NCBI GenBank assembly: GCA_965242555.1 | Contig: CBDESO010000005.1 | Coordinates: 2,579 to 66,578 of the forward strand | Source: Dehalococcoidia bacterium | Lineage (GTDB): Bacteria > Chloroflexota > Dehalococcoidia > Lucifugimonadales > JADFKI01 | Reading direction: 5' to 3' | Length of the DNA stretch: 64,000 bases | Part shown: positions 1 to 64,000 of the stretch, one piece after another | Position numbering within the stretch: the first letter of the stretch is position 1 | Layout of the letters: each line of letters opens with the position of its first letter | Translations under genes and position numbers: made by a program | The notes under the pieces: model-generated | Told to the model about the DNA's origin: nothing | The model's database searches: none | Seen by the model: only the letters and a program-made list of their open reading frames with translations

Positions 1-442
1 CGCATCCCCGCCGCCGCAAGTGCGCGAGGTTTGGGGCTTGGATAGGCTGGACGACCTTATGGCGATGAGCGACTGGTTCGTGGTAACCGCGCCGCTCACA
101 GCCCAATCGCGCGGGCTGATAGACCGCCGCCGCATCGGGCTGCTGAAACCCGCCGCCAGCGTCATCGTCATATCGCGCGGCGGCATCGTGGACGAAGACG
201 CGCTCGCCGACGCGCTGCGGCAGGGCCGCCTGTCGGGCGCGGGCATAGACGCCACCGCCATAGAACCGCTGCCCCAAGAAAGCCCGCTCTGGGATTTGGA
301 CAACGTCGTCCTATCCCCCCACGCATCCGCGCTCACCCCGCAGATGTACGAGGGCCGCCGCCAGATATTCCGCGAAAACCTGCGGCGGTTTCTGGGCAAC
401 GAGCCGTTTCTATATGTGTGCGATAAGCGGGCGGGGTTTTAG
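1..442 (+). CDS. D-2-hydroxyacid dehydrogenase family protein, C-terminal part (5' truncated by window edge)
   Basis: Motifs APLT...TRGLI-like, ISRGGIVDEDAL, EPLP..SPLW, catalytic SPH; frame is open to the window start. Confidence 0.85.
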   Translation, partial: ASPPPQVREVWGLDRLDDLMAMSDWFVVTAPLTAQSRGLIDRRRIGLLKPAASVIVISRGGIVDEDALADALRQGRLSGAGIDATAIEPLPQESPLWDLDNVVLSPHASALTPQMYEGRRQIFRENLRRFLGNEPFLYVCDKRAGF

Positions 443-484
443 GGGGGCGCTGAATTCAAGCCAGCCTATAACGGCGAACAAGCG

Positions 485-1354
485 TTAATCGCGGCTTAGG
501 AATTCCCCAATCACCCCCGCCAGCTCCCCCGGCTTGTGATACCCAATATCGTGTATCGTATCCGCTATCCAGCGCACTTGGCAGTCCGGTATCGCCGCCG
601 CCGCCATATCTACCATGCGCCGCCGCGTCCGCGCGAACTCGGTCGACGCGCGCTCGGCAGACGGGCCGGCGGGCGCTATCAGCGCGGGGCAGCGCACTCG
701 CGGCCAGGCGTCGGAGGCGGGGTCGTCCCACATCGCCCGTATTACCTGCGCCTGGTTTTCGGGGCGCAGGATGTCGTGTATCATGCCGTCCCGCTCATAT
801 ACCATCGTCTGCACTATGCGCTCTATGTCCGCGTTCCAGCACACCGCGAGCTGCGCGCTTATTCGCGCCAGGAACTCCGCCCGCGTTCCCGATACATCGC
901 GGGGGGCGAGGCGCTGGCTGAACGCATCCCAGGTCGCGCCGGGTATCATCTGCGGGCTGAAAAAGCCGCCGTCTATCATCACGAGAGCGCTCACTCGCTC
1001 AGGGTAGCGCGCGGCGAGGTTCACCGCTACGTTGCCGCCCCACGAATGGCCTAGCACGGCGGCGCGCTCTATCCCAAGCGCGTCAAGCAAGCCCACGGCG
1101 TCCGCCGCCACGGATTGCCAGTCGTAGCCGCCGCTCGCCTGCGTGGTCTGCCCATGCCCGCGCTGGTCGGGCGCGATGACGCGGCAACTATCGCGCAGCA
1201 ACGGCGCTACCAGGTCATACCAGTGCGCCGAAGACGCCAGCCCATGCAGCGCGAGAACCGGCGCGCCATCGCCGCCCCAGTCAAGGTAGCGCATCCGCAA
1301 ATCGCGCACGTCCGCCCAGCGCTCTGCAGGGCCGCTTTCGGTAGTTGACGCCAT
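485..1354 (-). CDS. alpha/beta fold hydrolase
   Basis: LHG oxyanion motif, DQRGHG, nucleophile elbow GHSWGG, C-terminal His. Confidence 0.88.
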   Translation of the reverse strand: MASTTESGPAERWADVRDLRMRYLDWGGDGAPVLALHGLASSAHWYDLVAPLLRDSCRVIAPDQRGHGQTTQASGGYDWQSVAADAVGLLDALGIERAAVLGHSWGGNVAVNLAARYPERVSALVMIDGGFFSPQMIPGATWDAFSQRLAPRDVSGTRAEFLARISAQLAVCWNADIERIVQTMVYERDGMIHDILRPENQAQVIRAMWDDPASDAWPRVRCPALIAPAGPSAERASTEFARTRRRMVDMAAAAIPDCQVRWIADTIHDIGYHKPGELAGVIGEFLSRD

Positions 1355-1487
1355 ACGGGTTTTTCCCCCAATCTTTCATAATAATGCCGCCGCGATTATT
1401 GAGCGGGCGTTGGCGGCGCTGTGGACGCGGACGCCGCCCTCTAATCCGCCTGCGCTAATCCTTGCGCGTATCGCGCCCGCCTTGCCC

Positions 1488-3733
1488 CTATCGCGGCGTG
1501 GGCTGGTAGTTTTGCGGGAAGTCGGGCGCGAAATAGACATACGCATCCTCGCTGCCGACGTCGCCGCGCACGCCCTCGCGGTATAGCCAGTAGTCCATCA
1601 CGCCGCGCCACGCCTCGCGGTCAAACAGCCCCTGCGCGAACCCAAGCGGCGTTATCCCGCGATACTTATGCTCCGGGAACCACCACCTGTGCCGCACGCG
1701 CTCCGCGGGCGTATAGACGCCCTGCAGCGATTCGTCCACTTCGGGCTGGTTGCTTGAATGAACCAGCAGCGCCGCCTGATCCGGCGGCTTGTCCGCGAAA
1801 GAATTTTCGTTGTAGGCGACGTAACTTGCGCTGTAGCTCTCCGAGTGGCGCAGATACCACGCCCAGGGCCAGGTGAACCCGCTTGTGCTGTCTATGCCAA
1901 GCGGCAAGCCGCCCTCGGCCGCGCGCCGGAGCGCTCGAATTCGCGCATCAGCAGCGTGATGTCGGGCGAGGTCTGCGTATAGACGAGCATCTCCACCGGC
2001 ACATCGCCGTTGCGATACGCCGCAGTGGCGCCCGCGCGTATCGTGAGCGCGAACAAGAGCAATACCGCCGGCAGCGCCGCGAACTTGGCGACGCGCGCCG
2101 TCCCGTATCGCCGCGCCGCCAGTACGCCCAGCGCGAGCAATGCAACCACCGCCAAGCCGTACAATGCGCCCGGCAACGGCGCCGCCGCCTCGCCGCCCGT
2201 TCCAAGCAGCGCCAGCCTGTACAGCGCGAACAGCAAGACGGGCGCTCCCAAGAATATCGCCGCGTTCTGCGCTATGGCGTCCCGCGATACCACGCCGCGC
2301 CAGTCTATCCCCGACGCCACATCGCCCAAGAACTTGCCCGCGAGAACTATCAGCGGCAGCGCTATGTTCACCAGCAGCCAAGGCATCTTTTCGCTGGCGA
2401 TTGTGAACAGCAGCAGCGTCATTCCCGCCCAGTACAGCAGGAACAGCGTGAATGCGTCCCCTTGCCGCTTGACGCGGTAATATATCGCCGCCGCTATGCT
2501 CAGAATCAGCGGCAGGAATTCGTAGATTGGCGTCAGCGCGAGATAGTAATACCACGGCTGGTTGCCGCGCGCTACATCCTGCTGCACAATCCAATATCCC
2601 AGCGAGCGCCACATCCCGGAGCCTATGCCGGGGATGTTCGTCAGCAGGGTGGTATATGCCAGCACAAGCACTATCAGGAATATCACGGCGGAGAACATCC
2701 ACGAATCCGAATCCCACATCAGCCCGATTGCCGCCGCGCCCGCGAGCAGCATCAGCACGAACAGGTACGCGATAAGCACAGCGCCGCCGCTCGGCGAGCC
2801 TGTCGCGCCCTCGCCGTGTTCGCCGTTCACGAAAGTCAGGTTCGACCAGCTCAGCAAAGGCGTGTCCTGGAACATCCCTATGCCCGCCGACCACAGGGGC
2901 AGGGTCAGCGTGATGAGCAGCAGCAGAAACGCCGCCGGCCCCCGCTTGCCCTTGAAGTCGGTTGCGCCGCGCCAAAACGCGCCCGCAATTTGCCCGATTG
3001 CCGCCGCCGTGCGCGTCTCGCCTACGCGGACGCCCGCGCTCGCGGTGATAGCGCCCGCGTTGCGCGCCAGCAGCAGGCATATCAGATACAGCCCCAGCAG
3101 TCCGGTTATCAGATACGCGCTCTCTTTCGTGGCAAACGCCAGCGCCAGCAGCCCGGCGGATATGTGCAGATAGCGCGCCTTGCCCTCGTCTATGTAGCGC
3201 CACAGGCATATCACCAGCCCCAGAACCCAGACCGCCATCAGAATATCGTTGCGCGCGAACCGGCTGAAATACAGCATCGCGGGCGAAAACGCCAGCATCG
3301 CCGCGGTGAATATCGCGCCGAGCGTTCCAAGCCTTTTGCGAAACAGCAGCGGCATCAGGATAAGCGCGCTGCCCGCTATGGCGTAGAGCAGCCGCGAAGT
3401 GTAATCGCTATCTCCGAACAGCAGGAATATCGCCGCGTTCAGCTCAAACTGCAATGGCCCGTGCATCAGCGGGTCGTGAGCGTATCCATCGCCCGCCGCC
3501 AACTTCCAGGCGTAATAGGCGTGCAGGCTCTCGTCGTGATGCACGGCGCGGCTGCCCAGATCCCACAGCCGCATAGCGCCGCCCACGACCAGCAGCGCCC
3601 CGTACGTCGCCCACTCCCAAGGCGTCGCCTTAGCCCTCACAGACGCCAGCGCCGCAATCAGCCTCCGCGCCAAATCATTCCCGCCGCTCCCCAGATCGGC
3701 GGCCCGTCCGCCCGCGTTGTCAATAGCAGCCAT
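1488..3733 (-). CDS. TIGR03663/Agl23-like polytopic GT-C (PMT-like) membrane protein, interrupted by a 1-nt frameshift near 1920-1927
   Basis: ORF 1892-3733 has HHDESLH, DPLMHGP, YFSRFARND, EKMPWL, LVYTQTS motifs and many TM segments; the natural continuation (FTWPWAWYLR...WWFPE) lies in the other frame ending at 1488. Confidence 0.7.
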
Positions 3734-3990
3734 ATATCAGCGTGTCCGTAATCAGTGGTTAGCCTAGTGTATCGGTATGTATTAGGATTAGCGGTTCGCG
3801 TTATCGGCAATGCCCGCCGCGCTGTCGTAATCTCGCGCGGGATGCGCCCCATATATTAACACGAACAGCGCTTGTGGGGCAGAATTTTGGGCGGGGGCTT
3901 TGACTGCCTGCGCGAACTTATCGTGCAACAAGTTTGATGCGGATGCGCGGGAAACGATTGCGGTTTTATTATCTGCTGTTTATACGGGTA

Positions 3991-4020
3991 TTGACATTAT
4001 GTTATTTGATAAAGTACATT
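3991..4020 (+). promoter_or_regulatory. putative sigma70 promoter of ABC importer operon
   Basis: TTGACA (3991-3996), 18 nt, TACATT (4015-4020) in an AT-rich intergenic patch. Confidence 0.45.
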
Positions 4021-4135
4021 GCGCTTGTAAATCACGGGCGCGATGCGTCCGGCGCGCCGCCCCCTGTTCGCGGGGCGTCCCGTTCCAGCCGAAACAACCT
4101 TGCGTACACACCCTCAGCAGACCGGAGGCAAGCAA

Positions 4136-6238
4136 GTGAAAACACAGAAGTGGCTATTTCTAATCGTTGCGCTGGTCGGGATATTCGCGCTCGCCTGCGG
4201 CTCCGCGCCCACGGCGGCGCCCGCCGCCGCGCCACAGCAGCCCGTCACGGCGCCCGCTCCCGCGCAAGCGCCCGCCGCGCCCGCGCCGCAAGCCCCGCAA
4301 GCGCCTCAGGCGGCGGCCCCGGCCGCGCCCGCCGCGCCGGCCGCCACCGCGGTCGTGTCGCAGATTGTCGCCGCGCCGCAAGCCCCCGTAACCCAAGCGG
4401 CGGCAGGCAGATCCACGGGCCAAAGCGTTCACATCAATATGGCGGCAAGCCAGGTGGATCCGCTCGCCGGTTTCCCCAATGAGGCGGCGTATGGCCCGCA
4501 GTGGATCAACATCAGCATAGGCTTGGTGGAGGCGCTGTTCGTGCGCGAGGGCGACAACCTTATGGCGCCCCAAACCGCCGAATCGTTTCAAATCGCGCCC
4601 GACCTAAAGGCGGTTACTTTCAACCTGAAAGAGGGCGTCCCGTTCAACTCGCCCGTAGGCGTGGCGGACGACTTCGGCGAGATGACAGCGGAGGACTGGG
4701 TCTGGTTCTTGAACGACGCCAACCCGACCTTTAATGTCAACTCCACATTCCGCATTGGCGGCGACCTTGCCGCCGCTTTCGGCGAGGCGCGCGTCATTGA
4801 CGACTACACTTTCGTTATGGACGCCGCCGAGGGCGTGGACATCGCCGCGTTCAACCTGGAAGACACAATCAGCGAATACGGCAAGGGCCCAGGCGTGTAC
4901 AGCAAGAAAGCGTTTGACGCTATGGGCAAAGAGTGGATGAAGAGCAATATGGTCGGCACGGGGCCGTTCATTGTGGAAGAGTGGGTTCCCCAAAACCGCG
5001 CCAACCTGCAAGCGCTCCCCGAACATCACAAGCATCCCTCGCACATCGCCAGTTTCACGCGCTTTCATGTCCCCGAAACCGCCAGCCGCATCGCTATGCT
5101 GCAAACCGGCGAGGCGGACATAGCCGAGCTCGACCCCGTGTTCGCCGACCAGATCGAGGCTGAGGGATTGCGCTATATGGTTCCCCAGCCCAAGTGGATA
5201 ACCGCGTCCTATATGTGGTCGGGCAACCTATGGGAGCAGACTCATGCCCGCACGGGCGAGGCGCTCGATCCCGCGCCCTGGGACGCGCCGTCCAACGTGG
5301 TCGACTACCCCTGGATAGGCAACCCCTGGTGCGATATGGGCAAGCCCTGCCAGTATGAAGACACCGACAACCCTGAGGGAATGTCCGATATGGAGCAGGC
5401 GCGGCTAGTGCGCTGGGCGCTCTCTTACGCCATCGACCGCCCCGGCATTGTGGACGGCATACTCTACGGCTACGGCGCGGGCATGCCCACCGAGTATATG
5501 GGGCCCAACTTCGGCGGCTGGGATCCCAACAGGGTCATCACCAACACGCAGTCCGACGCCATTATGGAAAAGTACGGCTTTGGCGACAGCGAAATGTATC
5601 CCACCTACAACGTCGCAACGCCTATGGCGAACTTCCCCTGGCCCTGGGAAATCCCCTACCAGCCCGCCTTTGCCGAAGAGCTGCTGGACATAGCGGGCTA
5701 TCCCAGGGGCTCCGATGGCGCGCGCTTTGAAATCTCAACCAACATCTACCGCGCCGAAATCGGCGACGTGTCCTTTGACATCGGCGACCTCACCGCCGGC
5801 CTATGGGAGGCTATCGGCGTCAAAACAACCATACTCAACGAAGACTACGGATCGGTGGTGTCGGCGCGCTTTAGGGAGCGCACTCAGATATGGCCCACGC
5901 TCAAGAACGGCGCGGTGGACGACGCCACGTGGCCCGCCCACTGGCCGCTGCCCCTGGTGGACTCCAGCCTATCGCGTCCCGGCTGGGGCGCGGGCTTTGA
6001 GTCGCGTTTCCTAGCCGATATGCACAACATGACCAAGCTGGAGCAGGACAGGGCGGCCGCCATTGAGCAGCATATGGATGTGGTGGATTGGACAATCTAC
6101 TGGCATCTCTACTCCGGCGTGGTGGAAGTCCCCAAGGGCTACGGCGTGAATCCGGAGAAGGTTGCCGACTGGGTAGGCCGATCCACGCAAGCGCACTGGA
6201 GCGGGGCGGAGCCGTGGTTCATAGTTCCCGCGCAGTAG
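4136..6238 (+). CDS. ABC transporter substrate-binding lipoprotein, family 5 (peptide/nickel type)
   Basis: GGAGG SD then GTG at 4136; lipobox LAC; Ala/Pro-rich linker; VGTGPF, R.AMLQTGEADI, VRWALSYAIDR motifs; followed by two permeases. Confidence 0.9.
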   Translation: MKTQKWLFLIVALVGIFALACGSAPTAAPAAAPQQPVTAPAPAQAPAAPAPQAPQAPQAAAPAAPAAPAATAVVSQIVAAPQAPVTQAAAGRSTGQSVHINMAASQVDPLAGFPNEAAYGPQWINISIGLVEALFVREGDNLMAPQTAESFQIAPDLKAVTFNLKEGVPFNSPVGVADDFGEMTAEDWVWFLNDANPTFNVNSTFRIGGDLAAAFGEARVIDDYTFVMDAAEGVDIAAFNLEDTISEYGKGPGVYSKKAFDAMGKEWMKSNMVGTGPFIVEEWVPQNRANLQALPEHHKHPSHIASFTRFHVPETASRIAMLQTGEADIAELDPVFADQIEAEGLRYMVPQPKWITASYMWSGNLWEQTHARTGEALDPAPWDAPSNVVDYPWIGNPWCDMGKPCQYEDTDNPEGMSDMEQARLVRWALSYAIDRPGIVDGILYGYGAGMPTEYMGPNFGGWDPNRVITNTQSDAIMEKYGFGDSEMYPTYNVATPMANFPWPWEIPYQPAFAEELLDIAGYPRGSDGARFEISTNIYRAEIGDVSFDIGDLTAGLWEAIGVKTTILNEDYGSVVSARFRERTQIWPTLKNGAVDDATWPAHWPLPLVDSSLSRPGWGAGFESRFLADMHNMTKLEQDRAAAIEQHMDVVDWTIYWHLYSGVVEVPKGYGVNPEKVADWVGRSTQAHWSGAEPWFIVPAQ

Positions 6239-6284
6239 GCGCAATTCCAAAACTATACCGCGCATAAATAAGCGCATAAGCAGT

Positions 6285-6320
6285 CAATAGGGGCGAGGCG
6301 TCCGTCTTTCGCCCCTATTG
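6285..6320 (+). terminator. intercistronic stem-loop after SBP gene (partial terminator or mRNA stabiliser)
   Basis: CAATAGGGGCGA (6285-6296) is the exact reverse complement of TCGCCCCTATTG (6309-6320). Confidence 0.6.
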
Positions 6321-6410
6321 TTGGCATAAAGGCAATCGGCATAAGGCATCACAATCAGGCCCGCCCGCATCCCCCGCGCGGGCAGGGCGCAGCCCCCGAA
6401 AGGCAAAGGC

Positions 6411-7355
6411 GTGCAGCGATTTCTGGTTAGGCGGCTCATATTCATCGTCATATCCCTATTCGGCGCGACCATCGTCATATTCAGCATGACGCGGCTGGCG
6501 CACGACCCGCGCGAGCTTTTCGTTCCCGATACCGGCTACGGGATGTCCGAAGAGCAGTGGATCGCGCTCGGCGACAAGATGGGCTTTAACAGGCCTTTGC
6601 CCGTGCAATACCTGTTGTGGGTGGGCAGGATCCTGCGCGGCGATTTCGGCACATCCATTCACCAGGAATTGGAAGTGCGCGACATCATATTCAGCAAGAT
6701 GGGCGCCACTATGCAGCTCGCGCTGGGCGGCTGGCTGTTCGCAATCCTGATGGGCGTCCCCCTGGGCGTGGTAGCCGCCACCAAGAGAGGCGGCATCTGG
6801 GACTACCTCAGCCGCGGTTTCGCGCTGTTCGGGCAGGCGCTGCCGCAGTTCTGGACGGGCATTATGGCGATACTCATATTCGCCGTGCTGCTCCAATGGC
6901 TGCCGGCGGGCACGCGCGGCGACGAACAGGGCTTGAGCATCAAGCATTACATCTTGCCCTGCATAGTGCTGGGCTGGCCCGCCGCCGCCGGCATTATGCG
7001 CCTGACGCGATCGGCTATGCTGGAAGTGCTTGACTCCGAATTCGTCAAGCTGGCGCGCGCCAAGGGCGTGGGCAGCATGAATGTGATCTGGAAACACGCG
7101 CTCAAAAACGCGCTCATACCGCCGCTCACATCCGCGCTGCTGCTTATGGCGGGCTATCTCAACGGCGCGCTGGTGGTTGAAACCGTCTTCTCTTGGCCCG
7201 GCATCGGCTGGATAGCGCTCAATCGCGCCGTATATGACAACGATTTCCCGCTGCTGCAAGGCACGGTGTTCGTGTTCATCCTGTTCTACCTATTGTTCGC
7301 GCTGGTGGCGGACATACTCTACGCGGTCATAGATCCGCGCATCCGATACGCATAA
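6411..7355 (+). CDS. ABC transporter permease, DppB/OppB family
   Basis: PLPVQY..W...GDFGTS, EAA-loop region RSAMLEVL..EFVKLARAKG, C-terminal DPRIR. Confidence 0.93.
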   Translation: MQRFLVRRLIFIVISLFGATIVIFSMTRLAHDPRELFVPDTGYGMSEEQWIALGDKMGFNRPLPVQYLLWVGRILRGDFGTSIHQELEVRDIIFSKMGATMQLALGGWLFAILMGVPLGVVAATKRGGIWDYLSRGFALFGQALPQFWTGIMAILIFAVLLQWLPAGTRGDEQGLSIKHYILPCIVLGWPAAAGIMRLTRSAMLEVLDSEFVKLARAKGVGSMNVIWKHALKNALIPPLTSALLLMAGYLNGALVVETVFSWPGIGWIALNRAVYDNDFPLLQGTVFVFILFYLLFALVADILYAVIDPRIRYA

Positions 7356-7409
7356 TCCGATACGCATAACCCAAACACGCGCAAGGCAGCGCGCGCAAGG
7401 CGCATCACA

Positions 7410-8330
7410 ATGGAACTTGAACTAGCGGCGCCCTCATATCCGCCGGGCGTCAAGCAGCTCGCGGCGGCGTGGAACTTCGTCAGGGCTTGGCCCGTGATAC
7501 CCGGCGCGGTAATCGCGCTGCTGGTGTTTATGGGCTTGTTCGGGCCGCAAATCGCGCCGCACGACCCGGTCATCGCAGACGCGCGGATGCGCCATGTGCC
7601 GCCCGCCGGCTTTGAGACCTGCCTCGGCGCGCGCTGCAAGACCGGCTCTTGGGAACACCCGCTTGGCACAGACCACGTGGGCAGGGATGTGCTCAGCCGC
7701 ATCATAGTCGGCTCGCGCATATCGCTTATGGTAGCCGCCATATCGCTGGTCGTCGGCCTAGTGGTCGGCACAAGCATCGGTATGATTAGCGGCTACATCG
7801 GCGGCATCTTCGACGAAATCGTAACCCGCATTGTGGACATATGGCTCGCGCTGCCTTTCCTGATGATAGCGCTGCTTGCCGTCCTCATATTCGGGCAGAG
7901 CCTGGTAATCGTGTTCTTTCTGCTCGCAGTGCTGTCGTGGGTGGGGTTCGTGCGGGTGGTGCGGGCGCAGGCGCTGCAGCTCAAAGAGATGGACTATGTG
8001 GCGCTGGCGCGCGTGGCGGGCGCGTCGCCGCTGCGTATGATATGGCGGCACATCCTGCCCGGCGTCATCAACTCCGCCATAGTGATAGCCACGCTCAACG
8101 TGGGCAACCTAATCCTGGCGGAGGCGACGCTCAGTTTCCTAGGCGCGGGCATCCCGCCGCCCACGCCCGCTTGGGGAGTGCTAATCTCCGAGGGGCGCGA
8201 ATACGTCTCCACCGCTTGGTGGCAGACGGTATTCCCCGGCGTGGGCATATTCCTAGTGGTAATGTCCCTCAACTTCCTAGGCGATTGGACGCGCGATAGA
8301 TTCGATCCGCGATTGCGCCAACTGACATAA
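7410..8330 (+). CDS. ABC transporter permease, DppC/OppC family
   Basis: HPLGTDHVGRDVLSR, DYVALARVAGAS, EATLSFLG, NFLGD..RD..DPR. Confidence 0.93.
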   Translation: MELELAAPSYPPGVKQLAAAWNFVRAWPVIPGAVIALLVFMGLFGPQIAPHDPVIADARMRHVPPAGFETCLGARCKTGSWEHPLGTDHVGRDVLSRIIVGSRISLMVAAISLVVGLVVGTSIGMISGYIGGIFDEIVTRIVDIWLALPFLMIALLAVLIFGQSLVIVFFLLAVLSWVGFVRVVRAQALQLKEMDYVALARVAGASPLRMIWRHILPGVINSAIVIATLNVGNLILAEATLSFLGAGIPPPTPAWGVLISEGREYVSTAWWQTVFPGVGIFLVVMSLNFLGDWTRDRFDPRLRQLT

Positions 8331-8445
8331 CCGCCGCGCACATCCGCGCATATCGTTTGACGGCGTGATAAATCGTTGCCACTAGCAGTTGCGCGCGGCG
8401 AGGAAACGCGCCTTTGACGCTCTGCGCCAAGCCTAGCCGCTTGCC

Positions 8446-9222
8446 CTATATCATAGAGTGGCCTTGCCCGCCATCCACCACGATGCACGCGCCCGTAATC
8501 AGGCTGGCGCGCTCGGACGCCAGGAACGCCACCATATCGCCCACCGGCTCCGGCCAGCCGAACTTGCCCAGCGGCAGGTTGCGCGAGATGAAGTCGTTCA
8601 CGACCTCCGGCGGGTTTTCGTTCTGAAACCGCTCCCAGCTGCCCTGCTCGTGCGATATGGATCCGGGCGCGATGCTGTTCACCAGCACGCCGTCCTTGAC
8701 CAGGCTCAGCGCCGCGTGCTTAGTCGCGCCGATGAGCGCCGCCTTTGCGGACATATACGACAGGTTGCCGCCGTGTTCCCTGCCGTATATGGACGCTATG
8801 TTGATGATGCGCCCCCAGCCCTGCGCGCGCATATGCGGTATCACCTCGCGCATCAGTTGAAAGCCGCCGAACAGGTTCAGGTCAAACGCCGCCTTGAACT
8901 CGTCCAGCGGCAGCTCGGCGATGTCCTGCCGCGCCCGCGAGCCGCCCGCGTTGTTCACGAGTATGTCCACGGGGCCAAGCCCGTCCGCGACCGCTTGATG
9001 CAGCGCGGGCATAGCCGCCGGGTCGGACACATCCGCCACCACGCCCAGCGCCTTTGCGCCGAAACCCTCCAGCTCCGCCGCCGTGGCGTCCAGCGTCGCC
9101 TGCGTCCGCCCGCATATGGCGACATTGACGCCCTCCCTCGCCAGCGACAGCGCCGCGTACTTCCCCAGCCCGCGGCTGCCGCCCGTCACCAGCGCCACCT
9201 TGCCTGTGATGCCTAGATCCAT
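8446..9222 (-). CDS. SDR family oxidoreductase (FabG-like)
   Basis: TGGSRGLG, NNAG, catalytic YMSAK; ATG at 9222 preceded by AAGGAGG. Confidence 0.9.
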   Translation of the reverse strand: MDLGITGKVALVTGGSRGLGKYAALSLAREGVNVAICGRTQATLDATAAELEGFGAKALGVVADVSDPAAMPALHQAVADGLGPVDILVNNAGGSRARQDIAELPLDEFKAAFDLNLFGGFQLMREVIPHMRAQGWGRIINIASIYGREHGGNLSYMSAKAALIGATKHAALSLVKDGVLVNSIAPGSISHEQGSWERFQNENPPEVVNDFISRNLPLGKFGWPEPVGDMVAFLASERASLITGACIVVDGGQGHSMI

Positions 9223-9538
9223 AGCCCTATCCTCCTTATTATGCAATTATGCAATCTCAGTGCGCGATTGCGGCGGCTATGCGCCGTCGGGGAAAGGCTA
9301 TCACATTGCGGGATAGGTGTCAGGGATTGGTGGTCGGCGTTTGGGAATTTGAGGTTGAAATCAGAAATTCCCCTTTGATACTTGTTCACACAACCCAAAA
9401 GGTTTTTGGCTACTTTCTTACAAAAAGCAGCATCCCGCGCTTTCCCTAAGCGGTGAACGAAACCGCTGACTCAGATTGCTAAGCCTTAATACCTTGCCGT
9501 AAAATGCGATTGCCTTGCCAAAATCCCCCCCCAATAAC

Positions 9539-9567
9539 TTGACGCCAACCCGCCGCTATCATACTAT
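9539..9567 (+). promoter_or_regulatory. sigma70 promoter, probably giving a leaderless mRNA for the PHP gene
   Basis: TTGACG-17 nt-TACTAT ending 5 nt before GTG 9573; no SD. Confidence 0.6.
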
Positions 9568-9572
9568 TCGGG

Positions 9573-10244
9573 GTGATGTTTTTGGATCTGCACACTCACT
9601 CGGTATCGTCGGACGACTCCCGCGCTACCGTGGAACAATATGTCAAGTGGGTCGGCGTTCTGCGGCGCAAGGGCTACCGCATAGACGGCTTTGCGCTTAC
9701 CGAGCATCGCAAGTTTGACTTTGATAAAGACTACGGCGAACTCGCCGCCGAAAACGACGTGCTTATCCTAAAAGGCTCTGAGCTGGATACCAACTGCGGC
9801 CATTTCCTAGTCTATGGCGTTACCGAGGCGCTGGCGGGCGAGATAGACTTCGGCAATGTGCATATGGACGCCGAAACGCTGGTTGACGCCGCCGAGCGGC
9901 ACGGCGCTATCGCCTTTCCCGCGCATCCCGGCAGGTTCGGCATCGGCTTTTGCGAGTATGTGGGCGTGGTCAGCGAATTCCCCGGCGTGTTCGTGGCGGA
10001 GCGGCTTAACGGCAGCAATCGGCCCGGCGAGCAAGAGCGCGCCGACGCGCTGATAGACGCGCGCGGATACGCCGGCACCGGCGGCAGCGACGCCCACGTC
10101 GTCAGCGCCATCGGCAGCTGCATGACACGCTTTGACGCGCCCATCCGCGACGAATTCGACCTCGCCCGCGCCCTCAGATACGACTCATTCGCGCCCGTCC
10201 GCCTGGAACAAACCGCCGCGCCCATCCTAGCGCCCGCAACCTAG
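9573..10244 (+). CDS. PHP-domain metallophosphoesterase
   Basis: DLHTHS, LTEH, GHFL, AHP, GGSDAH metal-binding motifs. Confidence 0.88.
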   Translation: MMFLDLHTHSVSSDDSRATVEQYVKWVGVLRRKGYRIDGFALTEHRKFDFDKDYGELAAENDVLILKGSELDTNCGHFLVYGVTEALAGEIDFGNVHMDAETLVDAAERHGAIAFPAHPGRFGIGFCEYVGVVSEFPGVFVAERLNGSNRPGEQERADALIDARGYAGTGGSDAHVVSAIGSCMTRFDAPIRDEFDLARALRYDSFAPVRLEQTAAPILAPAT

Positions 10245-10316
10245 CGCCTATAGCGATAGCCATACCCATAGCCTACACCCGATACACCCTATACCCTGAC
10301 ACAAAGGCAGCCGCGC

Positions 10317-10784
10317 ATGACCACAGACGAGACCATCAACTACGACCGCGATTTTCTCGGCAAAGACTTCCCGCTCGGATCTTTCCCAATCAGCCGCGAG
10401 ATGATCCTCAAATTCTCTGAGGCTACCGGCGAAACCAATCCCATCTACTCCGATGAGGAACGCGCCGCCTCGTCCGAGTACGGCGACATAATCGCGCCGC
10501 CTACATTCTGCAACCTATTCATCAACGGCGGCGAAAAGCCCGACATCAAACTGGACTTCGGCGACATCGGCTTTTTCGCGGGGCAAGCGATTGAGAGCCT
10601 CGCGCCCATAAAGCCCGGCGATACCATAGAGGCGACTTCCCGCCTCAAAGAGGTGTACGCCAAAACCGGACGCTCCGGCAAAATGGTGTTCGCCGTCTGG
10701 CAAACCCGATTCGTCAACCAGCAGGGCGACACCGTGGCGCTTGTGGACGAATCCTACGTGCGCCGCAACAGCGGGCGGCGGTAG
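10317..10784 (+). CDS. MaoC-like/FAS1 dehydratase N-terminal-type hotdog protein
   Basis: F..ATGETNPIY.D..A....YGDIIAPPTF, PIKPGD, KTGRSG.M.F. Confidence 0.85.
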   Translation: MTTDETINYDRDFLGKDFPLGSFPISREMILKFSEATGETNPIYSDEERAASSEYGDIIAPPTFCNLFINGGEKPDIKLDFGDIGFFAGQAIESLAPIKPGDTIEATSRLKEVYAKTGRSGKMVFAVWQTRFVNQQGDTVALVDESYVRRNSGRR

Positions 10785-10855
10785 CCCGCAAACGCCTTGC
10801 CCGGCGTCATACATACCGCATACCGCATCAATCAGAACAACAAGGCAGGCTGCCC

Positions 10856-11293
10856 GTGATAGCGCAACTCTACTACGAAGACGTTGAAATCGGCGACGAC
10901 ATTGGCCCTCAGCAGCGGGTCGTGGACGTCCAACAAGTCCGCCGCTTTATGAGCGTCCGAGGCGGCAGCCCGGGCCCAAGCCGCTTTACCGACGACGACT
11001 TCGCCAAGTCCGAAGGGCTCGCCGGCGCCATCGTCCCCGGCGCTATGAACATCACCATTCTATCCCAGCTGCTGACCGGCTGGGCGGAAACCGTCCGCCT
11101 GCGAAAACTAGACGTGGTCTTTCGCGGAATGGTTCCCCACAACAAGCCCCTCACGCTCAGCGGCATCATCACCGACAAGGACATCGTTGACGGCGTCCCC
11201 CGCCTGGAATGCGACGTCTTTATGCTAAATGAAGAGGGCGTCCGCCTGGTCATCGGCAACGCCATCGTATCGCTGCCCCTGCGCCCGCAATAG
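10856..11293 (+). CDS. MaoC-family hotdog dehydratase (likely heterodimer partner)
   Basis: LYYEDVEIGD start, D.DFAK.EGL.GAIVPG motif; adjacent to complementary hotdog gene as in HadAB-type pairs. Confidence 0.8.
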   Translation: MIAQLYYEDVEIGDDIGPQQRVVDVQQVRRFMSVRGGSPGPSRFTDDDFAKSEGLAGAIVPGAMNITILSQLLTGWAETVRLRKLDVVFRGMVPHNKPLTLSGIITDKDIVDGVPRLECDVFMLNEEGVRLVIGNAIVSLPLRPQ

Positions 11294-11414
11294 CCCGCGC
11301 CCGCGCTACACACGGGGACACATCTAGCGGCGAAATGCGGATAAGCCAACAATAGCCCGCGCTATGTTGTCTTTGTCCTCATACGACATTTTGGGCAATG
11401 CCAATAGCCCGCGC
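11288..11414 (+). repeat. three spaced copies of CAATAGCCCGCGC
   Basis: Copies at 11288-11300 (contains the upstream gene's TAG), 11350-11362, 11402-11414. Confidence 0.75.
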
Positions 11415-11468
11415 AACCGCATACTTAATCCCCGCGCCACCTTGCCCGCGCATCCGCCGCATCGCCGC

Positions 11469-12278
11469 CTAATGCTCCATTATGCCGCCGCCGTCTATGT
11501 TGATGGACTGCCCGTGTATCCAAGACGCCGCGTCAGTGCATAGATACGCGGCGAATGCGCCAACCTCGTCGTCCGTTCCCGTCCTGCGTATCGGCAAGCC
11601 CGCCGCTATGCGCCGCCACGCCTCGCCCCTGCCTATGTCGTCCACCCGCGATGTGTCAACCGCGCCCGGACATACGCAGTTCACATTGATGTTATGCGGG
11701 CCGAGTTCGCGCGCCATTGATTGCGTCATCCCGACTTGCGCGAAACACGCCGCGCTGTACGCCAAGTTGTTCGCGCCGCCCGTCTTGCCCGACCCGGACG
11801 ATATGTTCACTATCTTGCCGCCGCCCTGCGCTATCATCGCGGGAACCACCGCCTTGGCGCACAGAAAAGTCCCGCGAACTTTCACATCCACCACCGCTTG
11901 AAACACCCGCTGATCCAACTCCCCGATAGCCACGCGATCCGGCCCCCGCGCGTAGGCGGCGTTGTTCACCAGTATGTCTATCCGCCCGAAATCCGCGAGG
12001 ACGCTATCCGCCATTCGCCTGACGCTATCGCTGTCGGCCACATCCACAATCAGCGGCAGCGCCCGCGATCCCTCCGCCCGGACCTGCTCCGCCGTACTAT
12101 CAATATCGCGCCAGCCTGCCGCTCGCTCATCCGGCGGATAGCGCTCAGGCGATCTGCCCGTTCCCGTGATTGCCACATCCGCGCCCAGCCGCGCCAGCGC
12201 CACGGCGGTCGCCCGCCCTATCCCGCGCAGGCGTCCCGCGCCCGTTACGATTGCCGCTTTGCCGCTAAGCTCGCCCAT
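11469..12278 (-). CDS. SDR family oxidoreductase, atypical active site (YxxxC)
   Basis: TGAGRLRGIG, NNAA, NISS, YSAAC, VNCVCPG; tandem paralog of next gene. Confidence 0.88.
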   Translation of the reverse strand: MGELSGKAAIVTGAGRLRGIGRATAVALARLGADVAITGTGRSPERYPPDERAAGWRDIDSTAEQVRAEGSRALPLIVDVADSDSVRRMADSVLADFGRIDILVNNAAYARGPDRVAIGELDQRVFQAVVDVKVRGTFLCAKAVVPAMIAQGGGKIVNISSGSGKTGGANNLAYSAACFAQVGMTQSMARELGPHNINVNCVCPGAVDTSRVDDIGRGEAWRRIAAGLPIRRTGTDDEVGAFAAYLCTDAASWIHGQSINIDGGGIMEH

Positions 12279-12393
12279 ATGCCTTGCCCTGACGTCTTAT
12301 CCCGCCGACTTGCGGCGCGCCCGGTTGCCTTAGCCCTCAAAGGCAGTCGGAACGCGCCGCGCCGCATTGCCGTTGCTTGTCGCCGCTGCCCGC

Positions 12394-13206
12394 CTAATGC
12401 TCCATCACCGTGCCGCCGTTGATGTTGATGGACTGCCCGTGTATCCAAGACGCCGCGTCCGAACACAGGTAGGCAACGAAAGCGCCCACCTCGTCGTCAG
12501 TCCCGTTTCTGCCTATGGGCGTTGTGGACGCCATCTGAACCCAGCGGGTATCGCGGTCGATGTCGTCCATGCGATGGGTGTCCACCGCGCCCGGACATAC
12601 GCAGTTCACATTGATGCCGTGAGGCCCAAGCTCGCGCGCCATAGATTGCGTCATGCCGACCAGCGCGAAGTTGGATGCGTTGTAGGCGAGCGTGTTTTCG
12701 CTGCCGCGCTTGCCCGCGGTGGACGAGATGTTCACTATCTTGCCGCCCTCGCCGCGCTCAATCATATGCTCTATGACCGCCTTGGTGCATAGGAAAGTCC
12801 CCGTGATTTTGATGTCCACGACGCGCTGGAAAATGTCCTGCGGCAGGTCAAGGATAGGCACCCTATCCGGGCCTCGCGCGAAAGCCGCGTTGTTGATAAG
12901 CACATCCACGCGCCCGAACTCCTCCAGCGTCCTGTCCACCATCTTCTGCACATCGTCGGCGCTGGACACATCCACGGTCAGCGTAAGCGCGCGCCTGCCT
13001 TTGGCGCGAACCTGCTCCGCCGTGCTTTCAACGTCGCGCCAGCCCACCGCCTTTTCGTCCGGCGGATACCTGTCCGGCGACCTGCCCGTCCCCGTAACCA
13101 CCACATCCGCGCCCATTCGCGCCAGCTCCACCGCCGCCGCCCTGCCTATCCCCCTCAGCCGTCCCGCGCCCGTCACGATTGCGACTTTCCCGTCAAGATC
13201 GCCCAT
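12394..13206 (-). CDS. SDR family oxidoreductase, atypical active site (YxxxN)
   Basis: TGAGRLRGIG, NNAA, NISS, YNASN, VNCVCPG. Confidence 0.88.
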   Translation of the reverse strand: MGDLDGKVAIVTGAGRLRGIGRAAAVELARMGADVVVTGTGRSPDRYPPDEKAVGWRDVESTAEQVRAKGRRALTLTVDVSSADDVQKMVDRTLEEFGRVDVLINNAAFARGPDRVPILDLPQDIFQRVVDIKITGTFLCTKAVIEHMIERGEGGKIVNISSTAGKRGSENTLAYNASNFALVGMTQSMARELGPHGINVNCVCPGAVDTHRMDDIDRDTRWVQMASTTPIGRNGTDDEVGAFVAYLCSDAASWIHGQSININGGTVMEH

Positions 13207-13271
13207 TCGTCTGCCGTCCTTTCACTCTTGCGTTGCAAATGCCCGATAGCCGTTTATAGTTTTCCCAATAA

Positions 13272-13988
13272 TTATTGCCGCGCCTCTGATGGCTTATCCC
13301 CGCTAGGATCATCCCCCCCAAGCCTACCCCGCAGCCACCCCCTCAGCATCCCGTAAAGCTCATCCTCGCACTCCGCCAGCCCATGCTCGGCGCCGGGATA
13401 TATCACCAGCTCTTTCGGCTCTTGCGCCCATTCGTATATGAGCTCGGAGCAGCGCGGCGGCAGGCGGCTGTCGGCGCCGCCGTGCGCCAGCAGCAGGGGC
13501 CGGGGGGATACCGCCGCCGCGTTGGACGCGCCGAACGTCTGCGGCGACAGCGCCGCCACCGCTTTCACCAGCGGGCTGAACGGCGCGGCGGCTATCACCA
13601 CGGCGCCCCCGAATGAGTGACCCACAAGCGCCACTTCGGTATGCCCGGTGGCGCTCAAAAACGATATGCCCGCCATTGTGTCAAGAACGCACTCAGTCAG
13701 GTTGTTCGGCAGCCGGTAATCCACCCGTATGGAGGTAATCTCGTCTTTCAGATCCTCCGCCAGCCTGCCGTATATGCCGCCCGCGGGCCCGTCAAAGCCG
13801 CCGCGCGCTCCCCACACGAACACTATCCCCTTAGTAGGCCGCCGCTCCGCGCTCGCGTTGCTATGCGCGATGGCGTGGATGTCCCCGCGCGTGGTATGCA
13901 GCAGCAAGCCTTCGCCGAACTGGCCCTGCGGCGGATGCCAGCGGCTCACATCCTCGATCTGTATGGATAGGTCTTCGCTTGTCGTCAT
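13272..13988 (-). CDS. alpha/beta hydrolase (dienelactone-hydrolase-like)
   Basis: GHSFGG nucleophile, HGGAD acid, YPGAEH His. Confidence 0.85.
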   Translation of the reverse strand: MTTSEDLSIQIEDVSRWHPPQGQFGEGLLLHTTRGDIHAIAHSNASAERRPTKGIVFVWGARGGFDGPAGGIYGRLAEDLKDEITSIRVDYRLPNNLTECVLDTMAGISFLSATGHTEVALVGHSFGGAVVIAAAPFSPLVKAVAALSPQTFGASNAAAVSPRPLLLAHGGADSRLPPRCSELIYEWAQEPKELVIYPGAEHGLAECEDELYGMLRGWLRGRLGGDDPSGDKPSEARQ

Positions 13989-14022
13989 CCTGCTCGTCCG
14001 CCTGCGCCTGGTCGCATCCCGC

Positions 14023-15552
14023 CTAGTCGTCGCCCGAAGACGCCGCCGCCCCCGCGGAGCGCGCCTCTTCGGTCTCGCTGTGCGGCTTGTGGAAGAACGC
14101 GATTATCCCGCCCGTCAGCATCGTCAGCACTACCATCATCGCCGCCGTCTGAAAGCCCTGGAAGTAGTACGGCATCGCCAGATGCAGCGCGAGCGCGCCT
14201 ATCCCCGCCGGCAATACCATCGCAAGCGCCGTCGCCGACACCGTGGATCCCAGCGCATGCCCCAACTCCCGCGTGGTCTCAAGCATCCCCGAGGCGAACC
14301 CTCTGTTTTCCAGCGACAGCGAGCTCATTATCATCGCGTTGTTCACCGGATTGAACACCGACGTCCCCAGCGATATGGGCAGCATCAGCAGCGGTATCCC
14401 CCATATCGGCACTTGGCTGGCGAACAGCCCCAGCATCACGAACCCGAATGCGATCCCCATCATAGACGCCGGCCGCAGGAATTTCGGCTGATACCTGTCG
14501 TATATCCAGCCCGCCGTGAATGTCAGCGCCAGCCCTATCAACTGGTTGGGCAGCAGCACTAGCGGCACCCATATCGGATCCTTGTTGAACCCCAGCTCAA
14601 CCAGTATCGGCACAAGCGTCATCGTGGCGAGCATTGAGAAGTGAAATGTCACATTGGACACAAGCGCCAGCGAGAAGTATTTCTGCTTGAAGTGGCGCAG
14701 TTCCACGACCGGATTGCGAACCCGCCGCTCCACCATTATGAACGCGCCCAGCAGCAGCGCCGCCAGCAGATACATCCCCCCGTGATAGATGACGCCCTGC
14801 TCGCTGATGTACGACTCCTCCCCCCCGTGCAGATGCGCGCCCGCCAGCAGAAACACGATTGCGGTCCCAACCAGCAATACGCCACCGCCGATGTCAACCG
14901 GCTCTTTTGAGGTAACCGAGCCGCCCTGCCGCAGCATCCGCATCATCGGCAGGGACACCGCGATAGCCAGTATGCCCATCGGCACGAATGTCAGGAACAC
15001 GAACCGCCAGCTCAGGTATTGCAGGAACACCGCGAACAGCATCAGCCCGACCAGCGTCCCGAACCGCGCGCCCATTATGGGAACCGAAAACGCGCGCCCG
15101 CGCTCATGCGCCGGAAACGCCGCCGCCAGTATCGCGTTGGCGTTCCCCATTATCATCGCCGACCCAAGCCCGGTCAGCCCGCGCCATATCACCACTTGCA
15201 GCAGGCTGCCCGACATGCTGATGAGAACCGACCCCACCGTGGACAGCAGCAGCCCCGCGAAGAACACCCGCGCATGCCCGTATCTATCCCCCAGACGCGC
15301 CGCCAGCATCACGAAAGCGCCCAGCGTCAGCAGATATATCACCACCAGCCACGCCGCGTCGTCAACGCCCGTCCCGAAATACTCCGCCAGCGTAGGCAGC
15401 GACAGCGCCACCGGCAGGCTTGACAGCTGCACCAGCATATACGCCGAAGACAGCGCGATAAGCACGGAGCGTTTCTCCGCGGTCGTCAGCAGCGGCGCTA
15501 ATACCGCGCGAATGCCCATAATGCCTCTTGCCCTCTCGCTTATCGCCCGCAT
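14023..15552 (-). CDS. MFS transporter (DHA2-like)
   Basis: ARLGDRYG motif A, WR..F, many TM helices; alternative start at 15519. Confidence 0.88.
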   Translation of the reverse strand: MRAISERARGIMGIRAVLAPLLTTAEKRSVLIALSSAYMLVQLSSLPVALSLPTLAEYFGTGVDDAAWLVVIYLLTLGAFVMLAARLGDRYGHARVFFAGLLLSTVGSVLISMSGSLLQVVIWRGLTGLGSAMIMGNANAILAAAFPAHERGRAFSVPIMGARFGTLVGLMLFAVFLQYLSWRFVFLTFVPMGILAIAVSLPMMRMLRQGGSVTSKEPVDIGGGVLLVGTAIVFLLAGAHLHGGEESYISEQGVIYHGGMYLLAALLLGAFIMVERRVRNPVVELRHFKQKYFSLALVSNVTFHFSMLATMTLVPILVELGFNKDPIWVPLVLLPNQLIGLALTFTAGWIYDRYQPKFLRPASMMGIAFGFVMLGLFASQVPIWGIPLLMLPISLGTSVFNPVNNAMIMSSLSLENRGFASGMLETTRELGHALGSTVSATALAMVLPAGIGALALHLAMPYYFQGFQTAAMMVVLTMLTGGIIAFFHKPHSETEEARSAGAAASSGDD

Positions 15553-15761
15553 GCGCGCCCGCCTAGATTGCGCCGCGCCGCTGACGCCGATTTGCTATCA
15601 ACGAACTATACCATAAACATATCCCCCTTGACACCCGCTTATATCCTGGATATTTTAGATGCGAACAAATAGTTCATATCCGAAAGTTTGCTACTTTTGC
15701 ACAAAAGCGAGCGCGGCTGCCGCAATCTACCGATATGCAGCCAAAATGCTATACTATCCCA

Positions 15762-16886
15762 ATGGAATCCAATCAGCTCAAATACTGGGTGGCGTTCAGC
15801 CGCATCAAGGGGATTGGCAGGGCGCGGTTCAAGCTGCTGGAGCGCGGCTTTGACTCTGTGCAGGAGGCGTGGGGCGCGAGCGAGGGCAAGTTGCGCGCGG
15901 CGGGGCTTGACAGGCGCAGCGCCAACGCCATCGTCAGCGGCAGGCATGCGGTCAATCCCGACGCCGAGATGGAGCGGCTGGCGCTGTCAGGCGTCCGCGC
16001 GCTCACATGGCACGACGACGAGTATCCGCCGCGCCTCAAGCAGATATACGACCTGCCGCCGCTGCTCTACATCAAGGGCAGCCTCGCGCCCGAAGACGAA
16101 AGCTCAATCGCGGTGGTCGGCACGCGCAAGCCCTCGCCCTACGGCCGCCAAGTCGCCGAGCGGCTGGCGGGCGATATTGCCGCGTCGGGCGTCGCCATAG
16201 TCAGCGGCCTTGCGCGCGGCGTGGACGGCATTGCCCATACCGCCGCCCTGGACGCCGCCAATCGCACCATCGCCGTGCTGGGCAGCGGCTTAGATGTCAT
16301 CTACCCGCCCGAACACCGCAACCTCGCCGAGCGCATAGCCGCTAACGGCGCGATAATCTCCGAGCATCCGCTTGGCGCAAAGCCCGATTCCCGCAACTTC
16401 CCGCGCCGAAACCGCATTATGAGCGGCATGACGCTCGGCACGCTTGTCATAGAGGCGGGCGAAAAGAGCGGCGCGCTCATCACCGCAAAGCAGGCGCTGG
16501 AGGAAAACCGGGAAGTCTTCGCCGTGCCGGGCAACATATTCGCGCCCAGCAGCGCCGGCGCTAACCGCCTCATCAGGCAATCCGGCGCCAAACTGGTTGC
16601 CACATGCGAGGATGTGCTAGAAGAATTAAATCTCAAAGTGGTCGCCCAGCAGATCCAAATGACCGCGCTATTCCCCGAAGACGACGCCGAAACCGAACTG
16701 CTCCGCTACATCACCTTTGACCCGGTTCACATAGACGAAGTGTGCCGCAGCTCCGGCAAGGCCGCGTCCGACGTCAGTAGCGCGCTTGCGATGATGGAAC
16801 TCAAGGGCTTGGTCAAGCAAGTCGGCGGCATGAACTACATCCGATTGCGGGAATCGCGCGCCGAATACGCCGCGAACCCGACCTAA
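15762..16886 (+). CDS. dprA: DNA-processing protein DprA
   Basis: YP..L..IYD.PP.LY.KG, AVVGTR, VSGLARGVD, FPRRNRI, SGALITA; start at 15762 just after extended -10 TGcTATACT; upstream of topA. Confidence 0.96.
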   Translation: MESNQLKYWVAFSRIKGIGRARFKLLERGFDSVQEAWGASEGKLRAAGLDRRSANAIVSGRHAVNPDAEMERLALSGVRALTWHDDEYPPRLKQIYDLPPLLYIKGSLAPEDESSIAVVGTRKPSPYGRQVAERLAGDIAASGVAIVSGLARGVDGIAHTAALDAANRTIAVLGSGLDVIYPPEHRNLAERIAANGAIISEHPLGAKPDSRNFPRRNRIMSGMTLGTLVIEAGEKSGALITAKQALEENREVFAVPGNIFAPSSAGANRLIRQSGAKLVATCEDVLEELNLKVVAQQIQMTALFPEDDAETELLRYITFDPVHIDEVCRSSGKAASDVSSALAMMELKGLVKQVGGMNYIRLRESRAEYAANPT

Positions 16887-17167
16887 TAGATAGCCGTAAT
16901 GTATAGCAACGCAAGCGCCGCCTATGCAAGAATATATCCGAAAAGGGCAAGCGCGCATCCCGCGAGCGTTGCGACATCTTGCATCCGCAGCCGCGCCCGC
17001 ATTAAATTCTATCAAACCGCAAGCGCGAACTTAGGGAATTCGCTTACGCATCCCCAAATCTCGCGCATATTTAGGCGCGCCGCCGCTGTCAAATCTGATA
17101 CACTTGCTTACCCGCGCAACGCATAACGCGCAACGCATAACAAGACAAAACAACGCGAGAAGAAAGA

Positions 17168-19366
17168 ATGGCAAAAGATCTAGTAGTAGTAGAATCGCCC
17201 GCAAAAGCGCGAACCGTGGGGCGCTTTCTTGGCGACGACTTCACCACGCTCGCCTCTATCGGGCATGTGCGCGACTTGGAAAACAAGAAAAAGCGCGGAT
17301 CGGACGGCGTGCAGGGCGTCAGCATTGACGAAAAGGGCTTTCACCCAACCTACGCCGTGCTGCCCGAAAAGCAGAAAGTCATATCCGAACTGCGAAAGGC
17401 GTCCCGCGCCGCCCAGACCGTCTATCTGGCTACCGACCCCGACCGCGAGGGCGAGGCTATCTCTTGGCATCTGCTTAACGCCGCCAAGATAGCGCCGTCC
17501 AAAGTCAAGCGCGTGGTGTTTCACGAAATCACCAAAGAGGCGATTGACGAGGCGTTCAATCACCCGCGCGAGCTGGACTACAACCTGATAGACGCCTACC
17601 AGGCGCGCCGCATCCTAGACAGGCTTGTCGGCTATCGCCTGAGCCCCGTGCTGTGGAGCAAGGTGCGGCGCGGGCTGTCCGCCGGGCGCGTCCAATCGGT
17701 GGCGCTGCGCCTCATCGTTGACCGCGAGCGCGAAATCCAAGCATTCGTCCCCGAAGAGTACTGGACGATTGACGCCAACCTAGCCAAGCGCGCCGACGCC
17801 GCCAACAAGAACCCCATCACATTCAAGGCGGCGCTGCGCTCGCTTAAAGGCGAAAAGCGTATCAAAATCCCCGACGCCGAGCGCGCCAACGCGATTACGT
17901 CCGACCTTGAGGGCGCGGAATACGCGGTGGATTCGGTTCGCAAGCGCGAGACGCGCCGACGGCCTGCGCCGCCGTTCATCACCTCAACGATGCAGCAAGA
18001 GGCGTCGCGCAAGCTGCGTTTCACCGCGCGCCGCGCGATGCAGGTCGCCCAGCAGCTCTATGAGGGCTTGGCGATTGGCGATGAGGGCTCCGTCGGCTTG
18101 ATAACCTATATGCGGACGGACTCCACCAACGTCGCCGCGGGCGCGCTCGCTGAGGCAAACGGCTACATACGCGCCAAGTTCGGCGCCGACTACGCGCCCA
18201 AATCGCCGCGCGTCTATACCCGAAAAGTCAAGGGCGCGCAGGAGGCGCACGAGGCGATACGCCCCACCTCCATACTGAGAGCCCCGGATGAAATCCGCCG
18301 CTACCTAAACCACGACCAGTTCCGCCTCTACGACCTTATCTGGAAACGCATGCTCGCCAGCCAGATGACAGACGCCGTCTTCGACTCCACCCGCGTGGAC
18401 ATCGCCGCGCGCAGCGTCCTCAGCGACAACCGCTATGAATTTCGCGCGTCCGGCTCAGTGCTAAAATTCGCGGGCTTTCGCACGCTGTATATGGAGGGCG
18501 ACGACGACTCCGCCGCCGGCGCCGACGAAGACTCGCCGCCGCTGCCCGATCTCAGCAAGGGCGACGCCCTGGACTGCCTAGCCGTGTTGCCCGGCCAGCA
18601 CTTCACCCAGCCGCCGCCGCGCTACACAGAGCCGCGCCTAATCAGCGCCCTCGAAGAGCAGGGCATCGGCAGGCCCAGCACATACGCCTCCATTATGGCC
18701 ACCATTGAGCGCCGAAACTATGTCAGCAAAGAAAGGCGGCATTTCGTCCCCACGAAACTGGGCATTGCCGTTACCGATTTCCTCAAGCCGAACTTCCCTG
18801 ACATTATGAGCGTGGGCTTTACCGCGATGATGGAAGAGCAGCTGGACAACATAGCCGAGGGGCAGCGCAAGTGGGAGCCGGTTCTGCAAGACTTCTACGC
18901 GCCGTTTGACCAGTCCATAGAGCGCACAATGCGCGAGGCGGATAGAGTGCCGCGCGAACTCATTGACGAAGAGACCGACGAGTTCTGCGAAATGTGCGAG
19001 CGCCCTATGGTCATCAAGACAAGCCGCTACGGCCCTTTTATGTCTTGCAGCGGATTTCCTGAGTGCAAGAACAGCAAGCCCATCGTCAAGCGCGCGGGCG
19101 TGGACTGCCCAAAATGCGGCAGCGATCTGCTTGAGCGCAAGCGGCGCAAGCCCGGCGGACGCGGCAACCGCACATTCTACGGCTGCGCCGCCTACCCCGA
19201 CTGCGATTTTGCCGTCCAGCAGCGCCCCATCCCGACGCCCTGCCCCGACTGCGGCGGCTTGCTAGTGGCAACGCGCCGCCCAAACGCGCGCTGCGTCAAA
19301 GAAGAGTGCGGGTTCAAGGGCCCCGTGGAGCAGCGGGAAGAAGAGTTGGAAACCGCCGCGGGATAG
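17168..19366 (+). CDS. topA: DNA topoisomerase I
   Basis: VVESPAKA, LATDPDREGEAI, SAGRVQS, catalytic LITYMRTDS, GIGRPSTYA, C-terminal Cys4 zinc ribbons. Confidence 0.98.
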   Translation: MAKDLVVVESPAKARTVGRFLGDDFTTLASIGHVRDLENKKKRGSDGVQGVSIDEKGFHPTYAVLPEKQKVISELRKASRAAQTVYLATDPDREGEAISWHLLNAAKIAPSKVKRVVFHEITKEAIDEAFNHPRELDYNLIDAYQARRILDRLVGYRLSPVLWSKVRRGLSAGRVQSVALRLIVDREREIQAFVPEEYWTIDANLAKRADAANKNPITFKAALRSLKGEKRIKIPDAERANAITSDLEGAEYAVDSVRKRETRRRPAPPFITSTMQQEASRKLRFTARRAMQVAQQLYEGLAIGDEGSVGLITYMRTDSTNVAAGALAEANGYIRAKFGADYAPKSPRVYTRKVKGAQEAHEAIRPTSILRAPDEIRRYLNHDQFRLYDLIWKRMLASQMTDAVFDSTRVDIAARSVLSDNRYEFRASGSVLKFAGFRTLYMEGDDDSAAGADEDSPPLPDLSKGDALDCLAVLPGQHFTQPPPRYTEPRLISALEEQGIGRPSTYASIMATIERRNYVSKERRHFVPTKLGIAVTDFLKPNFPDIMSVGFTAMMEEQLDNIAEGQRKWEPVLQDFYAPFDQSIERTMREADRVPRELIDEETDEFCEMCERPMVIKTSRYGPFMSCSGFPECKNSKPIVKRAGVDCPKCGSDLLERKRRKPGGRGNRTFYGCAAYPDCDFAVQQRPIPTPCPDCGGLLVATRRPNARCVKEECGFKGPVEQREEELETAAG

Positions 19367-19425
19367 GCTTGCCCCTGGTTCGGGATAGGCTTGCCTCTGG
19401 TTTGGGATAGGCTTGCCCCCGGTTC
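19360..19425 (+). repeat. 3 x 22-bp tandem repeat starting in the topA 3' end
   Basis: GGGATAGGCTTGCCCCTGGTTC / GGGATAGGCTTGCCTCTGGTTT / GGGATAGGCTTGCCCCCGGTTC, no spacers. Confidence 0.9.
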
Positions 19426-19437
19426 GGGCTATCAGGC

Positions 19438-20532
19438 TTAGCCCTGCGCCTGCCCGTCGGCGTCATCCTGCGGATGCGCCTCGGACATCCGCGCCCGCGC
19501 CCGTTGGCTTAGCGCGCGCAGCTCGCGTATGGACGCCAGCCCCTCGCGCGGCAGAAACGCCGCCGCTACCGCTATCGGCGGCAAGAACAAGACCGCATGC
19601 AGCGCCAGCGAAAACGCTATCGCATGCTCCTGCTCTATCCCCCAAAAGCCCAGTATCGTCAGCGCCGCGAACTCAAACGTCCCCAAGGACATAGGCAATC
19701 CCGGCACCGTGCTGCTGAAAAAGGTTATGCCCAGCGTTATCACTATCATAGAGGGCGCGCTTATCTCTATGCCGGTGGCAAGCGCCACAAGCCAGCCCGC
19801 GCCGCCTATCATCGCCGCCTGCGCCACCGATATGGCGAATGCCGCAAGCGTGCGGCGCTTTTCGCGGCGCAGCAGCGCGATCGCCGAGGCGAACTGCGGC
19901 GCTATCTGCGTCTGCGATAGGATGGGTATGTGCCGCAGCAGCGATCCCGCGCTGAACAGCAGCGCAAGGCATATCACGCCCAGCAGCACGCCCAGCGCCA
20001 GCAACGGCCAGAACGGGCGCAATTGAACCAACAGCAGTGCGCCGCCGCCCAGCAGCAATACCGTCGCCGCGAACTCCAGCGTCCGCTGCAGCGCAAGCGT
20101 GGCTAGGATTGTCCCCAAGTTAAGCTTGTCTCGCAGCGCGAGTATGCCCACTTCAATGATTTCGTCCAGCACCCGCAGAGGGCTCAGCGTGTCAAGCGCG
20201 GTTCCCGCCTGTTCCACCAGGAACAGCCGCATTGCGCTCGTCTTCGGGTTTTGCAGCAGCAGCTGCCAGCGCGCGCCGCGCAGATACGCCGCCGCCAGCA
20301 CAAGCCCCGCCGCCGCCAGCAGCAGCGCCGGGTTGGCGGATGTCAGCGAAGACGCCAGCGCGTCCCAATGAATGTTGCTCAGCGCCAGCCAGCCCAGCAG
20401 CCCGCCCAGCGCGGACGCCAGCGCCACATAGCCTATCAGCAGCGCCTTGCTGAGATAGGCAGGCCTGCCCGGCCTATCCGCGCCGGGCGGACGCGCGGCA
20501 TGCCGGCGCTCTAACTTAGCCTCGTCGTAAAT
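19438..20532 (-). CDS. lysylphosphatidylglycerol-synthase TM domain / UPF0104 flippase-like membrane protein
   Basis: LRGARWQLLL, P.R..E, PG...LGTFE motifs, polytopic; first canonical start is GTG 20427 but the frame is open to an ATT at 20532 behind GGAGGAGG. Confidence 0.75.
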   Translation of the reverse strand: MYDEAKLERRHAARPPGADRPGRPAYLSKALLIGYVALASALGGLLGWLALSNIHWDALASSLTSANPALLLAAAGLVLAAAYLRGARWQLLLQNPKTSAMRLFLVEQAGTALDTLSPLRVLDEIIEVGILALRDKLNLGTILATLALQRTLEFAATVLLLGGGALLLVQLRPFWPLLALGVLLGVICLALLFSAGSLLRHIPILSQTQIAPQFASAIALLRREKRRTLAAFAISVAQAAMIGGAGWLVALATGIEISAPSMIVITLGITFFSSTVPGLPMSLGTFEFAALTILGFWGIEQEHAIAFSLALHAVLFLPPIAVAAAFLPREGLASIRELRALSQRARARMSEAHPQDDADGQAQG

Positions 20533-20701
20533 CGCGCGCCTCCTCCCAATTGTCTAGCGGCATAGCATAGCCCCCCGCGCATTCTCGCGCCGCGCTCTTA
20601 TGCAATCTTGCGCGCCTTGTACACATATGGGGCGCAATTCGGGGGCAAATCCCATCTCCCATAGTGTAGCGTATATCATACATACATCTATGGCGCGGGC
20701 G

Positions 20702-21943
20702 CTACTCATATCGCAGAGCGTCAATCGGGTGCATCCGCGAGGCGCGCATAGCGGGGTATATGCCCGACAGCAAGCCCACCGCCGCGGATACGCTTATGGC
20801 GAGCAGCGCCACATACGGCTGAAACGCTATGCCGCTCGCGCTGCTGAGCGCGCTGCCCGGCTGCGCCACGATGTTCACCGCCCAGTTAATCAGCGGGGAC
20901 ATCGCCAGCGTGAGCAGCAGCCCGATTAAGCCGCCGATGGTCGTCAGGAATATCGCCTCAGTCAGAAACTGCATCATTATGTCCCGCCGCTTTGCGCCCA
21001 TCGCCTTGCGTATCCCGATTTCGCGCGTGCGCTCGGTTACCGACACCAGCATTATATTCATAACGCCTATGCCGCCCACAAGCAGCGCTATGCCCGATAT
21101 TGTGCCGAGAAACAGCGATAGTATCGTGATTATCTGGTTCACGGCGTCTATCAAGCCCTGCAGCGTGTCTATGTCAAAGTCGTTGCGGTCGGTGATGCGG
21201 TGGCGCAGCCGCAGTATGGCGGCGATTTCCAACTGGGCGGCGTCTATGGCGTCCGCGCTGGCAGCCTCCACGTCTATGGAATCCACGCTGACTTCGCCGT
21301 AGGACGTTCGCTGAAAAGACAGCCGGTAGTACGCCGTGGTCACCGGCACGAAAACCTGGTCGCCGAACCCAAAGAACGACGCGCCCGTATCCGCCAACTC
21401 GCCCACCACGCTGAACTGCCGTCCGTTGATGCGAACTTTCTTGCCCACCGCGGATCGCCCGTCAAACAGCGCATCCGCCACCGATGAGCTTAGCACCGCC
21501 ACCTCCGCATTGTCCCGCATATGCGCTTGGCTGATGAACTGCCCCTCGCTGACGCTGACATTGCGAACCGGCGCGTAGTCGGGCGTAACGCCGATTACCT
21601 GCGCGCCGAGATTGTTTCGGCCGGCGACTATCTGCCCGCCCGTGTTGATCTGCGGCGCAACGCGCTTGACGGATGGCGCGAACACGGGGTCAAGCAATGC
21701 GTCGGCGTCCGCAAGCGTCAGAGTGGACGAGCCGTCTTCGCTGAAAGACGACTGCACGAATATCAGGTTCGTCCCCTGCGCCTGTATGCTCGCGGTGATG
21801 CTGTCGCGCACGCCCCTGCCTATGGACATCATCACGGTCACGGATGTTATGCCGATAACAATGCCCAGCAGCGTCAGCCCCGACCTAAGTTTGCTGCTGC
21901 CAAGCGAGCGCAGCGCGGTGATAACAATATCTATCGGCGTCAT
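20702..21943 (-). CDS. MacB/FtsX-family ABC permease
   Basis: RSGLTLLGIVIG, GGIGVMNIMLVSVTERTREIGIRKAMGA, PIDALRYE. Confidence 0.95.
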   Translation of the reverse strand: MTPIDIVITALRSLGSSKLRSGLTLLGIVIGITSVTVMMSIGRGVRDSITASIQAQGTNLIFVQSSFSEDGSSTLTLADADALLDPVFAPSVKRVAPQINTGGQIVAGRNNLGAQVIGVTPDYAPVRNVSVSEGQFISQAHMRDNAEVAVLSSSVADALFDGRSAVGKKVRINGRQFSVVGELADTGASFFGFGDQVFVPVTTAYYRLSFQRTSYGEVSVDSIDVEAASADAIDAAQLEIAAILRLRHRITDRNDFDIDTLQGLIDAVNQIITILSLFLGTISGIALLVGGIGVMNIMLVSVTERTREIGIRKAMGAKRRDIMMQFLTEAIFLTTIGGLIGLLLTLAMSPLINWAVNIVAQPGSALSSASGIAFQPYVALLAISVSAAVGLLSGIYPAMRASRMHPIDALRYE

Positions 21944-22680
21944 GCGGATGCCGCCCTGTCTTGCGATTGCGCTTGCCGCCGCCGCGCCGCGCCGTCCGAG
22001 GGCTCATCCGATACGATAAGCCCGTCGCGCATCATCACGATGCGGTCGGCGTGGGCGGCTATGTCCGGCTCATGCGTTACCAGAACCACGGTCATCCCGC
22101 CCGCGTGCAGCTCGCCGAGTATGTCCATAATCTCTTCGCCGGAGCGCGTGTCCAGGTTGCCGGTTGGCTCGTCGGCGAGCAGGATGTGCGGCGCTTTGGC
22201 GAGCGCGCGGGCGATGCCAACGCGCTGCTGCTGCCCGCCTGAGAGTTCTGTGGGCTTGTGATGGATGCGGTCGGCAAGCCCCACGCGCTCAAGCGCCTCA
22301 GTGGCGGCGCGGCGGCGGTTGCGATGATTGCCGTACTGCAGCGCCATTTCAACATTGTGCAGAGCGTCAAGGCGCGGCATAAGGTTGTATGTCTGAAACA
22401 CGAACCCTATCTTGCCGTTGCGTATCTCCGCCAAGCGGTTGTCCGTCATCGCGCCGATGTCCTCGCCCTCCAGGATGTACTTGCCCGATGTTGGCACATC
22501 CAGGCAGCCGAGTATGTTCATCAGCGTGGACTTGCCGGATCCCGACGCGCCCATCACCGCCAGCATTTCGCCCTCAGCGACGGCAAGGCTGACGCCGGCA
22601 AGCGCGGCTACTTCCACGTTGCCCATAGTGTATATCTTGGTCACGTCGGTGATTTCAATCATCATCGGATTAACGTCCAT
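21940..22680 (-). CDS. MacB/LolD-family ABC ATP-binding protein
   Basis: Walker A GASGSGKST, signature LSGGQQQR, ILLADEPTGNLD, VTHE. Confidence 0.96.
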   Translation of the reverse strand: MDVNPMMIEITDVTKIYTMGNVEVAALAGVSLAVAEGEMLAVMGASGSGKSTLMNILGCLDVPTSGKYILEGEDIGAMTDNRLAEIRNGKIGFVFQTYNLMPRLDALHNVEMALQYGNHRNRRRAATEALERVGLADRIHHKPTELSGGQQQRVGIARALAKAPHILLADEPTGNLDTRSGEEIMDILGELHAGGMTVVLVTHEPDIAAHADRIVMMRDGLIVSDEPSDGAARRRQAQSQDRAASA

Positions 22681-22698
22681 TGCGCCGGCGGATGCCGC

Positions 22699-25008
22699 TT
22701 ACGCGCCTCCCCCGCCGCCACCGCCGTTCCCCCGGCGTCTGCGCGGCTGTTCGTCTTGTTCGTCTTCGTCAAACGCATCGAGCCCTTGACTGGTAGGTAT
22801 TTCGTCCAACACGCGCATTATGATTTCGTCGCCCTCGCTCAGCCCGGATTCCACGATAGCCCAAAAGCCGTCGCTATCGCCCAGCGTTACGGGGCGTTCC
22901 ACCACTGCGCCGTCCTCCATCACGCGCACGAACTCGCCGTCCGGGTTCTGCTGAACCGCCTGCAGCGGCACAAGCAACCCGCTATGCTCCGCCGAGGCTA
23001 TCTTTGCCACCGCGCTCAAGCCGTCTTGCAGCGCCAGCCCGTCCGGTATGTCCACCGATACCTTCACATCAAAGGTAACCACGCCCCGATCATTCGCGGC
23101 GGTTGAGCTTACGCTGCTCACCCTGCCGTCCAGCACTTGGTCGGGCAATGCGTCCATAGTCACCGTAGCCGCCTCGCCGCGCTCCAGCTCCAGCACGTCT
23201 ATCTCGTCCACAACGCCCTCAACCTCCACGATGCCGGAGTTGATGACCTGCATAATCGCCTCAAACGCCTCCACTTCCTTGCCCACTTTCACATTGACGG
23301 CGGCAACATAGCCGTCCCAGGGCGCGCGCAGCGTGGATTCGTCGTAGCGGCGGATTGCGCCGTCAACCTTGACCTGCGCCGCTGCCACCGACAGCTCTTG
23401 CAACGTCACATCCAGCGCCGCCCGCGCTTGCAAGCGTTCCAATTCAAGCATAGCGTTGCCGAGCTTAGCCTCCGCCAGCGCAACCTGCCCGCGCTTAGCG
23501 GCGACATCGGCGGCGTCCGGGTTAAGCAGATCCGCCAGGTCGTCTTTCGCCTTGCTGAGCTTAGCCTCCGCCAGCGCTGCCTGCCCGCGCTTGCTCGCGA
23601 CTTCGGCGGCGTCGGGGTTGATGAGCTTAGCCAGGTCGTCTTCGGCTTTGGCGAGATTTTCTTGCGCGGCGGCGAATTGGCGGCGCAGCAGCGCATCCCT
23701 CGCGCTGCCGCTCTCTAGGCCCGCTACCTTTTCGCGCGCGTCCGCCAGCGCGGTTTCGGCGCGCTCAAGCGAGAGCGTGGCGTTCAAAACGCCCTCTTCC
23801 CGCTGCGACTGCGCCACAACGAGCGCATCCCTAGCGACCAGCAGCGCGTCATAGGCGTTCTGCATATCGCGCCCGATGCACAACTCCGCGTTTGTGTTCG
23901 TGGTATCCGATTCGCGCTCAGGCAGCAGCGACTCTTCTTCGCAATCAACCTCTATTGACGCCGCGCCCGGATATAGCCAGCGCCACCCGAACAGCGTCAG
24001 TTCGTTCCAGCGCGTAGCCGGGTTGTCGGCGAACTCTCCGTCCGGGAACACCACATAGGCGCGCTTGAACACCTCGTCCGGCCGGAAATCCAGCGCCGCG
24101 AAAACCTCGTTGGGCGGCAGCAGGCTTTCTTCGGATGCAACCACAGCGCCCGTCCACTTCTCTATCACATTGATGTAGTCCTGCTCTTCCTGGTCGAAAG
24201 CGTCCCGCGCCGTCTTCAGTTGGCTGGAGTCTTGCGCCGCCGTCAGCCGTTCTTGCGCCGCCGAATGTTCGCGCTCCGCCGCGCCGAGCTCAGTGGCGGC
24301 GTCCGCGTATGATGTCCCCACGGCGTCCTCGCTCTCTTGCAAGGCAACCCGCGCCTGCGCCACCGCCTCCTCCGCCTGCGCTACCGCCTGCGCCTCAGGA
24401 TTCACAAGCGCGTCCAGGGCATCCCGCGCCTGCTCCAGCTCCAGCGCCGCGTCGGTTATCGCCGACTCCGCCTGAGCAACCGCCTGCGCCTCAGGGCTGA
24501 CCAGGTCGTCCAAAGCATCCCGCGCCTGCTTTAACTCCAGGCCGGCGTCGGTCACCGCCGCTTGCGCCTCAGCCGTCGCAAGCGTGGGCGTCTGCGCGTC
24601 TTGCAGCGCGTTGAGCGCCGTCTGATGCTCCAAGCGCGCCTCGGCTACCGCGCGCTGCAAGTTCGCCACGCTCTCAGGGTTAAGCCGCGCCAGCGCCTGC
24701 CCCTCGGACACGATTTCCCCCTCGCTCACCAGTATCTCGTCCACAAAGCCCGCCGAGCCGAAATTCAGGTCTTGCTTGTTCGTAAAGGCGATGCTGCCGT
24801 TGACCGTGATTTCGTTCATCAGCGATCCCTGCCGCACGGGGATGAGCCGCTCGTCGGCGGCAAGCCCGCCGGCGTCCGCGCCGCCGAATGGCAGCCAAGA
24901 GGGCGCGCCGAACAGCCAAACATATCCCGCGCCGCCGCCTGCCACCGCGAGAACGCACAACAGCAATCCAAGCCGCCATCCCGAAATCCACCTGAACACG
25001 CCGTCCAT
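22699..25008 (-). CDS. unusually long MacA/HlyD-like membrane fusion (adaptor) protein
   Basis: N-terminal TM, lipoyl half-motifs (G.V.EILV.EGE.V.EGQ.LA; LRAPWDG.V), beta-barrel and GLSEGD end; very long coiled-coil with 32-aa repeats; ATG 25008 after GGAG. Confidence 0.85.
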   Translation of the reverse strand: MDGVFRWISGWRLGLLLCVLAVAGGGAGYVWLFGAPSWLPFGGADAGGLAADERLIPVRQGSLMNEITVNGSIAFTNKQDLNFGSAGFVDEILVSEGEIVSEGQALARLNPESVANLQRAVAEARLEHQTALNALQDAQTPTLATAEAQAAVTDAGLELKQARDALDDLVSPEAQAVAQAESAITDAALELEQARDALDALVNPEAQAVAQAEEAVAQARVALQESEDAVGTSYADAATELGAAEREHSAAQERLTAAQDSSQLKTARDAFDQEEQDYINVIEKWTGAVVASEESLLPPNEVFAALDFRPDEVFKRAYVVFPDGEFADNPATRWNELTLFGWRWLYPGAASIEVDCEEESLLPERESDTTNTNAELCIGRDMQNAYDALLVARDALVVAQSQREEGVLNATLSLERAETALADAREKVAGLESGSARDALLRRQFAAAQENLAKAEDDLAKLINPDAAEVASKRGQAALAEAKLSKAKDDLADLLNPDAADVAAKRGQVALAEAKLGNAMLELERLQARAALDVTLQELSVAAAQVKVDGAIRRYDESTLRAPWDGYVAAVNVKVGKEVEAFEAIMQVINSGIVEVEGVVDEIDVLELERGEAATVTMDALPDQVLDGRVSSVSSTAANDRGVVTFDVKVSVDIPDGLALQDGLSAVAKIASAEHSGLLVPLQAVQQNPDGEFVRVMEDGAVVERPVTLGDSDGFWAIVESGLSEGDEIIMRVLDEIPTSQGLDAFDEDEQDEQPRRRRGNGGGGGGGA

Positions 25009-25051
25009 ATCCGGCAATCTCCGTTTCCGCGCGCCTAGCCCGCCTAATCCG

Positions 25052-25087
25052 ATTGCGATGCGAATTGCGATGTGAGTTGCGATGCGG
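25052..25087. repeat. 3 x 12-bp direct repeat (core TTGCGATG) upstream of exporter operon
   Basis: ATTGCGATGCGA ATTGCGATGTGA GTTGCGATGCGG. Confidence 0.7.
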
Positions 25088-25243
25088 GGGCAATCGCCCA
25101 CTCTCGCCGCGCTTTAATGACGCGCTTGCCTATCGCGTTCATATCGTAACAAATCCAAGCCCGCGCATATACCCAAAAAACCCGCCCTTTTAAGAACACA
25201 ACGCCGCTTGAACGAATTTAGTTAGCGAAAATATCCTGTATGT

Positions 25244-26179
25244 ATGAAACAAGAAGAATGGCAACCGCTGATTTCGGGCTTTGCGGAGCATCTGAGGGCC
25301 GAAAAGGGGCTTGCCGACCTCACCATACGCAACTATATCGCGGACATCCAGCCGCTGTACGAGTATATGGCGCTGAAAGAGATAGCGGATATGCGCGCAC
25401 TCGATCGGCATGTCTTGCGCGCCTACCTCGCTTGGCTAAACCAACTCGGCTATGCGCGGCACAGCGTTGCGCGCAAGCTTAGTACGCTGCGAACATTCCT
25501 GAGATGGCTGGCGCGCAAGGGCGTGATAGAGGGCGATCCGCTGCCCAAGCGCGGCGTTATGCGCGTGCAAAAGCGGCTGCCGCGCTTTCTCTCGCAAGAG
25601 CAGGCGGGCCGCCTAATGGACGCGCCCGACGCCGCCAAACCCACAGGCTTGCGCGACCAGGCGCTGCTGGAAGTCATATACGGCGCCGGCCTGCGCGTCA
25701 GCGAGGCGAGCAATATGCGCGTAACCGACCTCAACCTGTCCACGCGAGAGGCGCGCATAACCGGCAAAGGCTCCAAGCAGCGCATCGTCCTGCTCGGCGA
25801 GACCGCCAAAGACGCGCTAATCGCATACCTCCGGCGCGGCCGCCCCGCCCTCGCGGGCAAAGACAGCGACACCTACCTATTCCTAAACCGCTTTGGCGGC
25901 AGACTAAGCCAGCGCAGCATCCAGCAAAAAGTCCGCAAATACAGCGTCAAAGCGGCATTGCCCTCCGGCATCCACACCCACACCTTGCGCCACTCATACG
26001 CCACCCACATGCTAGAGGGCGGCGCCGACCTGCGCGTAGTCCAGGAGCTTATGGGCCACGCCAGCCCCGCCACCACGCAGATATACACCCACGTCACCAA
26101 CGCGCAGGCGCGGCAGGTGTACCTGAACGCGCATCCGCGGGCGCGGAAGGCGCAGGGGGAGCCGCCGGCGGGGGAGTGA
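25244..26179 (+). CDS. xerC: tyrosine recombinase XerC/XerD family
   Basis: RKLSTLRTF, GLRVSE, GKGSKQR, HTLRHSYATH, QELMGH, TTQIY; dprA-topA-xerC neighbourhood; probable leaderless (TTGAAC-18-TATCCT, ATG 6 nt later). Confidence 0.85.
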   Translation: MKQEEWQPLISGFAEHLRAEKGLADLTIRNYIADIQPLYEYMALKEIADMRALDRHVLRAYLAWLNQLGYARHSVARKLSTLRTFLRWLARKGVIEGDPLPKRGVMRVQKRLPRFLSQEQAGRLMDAPDAAKPTGLRDQALLEVIYGAGLRVSEASNMRVTDLNLSTREARITGKGSKQRIVLLGETAKDALIAYLRRGRPALAGKDSDTYLFLNRFGGRLSQRSIQQKVRKYSVKAALPSGIHTHTLRHSYATHMLEGGADLRVVQELMGHASPATTQIYTHVTNAQARQVYLNAHPRARKAQGEPPAGE

Positions 26180-26221
26180 GGGGGGCGGCGTGGTAGCGTT
26201 AGGCGCGGGTTAGGCGCACAG

Positions 26222-27598
26222 TCATGTCGCGCCGCTGATGTCGCGGTATTTCTGCATATCGGCTTGGGCTTGGGCGGTGTTGCCGAGGGCGGCGTGCGCT
26301 GAGGCGCGGTTGTTGTATGCCAAATCATCGTTTGGGTTAATGTCAATAGCGCGGTCGTAGTCGGCTATCGCCTTGGCGTACTCGCTCATTGCGGCGTAGG
26401 CATCGCCCCTGATGAGGTATGTCAAAGCGTCATTTGGGTCAATGTCAATAGCGCGGTCGTAGTCGGCTATCGCCTTGGAATACTCGCCCATTTCGGCGTA
26501 GGCATAGCCTTTGCTTTGGTATGCGAAAGCGTCGTTCGGGTTAATGGCAATAGCGCGGTCGAAGTCGACTATCGCCTTGGCGTACTCGCGTAGCCTGAAG
26601 TAGGCTTCGCCTCTGTTTTTGTACGCCACAACGACGTTCGGGTTAATGGCAATAGCGTGATCAAGCTCCGCCGTCGCCTTGGCATACTCGCCCATTTCGG
26701 TGTAGGTAAGTCCCCGGTTGTTGTATGCCACAGCGTAATTCGGGTCAATGGCTATAGCGTGGTTAATGTCCACCATCGCCTTGGCGTACTCGCCCATTTC
26801 GGTGTAGGCAAGTCCCCGATTGTTGTATGCCACAGCATAATTCGGGTCAATGTCAATAGCGCGGTCGAAGTCGGCTATCGCCTTGGCGTACTCGCGTAGG
26901 CTGAAGTAGGCTTCGCCTCTATTGTTGTATGCCAAAGCGTAGTTCGGGTCAATGTCAATAGCACGGTCGTAGTCGGCTATCGCCTCAGAGTACTCACCCA
27001 TTCCAGCGTAGGCGTAGGCAAATCCCCGGTTGTTGTATGCCAAAGCGAGGTTCGGGTCAATGGCGATAGCGTGATTAAGGTCCCCTATCGCCTTGGCGTA
27101 CTCGCCCATTTCGGTGTAGGCAAGTCCCCGATTGTTGTATGACATAGCATAATTCGGGTCAATGTCAATAGCGCGATCGTAGTCGGCTATCGCTTTGGCG
27201 TACTCGCCTAATCCGTGGTAGGCGCTACCTCTTCTGTGGCATCTCACAGCGTAGTTCGGGTTAATGGCAATAGCGCGGTCGAAGTCGGCTAGCATCTTTG
27301 TATATTCGCCCATTTCGGCGTAGGCATCGCCCCTGTTGTGGTATGCCACATCATAGTTCGGGTTAATGGCAATAGCGCGGTCGAAATCGGCTATCGCCTC
27401 AGAGTTCTCGCCTAGTCTGTAGTAGGCGTAGCCTCTGCCGTTGTACGGCACAGCGTAGTTCGGTTTAATGCTGATGGCGTTGTTAAAGGCGGCAATCGCA
27501 TTTTGAAGATCCTCTTGGTTCAGAAGGGCAAGCCCCAGTTCGGTGCTTTCTCGCGCACGATCTTCGTCGCTCTCATTGCCAAACAGCCATTTGAGCAT
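26222..27598 (-). CDS. tetratricopeptide repeat protein (13 TPRs)
   Basis: Consecutive 34-aa units AY.NRG.AY...GEY.KAIAD.DRAI.I.PN; 102-bp DNA periodicity. Confidence 0.95.
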   Translation of the reverse strand: MLKWLFGNESDEDRARESTELGLALLNQEDLQNAIAAFNNAISIKPNYAVPYNGRGYAYYRLGENSEAIADFDRAIAINPNYDVAYHNRGDAYAEMGEYTKMLADFDRAIAINPNYAVRCHRRGSAYHGLGEYAKAIADYDRAIDIDPNYAMSYNNRGLAYTEMGEYAKAIGDLNHAIAIDPNLALAYNNRGFAYAYAGMGEYSEAIADYDRAIDIDPNYALAYNNRGEAYFSLREYAKAIADFDRAIDIDPNYAVAYNNRGLAYTEMGEYAKAMVDINHAIAIDPNYAVAYNNRGLTYTEMGEYAKATAELDHAIAINPNVVVAYKNRGEAYFRLREYAKAIVDFDRAIAINPNDAFAYQSKGYAYAEMGEYSKAIADYDRAIDIDPNDALTYLIRGDAYAAMSEYAKAIADYDRAIDINPNDDLAYNNRASAHAALGNTAQAQADMQKYRDISGAT

Positions 27599-27806
27599 CT
27601 AATCACCAGTTCCCTTTCGCTCAGCAACCTGCCGCTAATTTGTATCATACCACGCTTTTCATCATACGCATCCCACGAGACTGGCGGCGCCCCATCTATT
27701 ATACGCTTTTGGCGCGGCTGGTCAGAGGGAGTGATGCGGGAAGCGGTTTTTAAGCCGGAGCGCGTCTTTCGCAGGTAGCGGCTAACGCTGGTCAAGACTT
27801 GAGAGG

Positions 27807-28919
27807 TTATCTCCGGCTGATATAGAAGCCTCCCCTCGCATATTTATAGTAAGGGTTGATCGAGCCGATAATCTTGTTAACAAGCCCGACTTGGTTAAGA
27901 TAGCCCCCACCGCCGCAATACCAAAAGCGGTTAATGGTCTGATTGTATATATAGACCATCTCTTCTAGGTTGTCGAATGAGAGCGTGAGGACATCATTTT
28001 GCGAAAAATGAAGGTCGTCAACGTGGAACATATCTATCGCAGATTGCTCGCCATTAGGGAAGGTTACCCTCATGTATAGTATATAAACCTGTGCAACTTT
28101 GGCATCAAGGTTCGGGAATAGTCGTCTTATTGTACGATTAAGTACAATAAGAGGATTATGATTCTGTGGATCGGCTTCTTTTTTCTGGAAATTGTATTCC
28201 CGTTCTGTCCGCGTTACTGGAGGAATGGATATTTGGCCCCTCTCGGTGCGGCAATGATTGATCCGGAAAGTCCTAATGTAATAATCGCTCAAACATGTTT
28301 GGCATGTAAGAGTCCAGAATTCGTAGTTTGTCTCGATGGTGTGGGTATTGAGAGTATGGCAACGGATATTGGCGCATATGGAGTTTATGTTGATGCTTCC
28401 GGATGCCGCGGCTTGTTGCGTTTCCGGTAGTGTATAGCCGGACTGAGGAGCTGTCAGGCTCGCTCTAATTTCATAGACTACCTGACAAGCGTCGGGTGCG
28501 CCTATTCGTTCCAGCACTTTGGTGATATTTTTCAAATGGTTTTGCGTGTCGTCGGAAGAAATGTCAGTTTGCCCCGGGTGGGCGGCGTCGTTTCTCGCGC
28601 GCGTGATCCATCCCAAAGTGCCTTGCATTGATTGGTCGTAGCCGAACTTTGCGAAGAAGATGTTGTCCCAGTGATGCCGCACTATGGACGAAAAGTGCCC
28701 GACGTCTATGGTTGCGGCGATGTTGCCGCCATTCTTTTCGAGATCGCGCGCAAAGTTGCCCGCCTGCTCCTCGCCTAGCGAATTGAATATGGCGTCATTC
28801 AACCCGCTTGCGCCGTAGGCTTGCACAAGGCTGTCAAGAATGAACGGGCGCATGCCGTCGATGTATGCGTTTAACGCCCTGTTCAATGCTTCTTGATTTG
28901 GTCTTTGAACCGTTGTCAT
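27807..28919 (-). CDS. Swt1-like HEPN domain protein with Cys4 zinc-ribbon-like and unknown C-terminal region
   Basis: N-terminus ALNRAL..YIDGMRPFI...W..IF...RARNDAAH (RxxxxH); CANIRC...CQTC; AT-richer than flanks; likely start ATG 28919. Confidence 0.7.
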   Translation of the reverse strand: MTTVQRPNQEALNRALNAYIDGMRPFILDSLVQAYGASGLNDAIFNSLGEEQAGNFARDLEKNGGNIAATIDVGHFSSIVRHHWDNIFFAKFGYDQSMQGTLGWITRARNDAAHPGQTDISSDDTQNHLKNITKVLERIGAPDACQVVYEIRASLTAPQSGYTLPETQQAAASGSININSICANIRCHTLNTHTIETNYEFWTLTCQTCLSDYYIRTFRINHCRTERGQISIPPVTRTEREYNFQKKEADPQNHNPLIVLNRTIRRLFPNLDAKVAQVYILYMRVTFPNGEQSAIDMFHVDDLHFSQNDVLTLSFDNLEEMVYIYNQTINRFWYCGGGGYLNQVGLVNKIIGSINPYYKYARGGFYISRR

Positions 28920-29018
28920 CTCGGAGGCTGCCCCTGATGATGATTGATTGGCGTGATTATAATCTAAACTTGCAACGCGGCGCAACCCCCTCCAAATATA
29001 GCCGCCCCATCCCCCAAT

Positions 29019-29047
29019 TTGACACCCGCGCCCGCTTGCCCTACCAT
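29019..29047 (+). promoter_or_regulatory. sigma70 promoter of ffs
   Basis: TTGACA-17 nt-TACCAT directly upstream of the SRP RNA 5' end. Confidence 0.8.
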
Positions 29048-29052
29048 GACTA

Positions 29053-29325
29053 TGGTCGCGCTAGGCGGGGAGATAGCGGTGCCCTGTACTCGCAATCCGC
29101 TCCAGCGAGGCTGAAGTCCTCCCAGAGGTCTATCCATTCGGAGTCTCTGCGCGCGGTTGACCGGCGTTGACGGTTGGGTCCTGCGCGGCGGAAAGCCATG
29201 AACCCCGTCAGGTCCGGAAGGAAGCAGCGGTAAGTGGTCAATTCCGGGCGCCGCAGGGTCGCCTGACCCGAGTCGGCGCCGCGCATACGCTTTCGGATGG
29301 GGATCGACCGGAGGTGCGCGACCAT
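29053..29325 (+). ncRNA. ffs: signal recognition particle RNA, large (Alu-domain-containing) bacterial type
   Basis: Helix 8 signature TCAGGTCCGGAAGGAAGCAGC; Alu-like 5' GCGGTGCCCTGTACTCGC; terminal pairing ATGGTCGCGC / GCGCGACCAT; about 270 nt. Confidence 0.95.
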
Positions 29326-29396
29326 CCCGTCTATGCCCACCTGTATCGCGCTATCTACCGCGTTATCGCGCCTATGCCCGCGCCGGAGGCTCCGCC

Positions 29397-30314
29397 ATCA
29401 ACGCCCGCAACGCCTCTCCCGCCGCCGCGCCGCGATACGCGCCCGCCAAAAAATCCCTGGCGCAGAACTTCTTGATTGACCGCCGCGTAGCCTCGCGCAT
29501 AATCGCCGCCGCCGACATATGCCCCGACGACCGCGTACTGGAAATAGGCCCCGGCAGAGGAATGCTCACGCGCATGCTCGCCGCCGCCGCTGCCGAACTC
29601 ACCGCCATTGAGCTTGACGCCGACCTAGCCGCCGCGCTGTCCGCCGAATTCGCCGCCCGCCCGAATATCCGCGTCATCCGCGCCGACGCGCGCGAAGTGG
29701 ACATCGCCGCAATCTACCCGCCGCCCGCCCGCTACAAGCTCGTGGCGAACCTGCCCTACTACGCCGCGCTGCCCATCATCCGCCGCTTTCTCGAGGCGCA
29801 GCATAAGCCCGCAATGATGGTAGTGATGGTTCAGCGCGAAGTCGCCCGCAATATGGCGGCGCGTCCGGGCGATATGACGCTGCTCTCGGTAGCCACGCAG
29901 CTCTACGCCAAGCCGCGCATAGTGGCGAGCGTCCCGCCGCGCTCATTCAAGCCCGCGCCTAAGGTCACATCCGCCATAGTGCGGCTTGACGTCCTGCCGC
30001 GCCCGGCGCTTGACTTGGACAGCATAGACGGGTTCTTCGCCCTGGTTCGCGCCGGCTTTTCCGCGCCGCGCAAGCAGATCCGCAACTGCCTGCAGCGCGG
30101 CCTCGCCATCCCCCGCGAAGACGCCGGCGCAATGCTGGCGGACGCCGCCATCGACCCGCGCCGCCGCCCGCAAACCCTCAGCCTACACGACTGGGGCAGC
30201 CTTTACGCCGCCTACCGCCTGCGCTATCCTAACCTGAGCGCCATTGACGCCGCCAACGCCAAGCGGCGCGCGGCGACTAACGCCAACGCCGCAAATCCAA
30301 TACAATCCCGCTGA
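29397..30314 (+). CDS. rsmA: 16S rRNA m6,2A dimethyltransferase RsmA/KsgA (start uncertain)
   Basis: KKSLAQNFLID, VLEIGPGRG, VANLPYY, MVQREVA, F.PAPKV.S; conserved N-terminal motif lies upstream of first canonical start (TTG 29472). Confidence 0.95.
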   Translation: MNARNASPAAAPRYAPAKKSLAQNFLIDRRVASRIIAAADICPDDRVLEIGPGRGMLTRMLAAAAAELTAIELDADLAAALSAEFAARPNIRVIRADAREVDIAAIYPPPARYKLVANLPYYAALPIIRRFLEAQHKPAMMVVMVQREVARNMAARPGDMTLLSVATQLYAKPRIVASVPPRSFKPAPKVTSAIVRLDVLPRPALDLDSIDGFFALVRAGFSAPRKQIRNCLQRGLAIPREDAGAMLADAAIDPRRRPQTLSLHDWGSLYAAYRLRYPNLSAIDAANAKRRAATNANAANPIQSR

Positions 30315-30326
30315 TGAACGGACGCT

Positions 30327-31229
30327 ATGATAACGCTTAAAGCCTACGCCAAGATAAACCTGACACTGGAAATCATCGGACGCCGCCGGGACGGCTATCA
30401 CGACATAGCGTCCATTATGCAGACGATAGACATCCGCGACGACGTAACCCTCGCGCCCGCGCCCGACCTCAGCCTGAGCTGCGACGACCCCGCGCTGGAG
30501 ACGCCCGACAACCTCGCGCTCATCGCCGCCCGCCTGCTGCGCGAAGAAAGCGGCTACGGCGGCGGCGCGCATATCGGCATACGCAAAGCGATACCCACCG
30601 CGTCGGGAATGGGCGGCGGCAGCAGCGACGCCGCCGCAACCCTGCGCGGCCTGAACCGCCTGTGGGGGCTGAATATGTCTGTGGCGCAACTGGAGTCTAT
30701 CGGCGCGAAAGTCGGCTCGGATGTGCCGTTTCTGCTGACGGGCGGCACGGCAATCGCGCTGGGCAGGGGCGAGCGCGTCCGCCGCCTGCCGCCCGCGAAT
30801 GTGGACTGGCTGGTCACTCTCACCCCGCGCATAGCCCCGGCGGGCGGACAGGCGTCCAAGACGGCGGCGCTCTACGATACGCTGACGCATGACAACTACA
30901 CGAGGGGATCGCTCACGCGCAAGCTTGAGGCGCGAATTCGCGGCGGAGGCGATGTGCCGCCGCAATTCCTGTTCAACGCATTCGACGACGTCGCCCGCCG
31001 CGCCTACCCAGGCTTGGAGCGATACAAAGTCGTATTCGGCGGGCTGGGCGCGCGCGAAATCCACCTGACGGGCAGCGGCCCCACGCTCTACGCGCTTATG
31101 CCGCGCCGCGAACTCGGCACGGCGATCCACCTGCTGCTCAAAAACGCGCACGGCTGGGACGCCCGCCTGGCGCGCGCCATCACGCCGCCGGCCGACGACG
31201 CCGACGACGCCGACGAGAGCGCAGACTAA
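30327..31229 (+). CDS. ispE: 4-diphosphocytidyl-2-C-methyl-D-erythritol kinase
   Basis: AYAKINL.L, K.IP...GMGGGSSDAA, GSDVPF, GRGE, LTGSGP; rsmA-ispE synteny. Confidence 0.95.
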   Translation: MITLKAYAKINLTLEIIGRRRDGYHDIASIMQTIDIRDDVTLAPAPDLSLSCDDPALETPDNLALIAARLLREESGYGGGAHIGIRKAIPTASGMGGGSSDAAATLRGLNRLWGLNMSVAQLESIGAKVGSDVPFLLTGGTAIALGRGERVRRLPPANVDWLVTLTPRIAPAGGQASKTAALYDTLTHDNYTRGSLTRKLEARIRGGGDVPPQFLFNAFDDVARRAYPGLERYKVVFGGLGAREIHLTGSGPTLYALMPRRELGTAIHLLLKNAHGWDARLARAITPPADDADDADESAD

Positions 31230-31246
31230 ATCGGAGGGCGGCAACC

Positions 31247-31666
31247 ATTCTGAACTCATTCATAGACGGCGCGATGCTTGGGATGCTGATGGCGTCCGCG
31301 TTCATCGTAGTCAGCATGGTGAGCCTATTCCTGCTGCTGAAAGGCAACGCGCCACAAGCGCAAGCCCTATTTGAGCGCCGCGCCCCCATGACCTTAGCGA
31401 TGGCCATAGTAGCTATCGCCTACCCCACCTGGGCAATCGTGGGCGGGATGCTCGCCGCACTCTACCGGATCAGCCTCGCCCAAGCGCCCGGCGGCGGCAT
31501 AGGCAGCCCCAACCTAACCTACACCCTCGCCGTAACCCTAGCCGCCCTAGCGCTCGCCGCCCCCATAGCCCTGCTGCTGCGCCGCCAGCTCGCCGCCGTC
31601 CTGGCGCTCACCCTCGCGTTCATAGCGCTATTCGGCTGGTTCCTGCCGTACTTCGTATCCGCGTAG
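31247..31666 (+). CDS. small hypothetical membrane protein (about 4 TM)
   Basis: Hydrophobic ORF co-oriented after ispE; ATG at 31274 or in-frame ATT at 31247 behind GGAGGG. Confidence 0.7.
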   Translation: MLNSFIDGAMLGMLMASAFIVVSMVSLFLLLKGNAPQAQALFERRAPMTLAMAIVAIAYPTWAIVGGMLAALYRISLAQAPGGGIGSPNLTYTLAVTLAALALAAPIALLLRRQLAAVLALTLAFIALFGWFLPYFVSA

Positions 31667-31783
31667 CGGCCTAACCCCGCATTGACCTTACACCGCATAA
31701 AACGCTACAATGCCCTTTCGGCTCAAACTAAGTTAATCATTAAGTCGCTAACCCCACACACAAACACACAGAGAGACCCGCAC

Positions 31784-32509
31784 TTGGCTATATTTGACCT
31801 GCATCTGCACACGGTTCGCGGCAGCAGCGACAGCGGACTTACCACCGAACAACTCATCAGCGAGGCGCGGCGCATAGGGCTGGATGGCGTGTGCCTCACC
31901 GAACACGCGGGCGGCTGGGAGGAGGCGGAGCTGCAAGCCGCGTTCAAAGGGTCGGGGCTGGTGGCGATACGAGCGCTGGAGGTCAATACCGAGATGGGGC
32001 ATATATTGACTTTCGGGCTGCATCGCTATGTGGACGGCATGCACACCGCCGCCGGGCTGCGAAAGGTGGTCGACCGCGCGGGCGGCGTGATGATTTCGGC
32101 GCACCCGTTTCGCAATTTCTTCAATCGCCCGCCCTACAATAGAAACCTGCTTTTCGAAAACGCCAACGGCGCGCGCCCGTCAACCGCTACTGAGGCGTCC
32201 AAGCACGCGCTCTTTGAGATTGTGGACGACATCGAGGTAGCCAACGGTTGCAACACCGACCAAGAGAACCTGTTCACCCTGGACGTGGCGCGGCATCTGG
32301 GATTCACCGGCAGCGGCGGCAGCGACGCCCACTCCACGCACGGCATAGGCAAATGCGTCACCGTCTTTGACGGCGATGTGCGCTGCGAGGCGGACTTGAT
32401 AGAGGCGCTCAAAGCCAAGGCGTTCAGCGCCGCGCAGGGCTTTCACAAGGGCGAACTCATGCCGTTCACAAGCGGCGGCATAGCCGAACCCGCCCTCGCG
32501 CTGTCCTAG
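31784..32509 (+). CDS. PHP-domain metallophosphoesterase (paralog of 9573-10244)
   Basis: DLHLHT, LTEH, GHIL, AHPFR, GGSDAH; TTG start; promoter TTGACC-18-TACAAT at 31682-31711. Confidence 0.88.
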   Translation: MAIFDLHLHTVRGSSDSGLTTEQLISEARRIGLDGVCLTEHAGGWEEAELQAAFKGSGLVAIRALEVNTEMGHILTFGLHRYVDGMHTAAGLRKVVDRAGGVMISAHPFRNFFNRPPYNRNLLFENANGARPSTATEASKHALFEIVDDIEVANGCNTDQENLFTLDVARHLGFTGSGGSDAHSTHGIGKCVTVFDGDVRCEADLIEALKAKAFSAAQGFHKGELMPFTSGGIAEPALALS

Positions 32510-32672
32510 CGCCGTTTCGCCGGATATGCCAAGCCGCGTTGCCCAATAGCCCGCCCGCATTTGCTTGACAACGCCCGCAACGCTATCATTGGCGGCAACA
32601 GGGCAAGCATCCGCGCATCCCCCGCGAACCGCGCAACCCGCCGCTACACATCACATCAGGAGGCGCAACGCT

Positions 32673-34586
32673 ATGCAGACCGTCAACCCTATCGCCAACA
32701 AGTGGCGCAAAGACGCCACCGCCGACCCTATCGCCTTTTGGGAGCGGGCGGCGGCGGAGCTGCCGTGGTTCCGAAAGTGGGACGAAGTCTTTCGCTGGGA
32801 CTTTCCCGAATTCCGATGGTTTAGCGGCGCGCGCACGAACATCGCCTACAACGCCATCGACCGCCATGTCAAGCGCGGCTGGGGCGGCCACGCGGCGCTC
32901 GCCTACGCCAACGAGCGCGGCGAGCGGCAGGTGTTCACATACTCGCAGCTCAAATACGAAGTCGAGCGCATAGCCGCCGCGCTGCGCGGCATGGGCATCC
33001 GCAAGGGCGACCGCGTCACAATCTATATGCCCGTGTCCCCGGAGGCGATAGCGCTGATGCTGGCGTGCGTCCGCATCGGCGCGATTCACTCGGTAGTGTT
33101 CGCCGGCTTTGGCGCGGGCGCGCTGGGCGACCGCATCCAAGCGAGCGGCTCGCGCCTTGTGTTCACAACCGACATCACCTATCGCAAAGGGCGGGACATC
33201 CCGCTAAAAGGCATTGTGGACGCCTCGCTGGAAATCGGCGGCGACCAGGTGGAAAGCGTGATAGTCGTCAAGCGCGCGGCGGACACGCCAATGACGCCGG
33301 GCCGGGACATCGCCTGGCAGGACTTCCTAGCGCGCGGCGAGGGCTGCGACGGCGGCTACGTCGAGATGGAGGCAAACGAACCCGCCTACATCCTAGCCAC
33401 ATCCGGCACCACCGCCAAGCCCAAACTCGCCGTCCACACGCACGGCGGCTATCAAGTCGGCATACACAGCTTGGGCAAGTGGTGTTTCGGGCTGCGCGAT
33501 ACCGATGTGTGGTGGGCAACATCCGACATAGGCTGGGTCGTCGGCCATTCGTACATCGTGTACGCCCCCCTGCTTGCGGGCAGCACGACCATCGCCTTTG
33601 AGGGCGCGATTGACCATCCGCACCCCGACGCCATCTGGCGCATATGCGAAGAGTTCGGCGTAACGGGAATGTTCACATCGCCCACCGCCGTGCGGCTGCT
33701 GATGCGCTACGGCGATGAAGGCAAGCCCAAGACCGGCTTGGCGGCGCTGGAGCGCATCGTTTGCGCCGGCGAAGTGCTAAACCCGCCCGCGTGGGAATGG
33801 CTGCAGCGAGAAGTTCTGCAAGACCGCATCCCCGTCATAGACCACTACTGGCAGACCGAAACGGGCGGCCCCCTTGTGGGCAACCCCTACGGGCTGGCGA
33901 TGCTGCCCATCAAGCCCGGCTCCAGCGGCACGCCGATGCCCGGCATAGAGGCGGCGGTTATGTCCCTAGAGGGCGAGCCCTGCGATGCGGGCGAAAAGGG
34001 CATACTCGTCATCAAGCGCCCCTTCCCAAGCCTGACGCCGATGCTCTGGGGCGAGCCGGAGCGCTACGCCGCCGACTACTGGGGCAAAATCCCGGGGCGA
34101 CGGGTATATTTCACCGGCGACTCGGCGCACATAGACGAAGACGGCTATGTCTGGTTCGCCGGACGCGCCGACGAAGTCATCAAGATAGCCGCCCACCGCA
34201 TCGGCACAATAGAAGTCGAGTCGGCGTTCCTCACGCATCCCGCCGTAGCCGAGGCGGGCGTAACCGGCCGCCCCGACGAGCTGCGCGGCGAAGTCATCTC
34301 CGCATTCGTAGCGCTGCGCGACGACTACGCCCCGTCCGACGACCTCAAGCGCGAACTGCTCCAAGCCGTCCGCCGCGAGCTCGGCCCCGTAGCGGTAATC
34401 AGCGAGCTAAACTTCGTGGACATGCTGCCCAAGACCCGCAGCGGCAAAATAATGCGCCGCGTCTTCAAGGCGGTTGTCCTAAACCAGGATCCCGGCGACA
34501 TCACCACGATAGAGGACGAGGGCAGCGTAGAAGAGGCGCGCCAAGCCTGGGAGCAAATGCGGGCAAGCCTAAGCGGCGGGCGTTAG
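32673..34586 (+). CDS. acs: acetate/propionate--CoA ligase
   Basis: RIGAIHSVVFAGF, TSGTTAKPK, YWQTETGG, YFTGD, PKTRSGKIMRR; AGGAGG SD before ATG 32673. Confidence 0.9.
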   Translation: MQTVNPIANKWRKDATADPIAFWERAAAELPWFRKWDEVFRWDFPEFRWFSGARTNIAYNAIDRHVKRGWGGHAALAYANERGERQVFTYSQLKYEVERIAAALRGMGIRKGDRVTIYMPVSPEAIALMLACVRIGAIHSVVFAGFGAGALGDRIQASGSRLVFTTDITYRKGRDIPLKGIVDASLEIGGDQVESVIVVKRAADTPMTPGRDIAWQDFLARGEGCDGGYVEMEANEPAYILATSGTTAKPKLAVHTHGGYQVGIHSLGKWCFGLRDTDVWWATSDIGWVVGHSYIVYAPLLAGSTTIAFEGAIDHPHPDAIWRICEEFGVTGMFTSPTAVRLLMRYGDEGKPKTGLAALERIVCAGEVLNPPAWEWLQREVLQDRIPVIDHYWQTETGGPLVGNPYGLAMLPIKPGSSGTPMPGIEAAVMSLEGEPCDAGEKGILVIKRPFPSLTPMLWGEPERYAADYWGKIPGRRVYFTGDSAHIDEDGYVWFAGRADEVIKIAAHRIGTIEVESAFLTHPAVAEAGVTGRPDELRGEVISAFVALRDDYAPSDDLKRELLQAVRRELGPVAVISELNFVDMLPKTRSGKIMRRVFKAVVLNQDPGDITTIEDEGSVEEARQAWEQMRASLSGGR

Positions 34587-34906
34587 CGGGCATTGCGGCT
34601 AATCTTACTCTACAACGCGCCGCCTGTCCCCACCTTAGGCGGCTTTGCAACGCAAGACTGGCATTGCGGTGTTGCGCCATAGTTGCGCCATATAGGGCGG
34701 CGCATAGCCGCGCATACGCGCACGCGCAATTCTTTGTTCACTGCCAGCGCCGGTGGGCAAACCCGCGCACGCGCATACGCACACAGCGCAAAATCCGCGC
34801 AATCCGCCAAATTGCGCCCTAATTCCCCCTTGCGCCATAGCACATATATCCGCATAATTGTGCTATACTCTTACGCCCGCTACACCCGCGCCGCTACACA
34901 AAGCCC

Positions 34907-37813
34907 ATGACCACCTCATCAAGACAAGCCGAATCCAGCGCCAACACAGCCCTCGCCGACCTGCTGCGGGGAATGATGCACGGCGTCCTCGCCCGCGCCG
35001 AAAACACCCAGGTCATCACCGGCCAGCCCGCCCTGCGCCCCGACGTCCTCATCACCGACCCGTTTCGCGCCCCCGTCGTGGTAGAGGCCGAATACCTGCC
35101 CGCCGCCTCTGTGGAAGACGAGGCGCACTCCCGCCTGGCGCTCGGCGTGGAGGGCGATTCCCGCCCCATAGAGGCCGCCGTAGCCCTCCGATACCCCACC
35201 GGCTTGCAGACCGCCCCCGACATCCGCGCCGCCCTGCTCGCCGCCCGCTCCGAATACGCCGTGCATTACAAAGACGGCGGCCGCTTTCCCACATCCGGCT
35301 GGCTAACCGGCTCGGTGTCCGACATCGCCGACATCATCCGCCTGGCGTCAGTCCCGCAAAGCGAGGTGGACGCCGCCGCCGATACGCTTGAGCGGGGTAT
35401 AGAGCGCGCCGTGGCGTCGCTGAACAATTTTGTGATAACGCGCCCGTTCATCACCCCCGAAATCGCGCGGCTGCTGGGGATGCCCGACGAGCTGCCAACG
35501 CGCCGGATGGCTTGCGCCATTATCGCCAACGCGCTCATCTTTCACTCGCGGCTCGCGGGCATAAACCCCGAAATCAAGCCGCTGGATACCCTCTGGCAAT
35601 CCGATTTGGACAACCCAAAGACGCGCATAATCGAAGTTTGGGATGAGATCCTAGAGCTCAACTACTGGGCTATATTCGCAATCGCGCGAGACATACTGCT
35701 GCAGCTGCCCGCCGCGTATGAGACGGCGGCGCTGCTAAACCGGCTGCGCGAAACCGCGCTAACCATCAATATGAGCGGCGCTCTTTTCGCGCACGACCTA
35801 ACCGGGCGCATCTTCCAGCGCCTAATCGCCGACCGCAAGTATCTCGCCACCTTCTACACGCTGCCCGCCTCCGCCGCGCTGTTGGCGCAGCTCGCCGTCG
35901 CCAAGCTAAACGGCGTTGACTGGGCGGACGCCGCCGCCATAGGCAAGCTGCGCGTGGCGGACTTCGCCTGCGGCACGGGCGCGCTGCTGTCCGCCGTCTA
36001 TGAGCAGCTCGCCAACCGCTACGAGCGCGAGGGCGGCAATCCCGCCGACCTGCACAAGGCGATGATGGAAGACGTCCTCTACGGCTGCGACGTAATGCCC
36101 TCCGCCATTCACATCAGCGGCTCATCCCTATCGGGCATACAGCCCGGCGTTGGGTTTGACCTGTCCCGCCTCTACTCAATGCCCTACGGCCGCCAATCCG
36201 ACGGCGGCGTTCAAATCGGCTCGCTGGAACTGCTGCGAACCTCAAGCGTGCTGACGCTCTTCAACACCAACGACCCCGCGCGGCGCACCGGCAGCATAGG
36301 CGAAGAGACCGCATCCCAAATCGTCGCCGAATTCCCCGACGATTCGTTTGACATAGTGATAATGAACCCGCCGTTCACGCGCTCCACCAATCACGGCGGC
36401 GCGCACCGCGATGTGGTCAACCCCGCATTCGCCGCCTTTGGCGCCGCCGCCGCCGACCAGACCGAAATGGGCAATCGCCTGAGCGCGATGGGAGTGGACA
36501 ACTGCTATCACGGCAACGCCGGCCTCGCCTCGGCTTTCGCGGCGGTGGCACATCGCAAGCTCAAGCCGGGCGGCGCGCTCGCGCTTGTCTTGCCGCTAGT
36601 GGCGTCCGCCGGCCAATCTTGGGACAAGTTCCGCCAAATGCTCAGCGCGGACTACACGGACATATCCGTCATAAGCATCGCCGCCGCGAACATCAACGAA
36701 ATCTCATTCTCGGCGGACACCGGCTTGGGCGAATGCCTGATAATCGCCCGCAAGCGAACTGCTGCCGATCCCAAGCGCGGCCGCATAAAATTCACATCCC
36801 TGCGGCGGCGTCCCCAGGGCATCGCGCAGGCGTCGGTTGTAGCGAAAGCCATCCTAGACCATCCCGAAAGCCGCAAAATAGAAGACGGCCCCTACGGCGG
36901 CGCGCTGGTTTCGGTCGGCAACGAGCAAATCGGCGAAATCCTAGACACCCCCCAAGCCGACGGCGGCAAACTAAGCGCCGTGCGCCTATACGACGCCGCC
37001 GTAGCCCAAACCGCGTACTCCCTAACCCAATCAAGCCTATGGCTACCCGCGCAACGTACGCCGTTAGATCTTAAAATTGCCTCTCTTGGCGACGTAGGCA
37101 GTCTCGGATATGTTCATCGTGACATAACGGGCCCGGCGCCTCGCGGCCCATTTGACAAAATAGATCCTAGCCCAACCGCTACATATCCCGCGCTGTGGAA
37201 TCATAACTTCAGGATGGAAACGCGCATAATTTGCGAACCCGATTCGCAATTGCAGGTCAGGCGGGGCATGGAAGACAAAGCCGCCACAATTTGGGAAACC
37301 GCCAGCCGGGCGCATCTGTGTCTTGATTTCGGCTACAGCTCCAATTCGCTCTGCGTAGCGATAACTGAACGCCCCAGCATTGGCGGCCGCGCGTGGCCCA
37401 ATGTGCAGTTCCCTGACGCCAGGTTTGACTACGCCTTCGCCCTATGGAGCAACAGCGCTTTGGGCATACTGATGCACTGGTGGCATGCAAGCCTTCAGGA
37501 CGTCGGCAGGGGATCTATATCCATCCGCGCCGCCGAAAGCCTGCCCACCCTAGACTTGCGCGCCCTCACAGACGCCCAGCTGGACAGAGCGCAGACTATC
37601 TTTGAAGAATTCCGCGCCATGGAGTTCCTACCCGCCTACCTTGCCGACGCCGACCCCAACCGCGCACTGCTGGATCGCCGCGTACTATGCGACCTACTCG
37701 GCTTTGACGACGATGTCTATCACCACGCGCGCTTGCTCGCCCAAAAGTGGTGCGCCGAACCCTCAGTCCACGGCGGCAGGCGGCGTCCTGAGAGCGCGGA
37801 GTTCGTCAGTTAG
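34907..37813 (+). CDS. single-chain Type IIG/IIL-like restriction-modification enzyme (nuclease + gamma-class amino-MTase + specificity region)
   Basis: N-terminal RPDVLI...VVVEAE nuclease-like motif; FYT, motif I DFACGTG before motif IV NPPF; long C-terminal TRD-like region. Confidence 0.85.
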   Translation: MTTSSRQAESSANTALADLLRGMMHGVLARAENTQVITGQPALRPDVLITDPFRAPVVVEAEYLPAASVEDEAHSRLALGVEGDSRPIEAAVALRYPTGLQTAPDIRAALLAARSEYAVHYKDGGRFPTSGWLTGSVSDIADIIRLASVPQSEVDAAADTLERGIERAVASLNNFVITRPFITPEIARLLGMPDELPTRRMACAIIANALIFHSRLAGINPEIKPLDTLWQSDLDNPKTRIIEVWDEILELNYWAIFAIARDILLQLPAAYETAALLNRLRETALTINMSGALFAHDLTGRIFQRLIADRKYLATFYTLPASAALLAQLAVAKLNGVDWADAAAIGKLRVADFACGTGALLSAVYEQLANRYEREGGNPADLHKAMMEDVLYGCDVMPSAIHISGSSLSGIQPGVGFDLSRLYSMPYGRQSDGGVQIGSLELLRTSSVLTLFNTNDPARRTGSIGEETASQIVAEFPDDSFDIVIMNPPFTRSTNHGGAHRDVVNPAFAAFGAAAADQTEMGNRLSAMGVDNCYHGNAGLASAFAAVAHRKLKPGGALALVLPLVASAGQSWDKFRQMLSADYTDISVISIAAANINEISFSADTGLGECLIIARKRTAADPKRGRIKFTSLRRRPQGIAQASVVAKAILDHPESRKIEDGPYGGALVSVGNEQIGEILDTPQADGGKLSAVRLYDAAVAQTAYSLTQSSLWLPAQRTPLDLKIASLGDVGSLGYVHRDITGPAPRGPFDKIDPSPTATYPALWNHNFRMETRIICEPDSQLQVRRGMEDKAATIWETASRAHLCLDFGYSSNSLCVAITERPSIGGRAWPNVQFPDARFDYAFALWSNSALGILMHWWHASLQDVGRGSISIRAAESLPTLDLRALTDAQLDRAQTIFEEFRAMEFLPAYLADADPNRALLDRRVLCDLLGFDDDVYHHARLLAQKWCAEPSVHGGRRRPESAEFVS

Positions 37814-37873
37814 CAGAAACCAGCAAAATAGGATACGGCGCTGTGATACCCATACATATAAGAGAGGCGCTAT

Positions 37874-38827
37874 ATGCCCGAAAGCCGCAAATTAGAAGAC
37901 GGCCCCTACGGCGGCGATATTATCGCGCTTGGGGACGAAATAATCGGCGAAACCATTGACGCTCCGCAACTCCCCAGCGGCAAGCTAAGCGCCGTGCGCC
38001 TATATGACGCCGCCGTAGCCCAGACCGCGCACGCTCTAACCCAATCAAGCCTATGGCTGCCCGCGCAATTCATGCCGCTGGAACTGAAAATGGCGTTGCT
38101 GGGCGATGTTGGAAAGCGCGGCTTGGTTTCCAGAGACATAAACGAACCCCCAACTCGCGGCCCCTTTGACCTACTTGATCCTAGCCCTACGTCCACCTAC
38201 CCCGCGCTTTGGAATCACAACGCCAAGGCGGAAACGCGAATAATATGCGAACCCGATTCACAACTGCGAGTGCGTCCGGGCTTGGAAGAAAAAGCTGCGC
38301 TAGTCTGGAACACCGCGAGCCGCGCCCATCACAATGTTGAATTCAGATACAACTCCCAGCCGCTCTGCGTAGCGATAACTGAACGCCCCAGCATCGGCGG
38401 CCGCGCTTGGCCCAATATACAATTCCCCGACGCCCGATTTGACTACGCATTCGCCCTATGGGGCAACAGTACCTTGGGCATATTGATGCACTGGTGGCAC
38501 GCAAGCCTCCAAGACGCCGGCAGAGGCTCAATATCCATCACCGCCGCCGAATCCCTCCCCACCCTAGACCTCCGCGCCCTAACCGACGCCCAACTAGCCA
38601 CCGCCCAGACCATCTTCAACGAATTCCGCGACCTAGACCTACTCCCCGCCTACCTCGCCGACGCCGACCCCAACCGCGCCCTGCTAGACCGCCGCGTCCT
38701 ATGCGACCTGCTCCACTTCCCCGAACCCGTCTATCGCGCCGCCCGCCTCCTCGCCCAAAAGTGGTGCGCCGAACCCTCAGTCCACGGCGGCAAGCGGCGT
38801 CCTGAGGGCGCGAAGTTCGTGGTCTAG
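37874..38827 (+). CDS. stand-alone variant copy of the C-terminal specificity region of the upstream RM enzyme
   Basis: Residues 2-317 align gap-free with residues 653-968 of the upstream gene (about 77% identical by hand count); own ATG after AGAGAGG. Confidence 0.85.
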   Translation: MPESRKLEDGPYGGDIIALGDEIIGETIDAPQLPSGKLSAVRLYDAAVAQTAHALTQSSLWLPAQFMPLELKMALLGDVGKRGLVSRDINEPPTRGPFDLLDPSPTSTYPALWNHNAKAETRIICEPDSQLRVRPGLEEKAALVWNTASRAHHNVEFRYNSQPLCVAITERPSIGGRAWPNIQFPDARFDYAFALWGNSTLGILMHWWHASLQDAGRGSISITAAESLPTLDLRALTDAQLATAQTIFNEFRDLDLLPAYLADADPNRALLDRRVLCDLLHFPEPVYRAARLLAQKWCAEPSVHGGKRRPEGAKFVV

Positions 38828-38867
38828 GATGTTGCCGTAGCGCTGTCCAGCGCGTCCGCTGTCGCGT

Positions 38868-39320
38868 CTAGCCCCTTATCGCCGCCCCATCCACCGCCGC
38901 CCCTATCGCCCCCTTCAGCGGCTCCAGATACGAGCGCGCCGTCCGCATCGTGGGCAGCAGAGCCTCGCAGGGTATCCACTCGCACAAGTCAATGTTCTCC
39001 GACAGATCTGGAACAAGCGGATCCGCCCGGCTACCGGCATAATCCAGCAAAAACCAGTCCACCGTCTTGTTGAACGGCTTGCCGGAGTAGTACGAGATGT
39101 AGCTTGTGCGGGCGAGCGGCGCGCGCACTGACAGCAGCGCGGGATTTAAGCCCGTCTCTTCGGCGATTTCGCGGATGGCGCAGATTTCGGGCAATTCGCG
39201 CTTTTTGCGCTTGCCCTTGGGAATGTCCCACAACCCATGCTTGCGTATCAGCAGCCCATAGCCGCCGCAGAGGACTATGCCGCCCGCGGCGGACATTTGA
39301 GGCAGTTCGGGGCTATTCAT
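38868..39320 (-). CDS. NUDIX hydrolase
   Basis: Complete Nudix box GKRKKRELPEICAIREIAEETGL preceded by WDIPK. Confidence 0.9.
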   Translation of the reverse strand: MNSPELPQMSAAGGIVLCGGYGLLIRKHGLWDIPKGKRKKRELPEICAIREIAEETGLNPALLSVRAPLARTSYISYYSGKPFNKTVDWFLLDYAGSRADPLVPDLSENIDLCEWIPCEALLPTMRTARSYLEPLKGAIGAAVDGAAIRG

Positions 39321-40209
39321 GCATTAGTATCCGTTCCAGCACCGCCACCTGCGCCGCGTTCATATCCCGAAACAGAACGCCGTCCACGATGATGTTTCGC
39401 AGGTCGGGCTGCTCCCTATCCGGCTCCGCGGCGACTAGACTGAGATCTTTGCCGCGATAATCAAATTGGCTCAGGATGTAGTATATCGTGTTCAGGCGCG
39501 CCTGATGCTTGTTGTCAGAATCTATTATCACCCACGGCGCGTAATCGGTTGATGTGACCGCGAACATTCGCTCCTTGAAATAGGTGAGCAGCTGCCAGCG
39601 CTCGGCGGTTTTGCGGTCGGTGGGCGAGTATTTCCAGTATTGCAGCTCGCTGTCGCGGCGCATCTTAAAGCGCAAATCCTGCGCCTCGCGCGAAACCGAC
39701 AGGTAGATTTTAAGCAGGCGCACGCCCTCATCTACAACGCGCTTTTCCCAGTCGTTGATGTGCGTCATAAAGTAGCCGTACTGCCGCATAGAGCAGTAGC
39801 CCAGCGCGGGCTGCACAAGCGCGCGGGAATACCATGAGCGGTCGAATATGGCGATGTTGCCCGGCGTGGGCAGCATCTTGTAGTGGCTGCCAAGCCAGTT
39901 TCGCATCTGCTGCGGCGAGGGTATGCCCTGCGCGATAACCTTGGCGGATTTGGGATTGAGATAGTGCGTAATGCCCGCGGCGGTAGCCCCCTTGCCCGCG
40001 GCGTCCCTGCCCTCCAGCACGATTGCCGCGCGGATGCCCCGCTCCAATATCCACTCCTGCATAAGCAGCAGTTGGACGCGCAGCAACCGCAATTCGGCGC
40101 GATAGGCGGGATAATCTATATCGCGGAACGCCGCGACTTCATAGCCGGTCGCGGTGGTTTGCGGCAGGATATTCGTGGGGGCTTGCGTATAGCGGTCGGA
40201 TTTCATCAT
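39313..40209 (-). CDS. ppk2: polyphosphate kinase 2
   Basis: EGRDAAGKG Walker A, IFDRSWY Walker B, WKYSPTD, APW.II.SDNK..ARLN. Confidence 0.92.
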   Translation of the reverse strand: MMKSDRYTQAPTNILPQTTATGYEVAAFRDIDYPAYRAELRLLRVQLLLMQEWILERGIRAAIVLEGRDAAGKGATAAGITHYLNPKSAKVIAQGIPSPQQMRNWLGSHYKMLPTPGNIAIFDRSWYSRALVQPALGYCSMRQYGYFMTHINDWEKRVVDEGVRLLKIYLSVSREAQDLRFKMRRDSELQYWKYSPTDRKTAERWQLLTYFKERMFAVTSTDYAPWVIIDSDNKHQARLNTIYYILSQFDYRGKDLSLVAAEPDREQPDLRNIIVDGVLFRDMNAAQVAVLERILMHE

Positions 40210-40340
40210 AGAGAACGCCAGGGTATCGCAGCATATCAGTATCGCGCGGCGGGTTTGCGCTATTCACTTTATAACGGCAAGCGGGCGAGTTTCAAGGGTA
40301 GCGGGGGATACCCTGAGGGGGATGCTGAGAGGGATGCGCC

Positions 40341-41729
40341 CTACACAATTTCCCACCGCGACGGAAACGCCACCCCCGTCTCCGCCAGCAGCCGCTCGCC
40401 TATGCCCTGAACCCGCTGCATAAGCGCCCACTCGTCCACGAACACCGGCTTGTACGCCTCCACAACAACCCTGCCGTCCACGATGACGCTGTGGACGCTG
40501 CGCCCGTCCGCGTTATAGACGAGGTTGTTGACCGGATTGAAGAGCGTCCGCCACTCCGGGCGGCGCGTGTCAAACAGGACAAGGTCGGCTTTCTTGCCCG
40601 CCTCTATTGAGCCAATTTCGCTGTCAAGCCCGAATGCCTCAGCGCCGCGTATGGTGGCGAGCTCAAGCGCGGTTTCGGGCGGGATCATCGTCAGGTCTTG
40701 GCGCGCGTCTTTGTACAGCACCGCCGCCAGATACATCGCGCGCATCGTCTCCATCAGGTTGGAATTGTTGGGCGCGTCAGTGCCAAGCCCCACGCTCACG
40801 CCGCGCTCCAGCAGTTCGGGCAACTTCCCGCAGCGCGTTATGCCCGCGCCCTGCTTGAGCGTCTGCGACGGACACATCACCGCCTTTGTTCCCGTCCGCG
40901 CCATAGCGTCAATGTCCGCGTCGTCTATGCCGATTACATGCGACAGCAATACATTTTCGCCCAGAACGCACAGCGAATCCAAACGCGCTATCGGGCGCAT
41001 CCCGAATTCGTCAACGCTGCGTTGAACCTCCGCGGGCAAATTCTGCTGATGCAGCGTCAGCCCCGTGCCATACTCGTCCGCCAGCCGCTTGGCGGCGATT
41101 AGCAGCTCATCAGTGCAGTACGCCGCGTCAAATGGCATAGCCCACGCGCGAACCCGGCCGTCAAGCCGCCCGTCATGCTTGCGGATGGCGTCCTCCATAA
41201 CCGCGATGGCGTCCGCCGTTGAATAGACGGGCAGGTTCACGGGATTGGCGCGGTCGGTCACATGCGTCCCCGTGATGATGCGGCAGCCCGACCGCTCATA
41301 GGCGTCCATGCAGGCGTCAATGTACTTCGTACTGCCCGGATCCATAAAGCAGGTCGTCCCGCCCTTGAGCAGCTCAACTATCGCAAGCAGCGAGGTATAG
41401 TACTCCTCCCTCTCTCCGATTGCGGCTTGCAGTTTGAACACATTGGGCAGGTAATCGGGCCCCAGGTCGTCGGGAAATATGCCGCGCGTGGCGTGCGCGT
41501 AGCTTATGTGCGCGTGGCCATTCAGAAAGCCCGGCGTGATGACCATCTCGCTTGCGTCAATCACGCGATCCGCGCGCGCATCCTCAAGCTCCGCCGCCTT
41601 GCCCACCCGCTCAATCCGATTGCCGCGAATGAGAATAGATCCGCCGGCGATAATCCTGCGCCCAGCGTCAACCGTCAGGATAAAGCGCGCGTTGTGTATC
41701 TTTAGCGTGGCGTCGTGTGTATCTGTCAT
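40341..41729 (-). CDS. metal-dependent amidohydrolase (MTA/SAH deaminase / AtzA-like family)
   Basis: PGFLNGHAH, GLGTD, GSIEAGKKADLV; substrate not assignable. Confidence 0.88.
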   Translation of the reverse strand: MTDTHDATLKIHNARFILTVDAGRRIIAGGSILIRGNRIERVGKAAELEDARADRVIDASEMVITPGFLNGHAHISYAHATRGIFPDDLGPDYLPNVFKLQAAIGEREEYYTSLLAIVELLKGGTTCFMDPGSTKYIDACMDAYERSGCRIITGTHVTDRANPVNLPVYSTADAIAVMEDAIRKHDGRLDGRVRAWAMPFDAAYCTDELLIAAKRLADEYGTGLTLHQQNLPAEVQRSVDEFGMRPIARLDSLCVLGENVLLSHVIGIDDADIDAMARTGTKAVMCPSQTLKQGAGITRCGKLPELLERGVSVGLGTDAPNNSNLMETMRAMYLAAVLYKDARQDLTMIPPETALELATIRGAEAFGLDSEIGSIEAGKKADLVLFDTRRPEWRTLFNPVNNLVYNADGRSVHSVIVDGRVVVEAYKPVFVDEWALMQRVQGIGERLLAETGVAFPSRWEIV

Positions 41730-41875
41730 AGGAAATAGCCTGCTTGTGTAATCTTATGTGATAAAGGCGGCTAACGGCGCGATTTAGTACGCGGGCATCG
41801 AGCATTGCATCCCAGGCGCGAGCGATTAAGAGCGCGCATAGGCATTGTATCCCAAACGGCGCGCGGGCGCACACA

Positions 41876-42640
41876 TCAGTTGCGATGGGTTAGCCCCACG
41901 AAATAGGCGCTCTTTATTTCGCGCTCAATGATGTGCTGAATATAGGCGCGCGTCAGCCGCTCGGTGGCGGCGAGCGTTCCCGGCGACGCCGTCAGCGGCT
42001 CCACGGCGGCAAAGCGCGTTTCGCGCTGCAGAAAGCGCAGCAGCTTCATCACGCTCACCGGCGCCGGCAGCAGCCTGCCCTCCGAGGCGGCGCGGCAGTC
42101 GGGACAAACCACGCCGCCGCTCTCGCAGACGAATGTGTGGTCGCGCGGCTCCAGCCATTCGCGGCACTCTACGCAATGCGTGAGCTCCGGCATATAGCCG
42201 CTGCAATCCAGCAGCCGCATCTCAAACCAGCGCGTCAGCAAGTCAAGGCTGGGCGTGGTCTCCAGCAGACACAGCGTATTTAGCAGCAGCCCGTAAGCCG
42301 CGCCGCCCGCGTTGCCCTCCTCCGAAAACCCGTCCATCAGCTCAGCGATATACATCCCGCGCGACACGCGGCTCAGATCGCTGCGAAAGCGGCTGTACGT
42401 AGCGATAGCCGACGCCTCGCTAATAATATCCAAGTTCCTGCCAAACGCGATAGACACCGCCACGCGATTAAGCAGCTCAAGATTGCCCCCCAGCCTGCTC
42501 TTAGCCCGCCGGACGCCCTTAGCGACGGCGCGCGCCTTCCCAATATCCGGCGCGAACAGCGTCAAGACGCGATCCGCCTCCCCCAGCGGCATCTGCTTCA
42601 GCACGACCGCCTCGGTGTGGTGAACTCTGGGTTGCGCCAT
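41876..42640 (-). CDS. recO: DNA repair protein RecO
   Basis: GEADR.LTLF....GK..AVAKGVRR.KSR, Cys4 zinc site CVEC...CPDC. Confidence 0.95.
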   Translation of the reverse strand: MAQPRVHHTEAVVLKQMPLGEADRVLTLFAPDIGKARAVAKGVRRAKSRLGGNLELLNRVAVSIAFGRNLDIISEASAIATYSRFRSDLSRVSRGMYIAELMDGFSEEGNAGGAAYGLLLNTLCLLETTPSLDLLTRWFEMRLLDCSGYMPELTHCVECREWLEPRDHTFVCESGGVVCPDCRAASEGRLLPAPVSVMKLLRFLQRETRFAAVEPLTASPGTLAATERLTRAYIQHIIEREIKSAYFVGLTHRN

Positions 42641-42641
42641 A

Positions 42642-43646
42642 TCAGATATTCTTCTTCCTGCTTGCTTTGCGCCGCGCTCTCGCCTTAGCGAAAAACTCAG
42701 TATCTCTCTTGTATTGTTCTGTAAGCCAGTTGACGAAAGCGTGGCTATATTGGCTAGGAGATCCTGGGACTTTGCCCTGGTAAAAATACTCTGATTTACT
42801 CTTTATCTTATGTGTTTCATTAACACTTTGGATGTCGTACTGATTTATGAGGGGGAATGTTGCCCTCATTTCTTTAATCACATCCTTCTGTCGAAGAGGA
42901 TGCGTTGTGCCAGGATCTTTGGGATCTCGAACTATCAGAATAGGAACGCCGCCTGAACCTTTCGAAAGATCTATATCCGCCTCGCCGGGCTTATTTGTAA
43001 GCACGAGGCGATAGTCTATCCCGATTGAAAATTCAGGACTTCCCTGATGACTCTCAAGCTCATCTCTGAGTTCGGCGCAGTAACGATCAAGAAACTCCAC
43101 AGCGTCTTTGCCTAGACTGCGCCGCAAGCGGGCGTCAGTCAAATCTGATTGTTCCGGGCTCAAGTCGTAGACGAGGCTCATCATCCCAACAGAAAATCTA
43201 TCGGATAGGGACTCGCCGAACCATTCATTCAGGTGTTTGTGGTAGTTGATAACGCACACCTGCGAGAGCATCATCAGTTCATGTGGAATTCGGCTGATTA
43301 CAAGGTGAGTAGATTCGTCGCGGAGTTCTATTATGCGCTCTATATTGCGCCGAACAGGATCATTTTCTTTGGGCTTGACTTTCTTCAAGCAGTCGTGCAG
43401 AGAAAGGGATATTCGCGCGTTATTTCTTGTCATTCTGTTGGAATAGATGGCGTCTTCATTGCCGGCGTCAGCAATAACTTTCGCCTTTAGCAGCAGTTCC
43501 CACGCATTGCAAATTAGGATGCAAAACGTCTCTATGCGGTACTGAATAGTAACGCGGTTTATGGTCTCTAGACTGAGCGCGTATGCCTCGATACTCTTGT
43601 CAACCAGCCTTTGCTTGAGGTCAAAAGCATCCGCGGAATCGTTCAT
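42642..43646 (-). CDS. DUF3644-family (HEPN-like) protein
   Basis: LVDKSIEA..L..E..N......R.E.F..L..NAWELLLKA and LRDESTH (RxxxxH); lower GC than flanking recR/recO. Confidence 0.78.
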   Translation of the reverse strand: MNDSADAFDLKQRLVDKSIEAYALSLETINRVTIQYRIETFCILICNAWELLLKAKVIADAGNEDAIYSNRMTRNNARISLSLHDCLKKVKPKENDPVRRNIERIIELRDESTHLVISRIPHELMMLSQVCVINYHKHLNEWFGESLSDRFSVGMMSLVYDLSPEQSDLTDARLRRSLGKDAVEFLDRYCAELRDELESHQGSPEFSIGIDYRLVLTNKPGEADIDLSKGSGGVPILIVRDPKDPGTTHPLRQKDVIKEMRATFPLINQYDIQSVNETHKIKSKSEYFYQGKVPGSPSQYSHAFVNWLTEQYKRDTEFFAKARARRKASRKKNI

Positions 43647-43648
43647 AT

Positions 43649-44260
43649 CTAAAACTCCTGCCGCCCCTCTATCGCCCGCGCCAGCGTTACCTCGTCCGCG
43701 TACTCAAGATCGCCGCCCATTGGCAGCCCGCGCGCCGGACGGGTGGTTCGCGCGCCCAGCGGCGCTATGAGCCTTTGGATGTACATAGACGTCGCCTCGC
43801 CCTCAAGGTTGGGGTTGGTGGCTAGTATGACTTCCTGGATGTCGCCCTCCCTGAGGCGATGCAGCAGCGGCTCTATACGCAGGTCGTCCGGCCCTATGCC
43901 GTTCATCGGCGAGATTACGCCGTGCAGCACATGATATAGCCCGCGATAGGTATTCGTGCGCTCCAGCGCCGGCACATCCAGCGCCTCTTCCACAACGCAG
44001 ATGCGCGTATGGTCGCGCGTGGGATTGGCGCATATCGCGCACGGGTCGGTCTCGGTGATGTTGTAGCAGCGCGAGCAAAAGATGATGCGCTCTTTCACCG
44101 CGATAATCGCCTCCGCCAGCGCGCGCGCATCCTCTTCGGGCATCCGCACAAGATAGTATGTCAGCCGCTGCGCCGTCTTTGGCCCTATGCCGGGCAGCTT
44201 ATTGAACTCGTCGGCGAGCCGCGCTACGGGCGCGGCGGACGGGATGGAATCTGTGGTCAT
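43649..44260 (-). CDS. recR: recombination mediator RecR
   Basis: LPGIGPKTAQRL HhH, CSRC..CAIC, YHVLHG.ISP..GIGP, EVILATNPNLEGEAT. Confidence 0.97.
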   Translation of the reverse strand: MTTDSIPSAAPVARLADEFNKLPGIGPKTAQRLTYYLVRMPEEDARALAEAIIAVKERIIFCSRCYNITETDPCAICANPTRDHTRICVVEEALDVPALERTNTYRGLYHVLHGVISPMNGIGPDDLRIEPLLHRLREGDIQEVILATNPNLEGEATSMYIQRLIAPLGARTTRPARGLPMGGDLEYADEVTLARAIEGRQEF

Positions 44261-44313
44261 AAGGCGTCTCCCTGCAGGGCTGCTTATGAGTTGATTATGG
44301 TTTGGCGATTCGG

Positions 44314-45795
44314 CTACACCATCGTGAACTGCTCGGCGTCGGGCTGCTGATTGCGCGGCGCGCGCCTGAAAGTGGCTTGCGGCGCAACGCGCGGATACTG
44401 CGGCGCCGTGCCCCCGAGCAACTCTTCTATCGTAAAGATCTGCAGCCGCGGGAACCGCAGATCCGGGTAATGCTCCGGCGCATAAAACCCAGCCGCCAGC
44501 GCCTCCCGCGTCATCGGCGCGGTGGGACGCCGCAGCGTGATGAACACCCCTATGGCGGCGTTTTCGCGCTCAACCACGCCCTTCAGATCCCGTATCTGCG
44601 CCACGCCCACGCTGCCGCTTTTCACCTGCACGACCACGCGCTTTGCCCTGCCGCTATTGTCGTCAAAGAAGTTGATGTAGCCGTCTATGCCTGAATCCGC
44701 CCCCCTGCGCTTATCCTGCGCCGGCCGCGCGTCCACCAGCCCCAGCGCCCACCACTCGAACTGGTAGCGGTCATGCCGCGCCAGCGCCCGCGCGCCCGCC
44801 AAATCCTTGGGATCGCCGACAACATCATACGGCCGCAGCGCATCCCCGAAAGTGTCTTGCAGCCGATGGCGTATCAGCGCAATAGCGAGATGCGTGATGT
44901 CAATGCCGATCCAGCGGCGATTAAGGCGCTCCGACGCTATCGTCGCCGTCCCGCAGCCGCAGAACGGGTCCAGCACAACATCGCCCTCATTGCTGCTTGC
45001 GCTGATGATGCGCTCCAGCAATGGTTCGGGTTTCTGAGTGGGAAACAACTGGCGTATCGGCGGCACTCGCCCAATATCCCACACATCGTCCTGCCTAACG
45101 CCGGGCGATTCCTCTTCGCTAGTTCGCGACGGCAATCTTTGTCCGCTCTCATCGCGCCCGGATATGATCGTAGATGCGCCAAATCGTCGCGTAGTGGACA
45201 GCGCGCGATCCATATAGAGTTGGTTGAATGTGCGCTCGCGGGTGGGCGTCCGCGAATAGAAGAGTATTACATCGTGGTTTCGCTGAAATGCGTAGCGCCC
45301 CGTCGACCATTTCCTGTAATGCCACACTATCTCGTTGCGGAAATTCCTAGCGCCAAACACTGAGTCCAGCATCAGTTTCAAGTAGTGGCTTACGTTGGGA
45401 TCGCAGTGCAGATATATGCTGCCCGCCGGTTTCAAGACGCGATGCAGCTCCACCATCCGCTGCGCCATCATCGTCAGATACGCCATCATATCGTTCTGCC
45501 CCAGAAACGACCGCATCGCCTGCAGCATATCCGACAGCGCGCGCGGCCCGTCGGTGACAACATCGCGGTAGGCGAGCTCAGACTCCACGCTCCAGCGCCA
45601 CGTGTCGTCAAACGCGGTTATCTGCGCCGCCGACCGCTCGCCGTCCCCCTCGCGGAACAGCACATTGTAGGTAGCGTTGGAATTGAACGGCGGGTCAAGG
45701 TATATCAGATCGACCGACTCGTCGGCGATATGCTCCCTGAGTATGTCCAGGTTGTCCCCGAAATAGAGGCTGTTCGTCCACTGCTCAGTTGCCAT
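44314..45795 (-). CDS. beta-class N4/N6 DNA methyltransferase fused to Mrr-like endonuclease domain
   Basis: DLIYLDPPF precedes PTQKP and VLDPFCGCGT; C-terminal YQFE.WA...DSGIDG...VQVKSG. Confidence 0.9.
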   Translation of the reverse strand: MATEQWTNSLYFGDNLDILREHIADESVDLIYLDPPFNSNATYNVLFREGDGERSAAQITAFDDTWRWSVESELAYRDVVTDGPRALSDMLQAMRSFLGQNDMMAYLTMMAQRMVELHRVLKPAGSIYLHCDPNVSHYLKLMLDSVFGARNFRNEIVWHYRKWSTGRYAFQRNHDVILFYSRTPTRERTFNQLYMDRALSTTRRFGASTIISGRDESGQRLPSRTSEEESPGVRQDDVWDIGRVPPIRQLFPTQKPEPLLERIISASSNEGDVVLDPFCGCGTATIASERLNRRWIGIDITHLAIALIRHRLQDTFGDALRPYDVVGDPKDLAGARALARHDRYQFEWWALGLVDARPAQDKRRGADSGIDGYINFFDDNSGRAKRVVVQVKSGSVGVAQIRDLKGVVERENAAIGVFITLRRPTAPMTREALAAGFYAPEHYPDLRFPRLQIFTIEELLGGTAPQYPRVAPQATFRRAPRNQQPDAEQFTMV

Positions 45796-45812
45796 TCGGC
45801 TACTCCGCGCCG

Positions 45813-46121
45813 CTAAAACATTCCCGGTATGTTCATCCCGCCGGTGAGCGCGCCCATCTTTTCCGACGCCATTTGCTGCGCCTTGTCCAAGCCCTCATTC
45901 ACCGCGGCAAGCACGAGATCTTGCAGCATCTCAACGTCGTCGGGCGAAACCGCGTCCGGGTCTATCGTGATGGACTCCACCTTCATCTTGCCGCTCACCA
46001 CCGCCTTGACCGCGCCGCCGCCCACGGTCGCCTCCACGGTCGCCGACTCCAGCTCTTCCTGCAGCTGCATCATTTGCTTTTGAATTTGCTGCGCCTGTTT
46101 CATCATCCTGCGGTTCACCAT
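45813..46121 (-). CDS. ybaB: YbaB/EbfC nucleoid-associated protein
   Basis: MMKQAQ..Q, GGGAV, DVEMLQDLVLAAVN; between dnaX and recR. Confidence 0.95.
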   Translation of the reverse strand: MVNRRMMKQAQQIQKQMMQLQEELESATVEATVGGGAVKAVVSGKMKVESITIDPDAVSPDDVEMLQDLVLAAVNEGLDKAQQMASEKMGALTGGMNIPGMF

Positions 46122-46126
46122 TGTGG

Positions 46127-47768
46127 CTACTCCTCCTTTTCGCTGATAACGCGCGCGCCCATAGACAGCGCGGCGCGGACTAGATGGCTGCTCTGCGCCG
46201 CGCTCTTCCTGCCATTGCTATTGCTGCCGCCGTTCATAAGGCTCATCCTCACCTCAAACTCGCCGCCCATAGCCTTGGCGATGGCGTCATGCAGGGCGCG
46301 CTTGCTTTCGGGGATGTCCAGTTCGCTCTGTATGCGCTCCATATTAGAGCGATGCGCGAACATCAGGGTTATCGTGCTATCCGAAACCTGGCGCTCTTTG
46401 CAGCCATGCAGCAGCGCGCCGACCTTAAAGCGGTTGCCCGTATGCCGCAGCGCGTGGGTGATGTTGCGCCACTGCATCTCCAGCCGAGCGGCGGGATCGT
46501 CGGGCATAGCGCCATTCGCCGGCGCCGCTTGCGGTTCGGGCGCCGGACGCGGCGGCTGAGGCTGAGGCGGCCGTTGCGCCGGCGCCGTCGGCGGAGCCCC
46601 GCGCTGAGGCTGCGATTGCCCCCCGCGCTGATACGCCGGCGCCTGCCCGTACCCCTGCGCGGGCGCGGCAACCGGCGCGGCGACCACGCGCGGCTGAGGC
46701 ATATCCGCCGACTCCACCATCGCAAGCTCAAGCGGCAGCGGCGACGCCGTGTCTCGCCGCATATTCACCGCCGCGAACGTCTTGAGCGCGTGAACCAGAT
46801 GCTCCATCGGCGCGTCAGCCGCGAGCGCCGGTCAGCCGCTGCGCCACCTCGTCCGAGTAGCCGAATTGCACCCCCGCGCCCGCCTTTATCAGCAGCAGCG
46901 CCCGCATATACTCCAGCGTTTGGCGCAGCAATTGGCGCAGATCGCTGCCCTGCTCCGCGGCGGCGTTGATGTCGCCTATGCCCTCGCTCACCGCCTTGCC
47001 CACGATGCGCTCCGTCAGCGTCAGCGCCATCTCGTCGCCGCCAAGCCCAAGCAGCTGCCGCACATTCTCTTCGCTCACCGGCGACCCGTATGAGACGACC
47101 ACCTGCTCCAACAGGTTTTCGGCGTCGCGCAGCCCGCCATTCGCCACGCGCGATATTATCAGCAGCGCATCCTCCGACGCCTGTATCCCCTCCGCCTCGC
47201 AGATCTCGGCGAGCTTAGCCGTCATCCTATCCAGCGGGATGCGCCGAAAGTCAAACCGCTGGCAGCGCGAAATAATCGTCAGCGGGACTTTGTGCGCCTC
47301 AGTCGTGGCGAGTATGAATATCGCGTGAGAGGGCGGCTCCTCAAGCGTCTTCAGCAGCGCGTTGAACGCCTGCTCGGTGAGCATATGCACTTCGTCTATG
47401 ATATAGACCTTGTAGCGCGCGTCGCTGGGCGTGAACCGTATCTTGTCGCTCAGGTCGCGGATGTCGTCGATGCCGCGATTGCTGGCGGCGTCAATCTCAA
47501 TCAGATCCAGCGCGCGCCCGTCGTTGATGGAAACGCAGATGCGGCACTCGTTGTCCGGCTCGCCCTCTACGGGCGCGAGGCAGTTCACCGCCTTGGCGAG
47601 AATGCGCGCCGTGCTGGTCTTGCCCGTGCCGCGCGTGCCGCAAAACAGGTATGCGTGGGCGATGCGCTCCTGCGCCACCGCTTGCTTTAGCGTCTTTGTG
47701 ATGGCCTCCTGCCCAACAACCTCGCCCAGGCTCTTAGGCCGCCACTTGCGATAGAATACTTCACTCAT
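46127..47768 (-). CDS. dnaX: DNA polymerase III subunit gamma/tau, split by a 1-nt insertion at about 46829 (fragments 46815-47768 and 46127-46807)
   Basis: YRKWRP, GTRGTGKT, EIDAASNRG, IDEVHML, SRC motifs; removing one base gives ...RLTALAADAPMEHL... joining both ORFs. Confidence 0.93.
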
Positions 47769-48322
47769 TTCATTCGCCGTTCTTGCTGTTCGTCGTTATT
47801 AGAGTAAATTCGCGCCAATATAGCCCGCTCTTTGGCGCTCATAGCCGCCTCGTCGTCATCCCGCATATGGTCATGCCCCGTCAGATGCAATATGCCATGC
47901 GTAATCAGCCCCGCCAGTTCGCGCTCAATCGTATGCCCCGCCGCGCGCGCCTGCCTCATCGCCTGCGGATACGATATGATAACCTCGCCCAGCGCATCCG
48001 CGGCGTCCGGCGGCAAAACGAATTCGCCATCCGCCAACTCGTCTTGCGGCGCATTGTCCCCGTAATACTCCCCCTGGTTCCCTGCATCCAGCGCGAAAGC
48101 CAGCACATCCGTAGTCTTGCCCACGCCGCGATACTCGCCGTTAAGCGCGCTCAGCGTAGCGTCGTCCGCGATAACCAGGCTTACCTGCCGCCCAACCCGC
48201 TCATGCGCCAGCGCGCAACGGCACACATCGCCCAGCCACTTCTCGGACACCGCGCCCTCGAATTCGCCGAACACCTGAACCGCAACCTGCGCCGCAATAT
48301 CTGCGTCTGAACCCACGCGCAA
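47765..48322 (-). CDS. ybeY: rRNA maturation endoribonuclease YbeY
   Basis: LN.EYRG..K.TDVLAF, LGEVII, HGILHLTGHDH. Confidence 0.95.
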   Translation of the reverse strand: MRVGSDADIAAQVAVQVFGEFEGAVSEKWLGDVCRCALAHERVGRQVSLVIADDATLSALNGEYRGVGKTTDVLAFALDAGNQGEYYGDNAPQDELADGEFVLPPDAADALGEVIISYPQAMRQARAAGHTIERELAGLITHGILHLTGHDHMRDDDEAAMSAKERAILARIYSNNDEQQERRMK

Positions 48323-48599
48323 CCTCTCGCCTCGTTAGACCATATTAGGCAACCATACCAGCATCCAATAAGTTCATTATAGCGGTTAGCGCCCCCAAAT
48401 GCTTTGGGAACAAGGGTTGAAAATGCGAACAATCTGAGCGCATTGACGCAACAGCCGCTAACAAACGCGCGGCGATTGGCGGACGCGGGATAACGAAAAC
48501 CCACCCATCCCGCAATCCAATTCGCGGGATAAGGCAGGCTTTCGCTTGTCAGCAACGCGGCGCATATTGCAATCGCAAGCGGCATACGCGCCGCCCCGT

Positions 48600-49763
48600 C
48601 TAGTTGCAGGATGTCAACCGCGTGGCGTCCTGGTTGGAATGAACGTCATACGCCGCGCCATTATGGTTGAATGTAAGCGTATAGCCGGGCGTAATCGCCT
48701 GCGCGTAAGCGATATTGGGCTGCGGGCAGCCTAGGCTGGCGTCCGGCCATTCGGTTCGCTGCGCGCTCACCAGCGTCAGGTCGGCGGCGGATACGCCGAG
48801 CTTGTCGGCGAGAAACCCGCCCGCCATAGCCGCAAGTCCCTGCGCCGGCTGCGGCGCTGGCGCGGCGCTCGCCGATGTGGTCGGCGGCGTAATCCCGTTC
48901 ACCCCCGTGGGCGCCTGCAGGAACTGGAACAAGGCGCTGTCAGCCGGCAGCACAACCGTCGTGCTGTTCTCAGTCAAGAACATCTTGTACGCCTCAAGGC
49001 TGCGCTGAAATGCGTAGAACTCAGGATCCTGCCCCAGCGATTCGGCGAATATGCGAACCGCCTCCGCCTCGCCCTCGCCGCGTATGATGTTGGCGTCCCG
49101 CTCCGCCTCCGCGCGAATAATCGCGGTCTGCCTGTCCACATTCGCCCGAACCTCGGCGTCGCGCTCAGCGCCCTCAGCCCGCTCGCGGTCGGCTATGCGC
49201 TTGCGCTCCGCCTCCATCCGCGCATATACGCTTTCCGCGACCGTTTCGGGGAAGTCGGCGCGCTTGATGCGAACATCAATTATCTCTATGCCGAACTCCG
49301 CCAACTTAGGCGCAACGGCGTCCCGCACGCGCAGCATTATCGGCTCGCGCGTTTCGCGTATCACCTCCAGCTGCGTGTCCAGCGCGATTTCGCGCCGCAA
49401 CTCGGACGAGATGATGTTAATCGCGCGCGACGCCGCCTGCCCCTCGGTGATGGCGGTCTCCCGGAACAGCAGCGGATCGGTTATCCGGCCGCGCGCGTAT
49501 ACATCGATCACAAGCCGTCGCTTGTCTTCGGTGAGCAGCGAATCGGGCGGCGCATCAAACACCAGGATGCGCTTGTCAAAGTATGTCACCGTTTCTATGA
49601 ACGGCGCTTTCACATACAGCCCCGGGTTGCTTATGGAACTGCGCGGCTCGCCAAAGCGCGTTAGGACGGCGAGCTGCGTCTCGTCCACGATAAAGAAGGT
49701 TTGCGGCCCCATAACGCCGGCCACTACCGCGAGGAGTACTAATATGCCTGCGATAAGTTTCAT
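48600..49763 (-). CDS. hflC: protease modulator HflC with extra C-terminal domain
   Basis: PGL..KAPFI, LT.DKRRL..D, DVRIKR, RM.AER, DPEFYAF.RSLEAY; follows hflK. Confidence 0.92.
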   Translation of the reverse strand: MKLIAGILVLLAVVAGVMGPQTFFIVDETQLAVLTRFGEPRSSISNPGLYVKAPFIETVTYFDKRILVFDAPPDSLLTEDKRRLVIDVYARGRITDPLLFRETAITEGQAASRAINIISSELRREIALDTQLEVIRETREPIMLRVRDAVAPKLAEFGIEIIDVRIKRADFPETVAESVYARMEAERKRIADRERAEGAERDAEVRANVDRQTAIIRAEAERDANIIRGEGEAEAVRIFAESLGQDPEFYAFQRSLEAYKMFLTENSTTVVLPADSALFQFLQAPTGVNGITPPTTSASAAPAPQPAQGLAAMAGGFLADKLGVSAADLTLVSAQRTEWPDASLGCPQPNIAYAQAITPGYTLTFNHNGAAYDVHSNQDATRLTSCN

Positions 49764-49808
49764 TTTGCGTCTCTTCCTGCGCTATTGCGGCTGGCTGCTG
49801 GCGGTTGA

Positions 49809-50864
49809 CTACTGGCGATTAGGAGCCGGGGTTGGAACGCTGAACGGGGTAGCGCCGCTGACGCCGTTGGTCGCTTCGGTCAGCGGCAACAGCTGCAGCA
49901 GATTGCCGCCGTTCTCCGAATCCACGATGAACTTGGTTACGCCGGGCAGTATCTCTTCCATAGCCTCGAGGTATAGGCGCTGGCGGGTGACGTCGGGCGC
50001 TTTGCGATACTCGCGCAGCACGGCGAGGAATCGATTGGCTTGCCCCGTCGCCTCCGCCACGCGCGTCTCTTTGAACGCCTGCGCCGACTCCATCCTTCGC
50101 GCCGCCTCGCCCCGCGCCAGCGGTATCTGCTCTTCGCTGTACGCCTCCGCCAAGTTGATGATGCGGTCCTTGTCCTCCCGCGCGCGCACAACATCGTCAA
50201 AGGCGTCCTGCACCTGCTCCGGCGGGCGCACGTTAAGCAGTTTCACTTCGGTTACGTTTATGCCCGTCTGATACAGGTCAAGCAGCGCCTGCAGCTTCAG
50301 TTCGGTATCCGCCTGCACCGCCTCTTTCTCAATGGTCAGCACGTCGTCTATCGCGCGCTCGCCCACCACCTGCCTCAGCGATGTTTCGGCGGCGTCCTTG
50401 ATGGTGATGCCCGCCGGATCCACCGCCTTGAACAGAAAATCGCGCGAGTTTTTGATGTTGTACTGCACTAGCAGCTGAACATCCACGATATTCTGGTCGC
50501 CGGTGATCATATTCGCCTCCACCGGCACCGGCGCGCTGCCCCGCACGCCGATCTCCAGCGCCCGCACTTCATCCACCCTCAGCACATTGCGGTTGCCTAT
50601 CGGCGAGGGCCAATACCAGTTCAGCCCCGGCCCCTCAGTCCCTGAGTAGCGCCCCAATTGCCGCAGCACCGCCTCTTCGCCCGGCTGCACGGTATAGAAC
50701 CCTGATCCCACCCAAAACACCACCGCCACGCCGAACAGCCCGAATATGAAATAGGCTATCCCGTTGCCGCCGCCGCCCTCTCCCCCGCCCTTGAACGGGT
50801 TGAAAGAGCGTATCTTCTCTAATATCTGTTCCAGATTCACTTCCGGTTCGTCTTGGCGATACAT
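49809..50864 (-). CDS. hflK: FtsH protease modulator HflK
   Basis: SGFYTV, MITGDQNIVDV, RPPEQVQDAFDD, PLARGEA, APDVTRQRLYLE. Confidence 0.94.
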   Translation of the reverse strand: MYRQDEPEVNLEQILEKIRSFNPFKGGGEGGGGNGIAYFIFGLFGVAVVFWVGSGFYTVQPGEEAVLRQLGRYSGTEGPGLNWYWPSPIGNRNVLRVDEVRALEIGVRGSAPVPVEANMITGDQNIVDVQLLVQYNIKNSRDFLFKAVDPAGITIKDAAETSLRQVVGERAIDDVLTIEKEAVQADTELKLQALLDLYQTGINVTEVKLLNVRPPEQVQDAFDDVVRAREDKDRIINLAEAYSEEQIPLARGEAARRMESAQAFKETRVAEATGQANRFLAVLREYRKAPDVTRQRLYLEAMEEILPGVTKFIVDSENGGNLLQLLPLTEATNGVSGATPFSVPTPAPNRQ

Positions 50865-50966
50865 ATCCACTCGCTTTTGAGCTTTGATGCCGAGTATCCG
50901 ATTACTAGGGATTTTAGCACACTTTGGGGTTCTGTGCGCCAATCTGTGGCTAATATCCGGTTTTGC

Positions 50967-52223
50967 TTACTCTAACGCCGCGCTTTCTAGTTCGGTTAGC
51001 ATAGCCAGGAACTGCTCGTAATCCGAAATTTGCGCCACTCGCGCAATAAAATCGCCCAGGTCCGGCACAAGCTCGCGCATCCGACGCACCTGCCCCCCTA
51101 TCGGGCTTGAAGACGCGGGCAGATCCGCGTACGTCCCATAAAACGCGAAATACGCCTGATTAAGCTTGCGTATGGGATAGCCGTTTGCCACAAACAGCAA
51201 CCGCCGCTCTTCCATATACGCCTCCGCCCCCTCAACATCGCCCTCAGCGAGCAGCGTATCTACCCGCAACCGCGTACTTTGCATCTCGCCCTGAAAGTCA
51301 AACGGCGGCGGCGCGCCGCTATTCGCAGCCCGGCTCGCTTGCCCCGCGCCAATCGCCGCCAACGGAATTTCCCCCCCAAGCAGCGCAAACGCCCGATCCC
51401 CCAACTCAGCGCCCGCTACATTCGCTATCGTTTCGTTAAGCGTAACCATATCCCCATTGTTGAACATATTCTGCCCCAGCGGCCTAAAAAAGAAGTAGTG
51501 ATGCAGCCATTCGTGCGCCGCCGCCTCAAAAGTCCAGCGCATAGGCTGCGTTGTGGGAATGGACGCCGGATAAGTCGCAAGCCCGCCTATGTCCTCCACC
51601 AGCGCCGACAGGTTGGCGTCCCTCAGCAGGCTTGCCTCCAGCGCCTCGCGCTGCCCCAGCGTAACGTCGGATCTCAGCAAAACGTCGTGCGTTCTGCGAA
51701 TGGCGTCGCGCGGCGATGTCACCAGCAGCTTAGGTGGTTCGTTAAGCCGAATATCCACCGGCGGGAATATGAACTCCCCCAGCGTTGCCAATCCCTCCTC
51801 CGCCAGCGCCGCGCTGATTGCCGCCTCAATCGCCTCCTCCACATCGTCGGCGAGCGCCCGCCGCGGCGCCTCAGCCGCCTCAAGCCGCGCCTGCAGCTCC
51901 GCCGTCCGCGCAGAACTGCCCTCAGCCGCCATAAGCCTCAGCCGGTATCGCAGCCGCGCCGACTCGCCCCCCATATCAAAGTAGCGCCGCACCAGCTCGC
52001 CCTTGCGTGCCGGCGCCGCCCCGCCCGGCAAAATTTCCCCCGCGCGATTGACCCACTTGCTCAGAAAGTTGTTAAACTCCCACTGCGCGATGTCATACAG
52101 ATAAGCCTGCGCCGCCCGCTCCGCCGGATTAAACTGCCGCGCCCCCGACTGCAGCGACAATATCAGCAGCCCAACCAGCCCGACAATCGCGCCCTTGCGT
52201 ACTCTTCTAAGCAAAGCCTTCAT
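50967..52223 (-). CDS. exported HExxH zinc-peptidase-like protein
   Basis: N-terminal hydrophobic segment; AAHEWLHH plus downstream NET.A gluzincin-type ligand; LNQAYFA.YGTY. Confidence 0.65.
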   Translation of the reverse strand: MKALLRRVRKGAIVGLVGLLILSLQSGARQFNPAERAAQAYLYDIAQWEFNNFLSKWVNRAGEILPGGAAPARKGELVRRYFDMGGESARLRYRLRLMAAEGSSARTAELQARLEAAEAPRRALADDVEEAIEAAISAALAEEGLATLGEFIFPPVDIRLNEPPKLLVTSPRDAIRRTHDVLLRSDVTLGQREALEASLLRDANLSALVEDIGGLATYPASIPTTQPMRWTFEAAAHEWLHHYFFFRPLGQNMFNNGDMVTLNETIANVAGAELGDRAFALLGGEIPLAAIGAGQASRAANSGAPPPFDFQGEMQSTRLRVDTLLAEGDVEGAEAYMEERRLLFVANGYPIRKLNQAYFAFYGTYADLPASSSPIGGQVRRMRELVPDLGDFIARVAQISDYEQFLAMLTELESAALE

Positions 52224-52466
52224 AAACCCCGTCGGAATTCCCCGTCAGTTCGCGCCCTTTTCGCGCTACACCCGCTATACTATTGTAACGCCCAACGCGC
52301 CACAACAACGACACGCGCTTATCGCCCGATGCGGCTATCGTCTATCCTATTAGAGGATGCGATGGCGGGGCAGATGATTGACAACTCATATCCGAAAGAT
52401 TGCGATCGCTAATCGCTAATTGCCGTTAGCCTATTAGCCCCATTAGATACCAAAGGAGACGTCACA

Positions 52467-53474
52467 TTGAAACTAGGATTGTGCATCGTAGGCTGCGGCG
52501 GCTACGCGGACACCGTGATGACCGACGTCCACGCCGTCCCCGAGATCCGCCGCGAGTTTGACTTCTATTTCGCAAGCCGCGACCTGCGAAAGGCGCGCGA
52601 CTACCGCCAACGGTTCGGCGGCGCGGACTACTTCGGCGGCTACGAAGAGGCGCTCGCCGACCCGCGCGTTGACGCCGCGTACTTCTTCACCCCGCACGAC
52701 GTCCACCTTGAAAACGCCCAACTCGCCGCCCGCCATTCCAAGCCTATGCTTGTGGAAAAGCCAATCGCGCGGACGCTGCCGGAGGCGCAGGCGCTCATCC
52801 AAACCGCCCGCAACGCCGGCGCAACCCTGATGGTCGCCGAAAACTACCGCTTTCTGCAAACCGCCCTGCGCTGCAAGTCTATGATAGAGCGCGGCAACAT
52901 CGGCGATCCCCGCCTCATCAGCATCCGCGCCGAGGGCTATCGCGTCCCCGCCGCCTGGCGCAACGACGCCAAGCTCACCGGCGGCGGCAGTTTCATCGAC
53001 GGCGGCATACACTTCGTTGACCTTATGCTGCATCTCGGCGGATTCCCTAATCAAATCTACGCCGCCTATCCCCCCAAAGTTCACCGCAGCTCCGAGGGCG
53101 AGGACGGCATAGTGATGATGGCGAACCTGCCCGGCGGCTGCTTGGGCGTCATCAACTTCTCCCGCGCCACATCCCTAAGGCGCCAGCGCGTCAGCGTGGA
53201 AGTCAGCGGCAACGACGGCTACATAGAATTCGAGCCATACGGCGGCGCTATTGACTACGAAGACACTAAGGTCAGGCGAACCGTCCGCCTGCCCTCGGCC
53301 GGACGCGGCTTGCGCGAGATGCTGCTCGAGTTCAAAGCCGCCGTCCGCGACCGCCGCGACCCGCTTATGAGCGGCGAAGAGGCCACAAGAGACCTCGCCA
53401 TAGTCCTAGCGGCATACCAATCCGCCAATGAGCGCCGGCATATCACGCCCTCAGATCCATACCCGCCCGCCTAG
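52467..53474 (+). CDS. Gfo/Idh/MocA family oxidoreductase
   Basis: IVGCG, TPH..H, VEKP, GGG..IDGGIH..D; AAGGAG SD before TTG. Confidence 0.92.
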   Translation: MKLGLCIVGCGGYADTVMTDVHAVPEIRREFDFYFASRDLRKARDYRQRFGGADYFGGYEEALADPRVDAAYFFTPHDVHLENAQLAARHSKPMLVEKPIARTLPEAQALIQTARNAGATLMVAENYRFLQTALRCKSMIERGNIGDPRLISIRAEGYRVPAAWRNDAKLTGGGSFIDGGIHFVDLMLHLGGFPNQIYAAYPPKVHRSSEGEDGIVMMANLPGGCLGVINFSRATSLRRQRVSVEVSGNDGYIEFEPYGGAIDYEDTKVRRTVRLPSAGRGLREMLLEFKAAVRDRRDPLMSGEEATRDLAIVLAAYQSANERRHITPSDPYPPA

Positions 53475-53504
53475 CCGCGCCTTGCAACCCGCATAGCCGC
53501 CCGC

Positions 53505-54218
53505 CTACAGCAGCCCACGCCGGAACAGCGCCAGAAACCTGTCTTCATAAAAGTCAAACAAGCCCCAGCGGTCAAGTTCGCGCTTGAGTATGTCCGGGCT
53601 GCCCGCCGAGCGCTCCACCTCGCGGAACATCGCCTCTATGCGCTCAGTCGCCGCGCGCGGGATGCCGTTCATCGCCGGCTGCGGCTCCAGCATGCGGCTG
53701 GACTGCAGATCCTTCACATTCTGCGCCGCCGACGCCGACGTGAACTCATAGATGAACTTCAGCAGCGCCACATCCCAGTACTCGTCCACGCTCACCATCA
53801 CCACCGCCAGCCGCTGGTCGCGCGCGTCAAGGTCGTCGCTGATGCGATGCGCTATCTCGTCCGGCTCGCCGCTCAGGAAGTCCATCCCCTCAGGCTCGTT
53901 GCGATACTGATACAGGATGCCCGGCGCGTTTGGCCCATGCTTGCGCGTAATCCGGTCAAAATACTCATACGCCTCATCGCTGAACCCGTCCAGGCTCATC
54001 GCGTAAAACGGCGTAACCACCGCCGGCTTTTCGGCCACCACCTGCCCCGTCCGCACAACCCCCTCGCGCTTGCCCGGCACGACGTCCTGGTATATCGGCT
54101 CAGTAACCACATAGTACGCTATGTTGGTATTGCCGAAAGTGGCGAGATGCTGCTTAGGAAAGCGCACAATCCAAGTCTTGTTAATCGCGCGCTGCCAATC
54201 GCCTTGATTTTCAATCAT
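53505..54218 (-). CDS. hypothetical protein
   Basis: 237-aa ORF with host-like codon usage and GGAG SD; no motif I can assign. Confidence 0.75.
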   Translation of the reverse strand: MIENQGDWQRAINKTWIVRFPKQHLATFGNTNIAYYVVTEPIYQDVVPGKREGVVRTGQVVAEKPAVVTPFYAMSLDGFSDEAYEYFDRITRKHGPNAPGILYQYRNEPEGMDFLSGEPDEIAHRISDDLDARDQRLAVVMVSVDEYWDVALLKFIYEFTSASAAQNVKDLQSSRMLEPQPAMNGIPRAATERIEAMFREVERSAGSPDILKRELDRWGLFDFYEDRFLALFRRGLL

Positions 54219-54251
54219 ATTGCCGCTCCAAACGGAGTTGTGCGGGGGGTA

Positions 54252-54317
54252 GTTATACGGAGTTGATTATACGGGGTTAGTTGTTATGGGTTGATTATGT
54301 TGATTATACGGGGTTAG
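54252..54317. repeat. degenerate intergenic repeat (GTTGATTATACGGGGTTAG x2 plus partial copies)
   Basis: Exact 19-mers at 54262-54280 and 54299-54317 with GTTAT/GATTAT partials around them. Confidence 0.7.
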
Positions 54318-54347
54318 CCATTAGCGGATTGCGCCCATTGCCGCCGC

Positions 54348-55907
54348 CTACCGCTTGACGCGCCGCCGCCCCCACAGCGCCGCAACCCCAATCAGCAGCG
54401 CCGCCGCCGACATCTCGGCTATGCCGCCCTCCCCTTGCCGACTGAGCGGCGCGTTGCAGCCGCCCCCGCTTGCCGCCGGCGTTTCGGTTTCGGTGGATTC
54501 GGCCGCCGCGCTTGTGTCGGCCGGCGCAGACGCCGTAGGCTGCGTCTGAGCTCGCCCCGCCGCCTGATGCGCCGTCGTGGGCGCGATAGTAGGCATAGTG
54601 GTTGGCGCGGGTGTAGGTGGCATAGGCGCGGCAGTGGCCGGCGCGGGCGTAGCGGTTGCCGCAACCGCCTGCTCCGGCGCCGCCGTCGGCTGAGCCCCCC
54701 CGGACCTCAGCGCGTCTATTGACATCAGCCCTATCGCCGGCGCCGGCGCGGCGGTCGGCAGCGCCGACGCCTCGCTTGGCGCTTGCCGGTGAGACACGCC
54801 CAGCTCATCCCGCCACAAATTCTCCAGCTCAACCAGGCCCACGCCGTACACCTCCGGCACCGCGTTGCGGATGTTCATGCCGCCTTTAAGCGTAGCCATC
54901 AGCTCGCGCATCTTCTCTTCGCCGTACTCATCCACCATAAACCGCACGATGCTGCGCGCCTGCCCGTAAAAGATAATCACATCTTCGGGATTGCCCGGCT
55001 GGCTTGTCATAGCCGTGATTGGCAGCAGGTTGTCGGTGGCTATCGCATACCGCAGCGCGTATGTGTAAGACTCGCCCGGATCGATGTTGCCGTACTCCGC
55101 CAGCCCTTCGTTAAGCCAGCTGGGAACGCTGCCAAGCACGCCCTCGCCCGCCCTGAAAACGAGTATGTGCGTAACCTCATGCGCCGCCACGCCCCTCGCC
55201 CGCTGAGCGCCGCCAAGCACGAGCAGCACGCCATCCTCCGAGTGCGCCTGCCCCTCCGTAACCAGTTCGCGGCGCAATGTGGCGCTGCTTGGCGGCAGCG
55301 CCGGGCGCATCTCAGGCCAATTATTGTACATCGTAACGCTGATTGGCTCGTCAACCCCCGCGCCCAGCAGCGGCCCCATAATCCCCAGCGTCTCTTGGAT
55401 GGCGTCCAAAATCGCCTCCGCCCGCGACTGCACCGGCCCATGATACCACACCGTTATCACCCCGTCCGAAACCTGGTCCCACTCAAACCGCCCGTCCTGA
55501 TACACGAACTCCTGCTGTTCGGTAGCCAGTTGGTTGCCGTCCTCGTCCGCGATCTCAAAGAAATACTTGACGATAGTCCCCGGCGGGATGTATCGCGCCG
55601 CGGTGTCAGTGCGAAACAGCAGCGATGCGTCCGTCCTGCCGTTGGACGACGTCGGCTCCAGATCCATATATTCGTACTCGCCGAACGTGCGCTGCCCGAT
55701 CCGCAGCCGAACCGCGATCTCTTCTATGCGCTCGCTCGACTGCGCCCGCAGCTCAAAGCGTATCCCCTCCGGGAACTCCCCCGTGGCGCTGCTCGAAAGC
55801 ACTTCTATATCGCCCGTGTTAGCCGCCGCCGCCTGCGCGAGCGCCAGCCACGCGCCCGCCGCGATAAGCAGCGCAACAACGGCGGCGTAGCGGATGCGAA
55901 TGTTCAA
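54348..55907 (-). CDS. exported peptidase MA-clan metallopeptidase with Pro/Ala/Thr linker and C-terminal anchor
   Basis: Signal peptide ending AAA; HEVTH and P.WLNEGLAEY; ends SGGGC...hydrophobic helix...RRRVKR; TTG start 55907. Confidence 0.85.
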   Translation of the reverse strand: MNIRIRYAAVVALLIAAGAWLALAQAAAANTGDIEVLSSSATGEFPEGIRFELRAQSSERIEEIAVRLRIGQRTFGEYEYMDLEPTSSNGRTDASLLFRTDTAARYIPPGTIVKYFFEIADEDGNQLATEQQEFVYQDGRFEWDQVSDGVITVWYHGPVQSRAEAILDAIQETLGIMGPLLGAGVDEPISVTMYNNWPEMRPALPPSSATLRRELVTEGQAHSEDGVLLVLGGAQRARGVAAHEVTHILVFRAGEGVLGSVPSWLNEGLAEYGNIDPGESYTYALRYAIATDNLLPITAMTSQPGNPEDVIIFYGQARSIVRFMVDEYGEEKMRELMATLKGGMNIRNAVPEVYGVGLVELENLWRDELGVSHRQAPSEASALPTAAPAPAIGLMSIDALRSGGAQPTAAPEQAVAATATPAPATAAPMPPTPAPTTMPTIAPTTAHQAAGRAQTQPTASAPADTSAAAESTETETPAASGGGCNAPLSRQGEGGIAEMSAAALLIGVAALWGRRRVKR

Positions 55908-56162
55908 ATCGGTTGCCCCCCGGAATGGCTTGTGAGTAGATTGAAAGTAGATTGGGAATATCTTGAGCGTAGATTTCAAGCGAGTATGCGCTATCGGATG
56001 CTTGCTAGACGCTTATCGCTTGTTACAGATAGCAACGGCTTTGCGCGGCGAAAGTTAGCCTAGCGCGTCCGATTGCGTCCGCCGCCGCGAACAAAGCGCA
56101 AGCGTATCCCATCCATTGTAGCGCGCGCGCCCGCCGATTTGTAGCGCGGCGCTCGCCCGCCA

Positions 56163-56765
56163 TCAATCCGCCCGCTTCAGCGACCGCCATGTATGAAACA
56201 GCCGCTGCGCCGTCGTCAGTATCGTCAGCGCCGCGATCGCCCCCAAAACCGCCAACACCACATTCGGCAGCCAATGCCCTATAATCAGCCCGAACCCCAG
56301 CGCCGCCACGCGCTCCGGCCGCGTCATTATGCCCACCTTGCACTCTATCCCCAACCCCTCCGAGCGCGCCCGCAGGTAGCTCACCATAATAGACCCGCCC
56401 GCCGCGAGATACACCAGTACGCTGCCCTCCACCGACCCGTTGCGCGTATAAAACAGCAGCAGCCCCAGCAAAACCACTATCTCAGACACGCGGTCTATCA
56501 CCGAATCCAGCAGCGCCCCGAAATCCGAATCCTGCCCCGTAGCCCGCGCCAGCGCCCCGTCAAACAGATCCAGTATCCCCGCCAGCAGCATAACCACGCC
56601 GCCCGCCCAAAACAAGCCCTCGCTTATCAGATACGCGCTAATGCCGGCGCCAGCCAGCCCGGCGAATGTAACCGCGTTTGGCGACACTCCAAGCCGCGCC
56701 AGCCCCCTTGCCACCGGCAGTTCAACATAGGCGTTAATCGCTTGCCTGACGGATGCCCTGTTCAT
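56163..56765 (-). CDS. CDP-alcohol phosphatidyltransferase, probable phosphatidylinositol-phosphate synthase
   Basis: SPNAVT, DLFDGALAR...S.FGALLDSVIDR, SYLRARSE, RPER; clustered with ino1. Confidence 0.88.
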   Translation of the reverse strand: MNRASVRQAINAYVELPVARGLARLGVSPNAVTFAGLAGAGISAYLISEGLFWAGGVVMLLAGILDLFDGALARATGQDSDFGALLDSVIDRVSEIVVLLGLLLFYTRNGSVEGSVLVYLAAGGSIMVSYLRARSEGLGIECKVGIMTRPERVAALGFGLIIGHWLPNVVLAVLGAIAALTILTTAQRLFHTWRSLKRAD

Positions 56766-56773
56766 ACCGCCGC

Positions 56774-57949
56774 CTACCGCCGCGAACCGCTGATCTGCCG
56801 CAAGCTCGCGCGCGCCGCGTAGCCGGACTCCTCATAATAGTCCATCACCTTGCCCGCAAGCCGCTCCCAGCGATAATTCTGCACTAGCCGCATCCCGTTG
56901 GCGGACAGCCGGCTCGCCAGCGGCGCGCTTGTCAGGACGCGCCCTATCGCCGCCGCCAGCGCCTCATCGTCTTTGGGCGGCACAAGCAGCCCCTCCCGCT
57001 CATGCGTGATGACGCTTGAGTAGCCCTCTATGTTGCTTGCCACAATCGGCGTCCCCGCCGCCATCGCCTCCAGCAGCACTATCCCAAAACTCTCTTTGCC
57101 CGTCGCCGGCGAGCAATATATGTCCGCCGTCTTGTAGTAGCGAAACTTGTCCTCGTCCGAAACCCTGCCCAGAAACACAACATCCTGATCCTGCAGATTG
57201 CGCTCGCTGATAATCCGCAGCGAATCCGCGTCCGGCTTGCCCGGCCCAACCACCAGCAGCCGCAGCTGCGGCCAATCCCACTTCAGCTTGCTGAACGCGC
57301 TCAGCAGATGTTTCAACCCCTTGCGCTTTTCCAGCCTGCCCACGAACAGCAGGTTTATCATCCCGTCGCTCTTCAGGCTTGCGAATGGCTTTGCGTTGGC
57401 GAAATCGTCAACCTGTATCCCGTTGGGAATAATCTCATACCGCCCCGGGAACTGTCGGCTGATAAACCTGTGCGCCGGCTTAGACACCGCGATGCGCCCC
57501 TGCAGCATCCGAAAATACGGCATTGCCAGATGCTTAGCCCCAATCTTGTACAGCCGCGTCCCCTCATACGTATGAAACGTCCCCACCGCCGTGGACAACG
57601 CCGGATCCACCAGCCGCAGTATGTCTTTGCTGATAAGCCCCGCGAATGGCTCGTGGAAATGCACGACATCAAACGCCTCGCGCTCCAGCATCTGCTTTAT
57701 CTGCGGCTTGAGCCACACCGAAAACGACACCCGCGCGATAGAGCCGCCGCTTGGGATAGGAACCGGCTTGCCCAGCGGAATGAAATGCTCATCGTCCACG
57801 CTGTCCGGCGATTTGCAGGGCGCGATTATCTTGACGCTATGCCCCCATGCCCTAAACTGCGTGGCGAGGCTGTTGATGTGGTCGGCGACGCCGCCGTGAA
57901 AGGCGTGGTCATATGGCGACACTAACGCTATTTTGCGGTGACCGTCCAT
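56774..57949 (-). CDS. GT4 glycosyltransferase, PimA-like phosphatidylinositol mannosyltransferase
   Basis: VSPYD...GGV, G.PVPIP.GGSIAR, HFHEP, RIAVS, GRLEKRKG, ESFGIVLLEAMAAG match PimA motifs. Confidence 0.8.
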   Translation of the reverse strand: MDGHRKIALVSPYDHAFHGGVADHINSLATQFRAWGHSVKIIAPCKSPDSVDDEHFIPLGKPVPIPSGGSIARVSFSVWLKPQIKQMLEREAFDVVHFHEPFAGLISKDILRLVDPALSTAVGTFHTYEGTRLYKIGAKHLAMPYFRMLQGRIAVSKPAHRFISRQFPGRYEIIPNGIQVDDFANAKPFASLKSDGMINLLFVGRLEKRKGLKHLLSAFSKLKWDWPQLRLLVVGPGKPDADSLRIISERNLQDQDVVFLGRVSDEDKFRYYKTADIYCSPATGKESFGIVLLEAMAAGTPIVASNIEGYSSVITHEREGLLVPPKDDEALAAAIGRVLTSAPLASRLSANGMRLVQNYRWERLAGKVMDYYEESGYAARASLRQISGSRR

Positions 57950-58096
57950 AAATCTTTCGCCTTGTCCCTATGATTGACGCGCCGCGGCAACCCCGCTATC
58001 CATATCTGCGCTTATGCCGCATCCTACGCCTTGCGCCGCAACGCAACCCGCGCCGCCGTCCGCCGGCCCGCGTTCAACCCAGCGAAAGCGGCTCGG

Positions 58097-59192
58097 CTAC
58101 TCTTCGTTCACGTATTCCTTGCCCACGATGAAGTCTTCCAGCTTTTGCCGCGCCTCATCGTCAGTATATTGCACCGGCGGCGACTTCATAAAGTAGGATG
58201 AGGGCGCGAGTATCGGCCCCCCTATCCCCCTGTCTTTGGCGATCTTCGCGCAGCGTATCGCGTCTATCACCACCCCCGCCGAGTTCGGGCTGTCGTGAAC
58301 CTCCAAGCTTAAGCTCCACATTCAGCGGCACATCCCCGAAACTCGTCCCCTCCAGCCGTATGTACGCCCACTTGCGGTCGCTAAGCCACGGCACATAGTC
58401 GCTAGGCCCTATATGAATGTTATCCCCCGGCAGATCATAGTCCACCTGCGACGTCACCGATCCCGTCTTAGAGATCTTCTTGCTGTACAGCCGCTCCCGC
58501 TCCAGCATATTGAAGAAGTCCGAGTTCCCGCCGAAGTTGAGCTGATAGGTGTTGTTGAGCTGCACGCCCCTGTCCATAAACAGCCGCGTTAGTACGCGGT
58601 GGACGATGGTCGCCCCCACCTGCGACTTGATGTCGTCGCCGATGATGGGCGCGCCCGCCTCCCGGAATCGCCGCTGCCAGTAGTTCCCCTCGCCGCTCGC
58701 TATGAACACCGGGATGCAGTTGATAAACCCGCAGCCCGCCGCCAATACCTGCTCCACATACCACTTGGTAGCCTGCTCCGATCCCACCGGCAGGTAGTTT
58801 ATCACCACATCCACTTCGCGCTCTTTCAGGATGCCCGCGATGTCGTCGGTAGGCCCAGACGCCTTTTGTATGATGTCCGACATATACCTGCCCACGCCGT
58901 CGTGCGTCATCCCGCGCTGCACCGAAACGCCCGTGCGCGGCACATCCTCAAACTTCACCGTATTGTTCGGCTTGGCGAATATCGCCTCCGACAAATCCAT
59001 CCCCACCTTGCCGGCGTCTATGTCAAACGCCGCCACAAAGTTTATATCCCCCACGCCGTACTCGCCCAAAACCGGGTGCATCAGCCCCGGTATCTCCTTG
59101 TCATTCGTGGCGTCCGCGTACTTCGCTACGCCCTGCACTAGAGACGACGCGCAGTTCCCCACGCCAATTATTGCCACATTGATGCTGCCCAA
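58097..59192 (-). CDS. ino1: myo-inositol-1-phosphate synthase, with 1-nt frameshift at about 58304
   Basis: [45 protein letters not shown]; continuation [15 protein letters not shown]...YFMKSPP in next frame; AAGGAG before TTG 59192. Confidence 0.93.
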
Positions 59193-59340
59193 CCTGAGCC
59201 ACTCCTTGCGCGCCGCTGCGCGCTCTGCTATGTATGTTGTTATGTGCGTTGCTTTCGCTGCAATCCGATGAATGCCCGCTAATTCTAGCATCACGCGCCC
59301 GCCCCTGACAAGTTCGCGCCGCCGCAACCGCTTTCAAAAC

Positions 59341-59460
59341 CGCATCATATACGCCATCATATACGCATCGGAACGCCATCATATACGCATTATAAACGCA
59401 TCGGAACGCCATCATATACGCCATCATATACGCATTACAAACGCATCATAAACACATCAC
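59341..59460. repeat. degenerate 10-12-bp minisatellite (CATCATATACGC / CATCGGAACGC units)
   Basis: About ten related units in the ino1 / aminotransferase divergent intergenic region. Confidence 0.8.
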
Positions 59461-59487
59461 AGCCCCTTTCACTCACCCCTTGCACAA

Positions 59488-59516
59488 TTGCCCCCGCGCC
59501 CGCCGCCAAGTATAAT
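59488..59516 (+). promoter_or_regulatory. sigma70 promoter of aminotransferase gene
   Basis: TTGCCC-17 nt-TATAAT. Confidence 0.6.
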
Positions 59517-59630
59517 TCCCGCCATAACAATCCCTATCGCAATTCCTAACGCCGCCCATACCGGCATCCCTATCCCCATTCATATCGCCGCCTATATCGC
59601 TATCCCCAAGCATCAACAAGGAGCATCCCA

Positions 59631-60962
59631 ATGCCCACGCCCCAACTCCGCCGCGAAACCAACCGCTTTATCGCCAACACCCCCAAATCCGCCGCCCTCC
59701 AGCGCGAGGCGAACCAATACCTCCCCGGCGGCAGCTCGCGCGGCACAGCCTACTTCGCCCCCTATCCCACTTTCATCGACCGCGCGCAAGGCCACTACGT
59801 CTACGACGTCGACGGCAACCGCTACCTCGACTTTATGATAAACGCCACCACCCACATCCTCGGCCACGCCCACCCCGACATCGTGGACGCCCTACAGCGC
59901 CAAGCCGCGCTCGGCAACTCATTCAGCGGCCCCACTGAGGCGCAAATCCGCCTGGCGAAACTGCTCTGCGACCGCGTCCCCTCCCTAGACACCGTCCGCT
60001 TCGCCAACTCCGGCACCGAAGGCACGATGATGGCGATCCGCGCCGCCCGCGCCTTCACCGGCAGGCACAAAATAGCCAAGTTCGAGGGCGGCTACCACGG
60101 CTCCCACGAATACGTCTCAGTCAGCGTGCGCCCGCCCGCCTCCGCCCTCCACCCCGACGGCACATATCCCATCCCTGAGCACCCCGGCCAGCCCCCCAGC
60201 GTCGCCGAAGACGTCATCACCCTCCCCTACAACGACCTCCCCGAATGCGACCGCATCCTGCGCCAACATTCCCCCGACCTCGCCTGCGTCATAATGGAAG
60301 TCGTCTCATCCAGCTTCGGCTACCTGCCCGCCCGGCCCGACTTCCTCAGCGGCATCCGCGCGCTCACGACTGAGCTGGACATCCTGCTAATCTTCGACGA
60401 AGTCCAAAGCTTCCGCGTATCCCCCGGCGGCGCTCAGGAACATTTCGGCGTAATCCCCGACATGACCACATTCGGCAAAATCATCGGCGGCGGCATGCCC
60501 GTTGGCGCGTGGGGCGGCCGCCGCGACATAATGGCGCTCTTTGACCCCGCCTCCGACGCCCCCCTAGCCCACGCCGGCACATTCAACGCCAACCCCATGA
60601 CAATGGTCGCCGGCGAAGTCGTGCTAAACCACTTGACCCCTGAAGTCTATGACCGCATGAACGCGCTAGGCGACACCCTCCGCGCCCAGCTCGCCGCCGT
60701 CTTCGACGAGCTCAACATCCCCGCCCAAATCACCGGCGCGGCCTCCCTATTCGGCATCCACTTCACCGACCGCCCCATCACCGACTACCGCTCCGTAGTC
60801 CACGCCAACAGCGACCTAACCAAAGCCCTCTTCACCGGCTTGCTAAACGAGGGCATCCTCCTCCAAACCTCTGCCGCCGGCGCCCTAAACGCCCTCACCC
60901 GCCAGCCCGACATAGACGCCCTAGTCACCGCCATCCGCCGCGTAGCCCAGCGCATAAGATAA
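59631..60962 (+). CDS. class III aminotransferase, glutamate-1-semialdehyde aminomutase-like
   Basis: LPGG.SR, DVDGN.YLD, NSGTE, KFEGGYHG, LIFDEV, PLP lysine FGKIIGGG, HAGTFNANP; AAGGAG SD. Confidence 0.9.
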   Translation: MPTPQLRRETNRFIANTPKSAALQREANQYLPGGSSRGTAYFAPYPTFIDRAQGHYVYDVDGNRYLDFMINATTHILGHAHPDIVDALQRQAALGNSFSGPTEAQIRLAKLLCDRVPSLDTVRFANSGTEGTMMAIRAARAFTGRHKIAKFEGGYHGSHEYVSVSVRPPASALHPDGTYPIPEHPGQPPSVAEDVITLPYNDLPECDRILRQHSPDLACVIMEVVSSSFGYLPARPDFLSGIRALTTELDILLIFDEVQSFRVSPGGAQEHFGVIPDMTTFGKIIGGGMPVGAWGGRRDIMALFDPASDAPLAHAGTFNANPMTMVAGEVVLNHLTPEVYDRMNALGDTLRAQLAAVFDELNIPAQITGAASLFGIHFTDRPITDYRSVVHANSDLTKALFTGLLNEGILLQTSAAGALNALTRQPDIDALVTAIRRVAQRIR

Positions 60963-60997
60963 ACCGCCGCAATCGAGCGATTAAGGGGGACACCCAC

Positions 60998-61204
60998 ATG
61001 GAAATCATCACATACAGCCCCGACGTAGACATCCTGCTGCTCAAAATATCCGACGCCCCCATAGAATACGCCGAAGAATCCGGCGGCATAATCGCCCACT
61101 TCTCCCCCGACGACAAGCCCGTCCTCCTAGAAATCCAGGACGCCAAGGCATTCGTAGCCCAGGCGCACGGCCGCGTGTTCGGGTATGAGGGCAGCGAAAC
61201 ATAG
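60998..61204 (+). CDS. DUF2283-like small protein
   Basis: I.Y...VDIL.L........AEE..GII..F.....V..EI.DA pattern, 68 aa; AAGGGGG SD. Confidence 0.7.
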   Translation: MEIITYSPDVDILLLKISDAPIEYAEESGGIIAHFSPDDKPVLLEIQDAKAFVAQAHGRVFGYEGSET

Positions 61205-61247
61205 GCGTCAATTGCGCGTTGTGACCGGCAAGCGCATTAGCCCACAC

Positions 61248-63355
61248 CTAGCGTACCCAAAACTTCGCCGGATCCAGTCCGCCTGCGTCCTTATGGCGAA
61301 CAGCATCTAGGACAGACAGCGTCCTATCTACTATATCCTTGCTATTCCCGTGGGTATCAACCCAAAGTGAATAGACTTTTTCCGATGTGAAAAATGGGTT
61401 TCCCGTTGGCCCCACAGGCTCGGTATGGACAACGTATCGACGTGTAGATTTTGGGCGTCGTATGGGACAGTCATCTGCGCTCAGATAGTCGTTGTTGATG
61501 AGCCAGCGAACACCTTCAACGAGTATTCCGTTCCATGTGCGTATAGTGGCCGTTGTCCCGTCACTGAATCTAATTTCTCTCGGTTTATGTCCGGAGGCAG
61601 CCTCTGACAAAGAACGCCATTCACCACTCGGCGCGAGCATTGTAGGTGAAGTATGTTGCTCGACGGGCAAAGGGGTAGGGGGATTACTGCCGCTGGCGCT
61701 TGTTTGGGAGCGCGCCAGAGTAGCTTGAATTGCGACGGGTTCATACCCACGCGCTCAATGATGACCCTCGCGTTTCTTATCGTGTATAAGGCAGAATAAT
61801 GCAACTCTACATAGAGCGAATTCACTTCTCCTGCATGCACGAATTCTTTGCCGTTTGGATGTGTAGGATCAGTGGCAACAAGATATTTCGCCCCCCGTTG
61901 AATAGGGCAATTACTTGTATCTAGATGCCTGTTGTTTGTGAGCCACCGAACCAATTCGGTCACTACATCACGCCAAAGATATATGGCAACCGACGAATTG
62001 TCGGAGAACATCATTTGGGTTGGCTTGGGGTCGCCCTGTTTTGGTTGAACATCAGGTAGCACCCGCCATTCGTCAGTTGACGCGATTGGCAAGGGGCTAG
62101 AGGAAATTACCGCCGGCGCCCGACCGGGAACGCTTTGAGATTCCCTTGGGTTTGCCTCTTGTGTGAATTCACCGCTACTCCCCGTATTGCCATCGTCGCG
62201 CGCAAATTCTTGAAAACCCCGCTTTACCAAGAATTGCGAGGCGTCCATACCCGCGCGCTCAATTATGAACCTCGCGTTTCTTATCGTGTCCGGGACAGTG
62301 TAACTCAGTTCAACATATAGCGAATTCACCTCTCGCTTATTTATGAATTCTTTGTCCATTGGATGTATAGGCTGAGTGGCAACGAGATACCTTGACCTCG
62401 TACGTTGAATAGGGCAGTCCTGCGCGTCTAACTTCCCATTGCTTGTGAGCCACCGAACTGATTCGATCACCAGTTGGTTCCATGCGCTTATTGCAACCGA
62501 CGAATCGTCAGGAAACATTATTTGCGTTGGCTTGACGTCGTTGCGGCCACGTTTGAGTTGAATCTCAGACAGCGCCCGCCAACCATCATCGCCAACCGCA
62601 ACGCCCGCTGCAGGCGGGGATGGCTGAACAATCGGCGACGCTTCAGGCTGCTTTGCCGCCGCCGACTCTTGCGGAACGCTAATCGCGGGCGCAGGTTGCG
62701 CCATAACTGGCGCAGATTCGGCAACGCTCACCGCATCAGCCGATTGCGCCGCGCCCGCCGACACTTCCCTCATCAACCCCGCTATCGGCGTTTCGGCGGG
62801 CCTAACATTTCCCGCGACCGCGCCATGCCGCCACAGCGCCAGCGCTTTCAAGCACACCTCAGCCGCCGAATCGTTTGACAGGTCAAACTCAACCACTTTC
62901 ATCTGCGGCGGAGAAACGCGCTTGCGCGTGTCATAAATTTCCCACTTCCTGCCGTTAGTCACCGCGAAGAAGTCGGTCTCGGTATTGACGCAACCCTGGA
63001 TTCCTTGCTGCAAGGCGTTGCCGTCTAGCAAAGGCTCGTCCAGTTTCTTGGCGTCCACCAATATCACAGGCTTGCCGCTGCTCGCATCCATAAGCGCGTA
63101 GCCTGCGCGCGCCTTATCCCCGCGCCACCTGTTGACCAGCCCGCGCACTATCCCTCCTCTGCCCTCGCCCGCGCCATCCACCGAAAACTCCGGTATCACC
63201 ACATCAAGATCTCCGGTATCCCACCCCAACTCGCGCAGCAGCGGATCAATCAGCGCATACCTTGTCAGCCACTCGCTTTGCCTAAGCGAATCGCCATGCG
63301 TCCCAATCCGCCCCCGCAACTTCCCCACCACCGCAAGCAGGCTTTCTAGCGGCAT
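61248..63355 (-). CDS. HsdR-N-like restriction nuclease domain fused to three copies of a repeated ~110-120-aa domain; 1-nt frameshift in G5 run 61678-61682
   Basis: E..TRYALIDPLLRELGWD....V.PEF, YAL, AKKL, TNGRKWEIY; repeats W..L....KP..I.F.D......W...V.E.VRWL....CPI...Y.V...P.....EVNSL; GAGG SD before ATG 63355. Confidence 0.75.
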
Positions 63356-63369
63356 AGCGTCGTCCTCAG

Positions 63370-64000
63370 TTACCACCGCACCTTGAACTCCGACGGATCC
63401 ACCATACCTACGCGCTCTATGACAGTGCGCGCGTTTCCCGCCGCAAACTCATAGTGCAGATCGTTGAGTACCCAGAGAGAGTTGACTTCGATCATTCCAT
63501 CGTGAGGCTCGCCTGATGGACGGACAGGTTCTTCAGCAACGACGTACCGCGTCGTTGCTTCCCGTGTCTGAATGGGACAGTATTCTCTGACTGGATGATT
63601 GTTATCGGTTAGCCACCGAACCACCTCTACCGTCAGCTCATTCCAATTGCTTGTAGCAATGGATGAGCCGTCAGGAAACATGATCCCTTGCAGTTTAGAA
63701 GTCCCCATGCCTATAGCCTCTGACAGAGGACGCCATTCGCCTGCCTCTTGCGGGAATTGATTGCTACTCTCCCACCGCACCTTGAACTGCGATGCGTCCA
63801 TTCCCGCGCGCTCAATGATGACCCTCGCGATTCTTGCCACATCTGGGGCCTCATGATGCGTTTCAATATGGAGCGAGTTCACTTCTTCACGCTGGTGCGT
63901 GTTGAAATCTTTGCCGTCTGGGTGTTTAGGCTCAGTGGCGACGAGATACCTGTCGTCGTTATCAGGGTCTTGAATAGGGCAATCGTCCGCCGTCAAACGC
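63370..64000 (-). CDS. protein carrying at least two more copies of the same repeated domain (5' end outside window)
   Basis: CPIQ...RYLVATEP.HPDGK.F...EVNSL...AR.IIERAGMDASQFKVRW repeated; frame open to window edge. Confidence 0.8.
   Translation of the reverse strand, partial: RLTADDCPIQDPDNDDRYLVATEPKHPDGKDFNTHQREEVNSLHIETHHEAPDVARIARVIIERAGMDASQFKVRWESSNQFPQEAGEWRPLSEAIGMGTSKLQGIMFPDGSSIATSNWNELTVEVVRWLTDNNHPVREYCPIQTREATTRYVVAEEPVRPSGEPHDGMIEVNSLWVLNDLHYEFAAGNARTVIERVGMVDPSEFKVRW

Follow-up and report, generated by a model that had tools for sequence, protein, structure and literature searches.

Why should a gene for a fused restriction-modification enzyme be followed by a second gene that encodes only another version of its TRD? 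The locus that raises this question lies in a window of 64,000 nucleotides (the whole stretch of DNA analyzed) from a sponge-associated Dehalococcoidia bacterium. The enzyme gene P0001 (34907..37813, + strand; open reading frame with translation) encodes 968 aa, while the TRD-only open reading frame P0002 (37874..38827, + strand), hereafter the cassette, encodes 317 aa, both as stated in an earlier note made from the letters alone. A 60-nt spacer (37814..37873, + strand) separates them, and an acetyl-CoA-synthetase-like (AMP-binding) gene and a NUDIX gene flank the locus. Separate hsdR, hsdM, and hsdS genes are absent at the locus, which consists of one fused gene plus the TRD-only gene. On balance, we consider it probable that homologous recombination in flanking blocks has reciprocally exchanged two old TRD cores between the enzyme gene and the cassette, with the spare core kept next door. 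New here are the conserved TRD-only gene beside a fused enzyme and the proposed reciprocal core exchange.

A fused enzyme of the BpuSI/DrdV kind

P0001 is predicted to comprise an N-terminal nuclease (approximately aa 1-150), a helical region (approximately 151-310), an N6-adenine methyltransferase (approximately 311-652), and a TRD (653-968). Pfam places the Eco57I methylase (PF07669) at aa 391-591 with an E value of 1e-6, above the cut-off. The AlphaFold model of the protein (pLDDT 92.8, pTM 0.94) has BpuSI as its top Foldseek match (3s1s, E 1.5e-16), and VIA-align superposes it on DrdV (Z 23.3, 642 residues aligned, model residues 2-938) and CamA (Z 26.0, 488 aligned, model residues 293-941). 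The methyltransferase is matched by CamA, M.TaqI, and M.BseCI with Z values of 21-26, and the alignments to these three proteins, DrdV, and PglX continue through aa 888-965. Together with the model of the cassette protein, these whole-protein alignments suggest a TRD fold for aa 653-968. No PDB sequence match to P0001 reaches beyond methyltransferase motif I.

Family conservation follows the same layout. D352, G356, G358, and N487-P488-P489 are invariant in 111 family sequences, and the methyltransferase is a gamma-class N6-adenine enzyme with a catalytic NPPF. The nuclease motif reads P45-D46 … E60-x-E62, with D46 present in 111/111 and E60 in 110/111 members of the family alignment. Position 62 is E in 90/111 and K in 19/111 members and is Glu in P0001; Glu at this usual Lys position has a parallel in BamHI. 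The nuclease is predicted to be of the PD-ExE/K type, and its cleavage activity is putative, position 62 being Glu rather than Lys.

BpuSI (Type IIG, 3S1S) and MmeI/DrdV (Type IIL, 5HR4, 7LO5) have the same single-chain arrangement of nuclease, helical spacer, gamma methyltransferase, and C-terminal TRD, and BpuSI is the best structural match of both P0001 and P0002. P0001 differs from these enzymes in that identity in the structural alignments is only 10-15% and in the Glu for Lys of the nuclease motif shared by 90/111 of its relatives. On its model, P0001 thus belongs with BpuSI and DrdV among the single-chain restriction-modification enzymes of Type IIG/IIL, and the nuclease-methyltransferase-TRD order read earlier from the sequence is borne out by Pfam, Foldseek, VIA-align, and family motifs. 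Its C-terminal TRD would set the target of both nuclease and methyltransferase. For the MmeI family, a few TRD residues are reported to determine the recognized bases (PMC2731914, PMC4833311).

A free-standing TRD under constraint

Copy A of the direct repeat, the segment of the enzyme gene that encodes its TRD (36863..37813, + strand, aa 653-968 plus the stop codon), aligns without gaps to positions 37877-38827 of copy B, the cassette. The two are identical at 755/951 nucleotides with no indel, and their start-to-start spacing is 1014 nt. BLASTP of P0001 653-967 against P0002 2-316 gives 244/315 identical residues (77%), 271/315 positives, 0 gaps, and an E value of 6e-180. Identities at codon positions 1, 2, and 3 are 262, 280, and 213 of 317, respectively, as in protein-coding DNA that is constrained. 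Nucleotide identity amounts to 83% in the N-part, 70% in the core, and 84% in the C-part, and the longest identical runs measure 43, 34, 24, 23, and 23 nt. The gapless C-terminal repeat of about 77% amino acid identity, with conserved blocks interleaved with divergent patches, thus stands as first described.

The cassette starts exactly at the domain boundary of the enzyme TRD, 60 nt downstream and in the same orientation. Pfam finds nothing above threshold in P0002 and the Eco57I methylase in P0001 only. The P0002 model (pLDDT 95.7) was compared with 48161 chains, of which 21 reach a Z of at least 2. The best is BpuSI 524-875 (Z 15.0, rmsd 4.1, 244 aligned), followed by the TRDs of M.BseCI, CamA, PglX, HsdS subunits, and MmeI; the HsdS chains align to residues of approximately 70-255 only. 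Of the 17 best rows, 16 represent methyltransferases or restriction enzymes whose TRD is the matching region, and the remaining one is Esub1. The earlier claim that the copy lacks nuclease and methyltransferase motifs agrees with these structural matches to TRDs alone, and P0002 is, as modeled, a free-standing single TRD paralogous to that of the enzyme.

A Shine-Dalgarno-like GAGAGG (37862-37867) precedes the ATG at 37874 by 6 nt. The tandem also occurs in the genome of a second, sister species (G021), where the spacer is 58 nt long and retains GATACC, CATAT, and GAGGCGCTA before the ATG. Thus, the start codon and GAGG box, previously noted as the cassette's own, are kept between the window's genome (G000) and G021 in an otherwise diverged spacer. 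The spacer in the window has no terminator-like site, and the cassette is probably co-transcribed with the enzyme gene and translated. In its first approximately 30 nt, the spacer retains a degenerate trace of the TRD module's 5′ end (25/30 nt match to the module start in G021).

Between G000 and G021, the cassette has a dS of 0.233, a dN of 0.045, and a dN/dS of 0.19, compared with a dN/dS of 0.15 for the enzyme's own TRD and dS values of 0.17 and 0.22 for the neighboring PPK2 and NUDIX genes. Only 31/78 cassette changes are nonsynonymous (binomial P 2e-11), as are 6/14 in the N-segment (P 0.01), which never moves into the enzyme. All 14 of the 14 database versions of the cassette protein are 317 aa long, with no stop or frameshift. 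By these substitution patterns, the cassette is not decaying and is under purifying selection.

This constraint bears on two other explanations. According to one, which appears very improbable, the cassette has no function and was left behind by a partial tandem duplication or by a displaced older gene, with mosaics arising only from inter-strain recombination or assembly errors. Truncation is indeed frequent in the family: 5′-truncated copies and short 3′ remnants are common, with a continuum of truncation points among the 120 short matches listed; full-length paralogues in G007, G008, G002, and G015 are followed downstream by remnants of 39-65 aa; and the spacer itself opens with the vestige of a module start. 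A relic is, however, hard to reconcile with the dN/dS of 0.19, the 14 uninterrupted versions, the conserved start codon and ribosome-binding box, and the same tandem in a second species.

The other explanation, possible although rather unlikely, is that the cassette is selected mainly for a trans-acting role of its product, a free TRD protein, and that core exchange follows incidentally from the similarity of two neighboring sequences. P0002 might then confer a second specificity by replacing the enzyme TRD or pairing with it; alternatively, it might recognize sites of its own and serve in regulation or protection. Purifying selection over the whole open reading frame, immobile N-segment included, favors such a role, as do the retained ATG and GAGG box, the constant length, and a fold that is predicted confidently for P0002 alone. 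A complex of P0001 311-968 with P0002 is also predicted, albeit weakly, with a score of 0.36 versus 0.00 for the best control and a partner pLDDT of at least 84. The mark applied to such scores is passed by 116/157 solved complexes and 2/215 mismatched pairs, while passing scores of at most 0.60 include only 18 of the same 157 solved complexes plus both passing mismatches. P0002 is a close copy of the TRD of P0001, and this likeness alone may yield a score of 0.36. Against action in trans, three complex runs disagreed on the interface (contact agreement at least 0%), and a free TRD would be expected to lose the competition for the methyltransferase domain to a tethered one. Moreover, known Type IIG/IIB enzymes with a separate specificity subunit, BsaXI among them, have no TRD of their own and a subunit with two (PMC3077401).

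Two core classes in exchanged positions

The exchange reading centers on a 98-aa core in the first half of the TRD fold, which occupies 37055..37348 in the enzyme gene (+ strand, aa 717-814) and 38069..38362 in the cassette (+ strand, P0002 aa 66-163). It occurs in two classes, A and B, that are 63-68% identical to each other and 82-100% identical within a class; in the window's genome, the enzyme carries class A and the cassette class B. On its left, the core is bounded by a conserved block at 36971..37044 (+ strand, aa 689-713), which shares identical runs of 20, 17, and 23 nt with its counterpart at 37985-38058. The right block, 37347..37380 (+ strand, aa 814-825), is a 34-nt run identical to its counterpart at 38361-38394. 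As direct repeats, the blocks thus measure 74 nt with 2 mismatches and 34 nt. The dS between A and B is 1.0-1.2 in the core versus 0.3-0.5 in the flanks, which makes the core the older part.

Core class does not depend on location in the enzyme gene or the cassette. The N-segment (aa 653-716) tracks position in every protein, whereas the core does not, and the breakpoints fall at aa 687-716 and 815-832, where the shared DNA runs of 20 + 17 + 23 nt and 34 nt lie. Full-length and cassette proteins were paired when they came from contigs of identical size, with tandem adjacency assumed in the swapped ones. Of the 11 contigs so obtained, 8 combine enzyme A with cassette B, 3 combine enzyme B with cassette A, and none is A+A or B+B (Fisher P 0.006, relatedness ignored). 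One core of each class in 11/11 paired contigs is also what would be expected if both cores were needed at once, as in the trans-acting explanation.

The 3 swapped pairs all come from short metagenome contigs (6.3, 13.2, and 80.8 kb), while the 4 contigs that are 3.4-3.5 Mb long or come from the window's genome have the common arrangement (enzyme A, cassette B), a distribution that would suit assembly errors. However, the class-A cores found in cassettes show just 78-91% identity to any class-A core found in an enzyme gene and have 4 private positions in common. They form a lineage of their own, and the swapped contigs therefore did not arise by misjoining of the common arrangement; a reciprocal assembly error would, in addition, take four wrong joins per contig, in three contigs.

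Under the proposed exchange, recombination in the near-identical blocks on both sides, presumably by RecA-type machinery, would swap the cores; formally, a double crossover would amount to a 1014-nt circle being excised and then inserted again at the opposite block. The population now contains both arrangements, with one core of each class per cell, so that the enzyme can take either core while the other stays intact next door. Diversity in phage defense or methylation may be what keeps both arrangements. Cores A and B would then read different DNA motifs, and exchange of the reader suggests a simple way to change the DNA recognized by the enzyme. In favor of the core-exchange reading, the core positions that differ between A and B are those that vary across the family (mean entropy 2.9 versus 2.14 bits in the core, P 1e-4). 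Family-wide variability of the core as a whole does not exceed that of the nuclease domain (entropy 2.38 versus 2.47 bits), which is unusual for a specificity determinant and counts against the core-exchange reading.

A third explanation, frequent core exchange by gene conversion or excision-reintegration as a fast, phase-variable switch within clones, giving mixed populations, appears improbable. Its appeal lies in the variable segment between short direct repeats, the geometry described for hsdS excision-reintegration at the pneumococcal tvr locus (PMC6265443). In addition, core class conflicts with the tree of aa 1-652 in at least 3 places, two of which are sister pairs with one member in class A and the other in class B, at 98.8-99.1% identity. 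Against a fast switch, the repeats are short and no recombinase gene adjoins the locus; the nearest tyrosine recombinase (Phage_integrase family, 25244-26179) lies upstream at a distance of 8.7 kb, and housekeeping genes intervene. The two copies are in direct orientation, and inverted repeats are limited to imperfect ones of 16-25 nt (76-88% complementary), so that the earlier observation of a direct-orientation cassette with no adjoining recombinase holds. Informative sites between G000 and G021 group by copy at 119 positions versus 6 and 4, and no A/B exchange has occurred since the two split, at a dS of approximately 0.2. The 9-22% divergence of cassette-resident class-A cores from enzyme-resident ones, with private residues in common, indicates long residence in one place. 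Logan contigs from 4 runs contain no well-supported homologous A-to-B joint, although these contigs are short and unphased with respect to the copies, such that rare forms could escape.

The exchange proposed here is, on this sequence record, a rare event on an evolutionary scale rather than a fast switch. The shared private residues fit one old swap that recombination spread between strains and do not demonstrate repeated switching. Of the two routes suggested in the earlier note, transfer of the core between gene and cassette finds support in related strains, with breakpoints in the conserved blocks it had named, while a loop-out form (a single chimeric gene) is absent among the full-length relatives examined and the sequence-run contigs. 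Its idea of specificity switching survives as core exchange between positions but not as frequent phase variation, as the exchange is reciprocal, old, and unseen since the G021 split. Strong purifying selection on so rarely used a donor suggests that the main role of the cassette may lie elsewhere.

Relation to known specificity systems

To our knowledge, no BpuSI/MmeI/DrdV-type member with a separate downstream TRD-only gene has been described, and literature searches found none. In the inverting hsdS loci of pneumococcus (SpnIII/ivr), Mycoplasma pulmonis, and Bacteroides fragilis, inverted repeats and usually an invertase support high-frequency switching. As in those loci, a partial specificity gene with an alternative TRD adjoins the expressed one, theirs being silent; unlike them, the copies here are direct, with the short, imperfect inverted repeats given above.

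The closest parallel for the movement of cores is DOMO in the specificity genes of Helicobacter pylori, in which, according to a comparison of genomes, TRD sequences occupy different positions between strains and are flanked by short repeats inferred to be recombination sites, with no dedicated recombinase known (Furuta et al. 2011, PMC3077401). Similarly, A and B cores are each found in the enzyme gene and the cassette with breakpoints in conserved blocks, albeit by pairing on equal contig size only. DOMO, as presented there, relocates sequences between the TRD1 and TRD2 positions of a single S gene, either in Type I systems or in Type IIG systems whose S subunit is separate (PMC3077401). In contrast, the present locus moves cores between a fused TRD and a TRD-only gene, involves only the first half of the TRD, and is reciprocal in 11/11 paired contigs.

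At the Streptococcus pneumoniae tvr locus (SpnIV), hsdS is shuffled by excision-reintegration at direct repeats, as Kwun et al. 2018 (PMC6265443) report. Both loci have direct repeats bounding TRD segments, an expressed versus a stored gene, and two recombination events per change. Features described for tvr only are a Type I system with separate hsdS genes, the recombinase TvrR and regulators, demonstrated circles, and within-clone variation (PMC6265443).

For the free-standing product itself, BsaXI RM plus S (PDB 8W0P; PMC9159934) offers a likeness, as there too the gene for a free protein of TRD fold adjoins one for a fused nuclease-methyltransferase. In BsaXI, the S subunit has two TRDs and the RM subunit none, whereas P0001 keeps a full TRD and P0002 has one. 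The BsaXI S chain nonetheless matches the P0002 model with a Foldseek E value of 9.8e-5 and a Z of 7.5.

The enzyme gene and its stand-alone TRD

The gene for the single-chain enzyme P0001 (34907-37813, + strand, 968 aa) is followed after 60 bases, on the same strand, by the cassette P0002 (37874-38827, +), an ORF of 317 aa that consists of a target recognition domain (TRD) only; the spacer contains no terminator-like site. P0001 653-967 and P0002 2-316 are identical at 244/315 residues with 0 gaps (BLASTP, E 6e-180), and the underlying DNA (36863-37813 and 37877-38827) is identical at 755/951 positions with no indels. Identity at codon positions 1, 2, and 3 is 262/317, 280/317, and 213/317, respectively, with third positions differing most. 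The two copies are direct repeats 1014 nt apart, and the inverted repeats found in 34000-40000 are short, spanning 16-25 nt, with imperfect pairing (76-88%). The earlier note had described this tandem correctly in every checkable detail (77% identity, which is 244/315, no gaps, and a 60-base spacer) and was also right that no recombinase adjoins it, the nearest such gene lying 8.7 kb upstream of the pair. The part of the spacer that directly follows the P0001 stop codon (37814-37843) is a degenerate version of the opening ~30 nt of the TRD module; in the sister-species genome G021 (locus L019) the corresponding vestige agrees with the module start at 25/30 nt, and in the window it has a 1-nt deletion. 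This vestige may have been left by an exact tandem duplication or by the loss of a further cassette.

Sequence searches place P0001 in the Eco57I methylase family of Pfam (E 1e-6), while P0002 has no Pfam family above threshold; the NCBIfam search gave no family above cut-off, and sequence matches in the PDB are limited to the surroundings of methyltransferase motif I of PglX/BrxX. The PADLOC models matched, all with modest scores, are those of the MADS methyltransferase, Type II methylases, PglX, and Type IIG enzymes, the best being the MADS methyltransferase mad2 (E 4.8e-12). A MADS system was considered and rejected: the neighbouring ORFs examined included no other recognisable gene of such a system. 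In an alignment of 111 family sequences, the nuclease motif has an invariant D46, E60 in 110/111 members, and at position 62 either Glu (90/111) or Lys (19/111), and the methyltransferase NPPF motif is invariant.

The AlphaFold model of P0001 built from these 111 sequences (pLDDT 92.8, pTM 0.94) has the Type IIG enzyme BpuSI as its top Foldseek match (E 1.5e-16), followed by DrdV, CamA, and PglX; VIA-align gives Z 26.0 for CamA (293-941), 23.3 for DrdV (2-938), and 21.8 for BpuSI (128-960). The cassette modelled alone (pLDDT 95.7) best matches BpuSI residues 524-875 (Z 15.0, 244 aligned), and then the TRD parts of M.BseCI, CamA, PglX, several HsdS subunits, and the BsaXI S subunit, with MmeI 618-893 at Z 6.5. 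The P0002 start falls in the loop immediately past the linker helix 639-650 of the P0001 model. These fold matches give P0001 the predicted layout of a Type IIG/IIL restriction-modification enzyme in a single chain, and, by its model, P0002 is a stand-alone TRD. This kind of enzyme is already known, as is TRD exchange as a principle.

Maintenance of the cassette

The same tandem is present in G021, with a 58-nt spacer and a 317-aa ORF. Between the window's genome and G021, the cassette has a dS of 0.233 and a dN of 0.045 (dN/dS 0.19), which can be compared with the enzyme's own TRD (dS 0.225, dN/dS 0.15) and with the neighbouring PPK2 (dS 0.17, dN/dS 0.04) and NUDIX genes (dS 0.22, dN/dS 0.11). 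Nonsynonymous changes make up 31 of the 78 in the whole cassette (deficit P 2e-11) and 6 of the 14 in its N-segment alone (P 0.01). The spacer has diverged between the two genomes, yet GAGGCGCTA and the ATG are kept, and every one of the 14 cassette versions in the protein collection is 317 aa long. A TRD-only gene that is conserved and maintained by selection downstream of a single-chain enzyme is new, and a literature search found no comparable TRD-only gene with core exchange in such a position. Within the enzyme gene, the first 652 codons have a dS of 0.133 between the same genomes, in contrast to 0.225 for the TRD part (0.30 for its C-segment), which hints that the two parts have different histories.

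A stand-alone, full-length, high-identity frame of cassette length was found only in the window's genome and G021 among the 27 family genomes and 201 order genomes searched. The possibility of a conserved stand-alone form throughout the family was rejected: the start points of the 120 short matches listed (270-545 aa) are internal Met codons spread over the whole gene, and this continuum of truncation points marks them as fragments. Among the matches listed, the start boundary of P0002 is shared only by the cassette relatives P0123-P0127, their cluster mates, and P0221 (318 aa, 60% identical). Frames of 231-241 aa that match P0002 aa ~87-307 at 24-27% occur in four genomes of the genus (G002:C138:3740-4384, G008:C1:1549350-1549985, G015:C1:1156161-1156769, and G006:C1:1216674-1217270) and may encode small, free-standing TRD-like proteins that form a family of their own.

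Exchange of the core between enzyme and cassette

For comparison of 14 full-length proteins with 14 cassettes, the TRD was divided into an N-segment (653-716 in P0001 numbering), a core (717-814; DNA 37055-37348 in the enzyme gene and 38069-38362 in the cassette), and a C-segment (815-968). The N-segment tracks position: enzymes resemble P0001 at 92-100%, and cassettes resemble P0002 at 87-100%. Two core classes, A and B, can be distinguished, which are 63-68% identical between and 82-100% within, and either class is found in either place. When full-length proteins and cassettes are paired through the equal lengths of their contigs, with swapped pairs known from their proteins, 8 of 11 contigs are enzyme-A/cassette-B (the window, G021, and two more contigs of 3.4-3.5 Mb among them) and 3 are enzyme-B/cassette-A (6303, 13204, and 80785 nt). 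A first scan of metagenome contigs for DNA of swapped loci, run with P0126, gave matches to 134 stretches, none of them confirmed. The same class never occurs twice (0/11; Fisher P 0.006, which ignores relatedness). The unpaired proteins comprise two class-B enzymes and one of class A, and likewise two class-B cassettes and one of class A. Exchange breakpoints map to aa 687-716 and 815-832, where the copies in the window have identical runs of 20, 17, and 23 nt on the left and 34 nt on the right. Such reciprocal exchange of a 98-aa core between a single-chain enzyme and a TRD-only gene, as read from these alignments, is new.

Copies A and B differ with a dS of 1.0-1.2 in the core and of 0.30-0.33 and 0.48-0.50 in the flanks, which implies either a greater age of the core alleles or partial homogenisation of the flanks. 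The between-class comparison gave no sign of positive selection on the core (dN/dS 0.23-0.26, with dS near saturation). Cores A and B probably differ in specificity, because the core sits in the first half of an HsdS-like TRD fold (aligned to P0002 ~70-255) and the A/B differences lie at positions that vary across the family. The right end of the core (aa 801-814) has the patch LCLDFGYSSNS in class A, HNVEFRYNSQP in class B, a third version, LNLNFTFGAQP, in the family proteins P0245, P0247, and P0128, whose cores are otherwise class A, and a fourth, LSLDFSYNSNS, in cassette-resident class-A cores. With four versions, this loop may be a sub-module in its own right.

In a tree built from aa 1-652, the core class changes at least 3 times, and two of these changes are class-A/class-B sister pairs that are 98.8-99.1% identical (supports 87-94%). 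Class-A cores in cassettes have four private positions in common, and their identity to the class-A cores of enzymes is only 78-91%, whichever of these is compared. Class-B cores in enzymes are 91-98% alike across backgrounds. The simplest reading is that one or a few old reciprocal swaps took place and that the arrangements then spread to other backgrounds by between-strain recombination. The separate lineage of cassette-resident class-A cores argues against mis-assembly of the common arrangement. The proposal in the earlier note that the cassette donates specificity is partly supported by relatives, as far as core exchange with the enzyme gene is concerned, but gene conversion between A and B after the split of the window's genome from G021 is rejected (119 informative sites vs 6 and 4), and no A/B exchange post-dates this split.

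Chimeric or deleted junctions, for which the earlier note had suggested a search, were sought at 34500-39500 in contigs of four sequencing runs (X1, X2, X5, and X6; likeness >= 88%), most pieces being ~300 nt, from several strains and paralogues, and too short to phase the copies. Among the 15 joints listed of 31, none links homologous A and B places (~1013 nt skipped). One joint in X1 and X2 runs back by 954, from the end of the cassette (38827) to its start (37874), and has a shorter side of 36 letters. A circle or tandem cassette could account for this joint, and so could, equally well, a strain in which a cassette-like enzyme 3′ end is followed by a diverged spacer.

Mechanistically, two crossovers between the direct repeats, one per flanking block, would swap the segment between them; such a double crossover would amount to the excision of a 1014-nt circle that is then reintegrated at the other block. 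As no recombinase is nearby, we infer that general homologous recombination does the exchange. The pneumococcal tvr locus shuffles hsdS parts by excision-reintegration (PMC6265443); it resembles the present locus in acting at direct repeats and differs in having a recombinase, whereas none adjoins here. In DOMO in H. pylori, TRDs move at flanking repeats with no known recombinase (PMC3077401), as at the P0001/P0002 locus.

The main rival to a donor function, which we do not count as a finding, is that the role of the cassette lies in the free TRD protein itself. The cassette donates very rarely yet is strongly constrained, a combination that points to a role for its protein. Weak support comes from a complex prediction of P0001 311-968 with P0002, which scored 0.36 vs 0.00 for the best control, with partner pLDDT of at least 84 and runs agreeing in at least 0% of contacts. 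Among solved complexes, 116/157 reached the mark, compared with 2/215 mismatches, and a score of 0.60 or less with the mark reached was seen in only 18/157 solved complexes and in both passing mismatches. The score of the pair could stem from the resemblance of P0002 to the TRD of the enzyme itself. The fullest reading joins the free protein to the core exchange in a recombinase-free two-state specificity system. The spare TRD would be expressed as a free protein and would work with the enzyme, as a second specificity or a change-over safeguard, the core would be traded by excision-reintegration at short direct repeats, and both traits would be kept because selection in dense communities of sponge symbionts favours diversity in phage defence; taken whole, we consider this unlikely.

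Retargeting a restriction enzyme is a risk, since cutting and protective methylation have to shift jointly, and the answer of single-chain enzymes is one TRD that serves both. To our knowledge, exchangeable stored TRDs have so far been described for Type I specificity genes. The present locus suggests that a single-chain enzyme, too, can have an alternative reader stored beside it and exchange a 98-aa core with that reader via two short conserved blocks alone. If the cores read different motifs, the locus would offer a natural map of the TRD part that sets specificity, useful for engineering, and a compact model for the upkeep of defence and methylation diversity in uncultured symbionts. The constraint on the free TRD raises the new question of what cellular job a TRD performs without catalytic partners.

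Family members and genomic surroundings

The pair is flanked by an AMP-binding/acetyl-CoA-synthetase-like gene on one side and by a NUDIX gene and then PPK2 on the other. The family is large, with 5106 proteins at E <= 0.001 among 8000 scored candidates and 3799 cluster representatives at the same threshold; relatives carrying a name are labelled “Chloroflexota bacterium”. P0002 has a match in 76/201 sampled genomes of the order, and five other full-length paralogues occur in the window's genome. Part of the stretch is contained in 10 of 12 listed runs, sponge metagenomes among them; no RNA data set with part of the stretch appears among the 12. Symbiont genomes have up to 17 matches to this TRD each, mostly in full-length genes; the congeneric G012, G014, and G015 have 13, 16, and 17, respectively, per ~3.3-Mb genome, mostly in ~970-aa ORFs of ~60% identity. 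Five family copies lie within 25 kb at G165:C1:1246063-1270398, some ~2.9 kb apart as tandem genes.

P0001-like 3′ remnants (the last 39-65 residues, 54-74% identical) closely follow full-length paralogues at L020 (G007:C6), L022 (G008:C1), L021 (G002:C117), and L023 (G015:C1), and the paralogues in G007 and G008 share only 25-27% identity with P0001. The PPK2 orthologue of G015 is adjoined by an N-terminal remnant (aa 3-170) and a C-terminal one. Remnants beside diverged paralogues and the PPK2 orthologue suggest that family members have been replaced repeatedly at the same sites. A close paralogue (69-73% identical) at L024 (G012:C3:657000-668000) consists of two frames that overlap at ~aa 607-624 and is probably a frameshifted pseudogene; the genome search had picked it up as an open frame of 419 aa.

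Three further defence-like single genes in the window are all wedged among housekeeping genes. These encode a DUF3644 protein that has an EC042_2821 restriction-endonuclease-like end (42642-43646, -), located between recO-like and recR-like genes where GC is low (48-51%); an N6_N4 methylase fused to an Mrr_cat nuclease domain (44314-45795, -); and a protein with a Swt1-like HEPN domain (27807-28985, -) in a stretch of 46-52% GC.
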